A stretch of 63,297 bases of DNA, the filler included, from an uncultured bacterium (GTDB lineage Bacteria; DYJV01): the NCBI GenBank assembly GCA_964543655.1. It is 6 parts of 6 records of this genome, joined end to end, with 100 filler letters (N's around TTAATTAATTAA, not from the genome) between each part and the next. Parts side by side here need not be neighbours in the genome. Positions count along the whole stretch, not along the records: positions 1 to 23,092 come from CAZIZE010000020.1; 5 more parts are not named here. One strand, 5' to 3'. The notes under the pieces are model-generated. The model was not told where the DNA came from, searched no databases, and saw only the letters and a list, made by a program, of their open reading frames with translations. Made by a program: the position numbers and the translations under genes. Every line of letters begins with the position of its first letter. Position 1 is the first letter of the stretch. Below, one piece after another: positions 1-63,297 of this stretch.

Positions 1-2948
1 TTAATTTTTACAAAATCTTTTTCTTTAAATGCATTTTTTAACTCTAAGAAATCTTTATTTATATTTTCAAAAAATTTATTTTTAAGTGAGTTAATAATTT
101 CCTCATTATCTCCTACAAGCTCTTTAAGGCTTTCTATATCAATTAAATTTCTCTTTGAGGATATTTTTTCATTAGAAGTAGAAACAAACTCTAATATTTT
201 TGATATTAATTCTTCAATATTAATTGGCTTTGTAGTATAATCATTGAAACCTGTATCAAATATTTTCCTTTTGTGTGTATCATCATCATGGCCTGTTAAT
301 GCAATAATTTTTAAATTTTTCCCTTTCAATTTATTTTTCAATTCACTTGAAATGTTTGTAATATCAACTCCTTTTTCTATGTCTCTAATAACTTCAACTG
401 TCTCATAACCATTCATCTCTGGCATTTCAATATCCATTAAAACAATATCAAAATCATCTTTTTCAAGTTTTTTTAAAGCTTCTATCCCTGTTCCTGCTAT
501 ATCTGTTGTTATACCATATTTATTGAGAATCTCCTGTAAAAAAGTTTGATTAAAAATATCATCTTCAACAATTAACACTTTTAAACCTTTTAATTTCTCT
601 ACTTCTTGAGAATCATCTATCTCTTCTACCTCTGCAAGGGTTATCTCATCACCAAGTGGCAATTCAAGTGTAAAATAAAATATACTTCCCCTGCCATACT
701 CACTCTCTACCTGCAATTTTCCACCCATTTGATTTACTAAATTCTTACAAATTGTAAGCCCAAGCCCTGTACCACCAAACTTTCTTGTGGTAGATGAGTC
801 AGCTTGAGAAAAGGTTTCAAATATTTTTTCAACTTTATCTTCAGAGATTCCTATTCCTGTATCACTAACTGAAAATTTAATTTTAACTTTATCTTCACTT
901 CTATTTATTAATTCTGCAATAATAGTTACACTACCTTTAGATGTAAATTTTATAGCATTGCTAACCAAATTATTTAAAACCTGATTTATTCTAAATTTGT
1001 CTCCTTTTACCATTTCTGGAATTTTCTCATCAACGCTGTAAATAAGATTAAGCCCCTTTTCCTCTGCTTTAAATCGAAAAACATCAGCACATTCTTTTAT
1101 GAGATTCCTAATACTAAAGTTTCTCATTTCATACTCAATTTTACCTTTTTCTAATTTTGCAAGATCAAGAATATCATTAATTATGTTTATTAAGTTATTT
1201 GATGAATCTTTTATTATATTGAGATATTTTATCTGTTTCTCATTAAGATTATCAGAATTAAGAAGCAGGTCAACAAACCCCACTATTGCATTCATTGGAG
1301 TTCTTATTTCATGACTCATATTTGCAAGAAATTGAGACTTCGCTTCCTTTGCTTCTTCTGCTAACATTTTAGCTTCAACTAAAGCTTTCTCCCTTGCAAT
1401 CCGCTCAGATATATCTTTGAAGGTAATTATGATTTTCTCTGTTTTCCCGTTATTAATTAGAGGAATCAAAGAAATTTCTACTGGAATTAATGAATTATCT
1501 TTTCTTGTATAATATAACCTTTTTTTAATAACCTTCTGATTTGCCAATAATATTTTAATTCCACACTCTTCTTCCTTTATTCTGTCTAAAGTATCCATAT
1601 TAACACCCTGCACCACATCTCTAACAACTTTTCCTAATACCTCTCCCTTTGTATATCCAAGAATATTTAAACCTGGTTTGTTAATATACTCTATCTCCAT
1701 CTCAGGGGAAACAAAAATTATCCCTGTATCAATATTTTCTGTAATTTTCTCTGTAATACTCCTCTCTGTTTTTATTTCTCTTATGATTTTTAAAAATATA
1801 TCTGAAATTATTTGTAGCTCTTCAAAATCATAATCATTATTTTCAAATTCATTCTCCTTTGCAGCTTTTACTAAAGAATCTTTTAATAAATTAAAATTTT
1901 GCGAAAATTTCTTATTAATATTGTAAAAATAAAAGATTATAAATCCTAAAAAAAGTGCAAGTAAGATAAGAAAAACAATAAAAATTTTTGATAAAAAATT
2001 TACAAAGTATTGATTGGTGGAATTAATAACACTCTCTATATCTTTTAAATGGGAAAAAGAGATTACTTTCCATTTTAGATTTTTTATTTCTATTGTATAA
2101 GCATAGTGCTGATTTCCATGGGACATGAAAGTTTTAAAATTTTTATTTTTAAAGTCTCTATAATTAAGCTTTAATGGTTTTGATATATTTTTTTTAAATA
2201 TTATCTGATTTTCACTGGTTAAAATTAAAATACTAATTTTAGCAGGAATAACTGTATAAGCTAATTGTTTTAAAATATCTTTTTTTAAAATATTGTAAAA
2301 ATCTTCATAAAAAATTGTCATACCTATTATCCAGTTGTAAGGTCTGAAAAATTTAACAAAACAAATTTTTTTATTTAATTGGTTACTAACTTTATATTTC
2401 CAGTAATACTCAACATACCCTTCACCTTTTGTTAATGCAGTTTTTATAACCTCTTTAACAAAATATTTACCTTTTTTATCTCTAAAATTAGAAATATCTT
2501 TTCCTTCTATTTTTGGAAAAGCAGAATTCATCTCAACAGTGCCATTTATATTTTGAATAAAAAAATATTCCAATCCTTTTCTATAAGTTAATTTTCTAAG
2601 TGTTTCCTTTATAGTTGTTTTAATAAGTTCATCAGGAATATTTTTGCCTTTATGATTAAAATAGATAGATTTTGCAATTGAATAAGCCTCATAAACATGA
2701 TTTTTAAGTTCACTTTTTGCAATTTTATCTGCATTTTTAAAAGAGGAGTTTATAAAATCCACAACAGATAGATTCTCTTTTACAATCATATCTCTAAATA
2801 GAGAGAGTTCTTCTTTTTTTATATAAGATATACTTTTTTTATGAAGTGAATCAAAGAGGAGTAAAAATGAAAAAATTATTACAATAGAAAAGAGAATTAT
2901 AGAAATAGTTATTTTTTTGTTAAGTTTACTGTATGAAGATTTGTTCAT
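1..2948 (-). CDS. Hybrid sensor histidine kinase (TM-Cache-TM, PAS, HisKA, HATPase, receiver, start of Hpt); runs off the left edge
   Basis: Not in the ORF track. ATG at 2948 overlaps the stop of the upstream regulator (ATGA). Hand translation gives H-box FLANMSHEIRTPMNAIVGF in the same frame, QVLNNLVSNAIKFT, DTGIGI, GGTGLGL and receiver motif LMDIEMPEMNGY. Confidence 0.9.
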   Translation of the reverse strand, partial: MNKSSYSKLNKKITISIILFSIVIIFSFLLLFDSLHKKSISYIKKEELSLFRDMIVKENLSVVDFINSSFKNADKIAKSELKNHVYEAYSIAKSIYFNHKGKNIPDELIKTTIKETLRKLTYRKGLEYFFIQNINGTVEMNSAFPKIEGKDISNFRDKKGKYFVKEVIKTALTKGEGYVEYYWKYKVSNQLNKKICFVKFFRPYNWIIGMTIFYEDFYNILKKDILKQLAYTVIPAKISILILTSENQIIFKKNISKPLKLNYRDFKNKNFKTFMSHGNQHYAYTIEIKNLKWKVISFSHLKDIESVINSTNQYFVNFLSKIFIVFLILLALFLGFIIFYFYNINKKFSQNFNLLKDSLVKAAKENEFENNDYDFEELQIISDIFLKIIREIKTERSITEKITENIDTGIIFVSPEMEIEYINKPGLNILGYTKGEVLGKVVRDVVQGVNMDTLDRIKEEECGIKILLANQKVIKKRLYYTRKDNSLIPVEISLIPLINNGKTEKIIITFKDISERIAREKALVEAKMLAEEAKEAKSQFLANMSHEIRTPMNAIVGFVDLLLNSDNLNEKQIKYLNIIKDSSNNLINIINDILDLAKLEKGKIEYEMRNFSIRNLIKECADVFRFKAEEKGLNLIYSVDEKIPEMVKGDKFRINQVLNNLVSNAIKFTSKGSVTIIAELINRSEDKVKIKFSVSDTGIGISEDKVEKIFETFSQADSSTTRKFGGTGLGLTICKNLVNQMGGKLQVESEYGRGSIFYFTLELPLGDEITLAEVEEIDDSQEVEKLKGLKVLIVEDDIFNQTFLQEILNKYGITTDIAGTGIEALKKLEKDDFDIVLMDIEMPEMNGYETVEVIRDIEKGVDITNISSELKNKLKGKNLKIIALTGHDDDTHKRKIFDTGFNDYTTKPINIEELISKILEFVSTSNEKISSKRNLIDIESLKELVGDNEEIINSLKNKFFENINKDFLELKNAFKEKDFVKI

Positions 2949-4438
2949 AATTTAATTATATTTTTCTCCGCTTTTTCAAAAAGTTCTTCAACTGTGCCCA
3001 CACTATCTGTAGTAACAATTCCAAAATCAACATCTATTCCAATACTATTTTTAATTCGTTTACAAATTTTAAGGCTAAGGATAAGATTAGCACCTGATAA
3101 ATATATAAAAAACTTATTTCTAAAAAATTTAGCTTTATCATCTTTTCTTAAAATTTCATTTATTTTTTGCAAAATTTTATCATCGTCCTTATTTAAATGT
3201 AAACAAACAAGTGAAGATATTATACCATTTAATTTATCTCTACTTAAATTTGCATCTACAAACTCCATAAAATCATTATAAATATTCTCTCTCTTAACAA
3301 TAGTGTCTATTTTATTTTTAAAATTAATAAATTTTGAATAACCAAGCCAGATATTAACCTTTAATATTAATTCTCTCATTTCAATAGGTGCCCATAGGTA
3401 ATCACTTGCTCCAAGCTCAAGAATTTTATATATATTCTTTCTATCAGCAATAGAGGAGTAAACTATAATTGGAATATTTTTATTGACTTTTCTGAATATT
3501 TTTACACCATCAAATGCTGTTTCATTGTTAAGTATTAAATCCATTAATATTAAATCAAATCTATTATCCTCTAAAAATGCTTTTGCTTTTTCTAAATTTT
3601 CAACAGAGATAACCTGATTATTATTTATTGATAGACTTGAATATATAACTTTTCTCCTTGTAAATGAATCTTCTATTAATAAAATTTTTGAAGACTCATC
3701 ATTGTGGAAATATCTCTTTAAAAAACCAACAACTTCTGATTCATTAAATGGTTTTTTAAAATAAGCTGAAATTCCTGAATTAAATCCTTCTTCAATTACT
3801 TCATTAAATCTTTGAGAACCTGTTATGAGAATTATTGGTATTTTTTTTAATTTTTCATTTTTTGAAATTTTTTGGGCAAGCTCTATTCCATTAAAATCAG
3901 GCATTACATAATCAACAATTATAAGATCAGGCGAAATTTCCTCAGCTTTTTTCAAACCCTCAGTTGCATTCTCAGCCTCAAAACATTTATACCCATGTGA
4001 AGTAAGGATTCTTTTCATTATATTTCTTGAAGTCCTTGAATCATCCACCATTAAAATTTTTTCTAATTTTTTCTTATTTTTTGAAAGTAATGCAAAATTA
4101 ACAGCTTCTATAATTTCTTGTTTATAGAAAGGCTTTCTCAGAATAAAAGCATAACCTTCTCCATCTTCAACAGGGTTGTATCTGCTCTGAGTAAGAAGAA
4201 TTGATGGTGGAATGGATTCAATCCCACTTTGAATTAATTTTGAAAAAATATCTTTTGCTGATAAATCTTTTAAAGTCCTATCTATTATTAAAAAATCATA
4301 TTTTTTCTCATCTGACAGTAGAGAGTCTAATAATTCTTGAAAATTTTCAACTTGCTTAATGTAAAAAGACTCTCTCAACATCTCTATAATTAATTCACCT
4401 GTAATTTTTGAGCCTGTAAATATTAATCCATGTTTCAT
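2945..4438 (-). CDS. Multi-receiver response regulator (three REC domains) with a degenerate GGDEF-like C-terminal domain
   Basis: ILMVDDS...DYVMPDFNG...KKPF and LLIEDS...LMDLIL receiver motifs plus a degenerate N-terminal receiver. The tail EELFEKAEK resembles a GGDEF end, but no GG[D/E]EF motif is present. Confidence 0.8.
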   Translation of the reverse strand: MKHGLIFTGSKITGELIIEMLRESFYIKQVENFQELLDSLLSDEKKYDFLIIDRTLKDLSAKDIFSKLIQSGIESIPPSILLTQSRYNPVEDGEGYAFILRKPFYKQEIIEAVNFALLSKNKKKLEKILMVDDSRTSRNIMKRILTSHGYKCFEAENATEGLKKAEEISPDLIIVDYVMPDFNGIELAQKISKNEKLKKIPIILITGSQRFNEVIEEGFNSGISAYFKKPFNESEVVGFLKRYFHNDESSKILLIEDSFTRRKVIYSSLSINNNQVISVENLEKAKAFLEDNRFDLILMDLILNNETAFDGVKIFRKVNKNIPIIVYSSIADRKNIYKILELGASDYLWAPIEMRELILKVNIWLGYSKFINFKNKIDTIVKRENIYNDFMEFVDANLSRDKLNGIISSLVCLHLNKDDDKILQKINEILRKDDKAKFFRNKFFIYLSGANLILSLKICKRIKNSIGIDVDFGIVTTDSVGTVEELFEKAEKNIIKL

Positions 4439-4493
4439 TTTATTACCTCTTAATGTTCAATATTACATAATTTTTAAAAATTCAATAAAAATA

Positions 4494-4656
4494 TTAACTT
4501 GTTACTTTTTCCACATTTTCTTTTTCATCAACAGCAACAATATCAGCTTTTTCATCTATTTTGACTTTTGCAATATAATCAAGAGTATTTTTTGAGTGCC
4601 TTGCAACATCTTCACTAACTTTTTTTACTTTTTCTACTGTATGTATCTTAGTTTGC
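4494..4656 (-). pseudogene. Start-less 3' gene remnant, possibly an MCP C-terminus
   Basis: Open frame KIHTVEKVKKVSEDVARHSKNTLDYIAKVKIDEKADIVAVDEKENVEKVTS* with coding-like codons, bounded upstream by TAG with no ATG. Confidence 0.35.
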
Positions 4657-4688
4657 TATTATAAAGCATTTATATGCTTATTATATAA

Positions 4689-4745
4689 AACCAACCTTTA
4701 ATCAAGAGATTTTTTGGGCTAACGCCCTCAAAATGACTGCTTTTG
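4689..4745 (+). repeat. Dispersed intergenic repeat, copy A
   Basis: 48/57 ungapped identity by hand to the reverse complement of 28080-28136; central GGGC-TAAC-GCCC hairpin. Confidence 0.75.
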
Positions 4746-4935
4746 TGGCAAATAAGAATACTTGTAAAAAAATTGCTGTTGGATTTTACATTTATTTTTG
4801 TATTATATCAAGAATAGAGAAAAATAAAAACTATTTTCTTTTTTAAGTTTTTTTTCTGTAAAAAACAAAAAATTTATAAAATTTTGCTATTTTTATTATG
4901 CAAATATTTGAAATAAAAAATCAAATTTTTTTTAC

Positions 4936-4964
4936 AAAAAAAGGCAGCCAAATGGCTGCCTTTT
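4936..4964 (-). terminator. Rho-independent terminator of the cytochrome operon
   Basis: AAAAGGCAGCCA-AA-TGGCTGCCTTTT inverted repeat with a U-tract on the minus strand, about 30 bp after the cytochrome stop. Confidence 0.85.
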
Positions 4965-4992
4965 ATCCACATTAAAGCTATATTAGTTGCTC

Positions 4993-7900
4993 TTATCTCC
5001 AGGCATCATAAAGCTTACCAAGAATACCCTCTGACTCTTTTTCTGCTGCAATATATTCTCCATTAGCATTTACTTTAACAGTTATGTAATTACCATTATA
5101 AGTTAATACTTTTGCATCTTTAACAGGAGCAAAATAGATATCTCCAGGTGCCTTTCTATAAATTACAGGTGTAGCACCATCAAAAGGCAACTGAATAATC
5201 ATAGTTTTACCATCAAGGTCTTCAACATCAATTTTGCACATATATCCTTCTATAAAACCTGCACCTTTAGCATATACTGAAACTTTCCCAGGAACAAAAC
5301 CCATTTCAATTATCTTAGGTTTTAGCTCTGCAGGAACATAGAAGTAATGTTTATCTGACCATGGACCATTTACAACCTGCCTTACATATTCTTCATTTAA
5401 TTCTTCAGAGCTGAAGTTAGATGAAGAAACTCCAAGTTCATCTGCAATTTTACCTTTTTCAACTTTACCTTCTGCAACTATATAGAATAACTCTTCAGCA
5501 TGATGCTTACTTAGAGCAAGTACATCTTTAGCTTCAGCACCAAGAAATTTTACTCCATTTGCTTCAACAGGTTTAATATACGCAACTTCACCATCCACAA
5601 TGAAAAATCCATTAGGATTAGCTGGCTCCATTTTACCTGTTTCTTCATTGTATTTAAGAGCTCTATTTTCTTCTTTAAACCAAGCTGGTGCCCATGGCAT
5701 AAAACCTATAATCCTATCAGTAATTCTGTGTGCACCTGCATCTTTCTTATAATCACCGTGACAATCATTACATGATTTAGCACCAAGTGCTTTATCAGCA
5801 GGTAATACTCCATGGCTATCAGAAAAGTAATGTGCTGCAATAAAAAGCATTGGTTTTGGATCTTTTTCACCTTCTGCTTTTAAAACTTTAGTTAAAGCTT
5901 CCTGCATTGCTTTAACATCCTCATCCCACCAGATATCTGGAAAACCATCACCTGTATGATCACAGATCACATATCCACTATCTTTTAATACAACTTTACC
6001 AATATTTGGATTATCTTTACACTCCTGTGGTCCTATATTTTCAAGCTGTTTAGGAGTATATGCATAAAATGTAGATACTGGCAAAAATTTATCTATTGCT
6101 GCGTTAATCTCTCTTAAATATAAAACTTTAGCACCATTGTATGGTAAATCACTCATATCATGATCAGGTTGAGGATTAGCATCAACCCATGTTAAAATAG
6201 TAATAGGGTTACCAATAACTATCTGAGGATAACCATTTTCACCATTTGCCCAGTATAGAGGTGGAAAAACTTCATTATCATTTTTATCTGTGTAATGTAT
6301 TGGTAAACCTTCATCAATTGCCCTATTGAGACTTAATTGATAAAATTTCTTCCAGAAATCAAACTTTGGATTAGTCATAAGACCATTTACTAATGGTCCT
6401 GTGTCTGCTTCACTATCAAACCAGAAATAATCAACCATTTGTGCTATATAATCCATTGGCTGTGTGCCATTTCCATCAGCATCTATGTGTTGTGACACCA
6501 TATGAAAGTGTGGAATACCATATCCTGGTGAAGTTCCATAAACAGGAGAAAGAGCATAATATGGTGGAAAAGCCATTGCTGGAAAATTTGATAATCCACC
6601 AGCTAAGATATAGTATCCAAATCTATTGTCAAAGTTTGAATAATACCCAAGTGTATCATCAAAAGTTCTAAATCTCCAGGTTCTTCTATATGGCACATGG
6701 CAAGTTTGACAAGCAATTTCAGCAATATGCCTTTCTGTATTTTCACCAAATTTCTCTTCATGTGCTTTTGTAGGATTAGGTGCATTTGGGTCTCCGCCCA
6801 TCAAGTGACAATACTCACAGGTCTTAGGTTTTGGGTTATTATCAAGGTCATTTCTAACCATATGTGCAGTATCAGTGCCTTTAAGGAAATTATGCTTTTC
6901 TTCTATTGTACCTGATTCTCTAAGGTGGCAGGAACCACAACCCATTTTTTTACCAGACATATGAACATCATAACCTGGTGATTCTTTATCAGCTGTAAAA
7001 TTAACAAATTGACCATTTTTTACCCAATCAGCTGGCATACCAAGATTATATGTTCTACCCCTTGTCCATTCGCTATTTCCATGGTCCTTTGTCATAACAT
7101 GGCACTGACCACAAACCTTAATCCACTTCCATGAATTAATGTCTTTGTTACCACCAAAAATATCAATATTAACACTACCATCTCCTAAATCACCAGCATT
7201 GTAGTAAACTTTTGGAACCCAATCATTTCCAACTTTATCAATTTGAATATATACAATTGGAGTTCCATCATGGTTCAAATCAAGTCCCATTAAATCAGCT
7301 GATGGCATTAAGTAGAAGAAATTTGGCAGATAATCATGCTTTACTGACATATTTTTTAGAACATCAAAAGGTATCTTGCCACTTGTCCAATCAGCTATAA
7401 CTTTAGCTAAGTTAATACCAAAAAATGAATTTTTATCATAATATGTCATATCTCCCTGCATCACTTTCATATACGCATATTGAAAAGCAGCCCAACCAAC
7501 ACCAACAAGTCCACTATACTGAATGCCTTGCCCCTCTACAAGTGGTGACCTAACATAATCTCTAACTGATGCATCAGGATCATCCCAATCTGTGTAGAAT
7601 TTACCAGGTTCATACAGTCTTAATGGATATGGGATAGGCAATAATCCACCTGTACCTGGATCTCTAATCTCATATCCATAAATGAATTGATTAAAAAATG
7701 CCTGCATCATCTGATCCATAGTAAGATTGAGATTATATTTAGTGTTAATATAATTTAGCATTTTCATAAAAATTCCACCAATTGCCTGCTGATTGCTCAT
7801 AAGTTTCTGCATTTCATCAGCACCACCGTTGGGGTTATAGGTAAATGCATCTTTGATTCCAGTCTGAGTGTAAATATTTGGAGCTATTTGTGGACTTGCA

Positions 7901-9006
7901 TACAAAGCATATGGTAATGATTTACCTGTAGGGTCAATCTCTTTGAGCCCATCTGTCCAAATTTTGAAAAGCTCACCAATATCGTCCTTAGGAAGTTGAC
8001 TTAAAATAAAGTATTGTTTTCCAATAGGCCTTGTCATTCGCATAATATCATTGGTATAATTGAGGACACTGCTATTTAAAACTCCTTCTTTAGTTGGCAT
8101 ACCAAGTGATATTTTGGTAATCTGGCCATTTGCATCTCTCTCTGCAAAAATCATAAGTCTTGGTCTGAAAGGTTGAACTTTAAGGCCATCTGCTGCTGTA
8201 TATACATCTGGATTACTATTTAAATCAGGATCTATGTGGCAAAGGAGACAATCTGCTTCCATAACACCAGATTTTTTCCAATCATGTCTCTTTGGTGCTC
8301 CTATTTCTTTGATTGTTTCATCAATGGATTTGCCACTAATTAATGCTTTAGTAACATCATTTGAGGAATAATCATAAAAATCTCTGTCATAAGAATGAAC
8401 TGGAGTTAAACTTGGGCTATCATAAGGTGTAACAGAGCCATCACTATTTACAATACCTTCAGCAGGCCCACCTCCTGCGTGGCATGAATAGCAAACAGCC
8501 ATTTCATCTGCTATACCCACATCAAAAAAGTATGGTTTACCTTCTGATGTAAAAGGATCCTTATAGCTTCCTCTCTGCTTCTTAGCCGCCAACTGACGGT
8601 AAGAAGGAGGTCACCACGCACCAAACTGACCACCTGCTTCAAGATGGCCATAAGCATGGGTTAAATATTTTTGAAGAGTGTTGTTCTGATTTTTAGAAAC
8701 CCACAAGTCATCAGTTCTTTTTCCATAAGGACCAACACCTTCTCTAAAATGATAAGCCATTGTTATTGATTTATAATCATGACATTTCCCACAGGTCTGT
8801 TTAGGACTGTAAGCAGGTCCCTTATAATAAACAGAACCATTTGCTGCAACTATTTTATCAGTTTTATCCAACTGATTTATTATTGGATTTCCATTCCTAT
8901 CCAATAATTGCACAGCAGGGTGTGCCATTAACAAGGATGGAATTGCAATCAGAATTGCAATTACAAATGAAAACCAGAAGATTTTGCTTTTTGCTTTTAC
9001 TGACAT
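4993..9006 (-). CDS. Octaheme c-type cytochrome selenoprotein (1337 aa, Sec132), octaheme tetrathionate reductase-like scaffold, exported
   Basis: ORFs 8611-9006 and 4993-8592 are in frame across a single TGA (8611-8613): GGQFGAW-U-PPSYRQLAAKK. SECIS-like hairpin directly downstream, N-terminal signal peptide, 8 CxxCH motifs at aa 72, 172, 253, 632, 690, 730, 766 and 1079. Confidence 0.85.
8570..8610 (-). promoter_or_regulatory. Bacterial SECIS-like hairpin
   Basis: mRNA UGA-CCUC-CUUCUUA-CCGUC-[AGUU]-GGCGG-C-UAAGAAG-CAGA-GAGG forms three stacked helices; the G-containing apical loop starts 16 nt after the UGA. Confidence 0.8.
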
Positions 9007-9059
9007 TATAAATGCCTCCTCCTTTAATATTTTTTATAATCTATATATGATAGATTCTG

Positions 9060-9977
9060 CTACTTTTTATACATTATTATGTTGTTATGACATCTCATAC
9101 AATCAGATGTTGTATGACAAACATTACATGATCTAAAGTTCTTTTCAGCTTCCTCAGCATGACCTGGCATTGGAGTAAACCTTACCCAGTCTCCCCTTCT
9201 ATGAGAAATTGGTTTTTCACTTTTATGGCAATCTGCACAGTATGATGCTGTGTGGCATGTTGCGCAAAGTTTTCTATCATGAATTGCTTCTATACCATGC
9301 TGTGAAGTTTTCCAATTGAATATATGGTCTTTTGGTTTTTTTGTTCTGTGGCAATCTTGACAGAAATTACCATTTTTCTTAAAATGTGGATCATGGCAAT
9401 ATCTACAGCTATCATCAAATTTACTTGCTAATCCATGATTTGATTCCCAGTCACCATGATGGGACTCAGGAGGAACATCTTTTCTTATTTTTTTATGACA
9501 TGTATCACACTCTATAGGAGCTGTATCACCATCGTGGCACTCTAAACATTTTGTCATTTTCGGCCAAGAAATATTTTGAATAGTTTTAGATTTATCAATT
9601 CCTTTATGACATCTGCTACATTTATAATCTGAATGTGGGTCATGGGTAAAGATTAAATCTTTATAACTTGCTGGTTTTGGATTAACACCAACTTCCACTT
9701 CATAATCTTTTTTAGAGCTTTGAATTGTATGGCATTTAAGACAATCTTTTGTAGGATTATCAACATCTCCAATATCATGACAATCACTACATGTATCCAT
9801 ATCTGGATTGGACATATTGCCATTGTCATCTGCTTTATGACAGGTTGAACACTCAATCTCATTTTCAACAACATGCAGATTATGATTGAATTTTAAATCT
9901 GTGGAACCTTTCTTGCAACCAATTAACCCTAAAGATAGAATAGCTGCTATTATAAAAATTTTTTTAAAAAATCCCAT
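9060..9977 (-). CDS. Dodecaheme cytochrome c lipoprotein
   Basis: Lipobox LIG-C at aa 21; 12 CxxCH motifs in 305 aa (CSTCH, CSDCH, CLKCH, CSRCH, CLECH, CDTCH, CRYCH, CQDCH, CATCH, CADCH, CNVCH, CMRCH). Confidence 0.9.
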   Translation of the reverse strand: MGFFKKIFIIAAILSLGLIGCKKGSTDLKFNHNLHVVENEIECSTCHKADDNGNMSNPDMDTCSDCHDIGDVDNPTKDCLKCHTIQSSKKDYEVEVGVNPKPASYKDLIFTHDPHSDYKCSRCHKGIDKSKTIQNISWPKMTKCLECHDGDTAPIECDTCHKKIRKDVPPESHHGDWESNHGLASKFDDSCRYCHDPHFKKNGNFCQDCHRTKKPKDHIFNWKTSQHGIEAIHDRKLCATCHTASYCADCHKSEKPISHRRGDWVRFTPMPGHAEEAEKNFRSCNVCHTTSDCMRCHNNIIMYKK

Positions 9978-10009
9978 TATTCCATCCTCTCTATATTTAA
10001 ATTATTTAT

Positions 10010-11395
10010 CTACCATGTTAAATGAAGATTGGCTGTAATGGCATTAATACCACTAATGCCAAATTCATGATAATAATCATCTGTTTCATATTCATACTTT
10101 AATGAAACCCATTTATCTTCTGCAAATTTATATTTAACACTTCCATAATAGTAATGTGAAGCTTCACCTTCTATTAAGCTATTAACATCCTCTGTTTTAT
10201 AATAAAATCCTGCATTTAAACTGACCTTTTCACAAATTTCTTGCTCAAGATCAGCAAACCATGATTCAGAAGAACTATCGTAAAGATGTTTTTTATCTTC
10301 TTTCCAGTAGCTGTAACCTATGGAAAATTTGGTTCCCTTTAATTTCCACCAGTTATCAAGGTTTAAACCAACACTCCATCTGTAAAAATCTGTATTGTAT
10401 AGATTTTCATAAATATTTTCATAATCATCATTAATATCTCTTCTTGTATATTTCACATAAAAAGTCATTCCTTCCTGCTTTGGTATTGGCTGACTAATAG
10501 AAATAGAATAGTCAATATAGCCATATAACCTTGCAAGGTAAAACCTTTTAATATCTTTCCCTATATTGTCTTCAATAGTTGTAGTATAATCGTAGAGGAA
10601 ATCATCTTTAACAGGAATGGTAAATCTTTTATAAATATCAATGGTAAGAGTGGTTTTAGTATAAGGGCATGTGGCAATTAAATCTACATTCCAGAATCTA
10701 CTACTTGAATTAATAAATGCAAATCTACCTCTCAATTTAATGTTTTCCATAGGTGTATAATATGTGCCAAGTTCATAAGAATTTTTCTGATAAAAAACAG
10801 AATCAAGATAAAAAATCAAATTTTTAACAGCTTTTACTTCAATATTAAAGCCGCCAACTCCATCCTGCTTTAAATTGGAATATGTTTGAACAATTCTACC
10901 ACCAAAAATTTCAAAATTTAACCAATCTGCAATTGCGCCATCACCAGTAACAGATGCACCATCATAATGTACAATCTCTGAGCTATAAGCATATTGACGG
11001 CCTAATTTAAAATCAACATCAGGTAGCAGGTTCTCTTTTGTAAAATAGGCATAATATACATCCAACTTTTGTCTATTCTTGCCTGTATCCACATAATCTT
11101 GAAAAATAGAGCCAGATGGTGTACCATCTAAATCTTTTGCATATTTACCAAGAAATGAAAATGAGATATCAGAATCATTATGCACTGCATCAATACCTAA
11201 AATTTCAGAAATATCCTGATCACTGTCATCATTGCTAACTAAAAAACCATTGGGCTTATCTGACCATTGGTAAATATACTTGGTGTTACTAAAGAGATTA
11301 ATTGACCCCCAATCAAAATCATGGGAATATAGAAAAGAGGTTGTTAAAAGAAATACAAAAATCATAAAGAGCTTAAAAGAACATTTCCATTTCAT
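10010..11395 (-). CDS. Outer-membrane beta-barrel (putative porin of a porin-cytochrome complex)
   Basis: Signal peptide, Tyr/Asp/Gly-rich alternating strands (DFKLGRQY, LNAGFYY, SVKYKF), C-terminal ANLHLTW typical of Bam substrates; first gene of the cytochrome operon. Confidence 0.75.
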   Translation of the reverse strand: MKWKCSFKLFMIFVFLLTTSFLYSHDFDWGSINLFSNTKYIYQWSDKPNGFLVSNDDSDQDISEILGIDAVHNDSDISFSFLGKYAKDLDGTPSGSIFQDYVDTGKNRQKLDVYYAYFTKENLLPDVDFKLGRQYAYSSEIVHYDGASVTGDGAIADWLNFEIFGGRIVQTYSNLKQDGVGGFNIEVKAVKNLIFYLDSVFYQKNSYELGTYYTPMENIKLRGRFAFINSSSRFWNVDLIATCPYTKTTLTIDIYKRFTIPVKDDFLYDYTTTIEDNIGKDIKRFYLARLYGYIDYSISISQPIPKQEGMTFYVKYTRRDINDDYENIYENLYNTDFYRWSVGLNLDNWWKLKGTKFSIGYSYWKEDKKHLYDSSSESWFADLEQEICEKVSLNAGFYYKTEDVNSLIEGEASHYYYGSVKYKFAEDKWVSLKYEYETDDYYHEFGISGINAITANLHLTW

Positions 11396-11433
11396 CGGTT
11401 TTATCCTTTTAATTTTTTTTATTTACAAATTTA

Positions 11434-11462
11434 AAATTACTCCTCTAATTCTTATTTGTCAA
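11434..11462 (-). promoter_or_regulatory. Putative sigma70 promoter for the porin-cytochrome operon
   Basis: TTGACA-N17-TAATTT on the minus strand, about 40 bp upstream of the porin ATG. Confidence 0.45.
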
Positions 11463-11509
11463 GGAAAAATTGAGAAAATTTTCTTAATAACCTTAAGATA
11501 CTTTAATAT

Positions 11510-11538
11510 TTGACTTTTAAAAAATATGTTGTTATATT
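11510..11538 (+). promoter_or_regulatory. Putative sigma70 promoter for the divergent small gene
   Basis: TTGACT-N17-TATATT with an extended -10 TG. Confidence 0.45.
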
Positions 11539-11663
11539 ATTTGTATAAAGGTATCTAAAAAATAATGGATTTTTCATCATAATCAGAAAGATTTTTGGGG
11601 ACTTCTGAAAGAGTTTAAAATTTTTATCAACTTTTCACAAAAATAGATGTAGAGGAGGATAAA

Positions 11664-11933
11664 ATGGTTAATTCAGTAAATAATAGTTATCAGGCAGGAA
11701 TAATAAATCAGACAATTAATAACATGAACAACACATATTCACCAAACAAAGGCGTGCAAGATGCTATGAAAATGACTTATGACACAACAAAAGAGGTGGT
11801 TGGTGGTGTAGTAAATGCAACTCAAAATGCTACAAATATGATAAATCAGGCTAACAATCAAATAAATAACCAGCAACAGCAAACTACTCAGCAGAATAAT
11901 CCTGTTGGCAATATTGTAAATCTTGTTATTTAG
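11664..11933 (+). CDS. Small Asn/Gln-rich hypothetical protein
   Basis: GAGGAGG RBS, 89-aa ORF, own terminator; C-terminal VGNIVNLVI. Confidence 0.75.
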   Translation: MVNSVNNSYQAGIINQTINNMNNTYSPNKGVQDAMKMTYDTTKEVVGGVVNATQNATNMINQANNQINNQQQQTTQQNNPVGNIVNLVI

Positions 11934-11960
11934 AGAGCCCTCTTCTTCTGGGCTCTTTTT
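11934..11960. terminator. Terminator between convergent genes
   Basis: AGAGCCC-N9-GGGCTCT followed by a T-run. Confidence 0.7.
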
Positions 11961-12535
11961 TATTCATCAGCAACTATTTCATCTTCTCTTTCAAAAGATT
12001 TTGCAACTTTTTTTCCAAGTTTAAAACCAAGTTGCAAAGCTTTTTCATTTTCTTTAATAAATTTTTCTGGTACTCTATTTATCACAGCAGCTGTCATACT
12101 TTTTCTACTCACAATCTTTGTAATTTCAGTAAGAACCCCAAGAGCAACTATATTTGCAAAAATTTCTTTTTTAAGGTTCTTAACTGTTTCTCTTGTAATA
12201 TCCACACAATATGCATTGGTTGTAGGGACATTTTTTACAAAAGTTGTATCCACAATAAATATTCCATTTAACTTCAAGTCATTAAAATATTTATCACATG
12301 ATGCCTGATTCATTGAAAGCAAAATGTCAGGATTGTTGGTTTTGGGATAATATATTTCACCTTCTGATATTATAACTTCAGCTTTACTTGCTCCGCCTCT
12401 TGCTTCTGGTCCATAACTCTGGCTTTGAACAACATTTTTACCATCAAGAATAGCAGCTTCAGCCAAAATTATTCCAGCAGTAATCAATCCCTGGCCACCT
12501 GAACCTGCAAGCCTTACTTCTATTCTATTTTCCAT
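11960..12535 (-). CDS. korC: 2-oxoacid:ferredoxin oxidoreductase gamma subunit
   Basis: AGSGGQG and QSYGPEARGGAS motifs; operon context. Confidence 0.9.
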   Translation of the reverse strand: MENRIEVRLAGSGGQGLITAGIILAEAAILDGKNVVQSQSYGPEARGGASKAEVIISEGEIYYPKTNNPDILLSMNQASCDKYFNDLKLNGIFIVDTTFVKNVPTTNAYCVDITRETVKNLKKEIFANIVALGVLTEITKIVSRKSMTAAVINRVPEKFIKENEKALQLGFKLGKKVAKSFEREDEIVADE

Positions 12536-12547
12536 TAAAAAAGCCTC

Positions 12548-13378
12548 CTATTTTACTTTTAACTTTTTTCTGATAATTTCTTCATACTGTTCACAATATT
12601 CAGGCTTATCTTTTTTTACTAAAATCCCTGTTGTAATTTTCCCTTCTAACTCTTCTGGCTTTTTATCCTTAGCCTGATCAATAGGAATAGCTATCTCTTT
12701 TTCCCATTTAACCATTTGCACAGGGTCTGCCATCTTATTCCTTCTTCCAAAAGTAGTTGGGCAATGAGTAACTACTTCAACAGTTGAAAAACCTTTATGC
12801 TCAAGAGCTGCTTGTATAACATTAACAAGCTGCTTAACATGATAGGTGGTTGACCTTGCAACAAAAGTTGCACCTGCTGCTTCTGCAAGCTTTGAAATAT
12901 CAAAAGGAACTTCTATATTGCCATGTTTTGCTGTGGTTGCTTTTGCATGATGTGGTGTTGTAGGGCTATACTGCCCCCCTGTCATGCCATAAATATTATT
13001 ATTGTATATAATTGCTGTAATATCAATATTTCTTCTGCAAGCATGAATAAAATGGTTACCACCAATAGCTGTTGCATCACCATCACCCATTACAACAATA
13101 ACATGAAGCTTTGGTTTTGCAAGCTTGAGCCCTGTTGCAAATGCAAGGGCTCTACCATGAGTAGTATGCAATGTGTTAAAATCAACATAAACAGGAGTTC
13201 TACCAGAGCAACCAATCCCTGAAACAAGAGCAATTTCATCCTTGGGAATTGCAAGATTATCAATAGCTATAAGCATTGCATGTAAAATTGTACCATTGCC
13301 ACAACCTGGGCACCATAAATGTGGAAACTTTTTATCATGCCTTAAATATTTTTCAAGTAATTGCTTATTTGATAACAT
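12548..13378 (-). CDS. korB: 2-oxoacid:ferredoxin oxidoreductase beta subunit
   Basis: WCPGCG, SGIGCSG, GDGD...NN TPP motif, YGMTGGQ. Confidence 0.92.
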   Translation of the reverse strand: MLSNKQLLEKYLRHDKKFPHLWCPGCGNGTILHAMLIAIDNLAIPKDEIALVSGIGCSGRTPVYVDFNTLHTTHGRALAFATGLKLAKPKLHVIVVMGDGDATAIGGNHFIHACRRNIDITAIIYNNNIYGMTGGQYSPTTPHHAKATTAKHGNIEVPFDISKLAEAAGATFVARSTTYHVKQLVNVIQAALEHKGFSTVEVVTHCPTTFGRRNKMADPVQMVKWEKEIAIPIDQAKDKKPEELEGKITTGILVKKDKPEYCEQYEEIIRKKLKVK

Positions 13379-14524
13379 TTAAACTACTCCTTTCATTGCT
13401 TTAACAATCTCTTGAGGAGTTATCATTTCACCATTAATCTTTGAAAACTTTTTAACTTCAGCACGGCCTCCAGTAACTCTCACCACTTCTCTATAAATCT
13501 GTCCTATATTCATTTCAGGTACTAAAAAACCTTTAATATTTGGTAGAACTTTTTCCACTGCAAATCGTGGAAATGGCCACAAAGTTTTAAGCTCCAAAAT
13601 TCCAACTTTAACCCCTTTTTCTCTTAGAGCTGGTAAAGCTGAAAGAGCTGAAAGAGTAACACTTCCATATGTAATAATTGCATATTCAGCATCATCCATC
13701 TGATGATACTTTATCATACAAATTTCTCTGTAACCACGCTCTATTTTTCTAAAAAGTCTGGATAAAAAGTCCTCAACCTCTTTAGGCTTGGAGGTTGGAA
13801 AACCTTTTTCATCATGAACCAATCCTGTAACATGATACCTGTACCCCTCACCAAAACTTGCCATTGCTGGAACACCAGTGATATTATTTTCATAAGGCAC
13901 ATACCATTCAGGAGGCATATTAGGCTTTATTCTGTCAATTCTGGTAATTTTGCTTTCATCTGGCAATGCAACCCTTGCCCTCATATGTGCAATAACTTCA
14001 TCCATTAACAATATTACCGGGTTTCTATATTTTTCAGAAAGATTAATTGCTTTAATTGTTAAATCAAAAGCATCTTTAACTGATGAAGGGGAAAGAACAA
14101 TAATAGGATGATCACCATGAGTCCCCCAACGCGCCTGCATAACATCACCTTGAGCTGGACTTGTTGGAAGGCCTGTAGATGGGCCACCTCTCATTACATT
14201 AACAAGCACAAGAGGTACCTCAGCAATTGCAGCAAAACCAAGATTTTCCTGCTTTAATGAAAAACCAGGACCAGATGTTGCTGTTAAAGATTTGACTCCA
14301 CCAAGTGAGGCACCTATAACTGCAGCAATGCTACCTATTTCATCTTCCATCTGAATAAATTTTCCACCAACTTCTGGCAATTTATCTGATAAAATCTCTG
14401 CAATCTCTGTAGCTGGAGTAATAGGGTATCCAGCAAAAAATCGCACTCCCCCCATTATGGCTGCTTCAGCAACAGCCTCATTTCCCTGTAACAATCTATA
14501 TTCTTTTCTTTTTTTACGAGGCAT
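13379..14524 (-). CDS. korA: 2-oxoacid:ferredoxin oxidoreductase alpha subunit
   Basis: GYPITP, QMEDE, TSGPGFSL and RGGPSTG motifs. Confidence 0.92.
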   Translation of the reverse strand: MPRKKRKEYRLLQGNEAVAEAAIMGGVRFFAGYPITPATEIAEILSDKLPEVGGKFIQMEDEIGSIAAVIGASLGGVKSLTATSGPGFSLKQENLGFAAIAEVPLVLVNVMRGGPSTGLPTSPAQGDVMQARWGTHGDHPIIVLSPSSVKDAFDLTIKAINLSEKYRNPVILLMDEVIAHMRARVALPDESKITRIDRIKPNMPPEWYVPYENNITGVPAMASFGEGYRYHVTGLVHDEKGFPTSKPKEVEDFLSRLFRKIERGYREICMIKYHQMDDAEYAIITYGSVTLSALSALPALREKGVKVGILELKTLWPFPRFAVEKVLPNIKGFLVPEMNIGQIYREVVRVTGGRAEVKKFSKINGEMITPQEIVKAMKGVV

Positions 14525-14527
14525 CTT

Positions 14528-14797
14528 CTACTCCTCTCTATCTATATTTACTGTAATTGCAAAATCAGGGCATCTTAGTTCACACATCATACACTGAATA
14601 CACTGGTCAGGATTTTTTGGATAAACATAACCATCCTCATCAAAATCAAGCACCTTCTTTGGGCAAAAATTTACACAAATACCACATCTTTTACACCATG
14701 CATGAAAAACAGTAACAGGTAATTTTACTTCTTCTTTAGTAACACCTGCTGTCCTTGCATTAATCTTTTTCTTCTTAATTGTAATATCCTTCTCCAT
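14528..14797 (-). CDS. korD: 2-oxoacid:ferredoxin oxidoreductase delta subunit (2x[4Fe-4S] ferredoxin)
   Basis: CKRCGICVNFCP and CIQCMMCELRCP; start moved to ATG 14797, which follows AAGGAG. Confidence 0.85.
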   Translation of the reverse strand: MEKDITIKKKKINARTAGVTKEEVKLPVTVFHAWCKRCGICVNFCPKKVLDFDEDGYVYPKNPDQCIQCMMCELRCPDFAITVNIDREE

Positions 14798-14870
14798 GAA
14801 AAACTCCTTAAAATTGTATACAATCTGTATTTCTCGGCGGTAACACAATAATATTATTTTTGCAATACTT

Positions 14871-16613
14871 TTAGATTAAATTTTTAAAAAAATTTTCAAA
14901 TTCCTCTATTACTTCCGAATCCTCATAAAGGCATTTATTGTTTTTAAAAATTTTTTTCCTGAGCTCCAAATTAATAGATTTATCATTTGCTACTTTTACT
15001 GCTTTTTCTACATAATCATCAATAGATTTAGAAACCAAATCATCTATCCCCATCTTTTCATACATTCCAAGAGTAAATCTACTTCTCATTAATCTATCTG
15101 GCATTGTAACTATAGGAGCACCAACAGCAAATGCCTGCAAAGATGTTGTACCACCATTGAAATAAATTGTATCAAGAATTATATTGCTAATGCTTAAAAA
15201 ATTTAAATAAAGGGGAAAGCTTAATTTTGGAAGAAAAATTACTCTATTAAAGTTTTTTATGCTATTTTTAAATCTTTCAACCAGAAAATCTTTCCACCAG
15301 AAAAATTCTCTATTGAAAAACAGTACAACTTTTCCATTTTTATCCATTTCTAAAATTTTATCAATAATAGCATCAAAATCAGGATGAATTTTAAAAAGAC
15401 TCTGATTAATGCAATAAATATTATCTTTATCTGAAAAACCAAAATCTATCTTCTCTTTTTTTAAACCATCGGATATTTCAGGCTTTTTATAATACCAGGT
15501 CAATGAATGGAATTTCACTAATTTTTCAGAGTAATGCTTCTCTGCTTCATTTATTTCCCAGAAATCTGATGAAATATAGTAATCAATAGTATCAACTCCT
15601 GTGGTATCTGGATGACCTGTATATGTAACCTGAATCGGAGCAAGCCTTGAAAAAGATAAAAAATATGTAACTGCATCCATGCCTATATCTGTAAAAAAAA
15701 GTATATCAAGAGATTCTGATAAAATGGCATCTTGAATAATTTCAATATTAGCTGGCAATGAGTAAAATCTATTGCAGTTATTTTTTAAAATTTTAATAGA
15801 ATTATCATTAAAGCTACCTATTGAAAAAATCACTGTATTAAAAATCTTTTTATTTAACTGAGAAATCCATAAATTTGATACATCAGAAACAGAATGTTTT
15901 CTAAAAAATGAGGAAACAAAACCTATTTTTATTTTTTTATTATTGGGCTTTTTGTTAAAACTTTTAAAAAAACTACTATTTATATTTTTTCTGTAAAAAT
16001 TTGCAATCATTACATTAATATCTTTATTGCACATTCCATGATAACCAAGGTAAAAATTTGTTATTCCAATATCATCAATTGGATTATCTATTTTTTCCTC
16101 TGAACTTATATGCCTATTAATATAATCCTCTATTCTCCTTCTAACTTTTAAAATTTCATTAGATGAACTATAAATTGGAGGTAAAAGAAAAGCTATTTTA
16201 GTTTGCAAAGAAAATCTTTTCTCTATTTTAAGTTTTATTGCATTGTAGTAACATTTTCGAGCTTCTTTAATTTTCCCTATTTTTTCAAATAAAATTCCAA
16301 GATTAAAAAGATTTTCATATGATGAGAGATCTTTTTTAAAAAACTCTATTGCTTTATCAAATCTATTTATTTCTCTGTAAATACAACCAAGATTGTTATA
16401 TATCTCAACCTGCTTTGGATTAATTTTTAAAGATTTCAGGTAAAACTTAACTGCTTTATCATATTCCTTTTTTATGTGATAAATCAATGCTAATCTTGAG
16501 ATAATTAAATAATTTTCAGGCTCTTTCTCAAGTAATTTCTCAAAAATTTCAACTGCTTTATCATACTTTTTTTCAAAAAAAAGTTTTTCTCCACTTTCAA
16601 AGCTAATTTCCAT
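14871..16613 (-). CDS. TPR-containing O-GlcNAc transferase-like (GT41/SPINDLY) protein
   Basis: N-terminal TPRs, KIKIGFVS..F..HSV, RLAPIQV..GHPDTTG, FKIHP, LDT..FNGGTT. Confidence 0.85.
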   Translation of the reverse strand: MEISFESGEKLFFEKKYDKAVEIFEKLLEKEPENYLIISRLALIYHIKKEYDKAVKFYLKSLKINPKQVEIYNNLGCIYREINRFDKAIEFFKKDLSSYENLFNLGILFEKIGKIKEARKCYYNAIKLKIEKRFSLQTKIAFLLPPIYSSSNEILKVRRRIEDYINRHISSEEKIDNPIDDIGITNFYLGYHGMCNKDINVMIANFYRKNINSSFFKSFNKKPNNKKIKIGFVSSFFRKHSVSDVSNLWISQLNKKIFNTVIFSIGSFNDNSIKILKNNCNRFYSLPANIEIIQDAILSESLDILFFTDIGMDAVTYFLSFSRLAPIQVTYTGHPDTTGVDTIDYYISSDFWEINEAEKHYSEKLVKFHSLTWYYKKPEISDGLKKEKIDFGFSDKDNIYCINQSLFKIHPDFDAIIDKILEMDKNGKVVLFFNREFFWWKDFLVERFKNSIKNFNRVIFLPKLSFPLYLNFLSISNIILDTIYFNGGTTSLQAFAVGAPIVTMPDRLMRSRFTLGMYEKMGIDDLVSKSIDDYVEKAVKVANDKSINLELRKKIFKNNKCLYEDSEVIEEFENFFKNLI

Positions 16614-16694
16614 TACATTTGAATAATTTAAAGAAATTGTAAAGTCAAGCTAATCTTCCTTGAATTATTAAAAATTAAATGGTAAATAAAAACC

Positions 16695-19250
16695 ATGAAA
16701 AAACTTTTTATTATTGATGGCAATTCTTATATTTACAGAGCATATCACGCTATTAGAGGTTTAAAAAATAAAGAGGGCTTTCCCACAAATGCTATTTATG
16801 GATTTACCACAATGTTATTAAAAATAATGGAGGAAAACCCTGATTATATAATTGTGGTATTTGATAAAGGGAAAAAAACCTTTAGAAATGAAATTTACCC
16901 TGATTACAAAGCCACAAGACCGCCTATGCCAGATGACCTTATAGTTCAGATACCTCATATTAAAGAAGTTGTTAAAGCTTTTAACATTCCATTAATTGAG
17001 CATGAAGGGCTTGAAGCTGATGATCTTATTGCAACAATAGTTAAGCATTTCAAAAACAAAGCTAAAATATTTATAATTACAAGTGATAAAGACCTTACTC
17101 AGCTTATTGACTCAAATATTATTATTTGGGACACTCTTAAAGATAAAAAGCTCAATAAGGAAAATATTATAGAAAAATTTGGAGTTAATAAAGAATTTAT
17201 TATAGATTACCTTGCATTAATTGGAGATAAATCAGACAACATTCCTGGAGTAAAAGGCATTGGCCCAAAAGCAGCAGTTAAATTAATAAATGAATTTGGC
17301 TCATTGGAAAATATATATAACAATATAGATAAAATTGAAAATAAAAGAATTGCAAATCTACTTATTTCAAACAAAAACAATGCATTTTTAAGCAAAAATC
17401 TTATTAAGCTTAGAGATAACTTTCACGTTCCTTTAAATTTCGAAAATATAAAATTAAAAAAACCTAATTTTGAGCAATTAAAAAATATTTTTTCAAAATT
17501 TGATTTTGTTACTCTACAAAAAAAATTTAACCTACACGATGAAAAGAAAATTTTTAAATACAATATTATCAAAGATTTTCCAGATGCTAACACTATCTCT
17601 GGGATATTTTACAAATTTAAAAATGGTCTTTTTGAAGAATTTTTATCAGCTTTTTCAATAAATGGAAAAGAGGTATATTTAGACAATAATCCTGATATTT
17701 TGAAAAAATTATTTAGAAAAAGATTTTTATGTTTTGATACAAAGTATAATTTAGCAATTTTTAAAAAGTTAAACTATCAGTTTCCTGATAATTTTGAAGA
17801 TATTCAGCTTATGTCCTATCTCTGTGACCCTGAAGAGAAGCAGACAATTGAGCATATAATAGCAAAATATTCTAATTTTAACATAAAACCAATAGAGGAA
17901 TATAAAGAGAAAAAAAATGTAAAAATTGATTTTTCAAAATTAAAACAAGAAGATAAAATCAAATTCCTCTCAGAAAGAGCTTGTGGAATTTTTCTCTCAT
18001 ATCAACAATTAGAAGAAAAACTGAGCCCAAAATTAAAAAATTTATATAACAATCTTGAGAAGCCTTTATCTCTAATTCTTTACAAAATGGAGCAAAATGG
18101 CATATTTATTGATAAAAACAAGTTAGTTGAAATAGGAAAAGAGCTTTCAAATGAGCTTGAAACATTAACCAAAGAAATTTATAAAATATCTGGAGAGGAA
18201 TTTAATATTAACTCACCATTACAGCTTAGAAAAATATTATTTGATAAATTCAATCTTGAGGTTGTAAAAAAGACTAAAACTGGCCCCTCCACAGACACAG
18301 AAGTGCTGGAAATTTTATCAACTAAGCATCCCCTGCCAAAATTAATTTTAGAATACAGAGAAAAGGCCAAGTTGCAATCAACCTACATTGAAGGTTTGCT
18401 GAAATTAATTGAGCATAGAAGTAGCAGAATTCATCCTACTTTTCAACAGACAATTACAGCTACAGGCAGGCTTTCCTGTACCAATCCCAATATTCAAAAT
18501 ATCCCTGTAAGAACAGAAACAGGGAATAAAATAAGAATGGCATTTGCAGCACCTTTAAATAAAAAAATCGTATCCCTCGACTATTCACAAATAGAGTTAA
18601 GGTTAATGGCACACTTTTCTGAGGATTACGAGCTTATTGAGGCTTTTGAAAAGGATATTGATATACACTCATTAACTGCATCTAAAATATATAATGTTGA
18701 TATTGGTGAAGTTAATGAATTAATGAGAAGAGAAGGAAAAACAGTTAACTTTGCAATAATTTATGGTATAAGCCCTTATGGACTTGCAAAATCTCTTAAA
18801 ATTACAAGGGATAAAGCTAAAACTTTTATTGAAAACTATTTTAAGGAATATAAAGGTGTAAAAAAATATATTGAAGAGATCACAAATAAAGCAAAAGATA
18901 ATGGATATGTAGAAACTATCTTGGGTAGAATAAGGTATATTAGAGGGATAAAAAGTAGAAATCATACAGAAAGAGAATTTGCAAAAAGAATAGCAGTAAA
19001 CACTCCTATTCAGGGAAGCTCTGCTGACCTTATAAAACTTGCAATGTTAAAAATTGATAATATTTCCAATAAGTACAATGCTAAAATGATAATGCAGGTA
19101 CATGATGAGCTCATTTTTGAAGTTGAAGCTAAATTTGCTGAAGATTTTGCTATAAATGCTAAAAAAATAATGGAGCAGGTTTATCCAGAATTAAAAGTAA
19201 AATTAAAAGTTGACTTTGGTATAGGAAATAACTGGTTTGAAGCTCACTAA
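16695..19250 (+). CDS. polA: DNA polymerase I
   Basis: IDGNSYIYRAYHA 5'-3' exonuclease, TGRLS, DYSQIELR, QVHDEL. Confidence 0.97.
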   Translation: MKKLFIIDGNSYIYRAYHAIRGLKNKEGFPTNAIYGFTTMLLKIMEENPDYIIVVFDKGKKTFRNEIYPDYKATRPPMPDDLIVQIPHIKEVVKAFNIPLIEHEGLEADDLIATIVKHFKNKAKIFIITSDKDLTQLIDSNIIIWDTLKDKKLNKENIIEKFGVNKEFIIDYLALIGDKSDNIPGVKGIGPKAAVKLINEFGSLENIYNNIDKIENKRIANLLISNKNNAFLSKNLIKLRDNFHVPLNFENIKLKKPNFEQLKNIFSKFDFVTLQKKFNLHDEKKIFKYNIIKDFPDANTISGIFYKFKNGLFEEFLSAFSINGKEVYLDNNPDILKKLFRKRFLCFDTKYNLAIFKKLNYQFPDNFEDIQLMSYLCDPEEKQTIEHIIAKYSNFNIKPIEEYKEKKNVKIDFSKLKQEDKIKFLSERACGIFLSYQQLEEKLSPKLKNLYNNLEKPLSLILYKMEQNGIFIDKNKLVEIGKELSNELETLTKEIYKISGEEFNINSPLQLRKILFDKFNLEVVKKTKTGPSTDTEVLEILSTKHPLPKLILEYREKAKLQSTYIEGLLKLIEHRSSRIHPTFQQTITATGRLSCTNPNIQNIPVRTETGNKIRMAFAAPLNKKIVSLDYSQIELRLMAHFSEDYELIEAFEKDIDIHSLTASKIYNVDIGEVNELMRREGKTVNFAIIYGISPYGLAKSLKITRDKAKTFIENYFKEYKGVKKYIEEITNKAKDNGYVETILGRIRYIRGIKSRNHTEREFAKRIAVNTPIQGSSADLIKLAMLKIDNISNKYNAKMIMQVHDELIFEVEAKFAEDFAINAKKIMEQVYPELKVKLKVDFGIGNNWFEAH

Positions 19251-19252
19251 AA

Positions 19253-20050
19253 ATGTTGAAACCTCCATATACAAAATATAATTTTTTACATATCTATAAC
19301 ATTGATAGAGAAGATATAATCTTTGACGATCCTGATCTAATAGGAGTTTGGGAAGAGGAAGATACTCTTCTGCTTTTTTTCCACAAAAACAAAGATTTTC
19401 TTATAAAAAAGCATAATTTCAAACTTCATTTCTATACTGCAATTCCCTATCATGACTGGGAATCAGGTAAATTTATAAAACCTTTTAAAATTGGAAATAT
19501 TTTTATAATTCCAGTATGGGAAAGAGAAAATTTTGAAAATGAGAATAAGATAATAATTGACCCTTCAGTAGTTTTTGGGACAGGTTTCCATCCAACTACA
19601 AGAATGATTCTTGAATCCTTTAATAATCTTAGTAAAAAAAATAAAATTGATTCTGTAATTGATCTTGGTTGTGGTAGCGGCATTCTCGGTATTTTTGCTG
19701 GCAAAAAGGGGGTTAAAAATATTGTTGCAATAGATAACAACAACTTATCTTTTGAAGTTACAAGGAAAAATTTCTCATTAAACAATGTCCCTGCAAAAAT
19801 TTTTCATAACGATATTTTTAATTTTTTACCATATAATTATGATGTTGTTTTTGCTAACCTATACTATCATCTTCTATTTGATTTATTTAAAAATAAAGGT
19901 TTCTGGCAGAGTAGATACTACTTTTTATCTGGCTTTGTAAAAACAATGGAAAAAGAAATTTACAATAAATTAAACAGGGATATTAGAATCTTAGATAGAA
20001 AAGAAAAAGATAACTGGGTAATGCTATTAATTGAAAATAAAACTATATAA
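19253..20050 (+). CDS. prmA: Ribosomal protein L11 methyltransferase-like protein
   Basis: IDPSVVFGTGFHPTT and DLGCGSGIL. Confidence 0.7.
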   Translation: MLKPPYTKYNFLHIYNIDREDIIFDDPDLIGVWEEEDTLLLFFHKNKDFLIKKHNFKLHFYTAIPYHDWESGKFIKPFKIGNIFIIPVWERENFENENKIIIDPSVVFGTGFHPTTRMILESFNNLSKKNKIDSVIDLGCGSGILGIFAGKKGVKNIVAIDNNNLSFEVTRKNFSLNNVPAKIFHNDIFNFLPYNYDVVFANLYYHLLFDLFKNKGFWQSRYYFLSGFVKTMEKEIYNKLNRDIRILDRKEKDNWVMLLIENKTI

Positions 20051-20837
20051 CATCTGAAAAACCATCTTTTAACACATCAAAAGTTTTCATTCCAATAATA
20101 AGGATAAAAATCGTCCAGAAAAGCATAAGATATACAAAAGTATAATCAACTGACGTATTTAGCATTGCACATCTTAAATTATAGATAAAAGGGTAAACTG
20201 GGTTTGCATAAAGGATAAATTCCATTTTTTTTGGTATCATATACTCAGGATATATAATTGGTGTACCATAAAACCATACAAAAAGGAATATATTTAAAAT
20301 GTGCTGCAAATCTTTTACATACACTGAAATAGCAGAAAGTATAAGGCTAAAGCCAAGAGTAAAAAGATAAAAAGCAACAATAATTAATGGAATATAAATC
20401 CAATTTATAGATAAAAAACCTTTAAAAGCAAGATAAAAAAGAAAAAGTATAAAACCAATACCATTTGTAAAAAAAGATTGCGTTTGAGCAACAAATGGCA
20501 AAATATTAACTGGAAAAGCTACTTTTTGTATAATTGAAGCGTTTTCAAGTAAAATCCCAATGCTCCTCATAATTGACTCCGAAAATGCAAGCCATGGAAA
20601 CATACCAGACAAAAGATATATTACAAAACTATTTGTTCCTGAAAGGTGTGCCTGAAGTTTAATTTTAAGTACTATGGAAAATAGAAAGATATATACAAGA
20701 ATTTGACTTATAGGATTAATTACAAGCCATAGCCTACCTGCAAAAGAGCCTGCAAATCTTCCTTTAATCTCTTTTATTAAAAATTCTTTTATTAAATACC
20801 AGTGATTGTAGTAGAGCAGCAGCCAGTTTTTTATCAT
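20043..20837 (-). CDS. wzm: Polysaccharide export ABC-2 permease (Wzm/RfbA-like)
   Basis: EIKGRFAGS..G..W..INP, KVAFP, TPIIYP, NP motifs; multiple TM segments. Confidence 0.85.
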   Translation of the reverse strand: MIKNWLLLYYNHWYLIKEFLIKEIKGRFAGSFAGRLWLVINPISQILVYIFLFSIVLKIKLQAHLSGTNSFVIYLLSGMFPWLAFSESIMRSIGILLENASIIQKVAFPVNILPFVAQTQSFFTNGIGFILFLFYLAFKGFLSINWIYIPLIIVAFYLFTLGFSLILSAISVYVKDLQHILNIFLFVWFYGTPIIYPEYMIPKKMEFILYANPVYPFIYNLRCAMLNTSVDYTFVYLMLFWTIFILIIGMKTFDVLKDGFSDVI

Positions 20838-23092
20838 ATCAACAATTTTAAAAGACCTTTCTCTATTGCAGCAGGTGAATAAAAATTTTTAATTAAAAAC
20901 AAACCTCTTTCACTAAGCTTTTCCCATGTTTCCCTATCTTTGTACAGCTTAATAACCATCTCTGCAAAAGTTTCTTTATCATCAGCTATTAAAAATGGCG
21001 GCTCATTTTCATTATAATAAAAACCCTCTGCTCCAATTGATGTGGTAACAACAGGCAGACCAAATGCAAGGCTCTGACCTATTTTACCTTTTAACCCGGC
21101 ACCATATCTAAGTGGTGAAATAAAAACTTTAGATTTATTAAAATAAGGGGCTACATCAGGTATAAATCCTTCTATTTTAATATAATCATCTGCAAGCTGC
21201 TTTATGTCAGCTGTGGCATTGCTACCAACAATGTAAACAGGAATTTTTTGGAATTTTTCACAAATTATCGGATAGATCTCTTTTACAAACCACTTTACTG
21301 CATCACCATTTGGAGGATGCTGAAAACCACCAATAAACATCAACCCTTCTCTTAGTTCAAATTCCGGGATTTTATCAACAGGCTCATGAACATTTGGAAT
21401 TACATAAATTTTGTTGTTATCAATTCCTTCTTTATTAAGGGTCTTTTTTTCAATTTCAGTAATAGCAATAACATGGTCACTGCTATTACAGAGAAACATC
21501 TCTATATCTTTCCACTTTCTTGATTCTTCTAAAAATTTTTCATTATTTTCTATTTCAGCCCTTCTTTTCTCCCTTACAAAATGCAAATCAACTGTATCAT
21601 AAATTACCTTTGTTTTAGATGATTTTAAATTATTAATTGTTTGAATGTAATTTTTTGCAATATGAGGTCTCAAAAGCCATATATAATCAAGATAATCTTT
21701 TATTTTTAAAAATTCCTTTTCAAAGTTAAAATGTCTTCCAGTAAAAGTCTCCACACCAAGCTCTCTTAAATGGGTATTGTAAGGTTCAAAAGCTGCAAGA
21801 TTATCAGGCCAGAAGATTACATGCATACTATTTTTAATCATTATTTTAATTAAAGAATACAATCTCAATGAACCTGAATCTTTATCATATTCAGGTAGGT
21901 AATGATCTATTATCAAAACTCTCTTTTTTACACCTCTCTCTTTAGATAGATATAGATAAGAGCTATCTGGATAATGCTCCTTTTCTAAAATATTTTTCCA
22001 TTTATTGTAAAATTTTTCTCTATTTATTTCCTGAAATTTTTTAATTCCACAGGAAGTATCTTTTCCACAGCTAACTCCTTCAAAATGTATAATTTTTGAA
22101 AATGGCTGATACATTACCTTATATCCTGCTGCTCTAACTTTCATCGATAGGTCAGTGTCCTCATAATAAGCTGGTGCAAATTCCTCACTAAACATTCCAA
22201 TGCTTTCAAACAGCTCTTTTTTAATTAAAATAGCAGCGCCAGAGCAATAATCAACTTCTCTAACATAGTTGTATTCAGGTAATTCAGGATCATCAAATTT
22301 ACCAAAATTCCAAGCAGAACCATCAGAAAAAATAATGCTCCCTGCTTCCTGTAACTTACCATCAGGGTAAACAAGCTTTGCACCAACCATTCCACATTTT
22401 TCAATATTTTCAAATAATTTTAACATATTTTCAAGCCACTTTTTTGTTACCATTGTGTCATTGTTGAGAAACAAAAGATACTTACCTTTGGCTATTTTAG
22501 CTCCTTTGTTGCAATTTTTTAAGAAACCTAAATTTTCTTTATTTTTAACATAATTTATTCCATTAATAGATTGCATAATTTTCTCTGTATTATCAGAGGA
22601 ACAATCATCAATTATAATAACCTCATACTCTACGTTGCCACTATTTTCCAGAATAGATTTCAAACAGTTATATGTGTAAGTGGCTTGATTGTAAACAGGT
22701 ATAATAATTGAAACAAATGGTTTCTCAAAAACTTTAAAACTTAAAAGCTTTATATCTTTTGTAAAATCAATACATTCCTCTTGCAAATTTGAACTACCTT
22801 TTAATTTCTGAAAATAGTTGTAAGACTTTTTTAAAAATAAGTAAAATCCTTCTTTTTTTAAATATTTAATTGCATTTAAAAATAGCAGGTATATTTTTCT
22901 TAATTTACTCTGCTCTGGGAAGATAACATCAATAATTTTCCTATATTTAGTGATTATTGACCATGCAAGTGAGTTCTCTATTTCAGCAATTTGAAATTTT
23001 AATGAAAGCAATTGATTGTTCTGTTCATAAATTCTGTTTTTCAACTCTTGCTGCTTTGCTTCTAATTCTATAATTTTTTCATTTAATTGTTT
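20834..23092 (-). CDS. GT2 plus GT4-like glycosyltransferase fusion, 5'-truncated by an assembly gap
   Basis: VSIIIPVYN, DDCSSD, FLNND, YYEDTD, then HPPNGDA and RYGAGLKGK; the frame stays open up to the gap. Confidence 0.88.
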   Translation of the reverse strand, partial: KQLNEKIIELEAKQQELKNRIYEQNNQLLSLKFQIAEIENSLAWSIITKYRKIIDVIFPEQSKLRKIYLLFLNAIKYLKKEGFYLFLKKSYNYFQKLKGSSNLQEECIDFTKDIKLLSFKVFEKPFVSIIIPVYNQATYTYNCLKSILENSGNVEYEVIIIDDCSSDNTEKIMQSINGINYVKNKENLGFLKNCNKGAKIAKGKYLLFLNNDTMVTKKWLENMLKLFENIEKCGMVGAKLVYPDGKLQEAGSIIFSDGSAWNFGKFDDPELPEYNYVREVDYCSGAAILIKKELFESIGMFSEEFAPAYYEDTDLSMKVRAAGYKVMYQPFSKIIHFEGVSCGKDTSCGIKKFQEINREKFYNKWKNILEKEHYPDSSYLYLSKERGVKKRVLIIDHYLPEYDKDSGSLRLYSLIKIMIKNSMHVIFWPDNLAAFEPYNTHLRELGVETFTGRHFNFEKEFLKIKDYLDYIWLLRPHIAKNYIQTINNLKSSKTKVIYDTVDLHFVREKRRAEIENNEKFLEESRKWKDIEMFLCNSSDHVIAITEIEKKTLNKEGIDNNKIYVIPNVHEPVDKIPEFELREGLMFIGGFQHPPNGDAVKWFVKEIYPIICEKFQKIPVYIVGSNATADIKQLADDYIKIEGFIPDVAPYFNKSKVFISPLRYGAGLKGKIGQSLAFGLPVVTTSIGAEGFYYNENEPPFLIADDKETFAEMVIKLYKDRETWEKLSERGLFLIKNFYSPAAIEKGLLKLLI

Positions 23093-23192
23093 NNNNNNNN
23101 NNNNNNNNNNNNNNNNNNNNNNNNNNNNNNNNNNNNTTAATTAATTAANNNNNNNNNNNNNNNNNNNNNNNNNNNNNNNNNNNNNNNNNNNN
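23093..23192. other. Artificial contig linker
   Basis: 100 bp of N with central TTAATTAATTAA (stops in all frames). Confidence 0.98.
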
Positions 23193-23197
23193 TATTA

Positions 23198-23620
23198 CTA
23201 AGAAGAACCTATAATTGTCACTGAAACCTTTCTCTTTCTTGCTCTAATATCATGGTTAATTAAAACCACCTGTTGCCAGGTACCAAGCTGCATCTCTCCA
23301 TTGGAAACAGGTATAGTTATTGATGGACCAAGCAAAGCCGCCTGCACATGGCTGTGGCCATTGCCATCGTGCCATGCTCTTTCATGCTCATAAAAATCCC
23401 CTTTTGGAGCAATGCTGTTAATTATTCTTTTTAAATCTTGAACTACCCCAGGCTCAAACTCTATTGTTGTAATAGAGCCTGTGGAACCTAAAACAAAGGC
23501 TGTTAAAATTCCTCGCTTTATCCCTGAACTATTTAAAATATCTTCAAGTTCATAAGTAATATTTTTTATATCAATCCCAATATCAGTTGTTATTAACAAA
23601 TTCTCTGAATAAATTTCCAT
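23198..23620 (-). CDS. yjbQ: YjbQ/UPF0047 family protein
   Basis: Y.H....DGNGHSH and LGTWQ motifs; probable start ATG 23620. Confidence 0.88.
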   Translation of the reverse strand: MEIYSENLLITTDIGIDIKNITYELEDILNSSGIKRGILTAFVLGSTGSITTIEFEPGVVQDLKRIINSIAPKGDFYEHERAWHDGNGHSHVQAALLGPSITIPVSNGEMQLGTWQQVVLINHDIRARKRKVSVTIIGSS

Positions 23621-23636
23621 TGCTTTATTTAAAATC

Positions 23637-26261
23637 TTAAACAGGAGCAATATCTGCTTCTTTTTTTATTAATTCTCTACTTAACTTCTGTAAATTGCTC
23701 TGCAACCTTGTTTCAAAAAATTCTTTTGCTTCTTTAAGGAGTTCTTTACCTTTATCTTTCTCACCAGAGTTAAAAGTTTTCACAGCATTCCAGATTCTTT
23801 CATGATATTCTCTGTGAGCCTTTTCTAAGTCATCAAGATAAGAGACATTTTTTAACTTATCTTTTATTTCATACAACCATTTGCCAAAATCACAATTTTC
23901 ATGATTTTTCAACATATCATCGCCTATTTTATCTGAAATTTCCATCTCTGTTGCTATTGCTTCAAGATAAATTTTATGCTTTTCAACAGCTGAGTAAACT
24001 TCAAAATTTTTATTTAATTTAAACACTTCAAAATCTTTCATTAATTTTTCTGAAATTTCCATACTGTGTATCTGTATTTCTGTAATTTTTTCAAGATTAT
24101 CACTATTGGTTTTATTTATTTCTGTGAGATCATTTAAAACATTTTCTATTTTTTCCACAGCTTGAATCTGATAATCTGTTTTCTCTGTGAGATTGGTAAT
24201 TAACCTATCAGTATTATCAACCTTTTCTACAACAGCAACCACACTCTCCTTCTGTTCATTCATAGTGGTCTCTGTATATGAAATGGAATCTTTCATTTCA
24301 AGAATAGCTTTAATAACATTTTCACTTGATTCCTTCTGCTCCTGAGCAGTATTATTAATAGCTGTAACCATTGCTTCCATTTCATCCATTTTAGAAAGGA
24401 TAATATCTCCAGATTCTTCTAATTCTTTTGAAAGTTCAAGAATATGGTCGCATTTCTCTTTAACATTTAAAACACTTTTAACAAGTTGAGCACTAACTTC
24501 TGCCTGCTCAGTAGTAGCATTGGTAATCTGCATAACAAAATTCTTGGACTCTTCACTTGCCATATTAATCTCTTTAACAACATTAGAGGTATTTTCTGCT
24601 AATTGTGTTCCATTTTCAACAGCAGCAATACTTTCCTCTGAAACCTTGGTTGAATTTGCAACTTTTTGCTGAATATTTTTAATAAGACTTGCTATATCTT
24701 TTGCTGCAATGGAGCTTCTCTCTGCAAGCTTCCTCACTTCATCAGCTACAACAGCAAAACCTTTTCCTGCTTCACCTGCTCTTGCAGCTTCAATTGCTGC
24801 ATTTAATGCAAGTAAGTTTGTCTGCTCTGCTATTTCATCAATAGTATCTGTAATTTTTCCAATATCAGATGCCATACCAGATAATTCTTCAATGTCTTTA
24901 ACTATATCAAAAACTTTATCTTTAATATCTGCTATTGAGTTTACAAGTGTTTGTAATGACTCAACTCCTCTATTTGCTTTATCAAGAGTCTCTTCACTTA
25001 ACTCCTGTGCTTTTTTAGCATTTTCAGCAACATTTTCTATACTTGCACTCTGTTCATTAACTGCACTTGAAACAGCATCCATCTCTGCTGTGATAATTTC
25101 TGCTGATTCAACAGTTTTTACAATTTTCTCTTTTACCATTTCACCTGCATTTCTAACATCAAGCACACCATTAGCAGCCTGAGAAATCTGATCAGCTGTA
25201 TGCTCAACACCTTTTATAATAGTCTCTATAACGTCAATGGTGGTGTTGCTAACTTCAGCTATTTTACTGATAAGTTCTGAAACAACTCCTATACCTTTTT
25301 CCATTTCCCTTGCAGAATCAGAAACATCATTGGAAATATTTTTAATCTCAAGTAATTCTTCGTTGCTTTCATAAATAGAATTAATAAGCTCTTTTGTTTT
25401 TTCAACTGTGGTCTCAATTTCTACACTTGTTTGCTTTATACTTTTTTCAAGAAATGTTTTAACTTTTTTCAAACCAATTGAGCCTATTTCAACATCAAGA
25501 ACATTTGCTTTTATTTGACCAATTAACTGGTTAAAATTATCAGATAACTTTTTAATGTAAAAATTGAGAGTCTCTGTTTCATCAACAATTTTTTTTGGTA
25601 CTGATATTTCCACACTTAAATCACCTGATGATAACCTATCAGTAATCTCTATAACTTCAGATATTTTTGTATTAATTTTTTTAGCTGTCATGAAAAATAA
25701 GAAACATAAAATTATACCAATAACAATTGCAATAATCATTGCATAATCAAGGTACAACCCTTTAGCTTCTGAATCTTTCTGCATCATAAAAACAGCCTTG
25801 TTCATCTCCTTTAATAACTGGATATTATGGTCAAGAACATAATCTAAATTTTCCTCTTTTTTATTTTCAAGATATGAATTTACATTTGCATAAAATGTAT
25901 CCCACATATTTTTTACTTTTAATAACTGATTCTTAATCTTCTGATTTTGTGCTGGTGGCAAAGTGGTAAATTTAGTCATTTTCAAATCAAGAGCTGCCTC
26001 ACCGCCATAAATTAAAGCTTTGAGAGTTGTATCAAAAAGTTTAGCAGTTAAAATTATATCATCTTTTTTGATTTTATTTTTCTCATACAGGCTTAACTCT
26101 TTACTGAGTTTCTGAGTAAGCATTCTCTGTCTTCCAGCAAGATTAATAACAACAGCATCTTCTTTGGTAAGACTTGCAAGGTAAAGGGTAGTAACAAAAA
26201 TACCTACAAGTAGGGCAAGAAAAATTAGGCTAAAAGTAATTAACTTTCCTTTAATTGTCAT
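23637..26261 (-). CDS. Methyl-accepting chemotaxis protein with PilJ/NarX-type sensor, HAMP and C-terminal CZB domain
   Basis: [49 protein letters not shown]-terminal H...CDFGKW...H..YH. Confidence 0.92.
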
Positions 26262-26317
26262 ATTGGAACCTCCAGATTTTTTAATTCTATTCTATATATA
26301 ATTTTTTTTAAAAATTT

Positions 26318-27082
26318 TCAATTATTTTTAAGAAAAAATTCAATTGCTGCTTTTAATTTATCAATATTTACATCTGTATTAAAGCAAGGACCAAAAGGTC
26401 TTTTATTGGTGATACCATAAACAGGTAGAGGGAAAGCATCCTGAATACCTGATGCAAGGTCCCTTTCACATGCAACTGCAATAATAAACTTTGGTCTGTA
26501 ATCTTTGATTAATTTTCTCGCCATTGTGCCGCCTGTTGCAATAGCAGCTTTGATATTGTATTGAGATGTTGTTTCTATAATATCCTTTATTTTGCATTTT
26601 CCGCATAATTTACAATTTTCTATATTATTGGTAATTTTAAATGCACAATCAAAATTCTGCAAACAATGAGGTAGTAAAATTAATATCTCATCTTTGTTAA
26701 ATTTATGCTCATAATTTTTAAGTAGAGAATTATTTATTTCAATAAATGAGTTTCTAATTTTATCAGTGTCTATTTTAAAGATATTCCCAATTAAAAGCAC
26801 AAGAGGATACAAAATTTTAATTGCAATTAATCTAACCTTTTTGAAAATAAAAAAATCTTTTCCCCTTATTATTGAAATAACTAAAATAAAAACAAGAAAA
26901 GTCAAAATCAGAGGAATTCCAAATAAAATAGTGAAAAATATATAATCAACAAAAGCAGGCAGATTTTTGAATCCCACCAATGGCACAAAGTATAAAAATG
27001 CAAAAATTAGGTAAATAAAAACAACAACTGCTGTTAAAAGAAAAATTATTAGTCTTTTTTTAGGCTTCTCATTATTTATCAA
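26318..27082 (-). CDS. DUF116 family membrane protein
   Basis: LLPHCLQ, CKLCGKC, ATGGT, AVACERDL, GPCFNT; downstream of fmt. Confidence 0.85.
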   Translation of the reverse strand: MINNEKPKKRLIIFLLTAVVVFIYLIFAFLYFVPLVGFKNLPAFVDYIFFTILFGIPLILTFLVFILVISIIRGKDFFIFKKVRLIAIKILYPLVLLIGNIFKIDTDKIRNSFIEINNSLLKNYEHKFNKDEILILLPHCLQNFDCAFKITNNIENCKLCGKCKIKDIIETTSQYNIKAAIATGGTMARKLIKDYRPKFIIAVACERDLASGIQDAFPLPVYGITNKRPFGPCFNTDVNIDKLKAAIEFFLKNN

Positions 27083-28004
27083 TTAAAATATCCCCTGTTT
27101 TTATATTTACTCCATTAAGAAATTCAGAAGCTTTTAAAACCTTTTTACCTGCTAACTGAACTTCTAAAATTTCTATCAATCTCTTATCTCCGCAAACTAC
27201 TCCAAAAGACTTTTTAGAAATTCTAACAAGTGTACCTGCAGGGAGGTTAAATCTACGATTTAAAATTTTTGACCTATAAATTTTTAAAATTTTACCATTA
27301 AAATAAGTATATGAAACAGGCCAGGCAACAAGAGCTCTTATTTGGTTGTATATTTTCAATGAATTATCGTTCCAGTTAATTAAACCATCCTCTTTTGTTA
27401 TTAATTTGCAATATGTTGCTAAATCTTCATTCTGCTTAATCTTTGTAATATTATCAATCTGCTCAATAACATTAATTAACAAATCAGCACCTAAGTGAGA
27501 TAATTTGTTATGCAATGAGAAATAATCATCATTTTCCTCAATTTTAACCTCTTTCTGACATAATATATCGCCAGCATCCATTTTTTCTGAAATTTCAATA
27601 ATAGAAACACCTGTTTTTATATCACCATTTAATAGGCAACTCTGTATAGGAGAGGGACCTCTATACAGGGGAAGAAGTGAAGGGTGAATATTTATAATTT
27701 TATACTTAGGAATAGTAAAAATCTCTTTTGAAATTATCTGAGCATAAGAAACAACAACACCTAAATCAATCTTTTTCTCTAAAATAAAATTTTCTATAGA
27801 TTTAGAATTAATATTTTCTGGTTGTAAAATATCTATTCCTAAATATTGAGAAGCTGTTTTAACTGGTGAAAAAATCAACTTTTTCCCTCTGCCACCTCTT
27901 TTATCAGGCTGGGTTACAACAGCTTCTACATTAAAACCTCTATCTATTAATTTTTTCAATGGTAACACAGCAAACTCAGAAGTGCCAATAAATATAATGT
28001 TCAT
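27072..28004 (-). CDS. fmt: Methionyl-tRNA formyltransferase
   Basis: VVTQPDK, NIHPSLLP.YRG.SPIQ, MDAGD. Confidence 0.95.
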   Translation of the reverse strand: MNIIFIGTSEFAVLPLKKLIDRGFNVEAVVTQPDKRGGRGKKLIFSPVKTASQYLGIDILQPENINSKSIENFILEKKIDLGVVVSYAQIISKEIFTIPKYKIINIHPSLLPLYRGPSPIQSCLLNGDIKTGVSIIEISEKMDAGDILCQKEVKIEENDDYFSLHNKLSHLGADLLINVIEQIDNITKIKQNEDLATYCKLITKEDGLINWNDNSLKIYNQIRALVAWPVSYTYFNGKILKIYRSKILNRRFNLPAGTLVRISKKSFGVVCGDKRLIEILEVQLAGKKVLKASEFLNGVNIKTGDILIDK

Positions 28005-28079
28005 GTTCACACCTTTAAGTGATAATTATAATAATAGAAAACAAATGTAAACAAACAGCTATTTTTATTTTACTTACCT

Positions 28080-28136
28080 CAAAAGCAGCTATTTTGAGGG
28101 CTTCACCCCGAAAAATCTTTTGCTTAAAGGCTGGTT
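28080..28136 (-). repeat. Dispersed intergenic repeat, copy B
   Basis: Matches 4689-4745; starts 5 bp after the tlyA stop. Confidence 0.75.
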
Positions 28137-28141
28137 CCCTA

Positions 28142-28879
28142 TTATTTATCACATTTTTTCAAATGAATCAAAAACTCTTTATTTCCTTTTTGACCAAGAA
28201 TTGGTGAGTTGGTTAAACCTTTTACTTTAAGTCCTAATTTTTCAAAAAAAATTGTAAGTTCTTCAATGACGTGCTTATGTTTTTCTCCATCTTTAACAAT
28301 TCCACCTTTGCCAACCTCATTTTTGCCAACTTCAAATTGAGGTTTTATAAGAGCCACTATATCTCCATTTGATTTTAGAAATTCAATTGCTTTTGGGATA
28401 ATTATTTTCAGAGAAATAAATGAAACATCTACAACTATTATATCTACTAATTCATTAATTTTATCTTTTTCAATATATCTGAAATTACATCTTTCAATAA
28501 CTTTTACCCTGCTATCTTGCCTTAGCTTAAAATCAAGCTGACCATAACCTACATCTACAGCATATACCTTTTCTATACTATTTTGCAATAAACAATCTGT
28601 GAATCCACCAGTTGATGCACCAATATCAATTGCAACTTTTCCATCTAAATTTAAATTAAACTCCTTTAATGCATGCTCTAATTTTAATCCACCTCTACTA
28701 ACATACTTTATACGCTCTTTAATAATAATTTCCTCTTTTCCAGAAAATCTGGTGCCTGGTTTTGTAATTTTTTGGCCATTAACCAGTACATTACCAGACA
28801 TTATAAGAGCTTTTGCTTTTTCTCTGCTATTTGTTAAACCTTTTTCAAATAGAAGAATATCAAGTCGCTTTTTATCCAT
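28142..28879 (-). CDS. tlyA: TlyA family rRNA methyltransferase
   Basis: S4 domain, YVSRGGLKL, DIGASTGGFTD, DVSFIS, KPQFE. Confidence 0.95.
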   Translation of the reverse strand: MDKKRLDILLFEKGLTNSREKAKALIMSGNVLVNGQKITKPGTRFSGKEEIIIKERIKYVSRGGLKLEHALKEFNLNLDGKVAIDIGASTGGFTDCLLQNSIEKVYAVDVGYGQLDFKLRQDSRVKVIERCNFRYIEKDKINELVDIIVVDVSFISLKIIIPKAIEFLKSNGDIVALIKPQFEVGKNEVGKGGIVKDGEKHKHVIEELTIFFEKLGLKVKGLTNSPILGQKGNKEFLIHLKKCDK

Positions 28880-28923
28880 TTTTTTAAGTTGTAACTAAAA
28901 TTTTGTTATGCTAATTAATAGCA

Positions 28924-29883
28924 ATGGAAAGTGTTAATATTAAATTCTGTGCAATGTTAAATAACATAAGGATAGATAAATATCTTGCTCAAACTTTAAA
29001 ATATTCAAGATCGCACATTAGCAAGATTATAAATGAAGGAAATTTATTAGTCAATAACAAAAAAGTTAAATCAAGCTATACAGTAAAAAAACATGACACC
29101 ATTTTTATTACTTTAAAAAAACCTGAAAAATTAAACCTTACACCTCAAAATTTAAATATAGAAATAGTTTATCAAGATGAATTTATAGCTGTTGTTAATA
29201 AACCTGCAAATATGGTAGTTCATCCATCTGCAGGACACAATCAAAATACCCTTGTAAATGCACTTCTATTTCATTGTAAAAATCTATCATCAATTAATGA
29301 TGTTATTAGACCAGGTATTGTGCACAGACTTGATAAAGACACTTCAGGATTGATGGTTATAGCAAAGAATAATTTAGCACATCTCTCCTTATCAGAGCAA
29401 TTTAAAAATAGAAATGTAAAAAAGTATTACAAGGCTTTAACTTTTGGTATAGTTAAACCTGAAAAAGGCAGAATTGAGAGTTTTATAGGAAGGCATAAAA
29501 AAAATCGTTTAAAATTTTCATCATTTACATCAAGTGGCAAACTTGCTATTACCAATTATTCAGTTGAAAAATATTTTAAAAATTTCTCATTACTTGATAT
29601 TAACATTGAAACAGGAAGAACTCACCAGATAAGAGTTCATTTATCAGAAAAAGGCTTTCCACTTGTTGGTGATAGCTTATATGCAAGTAAAAAAATTTTA
29701 AAAACTTTACCTTATAAAATTGAAAGAGTGTTTCTTCATTCTTATAGATTAATTTTTAACCATCCTGAAACAGAGGAAGTATTAGATTTCAGAATTGAAT
29801 TACCAGTTGAATTGAAAAATTTTTTAAGAAGAATAGAAGATGAAAAAAATAACATTTCAAGAAAGCTTAACATTAAACAGTAA
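28924..29883 (+). CDS. rluD: RluA/RluD family pseudouridine synthase
   Basis: S4 domain, RPGIVHRLDKDTSG, TGRTHQIRVH. Confidence 0.92.
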   Translation: MESVNIKFCAMLNNIRIDKYLAQTLKYSRSHISKIINEGNLLVNNKKVKSSYTVKKHDTIFITLKKPEKLNLTPQNLNIEIVYQDEFIAVVNKPANMVVHPSAGHNQNTLVNALLFHCKNLSSINDVIRPGIVHRLDKDTSGLMVIAKNNLAHLSLSEQFKNRNVKKYYKALTFGIVKPEKGRIESFIGRHKKNRLKFSSFTSSGKLAITNYSVEKYFKNFSLLDINIETGRTHQIRVHLSEKGFPLVGDSLYASKKILKTLPYKIERVFLHSYRLIFNHPETEEVLDFRIELPVELKNFLRRIEDEKNNISRKLNIKQ

Positions 29884-30895
29884 ATTATACATTGATTGCA
29901 GATCTCCTGCTGAGTATGAAATAGACCATATTCCCAACTCTTATAATATTCCTATTCTTGATAATCATGAAAGAGCTATTATTGGCAAAATATACAAAGA
30001 GAAAGGAAGTTTTGAAGCGAAGAAAAAGGGAGTTGAAATTGTATCACCAAAATTAAAAGATTTAATTGATACTCTTCTAAATATTACTGAAAATTTTAAA
30101 AATATTATTTTTTATTGTGCAAGAGGAGGTTTGCGCTCTACAGCTCTTGCCAACTTTTTCTCACTTGTTTCAAGCAAAAATATTTTAATTCTCAATAGAG
30201 GATATAAAGGTTACAGAAATTATATTTTAACCTTTTTTAAGCACTTTGATTTTAAAGGTAAGTTTTTAGTGGTAGATGGTTTTACAGGTAGTGGCAAAAC
30301 TCTAATTTTAAAAAACTTAAAAGAAAAGGGGCTACCTGTAATTGATCTTGAAGATTTAGCAAAACATAGAGGCTCTGTTTTTGGTGGTGTTGGAATTGAA
30401 AAAAAGCCGTCACAGAAAAAGTTTGAAACTCTCTTATGGTATGAAATGAATAAATTTAAAAATAAAAGCATAATTATAGTTGAAGGTGAGAGCAAAAATA
30501 TTGGTAAAATTTCTTTACCTGCAAAATTTTATGAAAAAATGAACAGTAGCCCTCATATATGGATAGAGACTGATGATAATCTACGTGTAAAAATCATCAA
30601 AGAAGATTATCTTGCAAATATAAAATCATACAATGAATTAACAGAGCCAGTGCTTTATTTAAAAAGATTTTTAGGTAAAAAAAATGTGAACATGCTTGTA
30701 GAGGAGATAAAAAAAGAAAATTTTGATTTTGTAATAATGTTTTTGCTAAAAAATTATTATGATATTCTTTACAAAAAACATAGATTACCAGAAGAAAAGT
30801 TTTATAAAAAAATCTATTTCACCAATATATTAGAAGGGACAGAAAAGATAGAGGAAATATTTTATGAGCTAAAAGGAGATAAATGGAACCATTAG
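29840..30895 (+). CDS. mnmH: tRNA 2-selenouridine(34) synthase
   Basis: Rhodanese domain (DCRSPAEY...YCARGGLRS), P-loop GFTGSGKT, DLEDLAKHRGSVFG, EGES..IG. Confidence 0.93.
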   Translation: MKKITFQESLTLNSKLYIDCRSPAEYEIDHIPNSYNIPILDNHERAIIGKIYKEKGSFEAKKKGVEIVSPKLKDLIDTLLNITENFKNIIFYCARGGLRSTALANFFSLVSSKNILILNRGYKGYRNYILTFFKHFDFKGKFLVVDGFTGSGKTLILKNLKEKGLPVIDLEDLAKHRGSVFGGVGIEKKPSQKKFETLLWYEMNKFKNKSIIIVEGESKNIGKISLPAKFYEKMNSSPHIWIETDDNLRVKIIKEDYLANIKSYNELTEPVLYLKRFLGKKNVNMLVEEIKKENFDFVIMFLLKNYYDILYKKHRLPEEKFYKKIYFTNILEGTEKIEEIFYELKGDKWNH

Positions 30896-31590
30896 CCAGG
30901 AGATTATTAATAGATGAACTTTCTGATAGATTAATTATCAAAGATAAAAAAGTTAAAAACATTGAAATAGTTATTACTAAAAAATCTTTTGCAGGGATTA
31001 TTAATAAAGTTTTTTTTATTAATCAGACTCATTCAGATAAGGTAATTTTAATAGATAATGAAAAACAACTGCTCAAATTATTTGAAGGAGATGCAATAAT
31101 CTCATCAATAAATTGTAAAATAGGAATAAAAACAGCAGATTGCTTGCCGATTTTTATTTATTCAAACAAAGGGAATGTTTTTGCTGCTGTTCATTCAGGA
31201 TGGAGAGGCACAGCTCAAAGAATAATTGAAAAAACAATAAAATTTATGGAAAATAACTTGCAAATTCATAAAAAAGAATTAAATTTTATATTAGGAGTAT
31301 GTATTTGCAAAAACTGCTATGAAATTAAAAAAGATATGTTTAATAAATTTATTAAAATTTTTGGTGAAAAAGGGAGAAAATTTTTTTCTAAAAATATAGA
31401 TAGATTTGATTTAAAAGGTGCCAATATTCATATTTTGCTTGAAAATGGAATAGAAGCAGAGCAGATTTTTAACTTGCATAAATGTTCCTATTGTAATAAT
31501 GAATTTTTCTCTTACAGAAAAGGTGATTTAAAAAGTAGAACTTTTAATATTATTGGCACAAAAGAAAGGGGGAAGACGTGTTTGTTATAG
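30883..31590 (+). CDS. pgeF: Peptidoglycan editing factor PgeF (YfiH/DUF152)
   Basis: QTHS, TADCLPI, HSGWRG, FFSYR. Confidence 0.9.
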   Translation: MEPLARRLLIDELSDRLIIKDKKVKNIEIVITKKSFAGIINKVFFINQTHSDKVILIDNEKQLLKLFEGDAIISSINCKIGIKTADCLPIFIYSNKGNVFAAVHSGWRGTAQRIIEKTIKFMENNLQIHKKELNFILGVCICKNCYEIKKDMFNKFIKIFGEKGRKFFSKNIDRFDLKGANIHILLENGIEAEQIFNLHKCSYCNNEFFSYRKGDLKSRTFNIIGTKERGKTCLL

Positions 31591-31889
31591 GATACTTTTT
31601 AAACGCAGTTGCAACAATACTTGACTATGTGCTAACAATCTATATGTGGATAATAATTATTAGAGCTTTACTATCATGGGTTAACCCTGATCCATACAAT
31701 CCTATTGTCCAGACACTTTACAGAATAACTGATCCTGTGCTTTACAAAATTAGAAGAATGCTGCCAATAACATATTCATTTGGAATAGATTTCTCACCAG
31801 TAATAGTCATTTTGATTATCTATTTTTTACAGCTATTTCTGGTAACCACATTAAAAACAATGGCTTTTAAAATTCTATCAGGAGCTTAA
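31578..31889 (+). CDS. yggT: YggT family membrane protein
   Basis: LSWVNPDPYNPIV...ITDP...IDFSP. Confidence 0.92.
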   Translation: MFVIGYFLNAVATILDYVLTIYMWIIIIRALLSWVNPDPYNPIVQTLYRITDPVLYKIRRMLPITYSFGIDFSPVIVILIIYFLQLFLVTTLKTMAFKILSGA

Positions 31890-31899
31890 GGAGGAAATA

Positions 31900-33003
31900 A
31901 TGAAAAAATCAAGTAAAGGCAAAATTATTATTTTTCTATTATTTATTTTTGCAATAATAGGTTTTTTTGGTGGTGTTGAAGCACTTCACTATAGTAGTGA
32001 GCCTAAATTTTGTGCCTTGTGCCATCCAAAGCAGCAACCTGGGCCAAATGGTGAAGTTTTCACATGGAAGCAATCTATCCATGCAAAAGCAGATGTTGAA
32101 TGTCTCGATTGCCATGCAAAGCCAGGTGTAATAAATTACTTTATAAGAAAAGTAACTGCTGCCAAAGATTTATATACTCAGCTCACACATTCACCAAAAG
32201 AGTTAGATGAAATTTTATCTCACCCATCACCTCATGCAGCACCAGAGCAATCATGTTTGTTTTGTCACAGTGACAGCTTTAATAAGAAATGGAGAAGCAG
32301 TCACTTTATGACATTACCAACAAGTTTTCTAAAATTTAGAATGTTAGATTATGTTAAGAATCCTCAATTTAGAGAAAAATATTCTTTAAAAGATATTTTA
32401 ACATCTGATGAAGTTAATGGTTTTTCATTTTCACACAAAGAGCATATGGATAATTTCAATGATTTAAAGTGCACAACTTGCCATTTTGAGCAGGTAGGCC
32501 ATCCTGATTTCCGTAAAAACTACAAGTATATGATGAAAATGGTTTGTTTTAAATGCCATGAAGAAAACGATGGTCCAGACAATAAAGAATGCTCCACATG
32601 CCATGTTGTTCAGGATAGTATTAGAAATGGGCAGATTGATAATATGAAAGGTGATAAAGATGTTATGGCTGACCTTGACTGTACTGATTGCCATCAATCT
32701 TTTAAGAAAATGCCAGATAAACAAACTTGTATTGAATGCCACGATGGTGATGAAGAGTATGGTAAAACTTTAACTCAATGGAAAACTACTGTTAATAGCA
32801 GACTAAACACATTAAATCTTCTCTATTTAAAAGCAAGGGAAAAAGCATTAAAAAACAGAAATTTAATGCCTGATTTTAAAAAAGCAGAAAAGCTTTACAA
32901 TGCAGTGAGATTTGATGGTTCAAAAGGTGTTCACAATTTTGAATTTACCACATCTATTTTAGACAAAGTGGAAAAAGATTTTAAAGATATTCTAAATAAA
33001 TAA
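31900..33003 (+). CDS. Membrane-anchored octaheme cytochrome c with a NapC/NirT-type N-terminus
   Basis: N-terminal TM helix, SSEPKFCALCH...W..S.H..VECLDCH pattern; 8 CxxCH motifs; C-terminal DGSKGVHN. Confidence 0.85.
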   Translation: MKKSSKGKIIIFLLFIFAIIGFFGGVEALHYSSEPKFCALCHPKQQPGPNGEVFTWKQSIHAKADVECLDCHAKPGVINYFIRKVTAAKDLYTQLTHSPKELDEILSHPSPHAAPEQSCLFCHSDSFNKKWRSSHFMTLPTSFLKFRMLDYVKNPQFREKYSLKDILTSDEVNGFSFSHKEHMDNFNDLKCTTCHFEQVGHPDFRKNYKYMMKMVCFKCHEENDGPDNKECSTCHVVQDSIRNGQIDNMKGDKDVMADLDCTDCHQSFKKMPDKQTCIECHDGDEEYGKTLTQWKTTVNSRLNTLNLLYLKAREKALKNRNLMPDFKKAEKLYNAVRFDGSKGVHNFEFTTSILDKVEKDFKDILNK

Positions 33004-33051
33004 TTCATTTTCCACAAAATTTGTTATCAAATTGTTTTTCAACTATAATCT

Positions 33052-33077
33052 TATCCCCTCTTTTAAAAGAGGGGATA
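33052..33077. terminator. Palindromic hairpin, probable terminator after the cytochrome gene
   Basis: Perfect 26-bp palindrome TATCCCCTCTTTTAAAAGAGGGGATA. Confidence 0.7.
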
Positions 33078-33087
33078 TTTAATACAA

Positions 33088-33122
33088 GTTTACGGTTTAA
33101 CGTTTATTGTTCAACGTTGAAA
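33088..33122 (+). repeat. Degenerate 7-bp tandem array
   Basis: GTTTACG GTTTAAC GTTTATT GTTCAAC GTTGAAA. Confidence 0.55.
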
Positions 33123-33186
33123 GATATTTTAATAATAACCAATTAAAAACCGTGTGCAAAGATCATTATGAGGAAAGGGATTATTA

Positions 33187-34092
33187 ATTGAAATATTAAT
33201 TCTACATAATTCAGCATTAGGTGATTTTGTTACATTTATTCCATTTTTAAAATTAATTGAATACAATTATCAAAATTGTAAAATTACCATTTTAACCAAA
33301 CAAAAATATTTTCCATTATTGAAGAATTTTCAAAAAGTCACCTTACAGGATATAGATTACTTTCAATTACACAATCTTTTCTCTTCTAATGCTAATTTAA
33401 AAAATTACACTTTTTTTAAAAATTTTGAAAAAATAATTTCATTTGTTGGTACGAAAAATAAAATTTTTAAAAGCAACATCCAAAAATTAAATAAAAATTC
33501 TTTTTTTATCTTTCCTCACAATAGCAAAATAAGTAAATATCATCAATCTCTATATTTAATAAATAGCTTCCCTTTTAAAAAAAGGAAATTTATATACGCA
33601 GATATTAAATTAGAGAAAAGGGATAAAAAATTCTTTATTATTCACCCTGGTAGTGGTTCAAGAAACAAAAATGTCTCTATTGATTTTTTGCAAGACATAG
33701 AAAATAAGATAAAAAATAAGTTTAAAATTAAGTCATTGTGGATAGGTGGTGAAGCTGAAAAATATTTAAAAAATATAACAAAAATATCTATTTTAAACAC
33801 AACAGATGAGCTTTTATCAATAATATCATCTTCTATATTTTTTATTGGAAATGATTCTGGAGTAGCCCATCTTTCTGCTGCCTGCAATTTACTAACATTT
33901 ACATTTTTTGGGCCAACATCTCCAGCAATTTGGGCACCTATTGGTAGAAAAAGTGTGGTTTTTTACAAAAACCTTGCATGTTCTCCATGTAACAATTTTT
34001 GTGCTCAAAAAAAATGCCTTAAATTTAACACAAAAGATGTGCTCACTATAATGGAAAAATTAATAGAGCAGGAGATTTACTCCTGCTCTTAA
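33187..34092 (+). CDS. Glycosyltransferase family 9 (heptosyltransferase-like)
   Basis: The frame extends upstream of the track start to include ILILHNSALGD; IHPGSG, GNDSGVAHLSAA, FGPT, CSPC. The start appears to be non-canonical (ATT). Confidence 0.8.
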   Translation: MEILILHNSALGDFVTFIPFLKLIEYNYQNCKITILTKQKYFPLLKNFQKVTLQDIDYFQLHNLFSSNANLKNYTFFKNFEKIISFVGTKNKIFKSNIQKLNKNSFFIFPHNSKISKYHQSLYLINSFPFKKRKFIYADIKLEKRDKKFFIIHPGSGSRNKNVSIDFLQDIENKIKNKFKIKSLWIGGEAEKYLKNITKISILNTTDELLSIISSSIFFIGNDSGVAHLSAACNLLTFTFFGPTSPAIWAPIGRKSVVFYKNLACSPCNNFCAQKKCLKFNTKDVLTIMEKLIEQEIYSCS

Positions 34093-34107
34093 ATCTAAAA
34101 GTAGGTA

Positions 34108-34812
34108 TTAACCTAATAATTGTAGAGCAAGCTGTGGTATGGAGTTAGCCTGAGCAAGCATTGCAACACCTGATTGTGCAAGAATTTGATTCCTTACAAA
34201 GTTGGTCATTTCTGTTGCAACATCAACATCTGAAATCCTTGATTCTGATGCCTGTAAATTCTCTGCCTGAATTGTAAGGTTAGTAATTGTGTTTTCAAGC
34301 CTGTTCTGTAATGCACCAAGTGATGCTCTAATTTTGTCTTTAGATACAATAGCTTCGTCAAGAGCTGAAAGTGCACTCTGTGCAGCTGCCTGTGTACTAA
34401 TTGAATATCCTGCATTTTGAGCAGATGCATTTCCCACACCAAGAGCAGAAGCTGTAGCATTACCAATAGCAATGTAGTAGTAGTCTTCAGCACTGCTGTT
34501 GCCTGTTCCAAAGTGGATTTTCAATGGTCCAGTTGGAGTTAAGGTGGAGCCAATATGGTCTTTGCTCCAGTCAGCTGGATTGGTATAACTTGAAGATAGG
34601 GTACCATCAAGAAGTTTAATACCATTAAAATCTGTTGCATTAGCAATCCTTGTAATTTCTGATGCCATTGCCTGATATTCAGAATCAATCATAAGTCTCT
34701 GTGTGGAAGTATAGGTACCAGTTGCAGCCTGTTCAGCAAGCTCTTTCATTCTAATAAGCTTTTCATCAATAACAGAGAGAGCACCATCAGCAGTTTGAAT
34801 CATACTAATAGC
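34108..34812 (-). CDS. fliC: Flagellin, 5'-truncated by a gap
   Basis: MIQTADGAL...RMKELAEQAA, RASLGALQNRLE, SRISDVDVATEM, AMLAQAN. Confidence 0.95.
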   Translation of the reverse strand, partial: AISMIQTADGALSVIDEKLIRMKELAEQAATGTYTSTQRLMIDSEYQAMASEITRIANATDFNGIKLLDGTLSSSYTNPADWSKDHIGSTLTPTGPLKIHFGTGNSSAEDYYYIAIGNATASALGVGNASAQNAGYSISTQAAAQSALSALDEAIVSKDKIRASLGALQNRLENTITNLTIQAENLQASESRISDVDVATEMTNFVRNQILAQSGVAMLAQANSIPQLALQLLG

Positions 34813-34912
34813 NNNNNNNNNNNNNNNNNNNNNNNNNNNNNNNNNNNNNNNNNNNNTTAATTAATTAANNNNNNNNNNNNNNNNNNNNNNNNNNNNNNNN
34901 NNNNNNNNNNNN
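34813..34912. other. Artificial contig linker
   Basis: N-run with TTAATTAATTAA. Confidence 0.98.
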
Positions 34913-34970
34913 GAGAAATATTTCAGAATACAAATATGAAACTTCTATTTAAAAATTAAAGGAGATAGCC

Positions 34971-35234
34971 ATGGCAAATGAGAAAAAGTTACAATGTTAT
35001 GGTTTTGTTGATAAAGTTATTAAATTTTTTAAAAACACTGCTCTTGTTGTTTTAGCATACCTCACTTTAGCTTATGTAGGAGATTTTGGTGCTAACAAGC
35101 ATAGCCTCCATTTTAAAAAACCAATCACTTATACTCAAATCTTGGCTGATAAGGTAAGAGGTCTTTTTAGCAGTGAGCTCAAGGCAGTGGATGAGATATA
35201 TATTGGTGGAGTGGCTTCAACCTGTATTGTCTAA
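34971..35234 (+). CDS. Small hypothetical protein with one hydrophobic segment
   Basis: AAGGAG RBS before ATG, 87-aa ORF. Confidence 0.55.
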   Translation: MANEKKLQCYGFVDKVIKFFKNTALVVLAYLTLAYVGDFGANKHSLHFKKPITYTQILADKVRGLFSSELKAVDEIYIGGVASTCIV

Positions 35235-35306
35235 CTTCCACCTCTTAAATTGTAAGAATTAGCAACCCATACTTGACTTTTTATTGGATATAAAGTAAAG
35301 TTTGAT

Positions 35307-35827
35307 ATGCTTTTTCCAAGAAAACTTCTTAATTTTTGGAATTATTTATAAATACAGATGATGTAATAATTATTCATGGTGCAAGGCAGGTTGGGAAAAC
35401 CTGCTTGTTGAAATTAATTATTGAAAGATTCAAATTTACCAATTATGCTTATTTTGACCTTGAAGATTTAAGATTTCTTGAACTTTTTGAACAGGGTTGT
35501 GAAAAAGTAATTAATCATATTGAAAACAAATATGAAATTAACAAAAACAAAAAATTTTACATTTTAATTGATGAGATTCAATATCTTTCCAATCCATCCT
35601 GATTTTTAAAATTATTTCATGACCATTTTAAATAATTTAAATTAATTGTTTCAGGTTCACCAAGCTTTGATATTAAGAAAAAATTCTCAGATTCCCTTGT
35701 TGGAAGGACTGTTAATTTTGAACTTTTTCCACTTGATTTTGAAGAGTTTCTTATATTTAAAGGAGCCAATATTTCTTTAAGACAAAATATTACTGACAAG
35801 ATTATTATTGAGAATTTAAAAAATTAA
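35307..35827 (+). pseudogene. AAA_14/DUF4143-type ATP-binding protein pseudogene
   Basis: MLFPRKLL frameshifted from HGARQVGKT; LIDEIQY; in-frame TGA and TAA; then IVSGS...SLVGR...LFPLDFEEF; ends prematurely. Confidence 0.85.
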
Positions 35828-35944
35828 TGCATCAGTTCAAATTTGGAATTGTATTAAATACATGTTGAGAGAATCAGAAAATTATTGACATATATTCCGT
35901 TTTAGTATAAACTTTTTTGGAGTAAATATCAAAAAAAGTAAAAA

Positions 35945-36088
35945 ATGTATAAAAATAGAAAAATATTTCAAAAACTATATAACGAAAAAGATAAATCAAA
36001 AATTTCAATAATTATTGGTCCTCGCCAGGTTGGCAAATTAACTTGTTGTTGTTTGAACTGTAAACTTGTATTAGCACAACATCTTTAG
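35945..36088 (+). pseudogene. Second AAA_14-type ATPase N-terminal remnant
   Basis: MYKNRKIFQKL...IIIGPRQVGK, then family-like sequence is lost and a stop follows. Confidence 0.7.
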
Positions 36089-36229
36089 TGATATGCTAAA
36101 ATTTTTATTTGATAATAATAAGTTATGGATTTTTCAGTTGCTTCGCTCCTTCAGAATGTAAGTCCAAAAAATAAACTTTTAAAAAATTAATTTTTCTTCT
36201 TGACATTGTCATCCATATGAGAATGACCC

Positions 36230-36289
36230 AAATTAGGATTTAGTTGTTAAAGATTAGGAGCCTAATCCCTGAATCCCAAATCCTAATTT
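36230..36289. repeat. Imperfect palindrome built from short repeat units
   Basis: AAATTAGGATTT...AAATCCTAATTT perfect 12-bp ends, with inner GATTAGG-AG-CCTAATC. Confidence 0.65.
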
Positions 36290-36309
36290 AACTTTGAACT
36301 GATAATAAA

Positions 36310-36358
36310 CTATTTAAGGGCTTTAGCCTGAAAAAATTCTTAATTCAGGGCTGGTTTT
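36310..36358 (-). repeat. Dispersed intergenic repeat, copy C (more diverged)
   Basis: Reverse complement AAAACCAGCCCTGAATTAAGAATTTTTTCAGGCTAAAGCCCTTAAATAG aligns with copies A and B; just after the addA stop. Confidence 0.6.
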
Positions 36359-36366
36359 GTGTTGTT

Positions 36367-39033
36367 TTAAGATATTTTTAAAAGTTCCAATTTTTCAACA
36401 AAGTAAAGATATGCTTCAACTTCGCAATTTAAAAGCTCTTTTATAATTTTTTTATACTCTTTTACCTGAAAAATATAATTTGAAATATCATCAGCTTTTG
36501 ATAGTTTGTAATCAATTATAACTGCTTTTTCTTTCTGGATAATTAGAATATCAATTATTTTTAACTCTTCATATTTTACAGGATATTCCCTAAAAATTTT
36601 ACCATTTAGTAACTCTTTGTATTTACTGAATTTTGTGGCTTTTTGGAATAAATTCTCAATATATTCAATATCCACAAAATTTCCATATTTATTTGTAACA
36701 AAATCTCTGCTTTCAAACTCAAAGAAATGATGGATTGCAAGACCATTGTAAATTGCTTGAAAATCATCTGGCTTGTATACACTTTCTTTTTGAAAATTTT
36801 GTTTTCCAATATCTGGAATAAATATTTTTATTACTAAATTTTCAAGTGCTTCTTCTTTAATTGAAGGGATGATTGAACCTTTTATTTTATCAGAAATGTT
36901 TAAAATATCTTTAATATTTCCATTATCTTTCTGAATTACAATGAGGGAATCTTTTGGCCTTGTAAAAGCAACGTATAAAAGATTTTTTAAATCATCATTT
37001 TCAGCTTCTTCCTCCTTCTCAATAAGATTTTTAAAACTATTATCAAGCTTTTCTATTCCATTTAATCTAAATCTAATATTTGAGATTTCAATATTATTGT
37101 AGTCAAATATTAACTTTCCTCTCTGTTTTCTATCATCTCCTAATTTATCTACAACTATTACATTTTGAAAATCAAGCCCCTTTGATTTATGAATAGTCAT
37201 GATTCTAATCCCTTTTCCTGGGGTTAGAGCCGGGGTATCAATATTTTCAACATTTTCAATAAAATCATCAAAATCTTTAAACCTATGTGATATTTCAAGA
37301 AAAAGCCTTGTGTTATCATCAATAATTGAAAAACTTTCCATTAAATTGAGCACAGTTTCAAATACTGTTTTTTCTAAATTTATATTTTGTTTAATAAAAG
37401 GATTTTCACCAATTAAAGCAAGTGCCTCTGATAGGTAAAGATTCTCCTGAAAATATGCGTATTTAATAAAAGAAATAATTGCCCTAACTGTTCTCTGATT
37501 TATTAATTTTAATGAACTTTCTTGTACGGTTTTTATTTTTGGAATTTGATTAGAAAGAAATGTGTCTATGGCTTTAATGTCATTATTTGTAAAAGTTAAA
37601 ATTGTAATATTTTCATCTGACACGCCATTATTTTTTAATAATTTAATTTTTTCATATAAAGTGTTCAATATTTTTTCTTTTTTCTCATTACTTTTTAAAT
37701 TTTCTGTTTCAACTGTAACAACCTCAACGTATCCACCTTTCTGAACATCCATGTTGCCAGGTTTCTGCCTAACCTCTATAAAATCAAAGGTTTCATTTAC
37801 AAAATCTATAATATTTTCTCTGCTTCTAAAGTTTTTTTCTAAATAATCAACTTTTAAGCCAAATTTTTTATATTTGTCTTTTACAAAATCAAAAAGTTGC
37901 TTTTGCCCACCTCTGAACCTATAAATTGCCTGCTTTGTATCACCAACATAGAAAAAACTCCCTTCATTTTCAGAAGCTATTTCATCAATTAAAGGCTTTA
38001 AAATAAGAAATTGGGTAATTGATGTATCTTGAAATTCGTCAATTAATATATGCTTAATTTTAGAATCAAGTCTGAAATAGAAAAAATTTAAAAAATTATC
38101 CTGTTTTAATATTTCATAAACAAAATGCTCAACATCTTTAAAGTCAAGAGTATTTTCTGATTTTACATACCTTTCTCTTTTTTGTTTGTATATAGAGTAT
38201 AGAGTGAGTAATCTTGAGATATAATACTTTTCCTTTTGTAAAAAATAGGTTTTTAATATTTCTCTAAAATTTTGAAAATCATTATCCAATGATTCTGGTA
38301 TATTTTTCTTTTTAAACCAGCTGTGCTCACTGATTTTATGTAAATTTAAAAAAGAGCTATTAATAACCTGCTCAGGGGTCTTATTTTCAAAATAATTTTC
38401 ATAAAAATTTTTTCTATACTTTGATAATTCTGATAATTTTTCAAGAGCTTTGTAATAATTATTTGCATCTGGTTTAGGAAAAATTGTAAAATCAATGTTA
38501 AGCTCTTTATCCCTGTTGTAAAGTTCCTGCAAAATATTATAAAAGTAATCTAAACTTTTATTTTCAAATTCTAAAAATTGAGAAAATAAATCTTTAAAAT
38601 CATTATTTTCTATAATTGCGTCTGTTATTTCCTGTTTTAACAATTCAGAATCAAAAGATGTTATTTCATAATCGTATTCAACTCCAGCATACCAGCAAAA
38701 CTTTTTTAAAATTCTATTGAAAAAACTATCAATTGTTGAAATATGTATATCTGATTTTAAAAATTTTTTCTTAACATTATTAAAATTGTCTAAGATAAAA
38801 TTTTCTTCCAATCCAGACATTTCAGAAATTGGCCTAATTAATTCTAAAGGTTTACTTTCAAAAAAGCTTAAAACTCTTTCATACATCTCTCCTGCTGCTT
38901 TATTTGTAAATGTGAGAGCCATAATTTCAGCAGGATTCACATTGCTAAATAAAAGTGATATGTATCTTAATGTGAGATTGTATGTTTTTCCAGTGCCTGC
39001 ACTTGCTTTTAATGATAGTAATCTGTTTTTCAT
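36367..39033 (-). CDS. addA: AddA/RecB-like helicase-nuclease
   Basis: ASAGTGKT, LTFTNKAA, LIDEFQDTS, VGDTKQAIYRFRG, TIHKSKG, YVAFTR, C-terminal IIDYK. Confidence 0.9.
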   Translation of the reverse strand: MKNRLLSLKASAGTGKTYNLTLRYISLLFSNVNPAEIMALTFTNKAAGEMYERVLSFFESKPLELIRPISEMSGLEENFILDNFNNVKKKFLKSDIHISTIDSFFNRILKKFCWYAGVEYDYEITSFDSELLKQEITDAIIENNDFKDLFSQFLEFENKSLDYFYNILQELYNRDKELNIDFTIFPKPDANNYYKALEKLSELSKYRKNFYENYFENKTPEQVINSSFLNLHKISEHSWFKKKNIPESLDNDFQNFREILKTYFLQKEKYYISRLLTLYSIYKQKRERYVKSENTLDFKDVEHFVYEILKQDNFLNFFYFRLDSKIKHILIDEFQDTSITQFLILKPLIDEIASENEGSFFYVGDTKQAIYRFRGGQKQLFDFVKDKYKKFGLKVDYLEKNFRSRENIIDFVNETFDFIEVRQKPGNMDVQKGGYVEVVTVETENLKSNEKKEKILNTLYEKIKLLKNNGVSDENITILTFTNNDIKAIDTFLSNQIPKIKTVQESSLKLINQRTVRAIISFIKYAYFQENLYLSEALALIGENPFIKQNINLEKTVFETVLNLMESFSIIDDNTRLFLEISHRFKDFDDFIENVENIDTPALTPGKGIRIMTIHKSKGLDFQNVIVVDKLGDDRKQRGKLIFDYNNIEISNIRFRLNGIEKLDNSFKNLIEKEEEAENDDLKNLLYVAFTRPKDSLIVIQKDNGNIKDILNISDKIKGSIIPSIKEEALENLVIKIFIPDIGKQNFQKESVYKPDDFQAIYNGLAIHHFFEFESRDFVTNKYGNFVDIEYIENLFQKATKFSKYKELLNGKIFREYPVKYEELKIIDILIIQKEKAVIIDYKLSKADDISNYIFQVKEYKKIIKELLNCEVEAYLYFVEKLELLKIS

Positions 39034-41285
39034 ATATCATTCCCGCAAAGCAAATTATAATCACAAAAGTAACAATACCTTTTGTCTGGTTCAAAAATTT
39101 CTTCTTCTTGAATATTTTTTAAAATCTCTGCTAATTCATCTATTTTCTCTGATGCATCAATAATTATCTCTTTGCCATATTCTGCAATAGAATTGTATCC
39201 AACTTCAATTTTTAAATTTTTAAAAAAATTTCTTGCCAAAATTAAATAAAAAACAAGTTGAAAATCTGTTAAGTTATCTGATAACTTCCCTTTTTTTAAT
39301 GGTAAATTGGAGGTTTTTGATGTTTTAAAATCAATTAATTTTACTTTGTCGTTATAGATTTCTATTCTATCAATTCTTGCTTTTAAAGTGTAACTGGAAA
39401 ATTTGCATGTTAATTCTTTTTCTGAAATAATCCTTTTTACTTTGCTTAAATTTTCAGCATCTAATTCAATAAATTTTTTTATTCTATTTTTCCATGTTTC
39501 TAACAAGAGCTTATTCTCTGAGTTTGAAGCTTTTCTTTTTAAAAAATTCCAGACTTTAAGAAAATACTCATCTTTACTAATACCTTTAAAAGCATAATTT
39601 TTAATAGCTTCATGAATAGCAAGGCCGAGGTTAAACTCCTCCTTATCCTCATATGATAGAGATTTTACATATTTAAAATAAAACATTCTCTTACATTCAA
39701 GATAAGTTTTTAACATTGTAGGTGTTAAGGTTTTTCTATAAAAAATGAGATTTTTATCTTTAATAATATTTGTGCTGAAATAGTGTGGTTTTATTCTGGA
39801 ATAAGGTAAAATAGCATCTATATAGTTATCTCCATTTACAGGTGCTGAGTTTAAATTAAGCTCATTTATGAATCTACTTGGCTTTTTTTCATTGTTTTCA
39901 ACATAAATTATTACATTATATCTGCTTTTATAAAAAAGTGAGTAGAAATAATGCTTTTGCAAATTTTCTCTATCTTCTCTTGTAGGTAAGCCAGCTTTTT
40001 TTCTAATAAAGGTGTTTAAAAAAATGTCTTTTTCAGAAACAAAAGGTACTATTCCTTCATTAAAGTCTACTACAATAACTGCATCAAAATGCAAGCCTCG
40101 TGATTCAAGTAAGCCCATAACTGTAATTTTACCACCTGAGTTGTCAGAAATTTTTATTCCTTCAATTAATCTAAGAAAAGTAAAAAAAAGCTCATCAATT
40201 TTGAGAGAAATATCTTTGTAAATATGTTTAAATTTAAAAATTATTTCTTTATACTTTACTTCTGCTTCTTCATTCTGTATAGGAAAATTTTCTAAAAACT
40301 CTATAAAATCATAAAAGTTTGAAAATTGCTCATAACCTCGTTCATTGTAAAACTTTTCTAATTCTTTAAACTCATCAGTTTCATTAAAATTAAATCCCAT
40401 TGCAAAGTTGAAAATTCTTTCATTATTAGTAGAGTTTTTATCAAAATGTTTTAGAAAAGAAACAAAAGATTCATCAGGAACAATTAATGCAATTTTTTCA
40501 GGTAAAATATTTTCAGATAAAATCTGCTCAATCTCTTTTAAAACAACAGCAACCTGAGTTAATCTTAGAGATGTTTTGTAAATTTTTAATTTTTTGTTTG
40601 ATGAAGAAAAAATTGGCTCTTCTTGTAGAATTTTACCATTAGAAAAATCAATAGTGTAATTATGGTTTAATTTAACATTAGAAAGAAAATTTTTATAAAG
40701 TTTGCTGTTAAATGGTGATGCAAAAAAAGTAATTTTTACATTATCTAATTTTTTTAAAATATCTATTTCACGGTTGGTTAAAAAGCCGTCAACATGAATT
40801 TTTATTTCATTAATGGAATTGAGAAATACAGTATTGAGTTTATAATTGTCTAAGGTAATTTTATCAAAGTAATTATTGTTTTTTAAAATATTTTTGTAAT
40901 TTATTAATATTTCTTCAAGAATAGAGAGATGCTCTTCAAATTCTGCATATACGTCAAAATTTTTTAAATTTTGAATTTCAATATTTTCAACTGATAACTC
41001 TTCAAAAAATCTGAAAAAAAAATCTTTTCTTTTTAAAAATGAGATAAAACTATAAAAGCTTTCAGGAATTCCTAATTTTGAAAGCCTGTTTTTTTCTAAT
41101 GTTTCAATAGCTTTATGAAGGTAGAATTCCCTTAATGAGTTTTCAATTTTTATTTTTTCTGGAACTATTACAATATTATCAATGAAAGAATCAATGGTAA
41201 AAAGTTTTGGCAGGGGACCCTGCAATGAGTTATTAATAAAATCTCTGATTTTTCTATAAGTTGAAAATATTTCTACATTAAACAC
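39030..41285 (-). CDS. addB: AddB-like PD-(D/E)XK nuclease subunit
   Basis: LESRGL.FD, RIDRI...LIDFKT, Fe-S-type cysteines (YLEC...CYFCDYNLLC); translationally coupled to addA. Confidence 0.85.
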   Translation of the reverse strand: MFNVEIFSTYRKIRDFINNSLQGPLPKLFTIDSFIDNIVIVPEKIKIENSLREFYLHKAIETLEKNRLSKLGIPESFYSFISFLKRKDFFFRFFEELSVENIEIQNLKNFDVYAEFEEHLSILEEILINYKNILKNNNYFDKITLDNYKLNTVFLNSINEIKIHVDGFLTNREIDILKKLDNVKITFFASPFNSKLYKNFLSNVKLNHNYTIDFSNGKILQEEPIFSSSNKKLKIYKTSLRLTQVAVVLKEIEQILSENILPEKIALIVPDESFVSFLKHFDKNSTNNERIFNFAMGFNFNETDEFKELEKFYNERGYEQFSNFYDFIEFLENFPIQNEEAEVKYKEIIFKFKHIYKDISLKIDELFFTFLRLIEGIKISDNSGGKITVMGLLESRGLHFDAVIVVDFNEGIVPFVSEKDIFLNTFIRKKAGLPTREDRENLQKHYFYSLFYKSRYNVIIYVENNEKKPSRFINELNLNSAPVNGDNYIDAILPYSRIKPHYFSTNIIKDKNLIFYRKTLTPTMLKTYLECKRMFYFKYVKSLSYEDKEEFNLGLAIHEAIKNYAFKGISKDEYFLKVWNFLKRKASNSENKLLLETWKNRIKKFIELDAENLSKVKRIISEKELTCKFSSYTLKARIDRIEIYNDKVKLIDFKTSKTSNLPLKKGKLSDNLTDFQLVFYLILARNFFKNLKIEVGYNSIAEYGKEIIIDASEKIDELAEILKNIQEEEIFEPDKRYCYFCDYNLLCGNDI

Positions 41286-41661
41286 TTTTTTCTAATTTTG
41301 AAAGAATATAGTCATTTATTGCATTTTCAAGGGCAATTGGCCCAAGTGTTGTGCAATGAACTTTTTCTTCTGGTAAGCCGCCTAATTCATTTAATACATC
41401 ATTAGGCTTAATATTTATGGCATCTCTAAAATTTTTATTTTTTATCATCTGCAAGAATGCACTTGTTGCTGCAATAGCAACATGGCATCCAAAAACCTCT
41501 GCTTTTGATTCTGTGATAATATCATTTTCATCTATTTTTAGATAAAGTTTAATATAATCAGTGCACCCAGGGTCCCCACCTATGCCTACAGTATCAGGAT
41601 TTTCCATTCTCCCAATATCCTTTGCTTCCATAAAATATTTTATTAGCTTTGTTTCATCCAT
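41278..41661 (-). CDS. IscU/NifU-N family Fe-S scaffold
   Basis: GDPGCTD, FGC..AIAATS, LGGLPEEKVHC. Confidence 0.88.
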   Translation of the reverse strand: MDETKLIKYFMEAKDIGRMENPDTVGIGGDPGCTDYIKLYLKIDENDIITESKAEVFGCHVAIAATSAFLQMIKNKNFRDAINIKPNDVLNELGGLPEEKVHCTTLGPIALENAINDYILSKLEKSV

Positions 41662-41679
41662 TTTGTGCTCCAGAAAATT

Positions 41680-41856
41680 TTAGAAACAGCCAAGCTGACA
41701 ATTAATTATTTTAATATTTAAATCATTTAAAGCTTTTCCCATTTCTCTTTTAGGAAAATTGTACTTATCTGCAAGCTCCCATGCTTTTGCACAACTTATT
41801 TTGCCATTATTCTTTGCAGCTATTTCTTGTAATTCCCTTTTTAAATTTTCATTCAT
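41680..41856 (-). CDS. 58-aa Cys-containing small protein (C-terminal CQLGCF)
   Basis: Below the track cutoff. MNENLKRELQEIAAKNNGKISCAKAWELADKYNFPKREMGKALNDLNIKIINCQLGCF*, G-rich RBS, fills the gap in a same-strand run. Confidence 0.85.
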   Translation of the reverse strand: MNENLKRELQEIAAKNNGKISCAKAWELADKYNFPKREMGKALNDLNIKIINCQLGCF

Positions 41857-41869
41857 TTTAACCCCCCTT

Positions 41870-42499
41870 TTATTTTATATTCAGACCTTTTACAACAACG
41901 TATCCACCATCACCAAAGCTAATTTTCACAGGCTCAACATCTTTAATTAGAGCTGGAATTTTAAATAAAGTCTGGTAAATTTCTGTTATTAAAATATCGT
42001 TTCTTTTAAAATGTTCTATTAATTGCAAAGTTGATAAAAATTTACAATTTGAGTAAAATTTTGAAGTTGTTTTTTCTCTGTATATATCACCTAAAAAAGA
42101 ATCAGAATCTATAATTCCTGCTATAACATGGCCGCTCTGTTTAACCACTCTTTTAATTTCCATAAATAATTTATGAATGTTTTTAACAAATGCAAGTGTT
42201 GTTGCAAGAAGCACAAAATCAAATGAGTTCTCCTTAAATGGCAGTTCCTCACCTATACCTTTAGCCACAGTAATGTTTCTATTTTGTGCAAGTTTAAGCA
42301 TGTTTATTGATGGATCAAGACCAAATTGAATATTAAGTGCTTCTGCAAATCTTCCAGAGCCAACACCAATTTCTAAACCTACTTTATCCTCAGGGACAAC
42401 TTTTTTTAAAGCTTCAAGCTCTGAGAGAAAAATATTTTTATTTTCATCAAACCAGTTATCATACTCTTTGTAAAATTTGTCAAAAATTTTTATATTCAT
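41870..42499 (-). CDS. Class I SAM-dependent methyltransferase
   Basis: LEIGVGSGRF, GLDPS..ML, LPF.ENSFD. Confidence 0.9.
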   Translation of the reverse strand: MNIKIFDKFYKEYDNWFDENKNIFLSELEALKKVVPEDKVGLEIGVGSGRFAEALNIQFGLDPSINMLKLAQNRNITVAKGIGEELPFKENSFDFVLLATTLAFVKNIHKLFMEIKRVVKQSGHVIAGIIDSDSFLGDIYREKTTSKFYSNCKFLSTLQLIEHFKRNDILITEIYQTLFKIPALIKDVEPVKISFGDGGYVVVKGLNIK

Positions 42500-43312
42500 C
42501 TATTTATCTTTTGTTTTTGGATTTAAAATATTTTGCAAACCTTCTCCTACAAAATTAAATGCAAGTATTGTAACAAATATAGCAAGTCCTGGAAATAAAG
42601 ATAACCACCAAGCTATGTCAATGTTATCTTTTCCATTCATAAGCATATTACCCCAGCTTGCTGTAGGTGGCTGAACTCCAAGACCTAAAAAAGAAAGAGC
42701 TGATTCTGTTAAAATTGCTCCACCTATTCCAAGTGTAGCATATACAAGTATTATTGGCAAGATATTTGGTAAAATATGAATTATTAAAATTCTAAAAGTT
42801 GATGCACCATTAATAATAGCAGCAAGTATAAATTCCCTTTTTTTCAATGATAATATTTCAGCCCTAACCATTCTACATATTCCCATCCAGCTTGTTACAC
42901 CAATAATCAGCATAATATTTGTAATAGATGGTTGTAGATAAGCTATAACAGCAAGGATTAGAAAGAATGTAGGGAAGCAGAGCATAATATCAACAAAACG
43001 CATTATTATAATATCTGCAATCCCTTCAAAAAATCCTGCAATAGCCCCTAATATTGTGCCAATAATAGCTGAAATGCCAACAGCTATAAATCCAACTTTT
43101 ATTGAAATACGAGAACCATAAATTAACCTTGATAAAACATCGCGCCCAAGTTCATCAGTACCAAGTAAATGCGTATGAGATGGTGGGAGCAAAACATCTT
43201 TAACATTTATAAGTGCTGGATTGTAAGGTGCTATTTCAGGTGCAAATATGGCCATTATTATCAGTAGAATTATAAAGCCTATTCCTGAGTAAAAAAGTAA
43301 ACTCTGCTTCAT
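42500..43312 (-). CDS. Peptide/nickel ABC transporter permease (DppC/OppC type)
   Basis: HLLGTDELGRD, EAA-like loop, ESALSFLGLGVQPP. Confidence 0.92.
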   Translation of the reverse strand: MKQSLLFYSGIGFIILLIIMAIFAPEIAPYNPALINVKDVLLPPSHTHLLGTDELGRDVLSRLIYGSRISIKVGFIAVGISAIIGTILGAIAGFFEGIADIIIMRFVDIMLCFPTFFLILAVIAYLQPSITNIMLIIGVTSWMGICRMVRAEILSLKKREFILAAIINGASTFRILIIHILPNILPIILVYATLGIGGAILTESALSFLGLGVQPPTASWGNMLMNGKDNIDIAWWLSLFPGLAIFVTILAFNFVGEGLQNILNPKTKDK

Positions 43313-43376
43313 AAGGTGTATATATATAATTTTTTTTTGATTGGCAATAACTTAATTTTTCTGTTATAATAAAATT

Positions 43377-44201
43377 ATGGAAAAAACAATTTCTCTGGCT
43401 TTAAGTGCAGGTGGTGCAAGAGGGTATGCGCACATTGGAGTAATAGAAGTATTAGAAGAATTTGGTCTTAAAATTAAGTCTATTGCCGGTTCTTCAATGG
43501 GTGCTGTTATTGGTGGAATTTATTCTGCAAATAAACTTGATGTTTACAAAGAGTGGGTAACTGGTCTTGATAAAATTGATGTATGGAAAATGCTTGACCT
43601 ATCATTTACAAAAAAGGGTATTTTTAAAGGTGATAGAATAATAAACTTTCTTGAAAAAGCACTTATTGGGCATTATGAAATAGAGGATTTTCAGGTTAAA
43701 TTTACAGCAGTAGCAGTGGATATTGTCTCTCACAGAGAAGTGTGGTTCAGTAGGGGACCGCTATTTGATGCAATAAGGGCATCTATTGCTATCCCTGGCT
43801 TATTTACACCTGTGTATATGGAGAACAAAATACTTGTAGATGGTGGGATATTAAATCCTTTACCAATTGCACCTGTATTAAATGATCATAATGATCTGAT
43901 AATTGCTGTTGACGTTAATTCATCAAGAGAAGCAGATTCTATACTTTTAAAGCATTTTCAGAAATCATCTGACAAACATAGTGAAGAACTTAATATGCTG
44001 AATATTTTAATGCAGTCTATTAATATTATGCAGAATAAAATTAGCAAATTTAGATTAGCCTCATATTCTCCTGATTTAGTTATTGAAATACCCAAATATT
44101 GTTGTGGAATTTTTGATTTTCATCGAGCAGAGGAAATGATAAAAATAGGTAGAATAATTGCAAAAAATGAGCTTGAAAAATTTTTTAATAAAATAAGATA
44201 A
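43377..44201 (+). CDS. Patatin-like phospholipase
   Basis: GGARG, GSSMG, DGG motifs. Confidence 0.92.
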   Translation: MEKTISLALSAGGARGYAHIGVIEVLEEFGLKIKSIAGSSMGAVIGGIYSANKLDVYKEWVTGLDKIDVWKMLDLSFTKKGIFKGDRIINFLEKALIGHYEIEDFQVKFTAVAVDIVSHREVWFSRGPLFDAIRASIAIPGLFTPVYMENKILVDGGILNPLPIAPVLNDHNDLIIAVDVNSSREADSILLKHFQKSSDKHSEELNMLNILMQSINIMQNKISKFRLASYSPDLVIEIPKYCCGIFDFHRAEEMIKIGRIIAKNELEKFFNKIR

Positions 44202-44359
44202 AAATTATTGACAAATTGAAGTTATTAGTATACTTTTAAAAATATAATAATGTTATATTTACGGAGAAGATAAAATTTCCGAAATATCTGAACCTCCAGG
44301 TTTATACATTCTAACCAGTTTTCCAGCCTTTCAACCATTTTTTGTAAAAGGAGAAAAAT

Positions 44360-45169
44360 ATGCAATTTGAAACAGTTATTTTTGAAAAAGATAGAAATAT
44401 AGCTATATTGAGGTTGCACAGGCCAGAAAGAATGAATGCAGTTATAGAGCAAATGTATATTGATATTAATAGTGTACTTGATATTGTTGAAAAAGATGAT
44501 GATATAAGGGTTATGATATTAACTGGCTGTGTATGGAAAAGGGAGAAAGGTGATAAGCAGGCATTTTGTGCAGGAGCAGATTTAAAAAAACATTCAGCTG
44601 GAGATAGAACCCCATTTGAAAAAAGAGAATATATATTTCTTGCTCACAATACAACCAAAAGAATTTATGAATTTTCAAAGCCTATTATTGCTGCTGTTAA
44701 TGGTCCGGCTCGTGGAGCTGGTACAGAGATGGCACTTAACTGTGATTTTTTAATAATGGCTGATGAAGCTACAATAGGTTTTCCAGAAACATCTCTTGGT
44801 ACATTTATAGGTGGAGGAGTTACATATCACCTCTCTCAAATAGTAGGTATGCAAAAGGCTAAAGAGCTTGTTTACACAGGGAAAATCTTAAATGGTAAAG
44901 AAGCTGTAGAGTTTGGATTAGCTTATAAAAGTTTTCCAATAACCTTATTTATGGATAATGTTATTTCATTTGCAGAAACTTTAGCAGAGAAAGCTCCATT
45001 TTCTATGAAGTTTGCCAAAAAGCTTTTACAAAAAGCACCACATCTTGATATTGATACTGTTATTACCCTTGAAGCAGAGGCAATTCTTGCATGTATGACC
45101 ACAGAAGATTGGCATGAAGGTATAAAAGCATTTTTGGAAAAAAGAAAGCCTGTGTATAAAGGCAAATAG
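44360..45169 (+). CDS. Enoyl-CoA hydratase/isomerase family protein
   Basis: RPERMNA, AFCAGADL, KPIIAAVNG, FLEKRKP.Y.G. Confidence 0.92.
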   Translation: MQFETVIFEKDRNIAILRLHRPERMNAVIEQMYIDINSVLDIVEKDDDIRVMILTGCVWKREKGDKQAFCAGADLKKHSAGDRTPFEKREYIFLAHNTTKRIYEFSKPIIAAVNGPARGAGTEMALNCDFLIMADEATIGFPETSLGTFIGGGVTYHLSQIVGMQKAKELVYTGKILNGKEAVEFGLAYKSFPITLFMDNVISFAETLAEKAPFSMKFAKKLLQKAPHLDIDTVITLEAEAILACMTTEDWHEGIKAFLEKRKPVYKGK

Positions 45170-45178
45170 GAGGGTTGT

Positions 45179-47323
45179 ATGAGTTTGCACAGAGTTTTAA
45201 ATGCTCAAAGTGTAGCTGTTATTGGTGCTTCAAAAAATAAAACAAAGAGAGGGTATCAGGCTATTGTTACTCTTCATGAAGAAAATTATGAAGGGAAAAT
45301 ATTCCCTGTTAATCCAAAAGAAAAGAGCATTCTTGGGTTAAAATGTTATGCAAAAGTTACAGATATAGAAGATGAAGTTGACCTTGCACTTATTACCACA
45401 CCAGCAGAGACTATCCCTAATATTTTAAGAGATTGTGGGAAGAAAGGTGTGGCTGGAGCTGTTATTATTGCTGGTGGGTTTAGAGAAGCTGGAGAAAAAG
45501 GTAAAAGACTTGAGAGAGAAGTTGTGGAAGTTGCCAAGGAGTGTGGTGTCAGGCTTATAGGTCCAAACACTTCAGGAATGATGAATCTTAAAATAGGGCT
45601 AAATCTTGTTGGTATAAAAAATGCCCCTAAAGGTGATATTGCTCTGGTAACCCAGAGTGGTAATATGGCTCTTGAGTTAATTACAGAGGCATCAATTAAA
45701 AGCAGGAAAGGCTTTTCCTATTATGTAGGTGTTGGTAATGAAGCTGATATAAAATTTCATGAATATCTCAATTTTTTCAAAAATGACCCTGATACAAAGG
45801 CAATTTTAATGTATGTGGAAGGATTAAGTGAAGGTAGAAAGTTTTTACAGGAAGCTTACAATGCCACATTAGTTAAGCCAGTTGTTTTATTAAAAAGTGG
45901 CAGAACATCTGCTGGTAAAAAATCTGCTGGTTCCCATACAGGCTCTCTTGCAGGAATGAGTGAAGTTGCATTAACAGCATTTAAAAGGGCAGGTATTACT
46001 GTAATCGAAGATTCAGACAAGCTCTTTCCTGTTGCAGAAACTCTTTCAAGCCTTCCAACAATAAAAAATAATAAAGTTGCAATTCTTGCAGATGGTGGTG
46101 GTCATGCTACAATTGCAGCTGATCTTTTAACAGAAGCTGGTATTGAAATTCCAGAGTTGCATTCAAAAACACAAGAAAAATTAAGAGCATTGCTACCATG
46201 GAATGCATCAGTTAAAAATCCAGTTGATGTTGCAGGTGGCACAGATTCCAATCCAAAGCTTTTTGCTGATTGTGTTAGAGAGATTTTAAGAGACCATAAT
46301 ATTGGTGGGTTGCTTTTGGTTGGGCTTTTTGGTGGTTATGGTATTAGATTTGCCGAAGAGCTTAAATTTCAAGAAGAGGATGCAGCGCACCAGATGGGTA
46401 AATATGTTGTTAAATATAGGAAGCCAATAGTTGTTCATAGTTTGTATAATTTTTTAAAACCACATTCCCATGAATTGTTAAGATATTACAATATCCCTGT
46501 TTACGATTCTCTTGAAGTTGCATGTAAATGTATAGAGAGTTTGTGCAGGTATGGTGAATATTTAACAACATACCATAGAGAGGTAAGTTTTGTAATTAAC
46601 TATAGGAAAAAAGCGCACAATGAAGCTGAGAAAATAATTGCAAATGCACTTGCCAGTGGCAGAAGTGTCTTACTTGAGCATGAAGCTAAAAAAATATTAA
46701 AAATACATAATGTTCCTTTACTTGAAGAAGAAGTTTGCAAAACACCAGAAGATGCAGTTAATTTTTTTAAAAAAATAGGTAAACCAGTTGCAATGAAAAT
46801 AGTTTCAAAAGATATACTTCATAAAAGTGATGCTGGTGGTGTAAAGCTTAATATAGATTCTGAGGAAAAAGTTAGGGAAGCTTTTGATGAAATTATTAAA
46901 AATGCGAAAAATTATAAACCTGATGCAGAGATAGAAGGTATCCTTGTTACACCTATGGCAGATGAAGGCCTTGAAATAATAGTTGGCACTAAGATAGATG
47001 AGCAGTTTGGACCTATAATTTTATATGGAATAGGTGGTATTCTTGTTGAGGTAATAAAAGATGTTGCTTTTAGAGTGCTTCCTCTTTCAAGAGGTTGTGC
47101 AAAAAGAATGATTGACGAAATTAAATCTTCAAAAATTTTAAATGGTTTTAGAGGGTTTAAGCCTTTTGATAAAAAAGCTTTAATTAGGTTACTTTTAGCT
47201 GTGTCAGATATAGTAGAGTCTTATCCAGAGATAAAAGAGATGGATTTAAATCCAGTATTGCTTTATGAAGAGTCAAAAGGGCTCACAGTTGTTGATGCAA
47301 GAATAATATTAAAAAGCAAATAA
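45179..47323 (+). CDS. Acetate/acyl-CoA ligase (ADP-forming), fused alpha-beta
   Basis: VAVIGAS, GPN, QSG, SHTGSLAG phospho-His motif, HKSDAGGV, DLNP. Confidence 0.92.
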   Translation: MSLHRVLNAQSVAVIGASKNKTKRGYQAIVTLHEENYEGKIFPVNPKEKSILGLKCYAKVTDIEDEVDLALITTPAETIPNILRDCGKKGVAGAVIIAGGFREAGEKGKRLEREVVEVAKECGVRLIGPNTSGMMNLKIGLNLVGIKNAPKGDIALVTQSGNMALELITEASIKSRKGFSYYVGVGNEADIKFHEYLNFFKNDPDTKAILMYVEGLSEGRKFLQEAYNATLVKPVVLLKSGRTSAGKKSAGSHTGSLAGMSEVALTAFKRAGITVIEDSDKLFPVAETLSSLPTIKNNKVAILADGGGHATIAADLLTEAGIEIPELHSKTQEKLRALLPWNASVKNPVDVAGGTDSNPKLFADCVREILRDHNIGGLLLVGLFGGYGIRFAEELKFQEEDAAHQMGKYVVKYRKPIVVHSLYNFLKPHSHELLRYYNIPVYDSLEVACKCIESLCRYGEYLTTYHREVSFVINYRKKAHNEAEKIIANALASGRSVLLEHEAKKILKIHNVPLLEEEVCKTPEDAVNFFKKIGKPVAMKIVSKDILHKSDAGGVKLNIDSEEKVREAFDEIIKNAKNYKPDAEIEGILVTPMADEGLEIIVGTKIDEQFGPIILYGIGGILVEVIKDVAFRVLPLSRGCAKRMIDEIKSSKILNGFRGFKPFDKKALIRLLLAVSDIVESYPEIKEMDLNPVLLYEESKGLTVVDARIILKSK

Positions 47324-47338
47324 AAGTATAAATTATGC

Positions 47339-47416
47339 TTGACAAATTTATTAAATTAAATTAATTAAAAAATTGTATACAATTTAAGCCATAGAGATTT
47401 CATAAACTCTATGGCT
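47339..47416 (+). promoter_or_regulatory. Internal promoter region with palindromic operator and leader hairpin
   Basis: TTGACA at 47339, perfect palindrome AATTGTATACAATT at 47371-47384, 10-bp stem AGCCATAGAG/CTCTATGGCT at 47387-47416. Confidence 0.55.
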
Positions 47417-47436
47417 ATTTTAATAAAGGTTAAAAA

Positions 47437-48267
47437 ATGGAAAAAGTTATTATTACTGCTGCTATCACAGGAAGCAGAACCCCAAAAGAGAAGTCACCTT
47501 ATATTCCCATTACCCCCCAAGAGATAGCAGATTCTGCAATAGATGCTGTTAATGCAGGCGCTGCAATAGTTCATATTCATGTGAGAGATCTTCAAACAAA
47601 GCTTGGAACACAGGATGCTCAGTTATACAGGGAAGTGCTTGATAAGATTTATTCAAAGGTTAACCCTGTTGTTTGCCTTACTACAAGTGGGATTCCTGGT
47701 AAAAACTTAGGTTATGAGGAACGTTTTATCCCTCTTCAATTTAAGCCTGAACTTGCTTCATTTGATGCTGGTTCCATTAATGTAAATGATGGAGTATTTC
47801 TTAATCCACCAGATTTTTTAAAACAACTTGCTTTAAAAATGAAAGAAGCAGGGGTCAAACCAGAATTAGAAGTTTTTGATACAGGGATGATAGAGTATTG
47901 CAAATATCTGATGAATGAAGGTTTTCTTGAGCGACCATTACATTTTCAATTTGTTCTTGGTGTAAGAGGTGGTGCAGCTGCATCTGCTAAAACTCTTCTG
48001 CATATGGTAGAGCTAATCCCAGAAGATTCTACATGGTCTGTTATTGGTATAGGTAAAGGACAGCTTCCTATGGTAATGATGGGGCTTGTGCTTGGTGGAC
48101 ATGTTAGGGTTGGTTTAGAGGATAATATTTACTATTCAAAAGGTAGACTTGCAAAGTCTAATGCAGAATTAGTTGAAAGGGTTGTTAGAATAGCAAAAGA
48201 ATTTGGAAGAGAGGTCGCAAGTCCTGATGATGCAAGAAATATTTTATCAATAAAAAAAATGGAGTGA
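47437..48267 (+). CDS. Beta-keto acid cleavage enzyme family (BKACE/Kce, DUF849)
   Basis: IITAAITGS, P.TP.EIA, HIHVRD, KPELEVFD.G, GGHVRVGLEDN, SNAELV. Confidence 0.92.
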   Translation: MEKVIITAAITGSRTPKEKSPYIPITPQEIADSAIDAVNAGAAIVHIHVRDLQTKLGTQDAQLYREVLDKIYSKVNPVVCLTTSGIPGKNLGYEERFIPLQFKPELASFDAGSINVNDGVFLNPPDFLKQLALKMKEAGVKPELEVFDTGMIEYCKYLMNEGFLERPLHFQFVLGVRGGAAASAKTLLHMVELIPEDSTWSVIGIGKGQLPMVMMGLVLGGHVRVGLEDNIYYSKGRLAKSNAELVERVVRIAKEFGREVASPDDARNILSIKKME

Positions 48268-48270
48268 AAA

Positions 48271-48714
48271 ATGAGTTTTAAGACAATTTTAGTGCCAATT
48301 GATTTCTCAGATGATTCATTAAATGCATTAAAGCATGGAATAGAAATTGCCAAAAAGTTTAATTCCAAACTATTTATTTTGCATGTTAACCATGATGAAA
48401 GTTTACTTTATCATTACCTTACTGATGAAGAATTTGAAGAATTAAAAGAGCGTATTATTAAAGATGTTCAGAATCAACTTGAGAAGTTAGAGGATAAGTT
48501 TCCAGAGCTTAAAGATATAGATTATCATTACAGAATAAGACGAGGGGTTCCTTATGTTGAGATTGTTGAAGAAACTGAAAAAGAGCATGTGGATTTGGTT
48601 ATTGTAGGCTCCCATGGTAAGACAAGTGCTAAAAAGTTTTTTTATGGTGGCACTACTTCCAAAGTTGCCAGACGTGCAAAGTGCAATGTTATGATTACGC
48701 GATTAAATGACTAA
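48271..48714 (+). CDS. Universal stress protein
   Basis: ILVPIDFS, DLVIVGSHG, V.R.AKC.V. Confidence 0.92.
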   Translation: MSFKTILVPIDFSDDSLNALKHGIEIAKKFNSKLFILHVNHDESLLYHYLTDEEFEELKERIIKDVQNQLEKLEDKFPELKDIDYHYRIRRGVPYVEIVEETEKEHVDLVIVGSHGKTSAKKFFYGGTTSKVARRAKCNVMITRLND

Positions 48715-48770
48715 CACAGGCTTTTCGGTGCTTTTGTCACCAAATAAAATAAATTCAAGGAGGTAAGGAG

Positions 48771-49766
48771 ATGAGGAAGTTATGGATTATGCTACTTTCA
48801 GTAGCTGTATTAATCCTTGGTTTGAGCAGCTTTAGCTTTGCAAGGATGACATTTGTAACAATTGGTACAGGTGGTGTTACAGGTGTTTATTACCCGACAG
48901 GTGGTGCAATCAGTAGAATTGTAAACAAAAAGTCAAAAATCTATCATTTAAAAGTTACTGTTGAATCAACAGGTGGTTCTGTTTTTAACATTAATGCTGT
49001 ATGCAATGGTGATCTTGAATTTGGCATCTGCCAATCAGACAGACAATATCAAGCATGGTATGGAATGAAAGAATGGAAAGGTCATCCACAGAAAAAATTA
49101 AGATCACTTTTTAGTATTCACCCTGAGTCAGTTACTTTAATAGCTACTGATGCAAGTGGTATTTATTGTTTGAAAGATTTAAAAGGAAAAAGAGTTGCTC
49201 TTGGTAACCCAGGTTCTGGTCAGCTTGGAAACTCAAGAGATGCTTTATGGCTTGCTGGCCTTGATGAGAAAAAAGATATTAAAGCTGAATACATTAAGGC
49301 TGTAGAAGCTGCTGAAGCATTACAGGATGAAAGAATAGATGCATATTTTTATACTGTTGGCCATCCAAATGGCTCCATTAAAGAAGCAACAGCTGGTAGA
49401 ATTAAAGTTCATATAGTTCCTATTCCAAATGTTGAACCATTACTTAAAAAATACCCATATTATGCAAAAGCTTATATCCCTAAAAAGTTTTATCCAAATC
49501 TTACTAATAAAGAAGATATGATTCCTACTTTTGGTGTTAAAGCTACATTTGTTACATCAGTTGATGTACCTGTAAAAGTTGTTTATCCAATAGTTAAAGA
49601 AGTTTTTGATAACTTTCAAGCATTTAAAAAGTTACACCCTGCATATTCTACACTTACTAAAAAGAAAATGCTACAAGGGTTAACAGCTCCTCTTCACCCA
49701 GGTGCAATTAAATATTACAAAGAGTCAGGTTTAATAAAGTATGTTAAACCTTCATTATTAAAATAA
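48771..49766 (+). CDS. TAXI-family TRAP transporter substrate-binding protein
   Basis: Signal peptide, TIGTGGVTGVYYPTGG, STGGSVFN, PLHPGA.KYY.E. Confidence 0.93.
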   Translation: MRKLWIMLLSVAVLILGLSSFSFARMTFVTIGTGGVTGVYYPTGGAISRIVNKKSKIYHLKVTVESTGGSVFNINAVCNGDLEFGICQSDRQYQAWYGMKEWKGHPQKKLRSLFSIHPESVTLIATDASGIYCLKDLKGKRVALGNPGSGQLGNSRDALWLAGLDEKKDIKAEYIKAVEAAEALQDERIDAYFYTVGHPNGSIKEATAGRIKVHIVPIPNVEPLLKKYPYYAKAYIPKKFYPNLTNKEDMIPTFGVKATFVTSVDVPVKVVYPIVKEVFDNFQAFKKLHPAYSTLTKKKMLQGLTAPLHPGAIKYYKESGLIKYVKPSLLK

Positions 49767-49770
49767 TCAT

Positions 49771-49793
49771 ATCAGGGAGATTTTCTCCCTGAT
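49771..49793 (+). terminator. Intra-operon stem-loop after the binding-protein gene
   Basis: ATCAGGGAGA-TTT-TCTCCCTGAT. Confidence 0.65.
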
Positions 49794-49815
49794 TTCTTCA
49801 TATTAGGGGGTTAAA

Positions 49816-51879
49816 ATGTCTGAGGAAAAAGAAAAGAAAAAAGCAAACGTTGATTTAGACGAGATACTTGCTGAAGAAACTGGTGAGATTAGAAAGGTAG
49901 AAGGATGGCAAAAATATATAGTGCCAACGTTAGCACTTTTATGGTCTTTATTTCAATTATCAATTTCAAGCTGGTTACTTTTAGACTCAATCACTACAAG
50001 GGCAATACACCTTGCATTTGCAATGGGAATCTGTTTTTTTAGTATCCCTTTTTTCAAAAAACCTAAAAAACATTTTAAATTTTTATGGGCAAGAGATAGA
50101 ATCCCTGTAATTGATATGATTCTTGCAATTATTGCTATTATTTCAGCGTTATATATTTGGTTTAACTGGGAAGGTATTTCTGCAAGAGCAGGAATGCCAA
50201 ATACAGTGGATATTATTTTTGGAATTTGTTTAATGATTTGTTTGTTGGAAGCTTCAAGACGTTCAATTGGTCCAGCATTAACAATTATTGCTGTTGTTTT
50301 TACTTTATATGCTTTTTTTGCAGAATATATGCCAGAAGCTCTTGCTTTTAAAAGTGTCTCTCTTGCAAAATATTTAAATCAGGAAGCTCTATCTTCTGAA
50401 GGTGTTTATGGTATTCCACTTTACGTTTCAGCAAGGGTAGTTTTCTTATACGTTTTATTTGGTGCAATTCTTGACAAAGCTGGTGGAGGTAAGCTCTTTA
50501 TTGACCTTGCTTTATGTTTTCTTGGTAAGTATAAAGGGGGACCTGCAAAAGCTGCTGTATTGGCAAGTGGCCTTACTGGTATGGTGTCAGGATCAAGTAT
50601 TGCAAATATTGTTACAACAGGTACTTTTACTATCCCCCTAATGAAAAAAATTGGTTATCCTCCAACAAAAGCAGCTGCAACAGAAGTTGCTGCAAGTATT
50701 GATGGGCAGCTTGCTCCACCTATAATGGGAGCCGCAGCTTTTATTATTGCTGAATATCTCAATGTTCCATATATTGCTGTTGTTAAAGCAGCTGCTATTC
50801 CTGCTTTTACTTCTTATGTGGCACTGCTTTATATTACACATATTGAAGCATCAAAACTTGGTATGCGTGGTTTAACCAAAGATGAGATTCCAAGTTTAAA
50901 AGAGACAATTAAAAAAGGTTTTTACTTCTTTATCCCTATTGTAATTCTTCTCTATGAATTGATACTTTTAAGACATTCACCTGATAAATCAGCTTTTACA
51001 GCTATTATGTGGTTAATTGGCATTATAATAATTAGAGATTTAATTTTATATAAAATGGAGGGTAAAGATATTAAAGAGGGATTTTATGAAGCTATTAAAG
51101 TTATTAGAGATGGAATGATTTCTGGAGCTAAAAATATGGTAGCTGTGGCTATTGCATGTGCTGCTGCTGGTATTATTGTGGGTATTGTTAATATGGGAAT
51201 CGGTGGAATGATTACTCAGGTTGTTGAAACTCTTTCAAGAGGAAATATCTATCTTATGTTGGTTATAACAGCTCTTGCAAGCTTGCTTATTGGAATGGGA
51301 TTACCAACCACAGCAACTTATATTGTTATGGCATCACTTGTTTCTCCAATTATAGTTGAGGTTGGTGGACATGCTGGATTTATAGTTCCTTTAATGGCTG
51401 CACATCTTTTCTGTTTCTATTTTGGAATGCTTGCTGATGATACACCACCAGTTGGGCTTGCATCATACGCAGCAGCTGCTCTGGCAGGTTCTGAGCCAAT
51501 TCCTACAGGTATTCAAGGCTTTATGTATGATATTAGAACAGCGATTATTCCATTTATGTTTATTTTCAATCCTGATCTAATACTCCATCACATTAATAGC
51601 TGGCCTCTTGCTATTTTAATTTTTGGTATGGCAATTTTAGGTGGCTGGGCATTTGCATCAGCAACACAAGGTTGGGTTCTTACAAAGAACAAATGGTATG
51701 ACATTCCACTTTTGATTGCTGCTGCTTTGATTCTGTTTAATCCTGGAATTGTAACACATTTTATAGAATTGCCAAATAAATATTATGGATATATTATTGG
51801 TTTAATAATCTGGGGAATTGTGTTAATGCTTCATAAAATGAGAATTAAATCTGATAATTTAACACCAAGTACAGCGTAA
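49816..51879 (+). CDS. TRAP transporter 4TM/12TM fused permease
   Basis: GGPAKAAV.ASG..G..SGS, PPIMGAAAF, GMGLPTTA, TPPVGLA. Confidence 0.93.
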   Translation: MSEEKEKKKANVDLDEILAEETGEIRKVEGWQKYIVPTLALLWSLFQLSISSWLLLDSITTRAIHLAFAMGICFFSIPFFKKPKKHFKFLWARDRIPVIDMILAIIAIISALYIWFNWEGISARAGMPNTVDIIFGICLMICLLEASRRSIGPALTIIAVVFTLYAFFAEYMPEALAFKSVSLAKYLNQEALSSEGVYGIPLYVSARVVFLYVLFGAILDKAGGGKLFIDLALCFLGKYKGGPAKAAVLASGLTGMVSGSSIANIVTTGTFTIPLMKKIGYPPTKAAATEVAASIDGQLAPPIMGAAAFIIAEYLNVPYIAVVKAAAIPAFTSYVALLYITHIEASKLGMRGLTKDEIPSLKETIKKGFYFFIPIVILLYELILLRHSPDKSAFTAIMWLIGIIIIRDLILYKMEGKDIKEGFYEAIKVIRDGMISGAKNMVAVAIACAAAGIIVGIVNMGIGGMITQVVETLSRGNIYLMLVITALASLLIGMGLPTTATYIVMASLVSPIIVEVGGHAGFIVPLMAAHLFCFYFGMLADDTPPVGLASYAAAALAGSEPIPTGIQGFMYDIRTAIIPFMFIFNPDLILHHINSWPLAILIFGMAILGGWAFASATQGWVLTKNKWYDIPLLIAAALILFNPGIVTHFIELPNKYYGYIIGLIIWGIVLMLHKMRIKSDNLTPSTA

Positions 51880-51910
51880 ACAGATATTTTTATATAAAAA
51901 TATTGTAATT

Positions 51911-51945
51911 AGGTAGGTTGTTTTTACAACCTGCCTTATTTTTTT
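51911..51945 (+). terminator. Rho-independent terminator-like hairpin
   Basis: AGGTAGGTTG-N6-CAACCTGCCT followed by a T-tract. Confidence 0.65.
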
Positions 51946-51970
51946 ATTTTAAAATTTTGTGGGGGATAAA

Positions 51971-53299
51971 ATGTATGATAATGTGTTTTATCGGGATTTG
52001 AAAAAAGTTTATCCAGTTGCAGAAAAGGCTAAAGGAATCTATATCTATGATGTTGATGGTAAAAGGTATATTGATGGTTCTGGTGGTGCATGTGTGGTGA
52101 ATATTGGCCATGGTGTTGAAGAAATTATTAAAGCAATGACAAAGCAAGCTAAAAAAGTTTCCTTTGTTCATGGTTCTCATTTTACAACCAAAGCTTTAAT
52201 GAAATTTGCAGAGATGATTTCAACAATAACTCCTGCAAAAGATTTAAACAGAACTTATTTTGTTTCAGGAGGTTCTGAAGCAGTAGAAACATCGTTAAAA
52301 CTTGCAACTCAATATTGGCATGAATTAGGTTATGAGCAAAAGTTTAAAGTAATATCAAGGTGGGGTAGTTACCATGGTGCTTCAATGGGTGCTCTTGCTC
52401 TTGGTGGCCATACATCAAGGAGGAAGCATTTTCAACCATTGATAATGCATACTCCACATATTTTCCCATGTTACTGTTACAGGTGCCCTTTTGGAAAGCA
52501 TCAGAAAAGCTGTGATCTTGAATGTGCAGAATCTCTTGAAAGAACAATAAAATATGAGGGCCCAGAATCAATTTCAGCTTTTATTGCTGAGCCAATAGTA
52601 GGTGCCACTGCTGGAGCAGTAGTACCCAGAGATGGTTACTGGCAGAGAATTAGGGAAATTTGTGACCATTACAATATTTTGTTAATTGATGATGAAGTAA
52701 TGGTTGGCGTAGGTAGAACTGGTAAAAATTTTGCCCTTGAGCATTGGGGAGTTATCCCTGATATTATAGTAACTGCTAAAGGATTAAGTGGAGGTTATAC
52801 ACCTGTAGGTGCAGTTATTGTGAAACAGAAGATACACGACATAATTAGAGAAAAAAGTGGACAATTTGTTCATGGTTACACTTTTTCTCAAAATCCTGTA
52901 TCAATGGCAGTTGGAGCAGAGGTTTTAAAGTATATTAAAGAAAATAAACTTGTTGAGAGAGTTGCAAAATTAGAATCTTACTTTTTTAAAAAATTAAATG
53001 AGCTTAGAAATATTGATTTTGTAGGTGATGTTAGAGGCAAAGGTTTGTTTGCTGGTATAGAATTTGTCAGGAATAAAAAAACTAAAGAAACTTTTAATCC
53101 AATGATAAAGTTTAGTAAAAAGGTTGCTGATGAAGCTTTTAGAAATGGTCTGATTACATACCCTGGCTCAGGTGGTGTTGATGGGGTTAGAGGTGATCAT
53201 CTGTTAATATGCCCTCCTTATATTATTAAAGAGGATGAAATTGATGAAATGGTTGATATTTTGAAAAAGGCTATAAGAAAAGTTTCAAAAATAGTATAG
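51971..53299 (+). CDS. Class III PLP-dependent aminotransferase
   Basis: SGGSEAVE, SYHG, FIAEPIVG, DEVMVG.GRTG, AKGLSGGY; ATG 51971 follows a GGGGGA RBS. Confidence 0.92.
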   Translation: MYDNVFYRDLKKVYPVAEKAKGIYIYDVDGKRYIDGSGGACVVNIGHGVEEIIKAMTKQAKKVSFVHGSHFTTKALMKFAEMISTITPAKDLNRTYFVSGGSEAVETSLKLATQYWHELGYEQKFKVISRWGSYHGASMGALALGGHTSRRKHFQPLIMHTPHIFPCYCYRCPFGKHQKSCDLECAESLERTIKYEGPESISAFIAEPIVGATAGAVVPRDGYWQRIREICDHYNILLIDDEVMVGVGRTGKNFALEHWGVIPDIIVTAKGLSGGYTPVGAVIVKQKIHDIIREKSGQFVHGYTFSQNPVSMAVGAEVLKYIKENKLVERVAKLESYFFKKLNELRNIDFVGDVRGKGLFAGIEFVRNKKTKETFNPMIKFSKKVADEAFRNGLITYPGSGGVDGVRGDHLLICPPYIIKEDEIDEMVDILKKAIRKVSKIV

Positions 53300-54502
53300 A
53301 TGTTAAAAAAAATAATTATTTTTATAATGCTTTTTAAGGTTGCGGTTTTAAGTTCCGCAACCTTTCAAGATTTTAAAAAAGAGCTTGAAAATAAATATAA
53401 AAATGTAAATCAGTATCAATTCTGGATTAACCATTCAACAAATCTTGACAAAATTATCCTTAACAAAGAGCAGATTGACAAATTAAACTCTCAAATAGCA
53501 ATGTTTGCTGATTCTACAAATAATATTTTTTCAGATTTTTCAAAAGAGCTTATAAAAGATAAAATTTTGAAAATGGCAAACTATCTTTTTAAAAATTACA
53601 GATTTTTTGCAAATGGAAAATTATTAGGGAAAAATTTTAAAAATAAAATCTATAAAGAGATAAATATTAATGGAATCTCAAAATGTTATAAAAAAAAATA
53701 TTTTGGTGTAATTAGAAAAAGATGTTTTGTTAAATCAATTCCAACAGATTTAAAAATAATTAGAGATATTAATTCAAAAAATTTTGATAGAAATATAGAA
53801 ACTATTTCACATATTTTTGATTTAGTTAAGGTTTTAAATATCTCTAAAGATAGAAAATGGTTATATGTAGCTTCAAAATATTATTATGGCTGGATTAAAA
53901 AAGAGAATTTAATTATTAGAGAAACTCCATTTAAATTTAAAAAATTTGTTGTTATCTTAAAAAATTTACAGGAATATAATCTGAGGGTTGGTGATATTTT
54001 ACCTTACAATGATAAAAAAATTTATCTTTTTGGAAAAAAAGTGAGAATAAAAAAAGATGATTTCAATGTTGGGTATCTGCCATTTACAAAGAGAAATGTT
54101 ATTAAGCTCATATTTAGCTCTTTAAAAATGCCTTACAATTGGGGTGGTGGAGTATATGGAACAGATTGTAGCCTTTTTATAATGGATATTTTTAGATGTT
54201 TTGGGATTAATTTGCCAAGAAATTCATGGAAACAGTCTGAAGTATTAGCAGGTCTATCTCTAATGCACGTAAATAAGAAAGAAAAATTTATAAAAAAGTT
54301 TGCATTCCCTTTTCAAACATTAATTTACAAAAAGTCACATATTATGCTATACATGGGAAGTGTAGGTAATAAAGTCTACATAGCTCATGCATTTACAATG
54401 AAAAAATTTCAACAGGGAGAGGTTTTGATTACAGATTTATATTTTGGAAGAGAGCATTTTGCTGATTCTTTGAAAAAAATAGTATTTTTTAACCAATATT
54501 AA
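53300..54502 (+). CDS. Exported SH3/NlpC-P60 cell-wall peptidase family protein
   Basis: Signal peptide; PYNWGG....DCS, LPRNS..Q, HIMLY.G. Confidence 0.85.
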   Translation: MLKKIIIFIMLFKVAVLSSATFQDFKKELENKYKNVNQYQFWINHSTNLDKIILNKEQIDKLNSQIAMFADSTNNIFSDFSKELIKDKILKMANYLFKNYRFFANGKLLGKNFKNKIYKEININGISKCYKKKYFGVIRKRCFVKSIPTDLKIIRDINSKNFDRNIETISHIFDLVKVLNISKDRKWLYVASKYYYGWIKKENLIIRETPFKFKKFVVILKNLQEYNLRVGDILPYNDKKIYLFGKKVRIKKDDFNVGYLPFTKRNVIKLIFSSLKMPYNWGGGVYGTDCSLFIMDIFRCFGINLPRNSWKQSEVLAGLSLMHVNKKEKFIKKFAFPFQTLIYKKSHIMLYMGSVGNKVYIAHAFTMKKFQQGEVLITDLYFGREHFADSLKKIVFFNQY

Positions 54503-54674
54503 GTATACAATATTTTTTATAAGAAAAAAACAGCTAAATAAAAAAATTCACAAAAAAGTAATAGTTACTAAAATACAGTATTTTAAAGAAGTTAAATTAT
54601 TATAAAATTTTATTTCAAAGAGAATAAACTATTAATTTTTTAAAAATTATTGACAAAGAGAAAGGCATGTGGTA

Positions 54675-54920
54675 ATGGGCACAAGCTCTAAAAAGGATAG
54701 GTCTATTTACATTAAATTGCTATCCTATTCCACAATTGGAATAGAGATGGGTGTTAGTGTTTGTGCAGGATTTTTTATAGGCAATTATCTTGATAATAAG
54801 TTTCAGGTTACAAAGCCATATTTAACAATTTTTTTCTTAATAGCTGGTTTTGGAGCAGCAATAAAGAGCTTTGTTAGAATGATAAAAAAACTCAAAAAAG
54901 ACTTTGAGAATGAAAATTAA
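54675..54920 (+). CDS. AtpZ/AtpI family ATP synthase accessory protein
   Basis: STIGIEMG...G..IG.YLD.KF...P; upstream of atpB. Confidence 0.85.
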   Translation: MGTSSKKDRSIYIKLLSYSTIGIEMGVSVCAGFFIGNYLDNKFQVTKPYLTIFFLIAGFGAAIKSFVRMIKKLKKDFENEN

Positions 54921-55323
54921 TCTTAACTTAATCATTAATATCTATAAAAAAACCTCTTTTATTCTTGGAGTATTATCTATATTAAGTTTTATTCTTTTAC
55001 TTTTTCTTTACAATATGGATGCTGGTTTTAGCTTTTCCATAGGTTCATTCCTGATTTTATTAAACATTGTGGGGATAATTCTTATTGCTAAATTTTCATC
55101 TGATAATGGTAATATAGAGAAGGAAAAGGTTGTTATTTCAATAGCATTATTTGTTGGTAAGCTATTTTTATTGCTTGTTGTAATATTTTTGCTTATTTAT
55201 TTTAAGCTTGTTAATGATAAACTTTTTTTAGGTGGCTTGTCTCTTGGGTTTTTAATATTTTTTATAGCAAATTTAATATTTATTCCAATTGAAATTTATA
55301 AAATAGAAAAGATAAAGGAGTAA
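54910..55323 (+). CDS. atpI: ATP synthase protein I-like membrane protein
   Basis: Four hydrophobic segments; lies between the atpZ-like gene and atpB. Confidence 0.65.
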   Translation: MKINLNLIINIYKKTSFILGVLSILSFILLLFLYNMDAGFSFSIGSFLILLNIVGIILIAKFSSDNGNIEKEKVVISIALFVGKLFLLLVVIFLLIYFKLVNDKLFLGGLSLGFLIFFIANLIFIPIEIYKIEKIKE

Positions 55324-55326
55324 AAA

Positions 55327-56013
55327 ATGATTGAGCATCCGATTGTTTTAACTGATTTTATCCCTTTAATTAACAAAATCCCACATCATGTTCTCTGGAC
55401 TTTGATTGCAGATGCTATTATTGTTTTCACTGTATTTAAAGCTGTTAAAGGACTTAAAATTATTCCATCTGAAAGGCTCACTATTAGCACCATTTATGAA
55501 CTTATTACTGAATTTATTGATACTATGCTTTCTGACTCTTTTGGAGAAAAGGGGAGAAGGTTTATTTACCTGGTAGGAACTCTTTTAATATTTATTTTAA
55601 CCTGTAATTTTCTTGGCCTTATTCCAGGGTTTTATCCAGCAACAGAAAATGTTAATACAAACTTCGCAATGTCTATAGTTGTGTTTTTGATTTACAATTT
55701 TTATGGCATTCAAAAACAAGGTTTAGGTGCTTATTTGAAGCATATGATGGGGCCTATGCCGGCACTTGCTCCACTTATGTTTCCAATAGAATTAATAAGT
55801 CATTTTGCAAGAATATTATCTCTTGCTATCAGGCTTTTTGGAAATATTTACGGTGACCATAAAGTTTTATTGGTATTTCTTGCCTTAGTTCCATTATTAC
55901 TACCAGTAGTATTTTATGGAATGGGTGTGCTTGTTGCTGTGCTTCAGGCATATGTTTTTACTTTGCTTTCAATGGTGTATATACAGCTTGCTATTGAAGA
56001 GGAAGAACATTAA
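55327..56013 (+). CDS. atpB: F0F1 ATP synthase subunit a
   Basis: NFLGLIPG, PIELISHFARILSLAIRLFGN, LQAYVF. Confidence 0.96.
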   Translation: MIEHPIVLTDFIPLINKIPHHVLWTLIADAIIVFTVFKAVKGLKIIPSERLTISTIYELITEFIDTMLSDSFGEKGRRFIYLVGTLLIFILTCNFLGLIPGFYPATENVNTNFAMSIVVFLIYNFYGIQKQGLGAYLKHMMGPMPALAPLMFPIELISHFARILSLAIRLFGNIYGDHKVLLVFLALVPLLLPVVFYGMGVLVAVLQAYVFTLLSMVYIQLAIEEEEH

Positions 56014-56058
56014 AATAAATAGATATAAATTCTAAACTCGAAATTCGAAATATTAACA

Positions 56059-56424
56059 ATGGATAAAAATGGGAAAACCAAAAATTATGATTTAGAAAAA
56101 AGAACCTTTTATTTTGCTAAAAATGTAAGGGAATTTGTTAAAAAAATACAAAAAACAATATCAAATATTGAAGATTCAAAACAATTAATACGTTCTTCAG
56201 GTTCTGTGGGAGCAAATTATATTGAAGCTAATGAATCATTGAGTAAAAAAGATTTTATTATGCGCATTAAAATTTGCAAAAAAGAAATTAAAGAAGCTAA
56301 ATATTGGTTAGAGTTAATAGATTTAACAAATACACCTATATTAGAAGAACTGAGAGCTTGTTTAATTAAAGAGGCCATTGAGCTACAAAAAATTTTTGGT
56401 ACAATTCATAAAAAAAGTATATAA
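56059..56424 (+). CDS. Four-helix-bundle protein (23S rRNA intervening-sequence protein family)
   Basis: YDLEKRT..FA...QLIRSSGSVGANYIEANE..SKKDF...I.ICKKE..E..YWL.L. Confidence 0.9.
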   Translation: MDKNGKTKNYDLEKRTFYFAKNVREFVKKIQKTISNIEDSKQLIRSSGSVGANYIEANESLSKKDFIMRIKICKKEIKEAKYWLELIDLTNTPILEELRACLIKEAIELQKIFGTIHKKSI

Positions 56425-56485
56425 TTTTTGTTTAGAAATTAGTGATTTATAATTTGAAATTTAAACAGAAGGGGGGTGTGAAAAG

Positions 56486-56550
56486 ATGAAAAAGAAGATT
56501 TTTATGATTTTGCTTGCAGTATTAGCAATGACACTTTTAACTGCTGTTTC
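56486..56550 (+). CDS. atpE: Probable ATP synthase subunit c N-terminus, truncated by a gap
   Basis: GGGGGGTG RBS; MKKKIFMILLAVLAMTLLTAV leader in the position expected for atpE. Identified by position only. Confidence 0.5.
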
Positions 56551-56650
56551 NNNNNNNNNNNNNNNNNNNNNNNNNNNNNNNNNNNNNNNNNNNNTTAATT
56601 AATTAANNNNNNNNNNNNNNNNNNNNNNNNNNNNNNNNNNNNNNNNNNNN
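56551..56650. other. Artificial contig linker
   Basis: N-run with TTAATTAATTAA. Confidence 0.98.
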
Positions 56651-56678
56651 TCACTTAATGTCAATCAAGGAGTTAAAA

Positions 56679-57794
56679 ATGAAAATAAAATGCAGATACT
56701 TCTTTAACCCTGAGGATAAAAAGTTAATTAAAAACTGTGTTATTTACTGGGACAAAAGTTTAAAACAAATTAAAATCTCAGATAATTCCAATGAATATGA
56801 AAAAGAATTAGAGTATGTTATTCCTGCCTTTAAAGACCAACATGTTCATCTATTTTTAAGTGGATTTAGAAACAGTAAAATAAGAGAAAAAGAATTATCT
56901 TGTTCAGAGTCTCAAAGCATTAAAAATGTAATTTCAAATATAAAAAGATTAAAAAAAGCAGGTATTTTTCAGGTTATGGATGCAGGTGACAGTAAATGGA
57001 GTGCTTTAAAAGTACGGGATATGCAGATTTTTGATGACTTTGAAGTTAAATTATGTGGAAAAGCATTATTTAAAAGAGGAAGATATGGGAGTTTTATTGG
57101 AATAGAAATCTTTAATAAAAAATCGTTGAAAGATGCATTAAAGATTTTAAAAGAGAAAAATGTTGATTTTATAAAAGTTTTAAACTCTGGAATCAATTCA
57201 ATAAAGGAGTATGCGAAAGAGACTGATCCTCAATTTACTGATTCAGAAATGGAATATATTGTTAAATTTGCAAAAGAGCATAATCTTGAGGTGATTGTGC
57301 ATGTAAATGGAGAAAAGGCTATTAGACAAACAATAAAACATAATATATCAAGGCTTGAGCATGCATTTTTCATAAAAGATGAAAACTTAATTAAAGATAT
57401 AGCTCAAAAAGGAATACGCATTGTTCCCACATTCAGGGCAATGTTAAACCTGAAAGATAATGAAACATTGTCAGAATTTGAAAAGGAAATAATTGAAAAA
57501 ACAGTTGATAACCACATAAAAGAAATAAAAAAATTTCTAAAATATGGAGGTAAATTAGAACTTGGAACAGACTCTGGCTCTTACAATGTTATTCATGGAA
57601 AAAGTTTTTATGATGAAATAAAATTTTTCATGACAAAATTAGAGTTTTCTTTTGAAGAAATTTTATCCCTAATAAGCTCAATAAAATCACCTGCAATAAT
57701 TGAGCTGAAGGAATTTTCTTTCTCTTGCCTCAATACTTGTCCAATTTATTTATTGCACTTACAACCTGTTTCACAAAATAAACCAGGATTATAA
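56679..57794 (+). CDS. Amidohydrolase family metal-dependent hydrolase
   Basis: PAFKDQHVHL, VHVNG, LEHA, LGTDSG; ATG 56679 follows AAGGAG. Confidence 0.85.
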   Translation: MKIKCRYFFNPEDKKLIKNCVIYWDKSLKQIKISDNSNEYEKELEYVIPAFKDQHVHLFLSGFRNSKIREKELSCSESQSIKNVISNIKRLKKAGIFQVMDAGDSKWSALKVRDMQIFDDFEVKLCGKALFKRGRYGSFIGIEIFNKKSLKDALKILKEKNVDFIKVLNSGINSIKEYAKETDPQFTDSEMEYIVKFAKEHNLEVIVHVNGEKAIRQTIKHNISRLEHAFFIKDENLIKDIAQKGIRIVPTFRAMLNLKDNETLSEFEKEIIEKTVDNHIKEIKKFLKYGGKLELGTDSGSYNVIHGKSFYDEIKFFMTKLEFSFEEILSLISSIKSPAIIELKEFSFSCLNTCPIYLLHLQPVSQNKPGL

Positions 57795-58399
57795 ATTTTT
57801 TCAAAACATTCCTTACCTTCTTTGAATGAAAGATATGCTATTCCAATTGCGCCAAATGAATCTACATAAGGAATATTGAAAAATTCGTATAATCCTGAAG
57901 ATAATAGTAATATCAAAGACATATACATGCAGACTTTTGTGCAATTTGCATCAGCAACTATTGCATCAGAATGAAGAAGTTTACCCACTCTTTTTTTCGC
58001 TATTATTAAAACCCACATTACTATTATTGAAATTGATGATATAATCACTCCCCATAAAGTTGTTTCAGGATTTTTTCCTGTAAAAATATTTACAGATGCT
58101 CCTATTGTGAGTCCCAAGGCAAGTAGATAAAAGGAAATACCTGTGATTCTCAGCGCTGTATTTTCAAATTTTCTATCTGTTGTATTGTTATTATTTTTTA
58201 TTCTATAAACCATTTGTAAAATTCCAACTGCTGAAATTAACTCAATAAAACTATCTATTCCAAATCCAAAAAGTGCTATACTATCATCACTAACACCAAA
58301 GTAAGTTGCCACAATTCCTTCTGCAAAGTTATAAACAATTGTAAAAATAGATAGATAGAATGCAACTTTATAAAGTTTAATTATTGAATTTTTTATCAT
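57746..58399 (-). CDS. Cation diffusion facilitator-like membrane protein (TM domain only)
   Basis: YN..EG, SIALFGFGIDSFIE, AIVADA; Cys-rich tail CETGCKC. Confidence 0.8.
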   Translation of the reverse strand: MIKNSIIKLYKVAFYLSIFTIVYNFAEGIVATYFGVSDDSIALFGFGIDSFIELISAVGILQMVYRIKNNNNTTDRKFENTALRITGISFYLLALGLTIGASVNIFTGKNPETTLWGVIISSISIIVMWVLIIAKKRVGKLLHSDAIVADANCTKVCMYMSLILLLSSGLYEFFNIPYVDSFGAIGIAYLSFKEGKECFEKIYNPGLFCETGCKCNK

Positions 58400-58465
58400 A
58401 ACTTTTTAATCCTATTTTTCTTATAGAGATAATAAGATAATAAGATTTTTATGTCAAGAAGTTTA

Positions 58466-58614
58466 TTAATTTATAATAATTATTAATTTGTTTTGAAATT
58501 GGTTTAAATAAAGTTCTGGTTCTTCTAATTTAAACCAATCAGCAGGAGATTCCATATCAAGATAAATTGCTTCTGGAAAGTATTTATTTTTGATTATTTT
58601 TGCAAGAGTTGTTT
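58466..58614 (-). pseudogene. Third AAA_14-type ATPase remnant
   Basis: (K)TTLAKII...AIYLDMESPADWFKLEEPELYLNQFQNKLIIIIN*; stops where the Walker B DE is expected; 5' end lies in the gap. Confidence 0.65.
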
Positions 58615-58714
58615 NNNNNNNNNNNNNNNNNNNNNNNNNNNNNNNNNNNNNNNNNNNNTTAATTAATTAANNNNNNNNNNNNNNNNNNNNNNNNNNNNNN
58701 NNNNNNNNNNNNNN
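58615..58714. other. Artificial contig linker
   Basis: N-run with TTAATTAATTAA. Confidence 0.98.
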
Positions 58715-58716
58715 TA

Positions 58717-59352
58717 AAAAATTTTAAAGCAGAAAATAACAACGATAATATATTAAATAAACTTCAAACAATTATTGAAAAGCACAATAAAAGTAAAGAG
58801 TTTAAAAATTCAAAAAATTTTGAGCAGAAAGATAACCAGTTTTCCAAAAATTTTAATAATCAATCCACTGAATTAAAAATAAAGCCTAAAGTAGTAAATA
58901 ACTTTAATACAGAGACAAACCAAAAAGTGGATTTTAATAAGATTCTTGACCAGATTAAAAATTCCATTAAACCGCCAATTAAAAATGAAATAACCATTCA
59001 GTTAAAACCTGATAACCTTGGAAAAATTAAAATTATGCTTTCCATGGAAAATAACAATTTGAAAGCTAATATTACTGCTGAACACAGGGATGTGCAACAT
59101 TCATTAATGAATAATATGCAACAGCTTGAAACTGCATTAAAAGAGAAAGGCATAAATTTAAGTAATTTTTCAGTAACTGTTACAAATGATCAAAACTTTA
59201 ACAAAGAGCAGGCAAATTCCCAATTTCAAAATAAAAAGAAAAATAAATTCAAAGTAACTAATTTTGAAAATTTTAATAATGAAATAGATAATGAATTATT
59301 TGAAAATCTTCAAGAAATAGAAGAAAATTCAAATTTAAATATTAAGATATAG
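58717..59352 (+). CDS. fliK: Flagellar hook-length control protein C-terminus, 5'-truncated
   Basis: IQLKPDNLGKIKI...L...M.QLE.AL.EKGI; frame open back to the gap. Confidence 0.85.
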   Translation, partial: KNFKAENNNDNILNKLQTIIEKHNKSKEFKNSKNFEQKDNQFSKNFNNQSTELKIKPKVVNNFNTETNQKVDFNKILDQIKNSIKPPIKNEITIQLKPDNLGKIKIMLSMENNNLKANITAEHRDVQHSLMNNMQQLETALKEKGINLSNFSVTVTNDQNFNKEQANSQFQNKKKNKFKVTNFENFNNEIDNELFENLQEIEENSNLNIKI

Positions 59353-59362
59353 GAGGTGTTCC

Positions 59363-60424
59363 ATGTTAACATCATTGTATTCTGCTGTAAGTGGTTTGCA
59401 AGCGTATGGAAATGAAATTTCTGTAATAGGCAACAACATTGCAAATAATGGGACTGTTGGTTTTAAAGCATCAAGAACATCATTTGAAGATATTATGTCA
59501 TCCTCTCTTGGAGGTGGTAGCACTTTACAGGTAGGGAGAGGTGTTTTAACAGGTACCATAATGCCAATATTAACTCAAAGCTCCTTTGACACAACTCAAA
59601 ATGCTACTGACCTTGCTATTGATGGAAATGGATTTTTTATTTTGAAGAATAAAAATGATTCTGGTAAATATTACTTCACAAGAGCTGGTGATTTTATTTT
59701 TAATAAAAATGGAAAATTAGTTAATCCAAATAATTTTGTTGTTCAAGGATGGCAGATTGATGAAAGCACTGGAGAGCCAACAGGAGATCTTACAGATATT
59801 GATATATCAAATATTTCATCAAGTAGTAAACAAACTTCAAATATATCACTTGGTATTAACCTTGATTCAACAAAAGATACAAAATTTGTTATTAATAAAT
59901 ATAATAATAAAATAGTTTACAATGATGGAACAAGTGATAAAACAATCACTGTTGAAGAGGGAATTTATACTGGAGATACTTTAGCAGAGAAATTAACAGA
60001 AAAATTTGGAATTACAGATTTTGAAGTAACTTATGACTCAAGTACTGGTAAATTTACTTTTACCAACAACACAAATGCTGCAACAGGAACAGATGTTACA
60101 TTAAAGTTAACAGATGCTAATTTTACAATGGATCCTATTCTTGGTTTTCAGGTAAAAGATAGAGATGATGCAGATGGAGATAATAATAATGATACTGGTG
60201 TAGATGATCTTACAATAGCAAAAGGTGGTAATTCTGTTAAAAGTGATACATATCCCAATCTTACAACAAAGACTGTAAAAATTACAAGTGAAAACAATAT
60301 AATAAAATTTTCTGAAGATGGTGGTAGCACAATTTTAACAGCAACAATTCCACCTGGAACATATACTTTTGATCCATACTCTGATGGTACAGCAGCTGCA
60401 AATAAAACTTCTCAACTTGCAAGT
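59363..60424 (+). CDS. flgE: Flagellar hook protein, 3'-truncated by a gap
   Basis: SLYSAVSGL...VIGNNIAN..TVGFKASR, DLAIDGNGFF, FTRAGDF, LVNP...VQGW. Confidence 0.92.
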
Positions 60425-60524
60425 NNNNNNNNNNNNNNNNNNNNNNNNNNNNNNNNNNNNNNNNNNNNTTAATTAATTAANNNNNNNNNNNNNNNNNNNN
60501 NNNNNNNNNNNNNNNNNNNNNNNN
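60425..60524. other. Artificial contig linker
   Basis: N-run with TTAATTAATTAA. Confidence 0.98.
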
Positions 60525-61024
60525 GCAAACATGGCTCCTTCCCAGATGCTACCTTCCTGAGTTTCACCATCACCAATTAATGCAAATACTTCCCTTTTTC
60601 TATTCTCAGCATTTTCAACATTGAGCTTTGAACTTTGAACTTTAAACCCGTACGCCCAACCAAGACCTATATTGAATCCATGCCCAAGGGAACCTGCTGA
60701 TGCTTCAATATATTTTGAAGTAACACGGTCAAGGTGAGCAGGCAAGGTTCCATTATTTTGGTAATAACCTAAAAGCTCCTTATCTGAAATAAACCCTCTT
60801 TCATTTAAAGTGGCATAAAGTGCCATTGCCCCATGGCCTTTACTTAAAATAAAAATATCTCTACATTCCCAAGGTTCTAAATTTAACTTATAAAAGTATA
60901 ATGCCACAAGAATATCAACACATGAAAGGCATGTCCCAACATGTGGTGAATTTGATAGGTTGGCAATCTTAATTATCTTTTTTCTGATGCTTTTTGAAAA
61001 ATTTTTTAACTCACTAAATTTCAT
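60525..61024 (-). CDS. Transketolase N-terminal subunit, 3'-truncated by a gap
   Basis: HVG.CLS.VDIL, FILSKGH, GSLGHG, GDGETQEGSIWE. Confidence 0.9.
60613..60647 (-). repeat. 7-bp tandem array inside the transketolase coding sequence
   Basis: Minus strand GTTTAAA GTTCAAA GTTCAAA GCTCAAT GTTGAAA, encoding FKVQSSKLNVE. Confidence 0.65.
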
Positions 61025-61031
61025 TGAACAT

Positions 61032-61913
61032 TTACTCCACTATATCTATAATCTCAACACTTGTATGACCAAATATTTGAAATCTATTTGTTTTTACTTT
61101 TACATCACATGGATTACATTGGCCAAAAAAGTTACATTCTCTAAATTTGTCTATTTCATCTATTGTAAAACTTTCATCAAGAATATGACCTATTGGATTT
61201 CTGTGATTATATAAATCTGCATGGCATTTATAAATCAAACCAGATGGATCAACTATTAATTCAGTTGTTCTGCATTTACATTTTTTTAAATTATCACTAT
61301 TAACACATCCACTATATTTAAAAGTACCAAAAAGCTTCCCATTATATTCTCCAAGAAATTCCTTTAATCTGAAATCCAAGCCTAAGTTTAAGCATTTTTT
61401 CTGCACTTCCAATATATGCTTTCTAATTTTTTCATCTGGATGCTCAACTGAATATAATCCTATTCTAAAACCTGCTTCCTGCATTTTAAAAGCCTTTTTT
61501 ATTAAATCATCAATGTCATTCTGTCCTGGATGATAGCTAACTCTAATTGCTGCATATGGTGCTTCTCTTGTAAATCTCCACACAGGTACATTTCTAATAA
61601 ATTCATCAACATCAAACATCATATTAGTAAGCAAATCCATTTTTATTTCAGGTTTTACTTCATTGACAATTTCATAAAAGTCTTTATGAAGAGTAGGCTC
61701 TCCTCCTTGCAAAGTAAGTGGTAAATCATCCCTTAAAATAAGTCTATTAGCAGCTTCTACCCATTCTTTGCCTGAAAGATGACGAGACACTTTTCTAACA
61801 TCACTGTTTCCACCATGAGCATTTATGCAATAAGGGCATTTAAGGTTGCAGGAAAGGGTCAAAAAAAAGGCTACATAATTATGATGTTCTTTTAGTTTTA
61901 TTTCCTTTTTCAT
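61032..61913 (-). CDS. Radical SAM protein with C-terminal Cys-rich (SPASM/twitch-like) extension
   Basis: CNLKCPYC, GGEPTLH, C-terminal C..C...G.IYKC...C....C..C. Confidence 0.88.
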   Translation of the reverse strand: MKKEIKLKEHHNYVAFFLTLSCNLKCPYCINAHGGNSDVRKVSRHLSGKEWVEAANRLILRDDLPLTLQGGEPTLHKDFYEIVNEVKPEIKMDLLTNMMFDVDEFIRNVPVWRFTREAPYAAIRVSYHPGQNDIDDLIKKAFKMQEAGFRIGLYSVEHPDEKIRKHILEVQKKCLNLGLDFRLKEFLGEYNGKLFGTFKYSGCVNSDNLKKCKCRTTELIVDPSGLIYKCHADLYNHRNPIGHILDESFTIDEIDKFRECNFFGQCNPCDVKVKTNRFQIFGHTSVEIIDIVE

Positions 61914-62056
61914 AATAAAATCCTTTTTTAAATATAAAATTTATAACATAAAATCAAAAAATTGCAAGAAATTTTCTTGTGCTAATACCTGTTAAATACT
62001 GGTTAAATAACTTTTTCTTTGTTGAAAAATTTTTAAAAAAAGTATATGATGTTTGT

Positions 62057-62917
62057 ATGGAAATCATAATTAATGATGTAACTTTAAGAGATGGTCTTCA
62101 AAATGAGCCATATATTGTATCAACAGAGGATAAAGTAAAGCTAATAAATCTCATCATTGACTCTGGGATAAAGCATCTTGAAATAACATCTTTTGTTAAT
62201 CCAAAATTAATTCCACAATTAAGTGATAGCATATCTCTTTCAAAGCATAAAATGTTAAAAGATGCATATTTTAGCGCTCTTGTTCCAAATTTGAGAGGAT
62301 TTAAAAATTGTGTGGAGACAAAGATTAAAGAAGCAGTTCTATTTGTAAGTGTTTGTGAGGAACATAATTTAAAAAACCTTGGAAGAAATATAGATAGTAG
62401 CCTTAAAAATCTTAAAAATATTTTTAATGAAGCAGGGAATTACAAAATAAATTTAAGAGCTGCTATTTCAATGGTTTTTGGCACACCCTTTTTAAATGAT
62501 TTACCTGATGATAAAAAACTTTTCAAAGTTATAGATTTTTTTATTGAAAACAGAGTAACAGACATCACATTGTCAGATACTTGGGGAAATGCAGATTCTA
62601 AATTGTTTGAGAAGCAGTTAAAAAAAATTTTAAAAAAATATGATTTTAAAAATTTTTCTCTTCATCTTCATAATATAGGAAGTAACGGATTTATAAATGC
62701 AGAAACTGCACTTGATTTTGGAATAAAAAAATTTGACACATCTTTTGGTGGATTAGGTGGTTGCCCATTTTCACCTGAAAAAGGTGGAAATTTAAACATT
62801 AGAGATTTTATATCATTAGTTGATAAAAAGGGGTATTTATTAAAAATAAATAGAGAAAAGTTATTAAATGTTGAGTCATTTTTAATGAAATTGAAGATGG
62901 TAAATAGAAATAGTTAA
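62057..62917 (+). CDS. Hydroxymethylglutaryl-CoA lyase family protein
   Basis: DVTLRDGLQNE, SFVNPK.IPQL, LHLHN, GGLGGCPF; probable start ATG 62057. Confidence 0.88.
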   Translation: MEIIINDVTLRDGLQNEPYIVSTEDKVKLINLIIDSGIKHLEITSFVNPKLIPQLSDSISLSKHKMLKDAYFSALVPNLRGFKNCVETKIKEAVLFVSVCEEHNLKNLGRNIDSSLKNLKNIFNEAGNYKINLRAAISMVFGTPFLNDLPDDKKLFKVIDFFIENRVTDITLSDTWGNADSKLFEKQLKKILKKYDFKNFSLHLHNIGSNGFINAETALDFGIKKFDTSFGGLGGCPFSPEKGGNLNIRDFISLVDKKGYLLKINREKLLNVESFLMKLKMVNRNS

Positions 62918-63124
62918 CCTGATATTGTTTTAAAATTGTAAATGAAAATTAACTTAATCTGCTATTATAAATTTATTTCAATAATTCCAGAATAAAATAG
63001 AGGTGGTATATATTTTGTGAATTTGTTATAAATTTTTATGTTAACTCTGTTTTCTTATTAAAATTTAAGTCTTAATTTCTAATAAAATCTTGAACTTATC
63101 TAAATTTTCTGTTAATTTATCAAT

Positions 63125-63297
63125 ATGAATTTAAAAAAACTTCCCATAGGTATTCAGACTTTTAGTGAAATAATTGAAGAAAACTATTTATATGTTGATA
63201 AAACAGGTTTTGCTCATAAATTAATAAATTCAGGCAAGTATTATTTTCTATCCCGTCCCAGAAGATTTGGCAAATCACTTTTCCTTGATACATTATC
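63125..63297 (+). CDS. AAA-ATPase-like / PD-(D/E)XK nuclease family protein N-terminus; runs off the right edge
   Basis: [16 protein letters not shown]...YVDKT...[13 protein letters not shown]. Confidence 0.85.

What the first reader, a model, noticed from the sequence alone, without database searches (positions are those of the whole stretch)
4993..9006. Hidden 1337-aa octaheme cytochrome c selenoprotein: two ORFs joined by an in-frame UGA
Seen in sequence: the 131-aa ORF ends GGQFGAW-TGA (8611-8613); six sense codons (PPSYRQ) then lead in the same frame into the 1199-aa ORF. The upstream piece has the RBS (AGGAGGAGG), the signal peptide and one CxxCH. The downstream piece has seven CxxCH, but only a TTG start with no Shine-Dalgarno and no export signal, although c-type heme attachment requires export. 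Established: bacteria decode UGA as selenocysteine when a hairpin follows immediately, and a Sec-containing multiheme cytochrome is known (ExtKL/MccSep of Geobacter sulfurreducens, a smaller protein with fewer hemes). Inference: this is one exported octaheme protein with Sec132 in a W-U-P-P motif, apparently a different family from ExtKL and one that standard gene callers split. I cannot confirm novelty without a search.
Basis: partly seen in the sequence, partly recalled or inferred. Interest (0 to 1): 0.95.

Follow-up and report, generated by a model that had tools for sequence, protein, structure and literature searches.

The report
Split selenocysteine octaheme cytochrome, new family
Two neighbouring reading frames are really one large exported eight-heme cytochrome that carries selenocysteine at an in-frame UGA, a member of a widespread, unrecognised selenoprotein family encoded beside an outer-membrane pore and a twelve-heme wire protein.

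Summary
On the minus strand, the 131-aa ORF (9006..8611) ends in TGA and runs in frame into the 1199-aa ORF. Read through, this gives a 1337-aa protein with a signal peptide and eight CxxCH motifs.

- **TGA conservation:** the TGA is kept in all 13 homologous genome loci that cover the site, and in 29 of 36 matches across 401 sampled genomes.
- **SECIS:** a hairpin (CCGYC-AGKU-GGCGG) starts 11 nt after the UGA. It is fixed at codon level and shows compensatory changes across subfamilies.
- **Cys homologues:** distant homologues carry Cys at or next to the Sec position.
- **Sec machinery:** five related genomes have selB, selD and tRNA-Sec, and four have selA. The window itself encodes selenouridine synthase.

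The protein is not MccSep/ExtKL or an OTR-family member by HMM score, and no PDB fold match was found for residues 28-640.

It is the third gene of a conserved cluster: beta-barrel, 12-heme lipoprotein, Sec cytochrome. A complex model places the 12-heme protein inside the barrel.

Its function is inferred, not shown. I think it most likely does selenolate-assisted redox chemistry on sulfur compounds at or near the outer membrane. I class it as a new variant of a recently described kind.

The parts
4993..9006 (-). One gene for a 1337-aa exported octaheme c-type cytochrome with selenocysteine at residue 132 (stop codon 4995..4993). The mature protein is about 152 kDa with 8 hemes.
   Evidence: Read-through translation. 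Full-length homology in 13 loci. Mass.
9015..9023 (-). Shine-Dalgarno-like AGGAGGAGG, 8 nt ahead of the ATG at 9006
   Evidence: Sequence read
8923..9006 (-). Signal peptide, residues 1-28 (MSVKAKSKIFWFSFVIAILIAIPSLLMA|HP). There is no lipobox. His29-Pro30 is invariant in the family.
   Evidence: Sequence and invariant columns of alignment A1. The cleavage site is inferred from the sequence pattern, not computed.
8611..8613 (-). In-frame UGA read as selenocysteine (U132) in the motif G-x-W-U-P-P-S-Y-R-Q
   Evidence: TGA in 14 of 14 sequences. It is the only codon at this column in 13 of 13 rows of A1. Cys in distant homologues.
8578..8606 (-). SECIS-like hairpin. The apical stem-loop CCGUC-AGUU-GGCGG lies at 8599..8586, 11 nt after the UGA. 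A variable lower stem lies at 8606..8600 / 8584..8578.
   Evidence: Folds. Codon-level invariance. Covariation across subfamilies.
8779..8793 (-). Heme 1 motif CGKCH (residue 72), upstream of the UGA
   Evidence: invariant in A1
8479..8493 (-). Heme 2 motif CYSCH (residue 172), in the conserved C-x-S-C-H-x-G-G-G-P-x-E-G block
8236..8250 (-). Heme 3 motif CLLCH (residue 253)
6697..7113 (-). Hemes 4-7 (CGQCH 632, CGSCH 690, CEYCH 730, CQTCH 766). This is the only part with a Pfam match, to MtrC/MtrF domain II/IV.
   Evidence: PF22113 at 32.5 bits against a cut-off of 30, residues 630-774. Motifs.
5758..5772 (-). Heme 8 motif CNDCH (residue 1079)
9060..9977 (-). Upstream gene: 305-aa lipoprotein (lipobox LIG|C) with 12 CxxCH motifs. 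It is conserved next to the Sec gene.
   Evidence: 12 motifs. Pfam c7/c3/MtrC-like matches. Present in 13 of 13 loci. Predicted to sit inside the barrel.
10010..11395 (-). First gene of the cluster: 461-aa outer-membrane beta-barrel with no Pfam or NCBIfam family
   Evidence: No family. The nearest Atlas clusters are alginate-export-like and other outer-membrane barrels. Present in 13 of 13 loci. Complex model.

Best explanation
**What it is.** The two ORFs are one gene. The ribosome starts at the ATG at 9006 and reads UGA 8613..8611 as selenocysteine. SelB is recruited by a hairpin whose apical stem starts 11 nt after the UGA. The product is a 1337-aa pre-protein, which is exported by its N-terminal signal peptide and receives eight c-type hemes.

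**Family and motif.** It belongs to a previously unnamed superfamily of large multiheme cytochromes. Their N-terminal module carries Sec, or Cys in some branches, in a G-x-W-[U/C] loop between heme 1 and heme 2. Sec forms always read W/M-U-P-P.

**Gene cluster.** It is the third gene of a conserved unit: an outer-membrane beta-barrel, a 12-heme lipoprotein and the Sec cytochrome. The 12-heme protein is predicted to thread the barrel, which would make a trans-outer-membrane electron wire.

**Inferred mechanism.** Electrons arrive through the 12-heme wire and the eight hemes. The selenolate sits on a mobile, strictly conserved loop beside a heme. It attacks a chalcogen substrate (polysulfide/S0, tetrathionate, thiosulfate or selenite), and the adduct is then reduced through the hemes. 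The published MccSep mechanism is the model for this, here in an unrelated protein at or near the cell surface.

**Status and odds.** The single gene, the conserved UGA, the hairpin, the Cys homologues and the cluster are shown. Sec insertion itself, the location, the substrate and the catalytic role are inferred. My odds are about 0.95 for a Sec-containing single protein, about 0.8 for a family distinct from the described heme selenoproteins, about 0.5 for sulfur or chalcogen redox catalysis, and about 0.4 for a surface-exposed partner of a porin-cytochrome conduit.
For: **Single gene**
- Frame and motifs are as described.
- Of the 84 best database proteins (P0002-P0085), 83 cover at most 67% of the first 420 residues. 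The 7 such sequences I read begin at the Leu139 codon, (M/L)AAK/N.
- Four separate N-terminal fragments (P0125, P0126, P0128, P0169) end exactly at W131.

**Conserved UGA**
- TGA is present in 14 of 14 sequences.
- 4 of 4 matches in the phylum of G001 have one TGA.
- 29 of 36 matches in 401 genomes of the phylum of G002 have one TGA, including all 18 matches at 57% identity or more.
- All 12 distant TGA-type regions fetched read G-x-[WM]-U-P-P.

**RNA element**
- Of 393 alignment columns with an invariant amino acid that has synonymous codons, only 5 keep one codon in all 13 sequences. These are 132 (TGA), 136 (TAC), 138 (CAG), 140 (GCG) and 155.
- R137 uses only CGT or CGC, and position 139 only TTG or GTG.
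- All 26 Sec-type sequences keep NNNCC-AGKU-GGNNN, with the loop 16 or 22 nt after the UGA.
- On that alignment 88% of cells pair and 3 of 6 pairs show compensatory changes. The covariation score is 0.254 against a shuffled mean of 0.075, reached by 0 of 500 shuffles. Slid controls reach at most 0.080.

**Cys homologues**
- 16 of 21 distant homologues have Cys at or next to the Sec column, and L057 reads W-C-P-T.

**Sec machinery**
- selB is present in 5 of 5 related genomes, selA in 4 of 5, selD in 5 of 5 (each with one in-frame TGA) and tRNA-Sec in 5 of 5.
- The window itself encodes tRNA 2-selenouridine synthase (349.7 bits against a cut-off of 241).

**Standard genetic code**
- The window's ORFs end in TAA 31 times, TAG 11 times and TGA 6 times.

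**Cluster and location**
- The barrel gene and the 12-heme gene are present in 13 of 13 loci.
- The complex model scores 0.70 against a best control of 0.00. That mark was reached by 58 of 80 solved complexes and 2 of 110 mismatched pairs. The runs agree in at least 69% of contacts, and the partner's pLDDT is at least 71.
- Contacts fall on alternating barrel residues all around the barrel.

**Sec loop**
- In the model of residues 28-640 (pLDDT 88.2, pTM 0.89), the only segment under pLDDT 50 is model residues 93-110. These are protein residues 120-137, the Sec loop.

**Precedent**
- MccSep uses a Sec on a mobile loop beside a heme to reduce polysulfide (PMC13510729; sections read).

**Habitat**
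- The best holder among sequencing runs is labelled a hydrothermal vent metagenome.
Against: - No experiment shows selenium in this protein.
- The window's own genome is not held and the window has no tRNA gene. Its selA, selB and selC are therefore unseen.
- The hairpin's folding energy alone is unremarkable: z = -1.63, and 17 of 200 shuffles fold as well.
- Within the close family alone, covariation is not significant: 80 of 500 shuffles reach the observed score.
- The Q-L-A residues encoded by the loop are partly kept in Cys forms too. Some of the conservation is therefore at protein level.
- Five of 21 distant homologues have Leu, Tyr, Asp or Asn/Ser at the site. The residue is therefore dispensable in some lineages.
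- Unlike MccSep, there is no conserved Cys outside the CxxCH motifs. The MccSep Sec/Cys-heme mechanism cannot be copied exactly.
- The Sec protein has an ordinary signal peptide and no lipobox. Surface exposure is unsupported by sequence.
- The complex model could reflect likeness to solved Mtr-type complexes.
- Substrate and direction of catalysis are guesses.
- dsrA was not found in carriers G001-G005 but is present in carrier G040. Physiology therefore gives no clear pointer.
Confidence: 0.85

Rival explanations
1. Sec is made and inserted, but the protein is a periplasmic terminal reductase. The beta-barrel is a substrate channel for anionic sulfur or selenium species, as proposed for ExtI beside MccSep, rather than a sheath for a cytochrome wire.
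For: MccSep is periplasmic and encoded beside the porin-like ExtI (PMC13510729 sections read; PMC5877670 abstract seen in the listing). The nearest Atlas clusters of the barrel include 'alginate export domain-containing protein', an anion-export barrel type. The Sec protein has a plain signal peptide and no lipobox.
Against: The complex model places residues 169-253 of the 12-heme protein against lumen-facing residues all round the barrel, with a score of 0.70 against 0.00 for the controls. A 12-heme lipoprotein is an unusual partner for a simple solute pore.
Confidence: 0.3
2. Sec is inserted but is not a catalytic nucleophile. Instead it is an axial ligand or close neighbour of a heme that tunes its potential, and the protein is purely an electron-transfer module of an extracellular electron-transfer conduit to minerals or partner cells.
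For: The only Pfam match is to the MtrC/MtrF domain, and the gene order resembles porin-cytochrome clusters. There is no conserved free Cys to partner with Sec. Homologues tolerate Leu, Tyr, Asp or Ser at the site, as expected if loss of the residue merely changes a heme's ligation.
Against: From established knowledge of selenoproteins, known bacterial examples use Sec in catalysis. The loop is modelled with low confidence, as mobile active-site loops often are, whereas ligand-bearing segments are usually well defined. No natural Sec-ligated heme is known to me (recalled, not searched).
Confidence: 0.2
3. The UGA is read through or recoded by something other than Sec, such as near-cognate Trp or Cys insertion stimulated by the hairpin. 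Alternatively, translation stops and restarts at the TTG.
For: UGA followed by C is a weak stop context (recalled knowledge). The hairpin energy is unremarkable. No selenium data exist.
Against: Cys sits at the site in homologues. Full Sec machinery is present in related carriers. The hairpin has the spacing and G/U-containing apical loop of bacterial SECIS elements and is under codon-level selection. A restart product would lack an export signal, yet it bears seven CxxCH motifs.
Confidence: 0.03
4. These are two real genes, or a pseudogene or assembly error: a small monoheme protein and a separate seven-heme protein.
For: This is how gene callers have annotated it. 83 of the 84 best database proteins are the split form.
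Against: The same in-frame TGA recurs with invariant flanking codons at 55-83% protein identity in 13 other loci. There is no RBS or signal peptide for the second piece. Contigs of two runs from two studies show no difference at the TGA. The six 'intergenic' codons are invariant at protein level.
Confidence: 0.02

Closest known systems
MccSep / ExtKL (GSU2937-2936) of Geobacter sulfurreducens, NCBIfam NF040886 (PMC13510729)
   Same: Both are exported multiheme c-type cytochromes in which an in-frame UGA splits the annotated gene in two and a SECIS-like hairpin follows directly. In both, Sec is followed by Pro on a loop (D-G-U-P against W-U-P-P) and the gene lies near an outer-membrane barrel gene. 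The organisms overlap in phylum (Desulfobacterota) and habitat.
   Different: P0001 has no match to NF040886 at E<=1. MccSep has 5 hemes and is 49 kDa, against 8 hemes and about 152 kDa here. Its Sec (U325) lies after all the hemes in a C-terminal Ig-like domain, whereas here U132 lies between heme 1 and heme 2. MccSep needs a conserved heme-ligating Cys239, and this family has no conserved Cys outside CxxCH. The five carrier genomes tested have no NF040886 match over the cut-off.
Tetrathionate reductase family octaheme cytochrome (OTR), TIGR04315, listed with a Sec form in the 2026 selenoproteome review (PMC13188914; passages only)
   Same: Both have eight hemes. There is a weak local match of hemes 5-7 (residues 659-773) to model positions 158-253. 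A Sec-containing form exists in that family too.
   Different: The score is 40.4 bits against a cut-off of 375. The protein is three times longer. The Sec-bearing N-terminal module is not part of the match.
Porin-cytochrome / Mtr-type trans-outer-membrane conduits (MtrCAB, OmaB-OmbB-OmcB)
   Same: Both have a gene cluster of a barrel, a small multiheme and a large multiheme. The small cytochrome is predicted to lie inside the barrel. The large subunit matches the MtrC/MtrF domain II/IV.
   Different: The barrel matches no MtrB/PioB or other family. Here the lipoprotein is the inserted 12-heme protein, not the large cytochrome. No known conduit of this type has a selenocysteine (searches found none).
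Escherichia coli fdhF-type bacterial SECIS (recalled knowledge, not from a call)
   Same: Both have a stem-loop directly after the UGA, an upper stem starting 11 nt downstream and G and U in the apical loop.
   Different: The loop here is 4 nt (AGUU or AGGU), and the unpaired base is on the 3' side. No Rfam model matches.

Membership tests
Bacterial selenoprotein (UGA decoded as Sec) | In-frame UGA conserved at the same column in orthologues | tested here: met
   14 of 14 sequences; 4 of 4 matches; 29 of 36 matches
Bacterial selenoprotein (UGA decoded as Sec) | SECIS stem-loop immediately downstream of the UGA, under selection as RNA | tested here: met
   The apical stem starts 11 nt after the UGA. 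Codon-level invariance. Compensatory changes, with 0 of 500 shuffles reaching the observed score.
Bacterial selenoprotein (UGA decoded as Sec) | Homologues with Cys at the Sec position | tested here: met
   7 of 21 have Cys in the column and 9 of 21 have Cys within a few residues; 5 of 21 have another residue. L057 reads W-C-P-T.
Bacterial selenoprotein (UGA decoded as Sec) | selA, selB, selC and selD in the same genome | tested here: inconclusive
   The window's own genome is not held. Related carriers have selB 5/5, selA 4/5, selD 5/5 and tRNA-Sec 5/5. The window itself has selenouridine synthase, which implies selenophosphate use.
Bacterial selenoprotein (UGA decoded as Sec) | Selenium shown in the polypeptide | not testable with these tools
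   Needs 75Se labelling or mass spectrometry
MccSep / ExtKL (NF040886) | Score over the curated cut-off of the family model | tested here: not met
   No match at E<=1 in the NCBIfam scan of P0001
MccSep / ExtKL (NF040886) | Five hemes followed by a C-terminal Ig-like domain bearing Sec, and a conserved heme-ligating Cys | tested here: not met
   Eight CxxCH motifs, Sec at residue 132 between hemes 1 and 2, and no conserved Cys outside CxxCH. Published features read.
MccSep / ExtKL (NF040886) | Shared fold with the solved structure (9WT8-9WTC) | tested here: inconclusive
   No PDB sequence hit at E<=10 and no Foldseek or VIA match. I could not confirm that these entries are in the copies searched, and only residues 28-640 were modelled.
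OTR family octaheme cytochrome (TIGR04315) | Score over the curated cut-off | tested here: not met
   40.4 bits against 375, matching only residues 659-773
GSU2204 family CXXCH selenoprotein (NF041027) | Match to the family model | tested here: not met
   No match at E<=1
Porin-cytochrome trans-outer-membrane conduit | Adjacent genes for an outer-membrane barrel and multiheme cytochromes | tested here: met
   Cluster present in 13 of 13 loci. Barrel-like neighbours in the Atlas. 12 and 8 CxxCH motifs.
Porin-cytochrome trans-outer-membrane conduit | A cytochrome inserted in the barrel lumen | tested here: inconclusive
   The complex model supports it: 0.70 against a best control of 0.00, a mark reached by 58 of 80 solved complexes and 2 of 110 mismatched pairs. 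It is a prediction, not a measurement.
Porin-cytochrome trans-outer-membrane conduit | Barrel homologous to MtrB/PioB or OmbB, and a large cytochrome that is a surface lipoprotein | tested here: not met
   No Pfam or NCBIfam family for the barrel. The Sec protein has no lipobox, and the lipobox is on the 12-heme protein.

The most novel reading that the evidence does not exclude
W-U-P-P selenocytochromes are a large, multi-phylum superfamily that annotation has missed. Their Sec either ligates a c-type heme directly, which would be a natural His/Sec heme, or forms the catalytic tip of a cell-surface sulfur or chalcogen reductase. In the second case the enzyme would be wired to the periplasm through a 12-heme protein threaded in a new type of barrel. 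That would be a selenium-dependent way of respiring insoluble sulfur or minerals outside the cell.
Probability: 0.3. Interest if true: 0.9.

Novelty: new variant of a known kind. Interest (0 to 1): 0.78.

Why it matters
Selenocysteine in a multiheme cytochrome was shown experimentally only in 2026, for MccSep. This window shows a second, unrelated and much larger family using the same idea.

- **Recognisable signature.** Sec forms carry W-U-P-P followed by a CCAGUUGG-centred hairpin. The signature recurs in several subfamilies and in at least two phyla.
- **Annotation is misleading.** In every database protein but one among the 84 best hits, the gene is split. Surveys of multiheme cytochromes therefore see a heptaheme protein with no export signal plus a stray monoheme protein. 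They misjudge both heme count and location.
- **A possible link between selenium and extracellular respiration.** The link to a predicted barrel-and-wire module suggests that selenium chemistry may operate at the outer membrane of vent and sediment bacteria. That would tie selenium supply to sulfur or mineral respiration.
- **A testable candidate.** It gives a concrete candidate for the unsolved question of how insoluble sulfur is attacked outside the cell.

Tried and rejected
- **Whole-genome search of the window's own assembly:** no genome is held.
- **tRNA scan of the window:** 0 genes.
- **Rfam scan around the UGA:** only two chance-level matches, snoU49 and mir-184.
- **Hairpin energy against shuffles:** not significant on its own.
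- **Covariation within the close family alone:** not significant. It became significant only after distant Sec subfamilies were added.
- **PDB by sequence:** 0 hits at E<=10.
- **Fold search of residues 28-640:** Foldseek found 0 matches at E<=0.001. VIA-align against 48,161 chains gave a best Z of 4.1, with only helical residues 306-416 spanned by many rows. This does not show a new fold.
- **N-terminal module alone (residues 28-327):** it folded poorly, at pLDDT 61.5, so I did not search with it.
- **Metagenome-contig scan:** four attempts did not complete.
- **Atlas search with the 1199-aa piece:** one lead at 0.90, a cytochrome c cluster with PF22113 and no structure model.
- **Sequencing runs:** no RNA holder is listed, so nothing can be said on expression. 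The X2 contig that covers the TGA starts only 5 nt before it, so that confirmation is weak.
- **Extra upstream genes:** HEAT, Hsp70-like, AAA and DUF1257 genes are conserved upstream in 7 Desulfobacterota loci. They look unrelated to the cluster.
- **dsrA as a pointer to physiology:** 0 of 5 carriers G001-G005 have it. It is found in 25 of 61 genomes of the phylum sample, including carrier G040, so it gives no clear rule.
- **Global TGA reassignment:** rejected, because 5 other ORFs of the window end in TGA.
- **Supplementary data of PMC13510729:** I could not check whether its lists of MccSep homologues include any member of this family.

Full report
**1. The observation**

On the minus strand, a 131-aa ORF (9006..8611, ATG) and a 1199-aa ORF (8592..4993, TTG) lie in the same frame. 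The sequence reads ...GGT GCG TGG TGA CCT CCT TCT TAC CGT CAG TTG.... A single TGA (8613..8611) and six sense codons therefore separate them.

- AGGAGGAGG (9023..9015) precedes the ATG. Nothing similar precedes the TTG.
- The upstream piece begins with a typical signal peptide. The downstream piece begins MAAKKQRGSYKD, which is hydrophilic.
- Reading TGA as U gives 1337 residues with U132 and no other stop.
- CxxCH motifs lie at residues 72, 172, 253, 632, 690, 730, 766 and 1079.
- The mature protein would be about 152 kDa with its hemes.

**2. Is the TGA conserved?**

A search of 5.8 billion predicted proteins with the first 420 residues returned 263 hits.

- Of the 84 best (P0002-P0085), 83 cover at most 67% of the query. 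The seven of these that I read start at the codon for Leu139, (M/L)AAK/N. The same split is therefore called in nearly all relatives.
- An exhaustive HMMER search found four separate N-terminal fragments that end exactly at W131: P0125, P0126, P0128 and P0169.

At DNA level:

- A scan of one genome per species gave 26 loci. The 13 that contain the site all have TGA there, flanked by G-x-W and PPSYRQ, at 55-83% protein identity to the window.
- In whole-genome searches, the phylum of the closest relative (G001) holds only five genomes. Four have the gene, each with one TGA.
- In a sample of 401 genomes of the phylum of G002, 26 genomes gave 36 matches. Of these, 29 have one TGA and 7 have none. 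All 18 matches at 57% identity or more have one.

Contigs of two sequencing runs from two studies show no difference at the codon. One run is probably the source of this DNA. The other run's contig starts only 5 nt before the TGA, so this adds little.

**3. The RNA element**

Directly after the UGA the RNA can form a hairpin. Its energy alone is unremarkable: z = -1.63, and 17 of 200 shuffles fold as well. Three other lines show that it is under selection as RNA.

- **Position and form.** All 14 close sequences have CCGYC-AGKU-GGCGG starting 11 nt after the UGA. From recalled knowledge, that is the spacing of the minimal E. coli fdhF element.
- **Codon use.** Among 393 alignment columns with an invariant amino acid that has synonymous codons, only five use a single codon in all 13 sequences. 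These are the TGA itself, Tyr136 TAC, Gln138 CAG, Ala140 GCG and one Glu at 155. Arg137 uses only CGT or CGC, which pair with G either way. Residue 139 uses only TTG or GTG. Three of the four invariant sense codons therefore sit in the five codons that make the apical stem-loop.
- **Covariation.**
  - Within the close family alone it is not significant.
  - Twelve more distant TGA-containing relatives were fetched from the genome sample. They keep the same loop with different stems, such as GCAGCC/GGCUGC, GCGCC/GGCGC and UUCGAGCC/GGCUUCGAA. The loop lies 16 or 22 nt after the UGA.
  - On the joint alignment 88% of cells pair, and three of six pairs have compensatory changes. The covariation score is 0.254 against 0.075 in shuffles, reached by 0 of 500. 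Slid controls stay at or under 0.080.

In the laid metagenome contigs, several further contigs match only 8580-8623 and diverge on both sides. That fits a nucleotide-level conserved element shared by paralogues or other organisms. No Rfam family matches.

**4. Cys homologues and machinery**

- **Homologues.**
  - Twenty-one more distant full-length homologues span the site.
  - Seven have Cys in the Sec column, for example G-K-W-C.
  - Nine have Cys 1-2 residues away (one a few columns upstream) in a G-G-[YF]-x-C-M motif.
  - Five have Leu (P0019), Tyr (2), Asp or Asn/Ser.
  - A TGA-free genomic relative reads W-C-P-T.
  - Every Sec form reads [WM]-U-P-P.
- **Machinery in relatives.** Five genomes that carry the gene have selB over the cut-off (5/5), selA (4/5), selD (5/5, each itself with one in-frame TGA) and tRNA-Sec (5/5).
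- **The window's own organism.**
  - Its genome is not held, and the window has no tRNA.
  - The window does encode tRNA 2-selenouridine synthase at 29840..30895 (349.7 bits against a cut-off of 241). This organism therefore makes and uses selenophosphate.
  - TGA is an ordinary stop elsewhere in the window: 6 of 48 ORF ends, including this one.

Together these meet the usual computational criteria for a selenoprotein. Only direct chemistry is missing.

**5. What kind of protein it is**

- **Family matches.** Pfam matches only residues 630-774, to MtrC/MtrF domain II/IV (32.5 bits against a cut-off of 30). NCBIfam gives only a local 40-bit match to the OTR octaheme family, whose cut-off is 375. 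There is no match to the ExtKL model NF040886 or the GSU2204-family model NF041027.
- **Structure.**
  - No PDB chain matches by sequence at E<=10.
  - An AlphaFold model of residues 28-640 is confident (pLDDT 88.2, pTM 0.89). The one exception is model residues 93-110, protein residues 120-137, which is exactly the invariant Sec loop.
  - That model has no Foldseek match at E<=0.001 and a best VIA Z of 4.1.
  - The N-terminal 300 residues alone fold poorly, so they are not an independent domain.
  - I do not claim a new fold. Only half the protein was modelled, and heme proteins are hard cases.
- **Conserved residues.** All eight CxxCH motifs and 17 further His are invariant in 13 sequences. 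No Cys outside the heme motifs is conserved.

**6. Neighbours**

- **The cluster.** Upstream on the same strand lie a 305-aa lipoprotein with 12 CxxCH motifs (9977..9060) and a 461-aa protein with no family (11395..10010).
  - The nearest Atlas clusters of the 461-aa protein are outer-membrane barrels, including alginate-export-like ones.
  - Both genes stand in the same order in 13 of 13 loci.
- **Complex model.**
  - A model of the barrel with the 12-heme protein scores 0.70 against 0.00 for the best of three controls. That mark was reached by 58 of 80 solved complexes and 2 of 110 mismatched pairs.
  - The runs agree in at least 69% of contacts, and the partner's pLDDT is at least 71.
  - The contacts lie on alternating residues of strands all round the barrel and on residues 169-253 of the cytochrome. 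The cytochrome is therefore placed in the lumen, as in Mtr-type conduits.
  - This supports binding but does not show it, and it may lean on likeness to solved complexes.
- **Other genes.**
  - Downstream lie a response regulator and a Cache/PAS hybrid kinase. These are not conserved elsewhere.
  - A NapC/NirT-like multiheme protein lies at 31900..33003.
- **Habitat.** The best run holder is labelled a hydrothermal vent metagenome.

**7. How it most likely works**

*Shown:* one gene, a conserved UGA, a selected hairpin, Cys homologues and a conserved three-gene unit.

*Inferred:*
- SelB-dependent Sec insertion, followed by export and heme attachment.
- Electrons reach the eight hemes through the 12-heme protein in the barrel.
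- The selenolate, on a mobile and strictly conserved loop between hemes 1 and 2, attacks a sulfur or other chalcogen substrate. The adduct is then reduced through the hemes.

The model for this is MccSep. There, Sec on a two-state loop beside a His/Cys heme reduces polysulfide (PMC13510729; Introduction, Results and Discussion read).

The mechanism cannot be identical, because this family has no conserved heme-ligating Cys. Alternatives are that Sec itself ligates a heme, or that it works beside an open heme site. Whether the enzyme faces the periplasm or the outside is open. The plain signal peptide argues for the periplasm, and the barrel-wire model argues for the surface.

dsrA gives no guide. 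It was not found in five carriers, is present in a sixth, and is found in 25 of 61 genomes of the phylum sample.

**8. Comparison with what is known, and novelty**

- **Literature searches.**
  - I ran four full-text searches: selenocysteine with multiheme cytochrome; with c-type cytochrome and extracellular electron transfer; selenoprotein with multiheme; and a five-term search.
  - They found MccSep and a 2026 review. I saw only passages of the review.
  - Its table lists three heme-related selenoprotein families: ExtKL, the GSU2204 family and a Sec form of the OTR family.
- **Family tests.** This protein fails the model tests for all three.
- **Annotation.** The names given by sources to its relatives are 'hypothetical protein' or 'cytochrome c3 family protein', all in the split form.
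- **Limits.** I found no report of this family as a selenoprotein in those searches.

I therefore rate it a new variant of a known kind. The kind, a selenocysteine multiheme cytochrome, is now known. This is an unrelated, larger family with a different position for Sec, its own motif and a different partner set.

**9. Verdict**

My confidence is about 0.95 that this is one Sec-containing exported octaheme protein, and about 0.8 that the family is distinct from the described ones. The functional reading is about even odds. Interest is 0.78.

Noticed in passing
window 29840..30895 (+): tRNA 2-selenouridine(34) synthase MnmH/SelU (NF008750 349.7 bits against 241; TIGR03167 310.6 against 219.75). 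A second selenium trait on the same contig, which implies that this organism has SelD.
   Followed up: partly
window 31900..33003 (+): A 367-aa NapC/NirT/NrfH-like multiheme cytochrome. It is a candidate inner-membrane quinol dehydrogenase that could feed the periplasmic side of the conduit. It is not adjacent to the cluster.
   Followed up: no
L041-L052 (stretches of G029, G314, G289, G261, G231, G338, G332, G331, G222, G155): At least four further subfamilies of large multiheme cytochromes (30-43% identity in the N-terminal module; open frames of 650-1481 aa) carry the same [WM]-U-P-P motif and the CCAGUUGG-centred hairpin. Some genomes hold two or three such genes.
   Followed up: partly
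P0019 (1910 aa, database protein): A relative with a 540-residue multiheme N-terminal extension has Leu in place of Sec (GQYGGW-L-PYPYRQLAAK) and is therefore called as one gene. It looks like a natural loss of Sec.
   Followed up: no
G001-G005, selD places: SelD of all five related genomes has one in-frame TGA, so selenophosphate synthetase is itself a selenoprotein in these organisms.
   Followed up: no
Genome collection, phylum of G001: The closest relative belongs to a phylum with only five genomes in the held collection. Four of the five carry the gene. The window's organism probably belongs to this small, uncultured group. The window's G+C content is 29.4%.
   Followed up: no
window 8580..8623, runs X1 and X2: Summed contig depth rises about five- to ninefold over just this stretch, because further contigs match only the UGA-plus-hairpin region and diverge on both sides.
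   Followed up: partly
window 8920..8925 (residues 28-30), alignments A1 and A5: His29-Pro30, right after the predicted signal-peptide cut, is invariant in the family. The His is kept in at least 90% of the wider alignment. It may be a heme ligand at the mature N-terminus.
   Followed up: no
L004 483..7120 and the same region of L006, L008, L009, L010, L011, L017: Five co-directional genes (HEAT-repeat, Hsp70-like, AAA ATPase, DUF1257 and one without a family) are conserved upstream of the cluster in the Desulfobacterota loci only. Their function is unknown and probably unrelated.
   Followed up: partly
window 11960..14524 (-): Three-subunit 2-oxoacid:ferredoxin oxidoreductase genes lie directly upstream of the cluster. 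They are also adjacent in L001 and L005.
   Followed up: no

Follow-up and report, generated by a model that had tools for sequence, protein, structure and literature searches.

A family-specific hairpin of the bacterial SECIS kind behind an in-frame UGA in a predicted giant octaheme cytochrome c selenoprotein gene

A hairpin that directly follows an in-frame UGA in the DNA of an uncultured bacterium (GenBank assembly GCA_964543655.1) is very probably a functional, family-specific bacterial selenocysteine insertion sequence (SECIS) in an uncatalogued gene for a giant octaheme selenoprotein. Two open reading frames (ORFs) that stand separately in databases almost certainly encode a single selenoprotein of a widespread family. 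The stretch of DNA analysed, hereafter the window, is 63,297 nucleotides long, filler between its parts included, and positions are counted along it. A ribosome arriving at the UGA at 8613-8611 would meet the apical stem-loop CCGUC-AGUU-GGCGG 16 nt downstream; this stem-loop would recruit SelB-GTP carrying Sec-tRNA(Sec), selenocysteine (Sec) would be placed at residue 132 in lieu of termination, and the result would be a single exported, 1,337-residue, eight-heme cytochrome c. Within this scheme, SelB binding, the actual insertion of Sec and a chemical role for it are steps that we infer.

The joined gene and its hairpin

The features of the gene and of the hairpin are as follows.

8611-8613, minus strand: in-frame UGA, codon 132 of a 1,337-codon gene; the sole in-frame stop from the ATG at 9006 to the stop at 4993
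4993-9006, minus strand: complete gene of a predicted exported octaheme (8 CxxCH) cytochrome c selenoprotein of 1,337 residues (translation, PF22113)
8923-9006, minus strand: signal peptide, residues 1-28, a hydrophobic N-terminus ending ..LLMA/HP that is present only on the part 5' of the UGA
8570-8610, minus strand: whole putative SECIS hairpin with outer helix CCUC/GAGG, lower helix CUUCUUA/UAAGAAG, bulged C and apical stem-loop (RNAfold)
8586-8599, minus strand: apical stem-loop CCGUC-AGUU-GGCGG, the presumed SelB-binding part (conservation, codon entropy)
8610-8607, 8606-8600 and 8599-8595, minus strand: 5' side of the hairpin, CCUC, CUUCUUA and CCGUC
8594-8591, minus strand: loop AGUU
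8590-8586, 8585 and 8584-8578, minus strand: 3' side of the hairpin, GGCGG, bulged C and UAAGAAG
8577-8574 and 8573-8570, minus strand: 3' end of the hairpin, CAGA and GAGG

The UGA links an ORF of 131 aa (8611-9006) in frame with an ORF of 1,199 aa (4993-8592), and the same frame stays open for 1,205 further codons after the UGA, up to the stop at 4993. A Shine-Dalgarno-like AAAGGAGGAGG precedes the ATG at 9006. In the joined product, CxxCH motifs begin at C72, C172, C253, C632, C690, C730, C766 and C1079, all of them conserved, and an MtrC/MtrF-like domain is recognised (PF22113, 32.5 bits vs a cut-off of 30 in Pfam). TGA terminates five other ORFs among the 48 in the window, and this ordinary use as a stop excludes a reassigned genetic code. 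One further candidate for a selenoprotein gene, ORF 47437-48267, which ends in TGA in frame with ORF 48271-48714, was rejected; its junction reads GGAG-TGA-AAA-ATG and bears no hairpin, so the two are ordinary adjacent genes.

Every element drawn in the first-pass annotation (the UGA, three helices, the bulged C and the AGUU loop) was located on the minus strand where it had been placed. RNAfold returned the drawn pairing both as the minimum free energy (MFE) structure and as the centroid, at -19.0 kcal/mol and with 77% of the ensemble, and the core hairpin still folds within a 141-nt context. The loop is indeed the 4-nt AGUU, with G second and then U, and begins 16 nt after the UGA. Beneath the apical stem-loop lie the codons TAC CGT CAG TTG GCG GC, that is, (Ty)r-Arg-Gln-Leu-Ala-(Ala). 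The segment had also been described as locally GC-rich and written in uncommon CGT and GCG codons, and both descriptions hold: the 45 nt after the UGA have 55.6% GC vs a gene mean of 35.7%, a richness equalled in 13 of 1,323 segments of the gene, and among window ORFs CGT makes up 3.4% of Arg codons and GCG 2.1% of Ala codons. Of the other stem codons, TTG accounts for 9.9% of Leu codons and AAG, used twice, for 17% of Lys codons in the same ORFs; the window as a whole has 29.4% GC. Against Rfam, the whole window gave nothing at the gathering threshold, and positions 8480-8720 searched at E <= 10 gave three rows of noise only.

In the description of the bacterial SECIS (bSECIS) model, the consensus used by bSECISearch, given in a 2026 review and the legend of its Fig. 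2 (PMC13188914), the loop measures 3-9 nt and the upper stem 4-16 bp, at least one G stands in the first two loop positions and is mostly followed by G or U, the apical loop lies 16-37 nt from the UGA, and the MFE is <= -7.5 kcal/mol. The general model stated in the first-pass annotation agrees with these printed constraints, and the present hairpin lies within all four (PMC13188914). Its 4-nt loop sits on a 5-bp upper stem, with seven more pairs past one bulged C; the loop G is found in the AGUU of the window and in the AGUU or AGGU of all 57 sequences aligned below; the spacing of 16 nt falls on the lower limit and is free of indels in these 57 sequences; and the fold reaches -19.0 kcal/mol vs the limit of -7.5. 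The hairpin also begins at the first base 3' of the in-frame UGA, within the coding region. As far as sequence can show, it is a member of the bacterial SECIS kind.

Taken alone, the bSECIS rules are weak evidence, since in their loose form they are satisfied after 3.64% of the 16,021 codon positions in 39 window ORFs. Rule-compliant folds at <= -19 kcal/mol follow 8 of these 16,021 positions (0.05%), and three of the eight are the present hairpin; the UGA together with the core motif occurs a single time in the window and in 0 of 100 shuffles. We take synonymous recoding as the proper null for a hairpin inside a coding sequence. When recodings were weighted by the codon usage of the window, 1 of 5,000 was as stable as the native hairpin (mean -6.07 kcal/mol, sd 2.94), so the fold surpasses the synonymous shuffles against which the first-pass annotation had proposed to judge it. 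When all synonymous codons were given equal weight, 46 of 5,000 recodings were as stable, and against dinucleotide shuffles the z-score is only -2.39, with 3 of 200 as stable.

Conservation and synonymous-site constraint among homologous loci

Scanning prokaryotes with one genome for each species yielded 69 homologous loci, by record title mostly from metagenome-assembled genomes of Desulfobacterota/Thermodesulfobacteriota; 60 of them cover the Sec site, and the 9 that do not reach it were excluded. The codon aligned to the UGA is TGA in 56 of the 60 loci, Cys in two (L051, TGC; L053, TGT) and Leu, as CTG, in two (L049 and L056). One of the TGA copies, at L028, lies in an isolate genome and is followed by the same hairpin. 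The two Cys loci provide the Cys homologs that serve as a criterion for selenoprotein genes.

The hairpin had been expected to be conserved together with the TGA, and it is: every one of the 56 TGA loci has the apical core, which is absent or broken in all four Cys or Leu loci. In the 57 sequences formed by the TGA loci and the window, the core CCGYC-AG[U/G]U-GGCGG is found without exception, with AGUU as the loop in 45 and AGGU in 12 (counted by eye on the alignment). All five pairs of the apical stem are kept in 57 of 57 (4 as U-G), and no gaps occur in the alignment of the 51 nt from the UGA. The mean MFE of these 51 nt is -20.0 kcal/mol in the 56 TGA loci (range -28.1 to -10.6) vs -10.2 kcal/mol in the other four. 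At the Cys loci the peptide F/Y-R-Q-L-A-A is coded TTC AGG CAG CTT GCA GC. and no hairpin is formed. The Leu loci retain TAC CGC CAG TTG, but GCA stands in place of the GCG required by the stem, a remnant that looks like a decaying relic. The residue at the Sec site is dispensable, as the two Leu paralogs show.

The first-pass annotation had named covariation in homologs as a check, and here the outcome is divided: the apical stem proved conserved, whereas compensatory change failed to appear, none of its five pairs having changed on both sides. RNAalifold retains precisely these five pairs with a covariation term of -0.07; because the stem is invariant, its support comes from conservation and not from compensatory change. 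Over 54 distinct sequences, 86.9% of the cells of the whole drawn structure are paired; sliding the 3' partners by 1-3 columns lowers this to 31.8-54.9%. Many homologs lack part of the lower and outer helices (pair 8:36 in 22 of 54, pair 6:42 in 30 of 54). Changes on both sides occur at pairs 9:35 (CG 30, UA 9, UG 5) and 6:42 (UA 17, CG 6, GC 4). For the whole structure, three pairs changed on both sides vs 2.3 in shuffles, with 137 of 500 shuffles reaching three, and the covariation score of 0.079 is surpassed when partners are slid by +1 (0.087) and +2 (0.104); neither overall measure of covariation convinces.

Codon entropy was calculated for 285 conserved amino-acid columns spanning some 900 codons of 56 sequences; L040 was omitted for having too little upstream DNA. 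The values at four codons under the apical stem-loop, numbered from the UGA and set beside the conserved columns of the same amino acid, are listed here.

Tyr+4: entropy 0 bits, class median 0.99, 27 conserved columns, lowest of its class
Arg+5: entropy 0.37 bits, class median 2.24, 16 conserved columns, lowest of its class
Gln+6: entropy 0 bits, class median 0.58, 3 conserved columns, lowest of its class
Ala+8: entropy 0 bits, class median 1.8, 12 conserved columns, lowest of its class

Pro+2, Ser+3 and Lys+10 likewise have the lowest codon entropy in their own classes. The collapse of synonymous variation coincides exactly with codons +4 to +8, the rest of the gene showing normal levels; since synonymous change is free elsewhere, neither common descent nor codon bias explains codons +4 to +8. 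On these codon counts, the hairpin is under selection at the RNA level, and the suppression of synonymous change is the strongest evidence for it.

Selenocysteine machinery and other readings of the UGA

SelA, SelB and SelD exceed their curated cut-offs, and tRNA-Sec its gathering score, in all five relatives' genomes searched; ARAGORN reports tRNA-SeC(tca) in both of the relatives' genomes checked with it, and in-frame TGA codons lie within SelD and FdhA-type genes of these genomes. The closest relative (G001) encodes a PolA 74% identical to that of the window, on the contig that carries its copy of the cytochrome gene. The window itself contains no tRNA and no sel gene, and from the relatives we infer that its organism is Sec-competent. 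The first-pass annotation had called for comparison with the hairpins of other selenoprotein genes, and in the relatives the hairpins that follow the UGA in selD and fdhA-type genes turn out to fit the same model at 13 of 14 genuine sites. These sites come from 18 motif matches, 4 of them spurious; the 13 comply with the bSECIS rules in their MFE fold, and the one exception is the selD of G001. The UGA of two fdh-like genes (G003 and G005) is followed at 17 nt by an AGGU loop on a 6-bp stem.

This machinery bears on the best-surviving alternative, SelB-independent programmed read-through, in which the hairpin would slow the ribosome or hinder release factor 2 and the UGA would be read by a near-cognate tRNA (Trp, Cys or Arg). 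Such an event could in principle be favoured by a stable hairpin close behind a stop, and the apical stem lacks compensatory changes, the case for selenium being made here from sequence. We nevertheless consider it improbable: Cys at the aligned site in two homologs is the classic Sec/Cys pairing, the loop identity AG[U/G]U and the 16-nt spacing are conserved and not merely the stability, the full Sec machinery stands beside other UGA-containing selenoprotein genes in all five relatives' genomes, and the same type of loop follows the UGA of their fdh-like genes.

Even less probable is that the UGA is a true stop, dividing a 131-aa monoheme protein from a separate 1,199-aa protein that starts at a TTG or GTG seven codons on, with the hairpin acting as an element of intercistronic coupling or stability. 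Codon +7 is TTG or GTG, both possible starts, in 57 of 57 sequences, and gene callers begin 43 of 83 database homologs there, but the TTG has no purine-rich Shine-Dalgarno sequence, and the 1,199-codon part holds seven c-type heme motifs yet no signal peptide. Attachment of c-type heme requires export. Codons +1 to +3, which precede any possible restart codon, vary only synonymously: all four bases are seen at the third position, and Pro-Pro-Ser is always encoded. The frame across the UGA is retained in 56 of 56 TGA loci: in the full-length ones, a leader ORF of about 127-131 aa with a signal peptide is in frame with the downstream ORF, which, in the 46 loci of sufficient length, runs on for about 1,190-1,320 codons. 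The four continuous homologs simply have sense codons, for Cys or Leu, at the site. Protein-level constraint in frame across the UGA is shown here by this codon comparison.

The least probable reading, a chance hairpin, a sequencing error or a pseudogene, could appeal to the 3.64% of codon positions that precede a loosely compliant fold, yet as far as computation goes it is already refuted by the recurrence of TGA and hairpin in 56 independent assemblies, by the single usage-weighted recoding in 5,000 that is as stable, and by the roughly 1,200 codons that stay open downstream in most loci.

In public data such genes are split in two. A protein search returned 92 relatives, 83 of them close. 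Among the close homologs, 82 of 83 are gene calls that start downstream of the Sec site, and one, of the Leu form, spans it; as a consequence, nearly every record lacks the selenocysteine along with the signal peptide and the first heme. No description of the family was found in the literature searched; supplementary tables, which lay outside that search, may list it. The near-invariant hairpin offers a simple means to recognise such genes and to join them properly.

Gene neighbourhood and comparison with known systems

Two genes lie upstream of the octaheme gene on the same strand.

9060-9977, minus strand: 305-aa cytochrome with 12 CxxCH motifs (counted by eye) and a lipoprotein-like N-terminus (Pfam cytochrome c7/c3 families)
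10010-11395, minus strand: 461-aa protein, presumably an outer-membrane beta-barrel (conserved position)

The genes for the 461-aa protein, the 12-heme cytochrome and the octaheme cytochrome form, in this order, a conserved three-gene module with the Sec octaheme gene at its end. The 12-heme cytochrome gene is directly upstream in 42 of 69 loci, and the gene of the 461-aa protein is at its position in 40 of 69. The module appears to resemble a porin-cytochrome conduit, and a selenium-dependent step would then be placed in a conserved three-gene module akin to an outer-membrane electron conduit of sulfur-cycling anaerobes.

An AlphaFold2 model of 1,200 residues has a pTM of 0.80, with pLDDT < 50 at model residues 58-114, among which Sec is model residue 104; a model of the N-terminal 302 residues (59-row alignment) is poor throughout, with a mean pLDDT of 50.9. 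Given the low confidence around Sec in both, neither model informs on the environment of Sec. Foldseek found nothing in the PDB at E <= 0.001, the best match being 1sp3 (E 0.016, prob 0.66), and sequence and profile searches of the PDB found no chain at E <= 1.

We tentatively raise one functional reading, itself rather doubtful: a new class of terminal reductase, with Sec as its catalytic centre or as an axial heme ligand, could stand outermost in a porin-cytochrome conduit made up of the outer-membrane protein, the 12-heme cytochrome and the Sec octaheme cytochrome, and reduce insoluble or polymeric substrates. If this were true, selenium chemistry would act at or beyond the outer membrane on substrates such as polysulfide or elemental sulfur, and would do so independently of MccSep, which is pentaheme and periplasmic; the near-invariant, family-specific SECIS would be a ready metagenomic marker for such respiration.

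Like the SECIS of formate dehydrogenase genes (E. coli fdhF/fdnG type), the present hairpin is a stem-loop in the coding region directly 3' of the UGA, with a small loop in which G is second and U or G follows; its 5-bp upper stem is G/C-rich. Unlike them, it has a sequence that is unrelated to fdh elements and specific to the octaheme gene family, and a C on the 3' side is left unpaired below its upper stem, whereas in the E. coli fdhF SECIS the bulged base is a U on the 5' side.

Among proteins, a close parallel is MccSep/ExtKL (GSU2937-2936) of Geobacter sulfurreducens, shown in 2026 to be a pentaheme selenocysteine polysulfide reductase; it measures about 49 kDa, carries 5 hemes and has its Sec close to the C-terminus, at residue 325 (PMC13510729). 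MccSep, as described there, and the present protein are both exported multiheme cytochromes c in which UGA encodes a single Sec and Pro comes next, both genes have a SECIS-like hairpin at most 30 nt past the UGA and are split in two by annotation, and both are found in sulfur-cycling Desulfobacterota (PMC13510729). The present protein differs in its 1,337 residues, its 8 hemes and its Sec at residue 132, and in having no conserved non-CxxCH cysteine that matches the heme-ligating Cys of MccSep. Identity with MccSep/ExtKL as described there was rejected, as no match to NF040886 was found at E <= 0.01 and heme number and Sec position differ.

With octaheme tetrathionate reductase (TIGR04315; PDB 1sp3) the protein shares its eight hemes and a weak local match at residues 659-773. 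This match lies far from the Sec site in a protein three times longer, and membership in TIGR04315 was rejected at 40.4 bits, local only, vs the curated cut-off of 375. According to the 2026 review, the TIGR04315 family includes a GenBank-annotated selenoprotein (PMC13188914). The cytochrome entries in the selenoprotein table of its main text are ExtKL (NF040886), the GSU2204 family (NF041027) and TIGR04315, and the present protein has a full match to none of these table entries, that to TIGR04315 being local only (PMC13188914).

The literature searched yielded no Sec-containing conduit cytochrome. The 461-aa protein, which matches no NCBIfam or Pfam family, sets the module apart from MtrCAB/Pcc conduits, as it shows no match to MtrB/PioB or to any other family. 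Like these conduits, the module follows the order of an outer-membrane protein, here the presumed one of 461 aa, a periplasmic 12-heme cytochrome and a large cytochrome with an MtrC/MtrF-like domain.

A second hairpin upstream of the in-frame UGA

Just upstream of the in-frame UGA (8613-8611, minus strand) of the octaheme cytochrome gene lies a second strong hairpin, distinct from the SECIS-like stem-loop that directly follows this codon:

8627-8650, minus strand: 9-bp stem including G-U pairs, with the loop UGAAGC, spanning codons ~119-127

The 48 nt following codon 115 of the gene fold with -19.1 kcal/mol. Because the peptide encoded at this second hairpin reads HLEAGGQ in the window, unlike HLLSPGQ in the homologs, the sequence comparison suggests that the structure may not be conserved among them.

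Other genes in the window

Two genes lie downstream of the cytochrome gene:

within 3-4438, minus strand: one gene encodes a response regulator, the other a Cache/PAS hybrid histidine kinase

Of the 69 homologous loci, only 2 show each of them again, as a weak match, beside the cytochrome gene, and both are therefore outside the conserved module, which comprises the genes for a 461-aa presumed outer-membrane protein, a 12-heme cytochrome and the Sec octaheme cytochrome. A candidate second selenoprotein gene at 47437-48714 (plus strand) was rejected. Here the TGA that closes one ORF is followed, a single codon later and in the same frame, by another ORF; the junction reads GGAG-TGA-AAA-ATG and has no hairpin, and these ORFs are therefore ordinary adjacent genes.

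Homologs and paralogs of the cytochrome gene

Among the 83 close homologs retrieved from public protein databases (P0001-P0083), 82 derive from gene calls that lack the N-terminus, beginning at the seventh codon after the UGA or further on, and those named by their sources are called either “hypothetical protein” or “cytochrome c3 family protein”. One TGA-bearing locus, L063, contains another in-frame stop 159 codons past the Sec codon; the locus could be a pseudogene, or the stop could stem from a frameshift or faulty assembly. The PolA homolog of the relative genome G002 (G002:C156:6533-9072) is matched in two pieces, one with an in-frame TAG and the other with a TGA, probably owing to an assembly error or a frameshift.

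As assigned by contig names, two MAGs each contain all three forms of the cytochrome gene (TGA, Leu and Cys) as paralogs:

First MAG: L041, TGA; L049, Leu (CTG); L053, Cys
Second MAG: L062, TGA; L056, Leu (CTG); L051, Cys

The Leu form carries an N-terminal extension of 648 residues and retains a remnant of the hairpin in which a single base of the stem has changed, and the Cys form reaches much further downstream.
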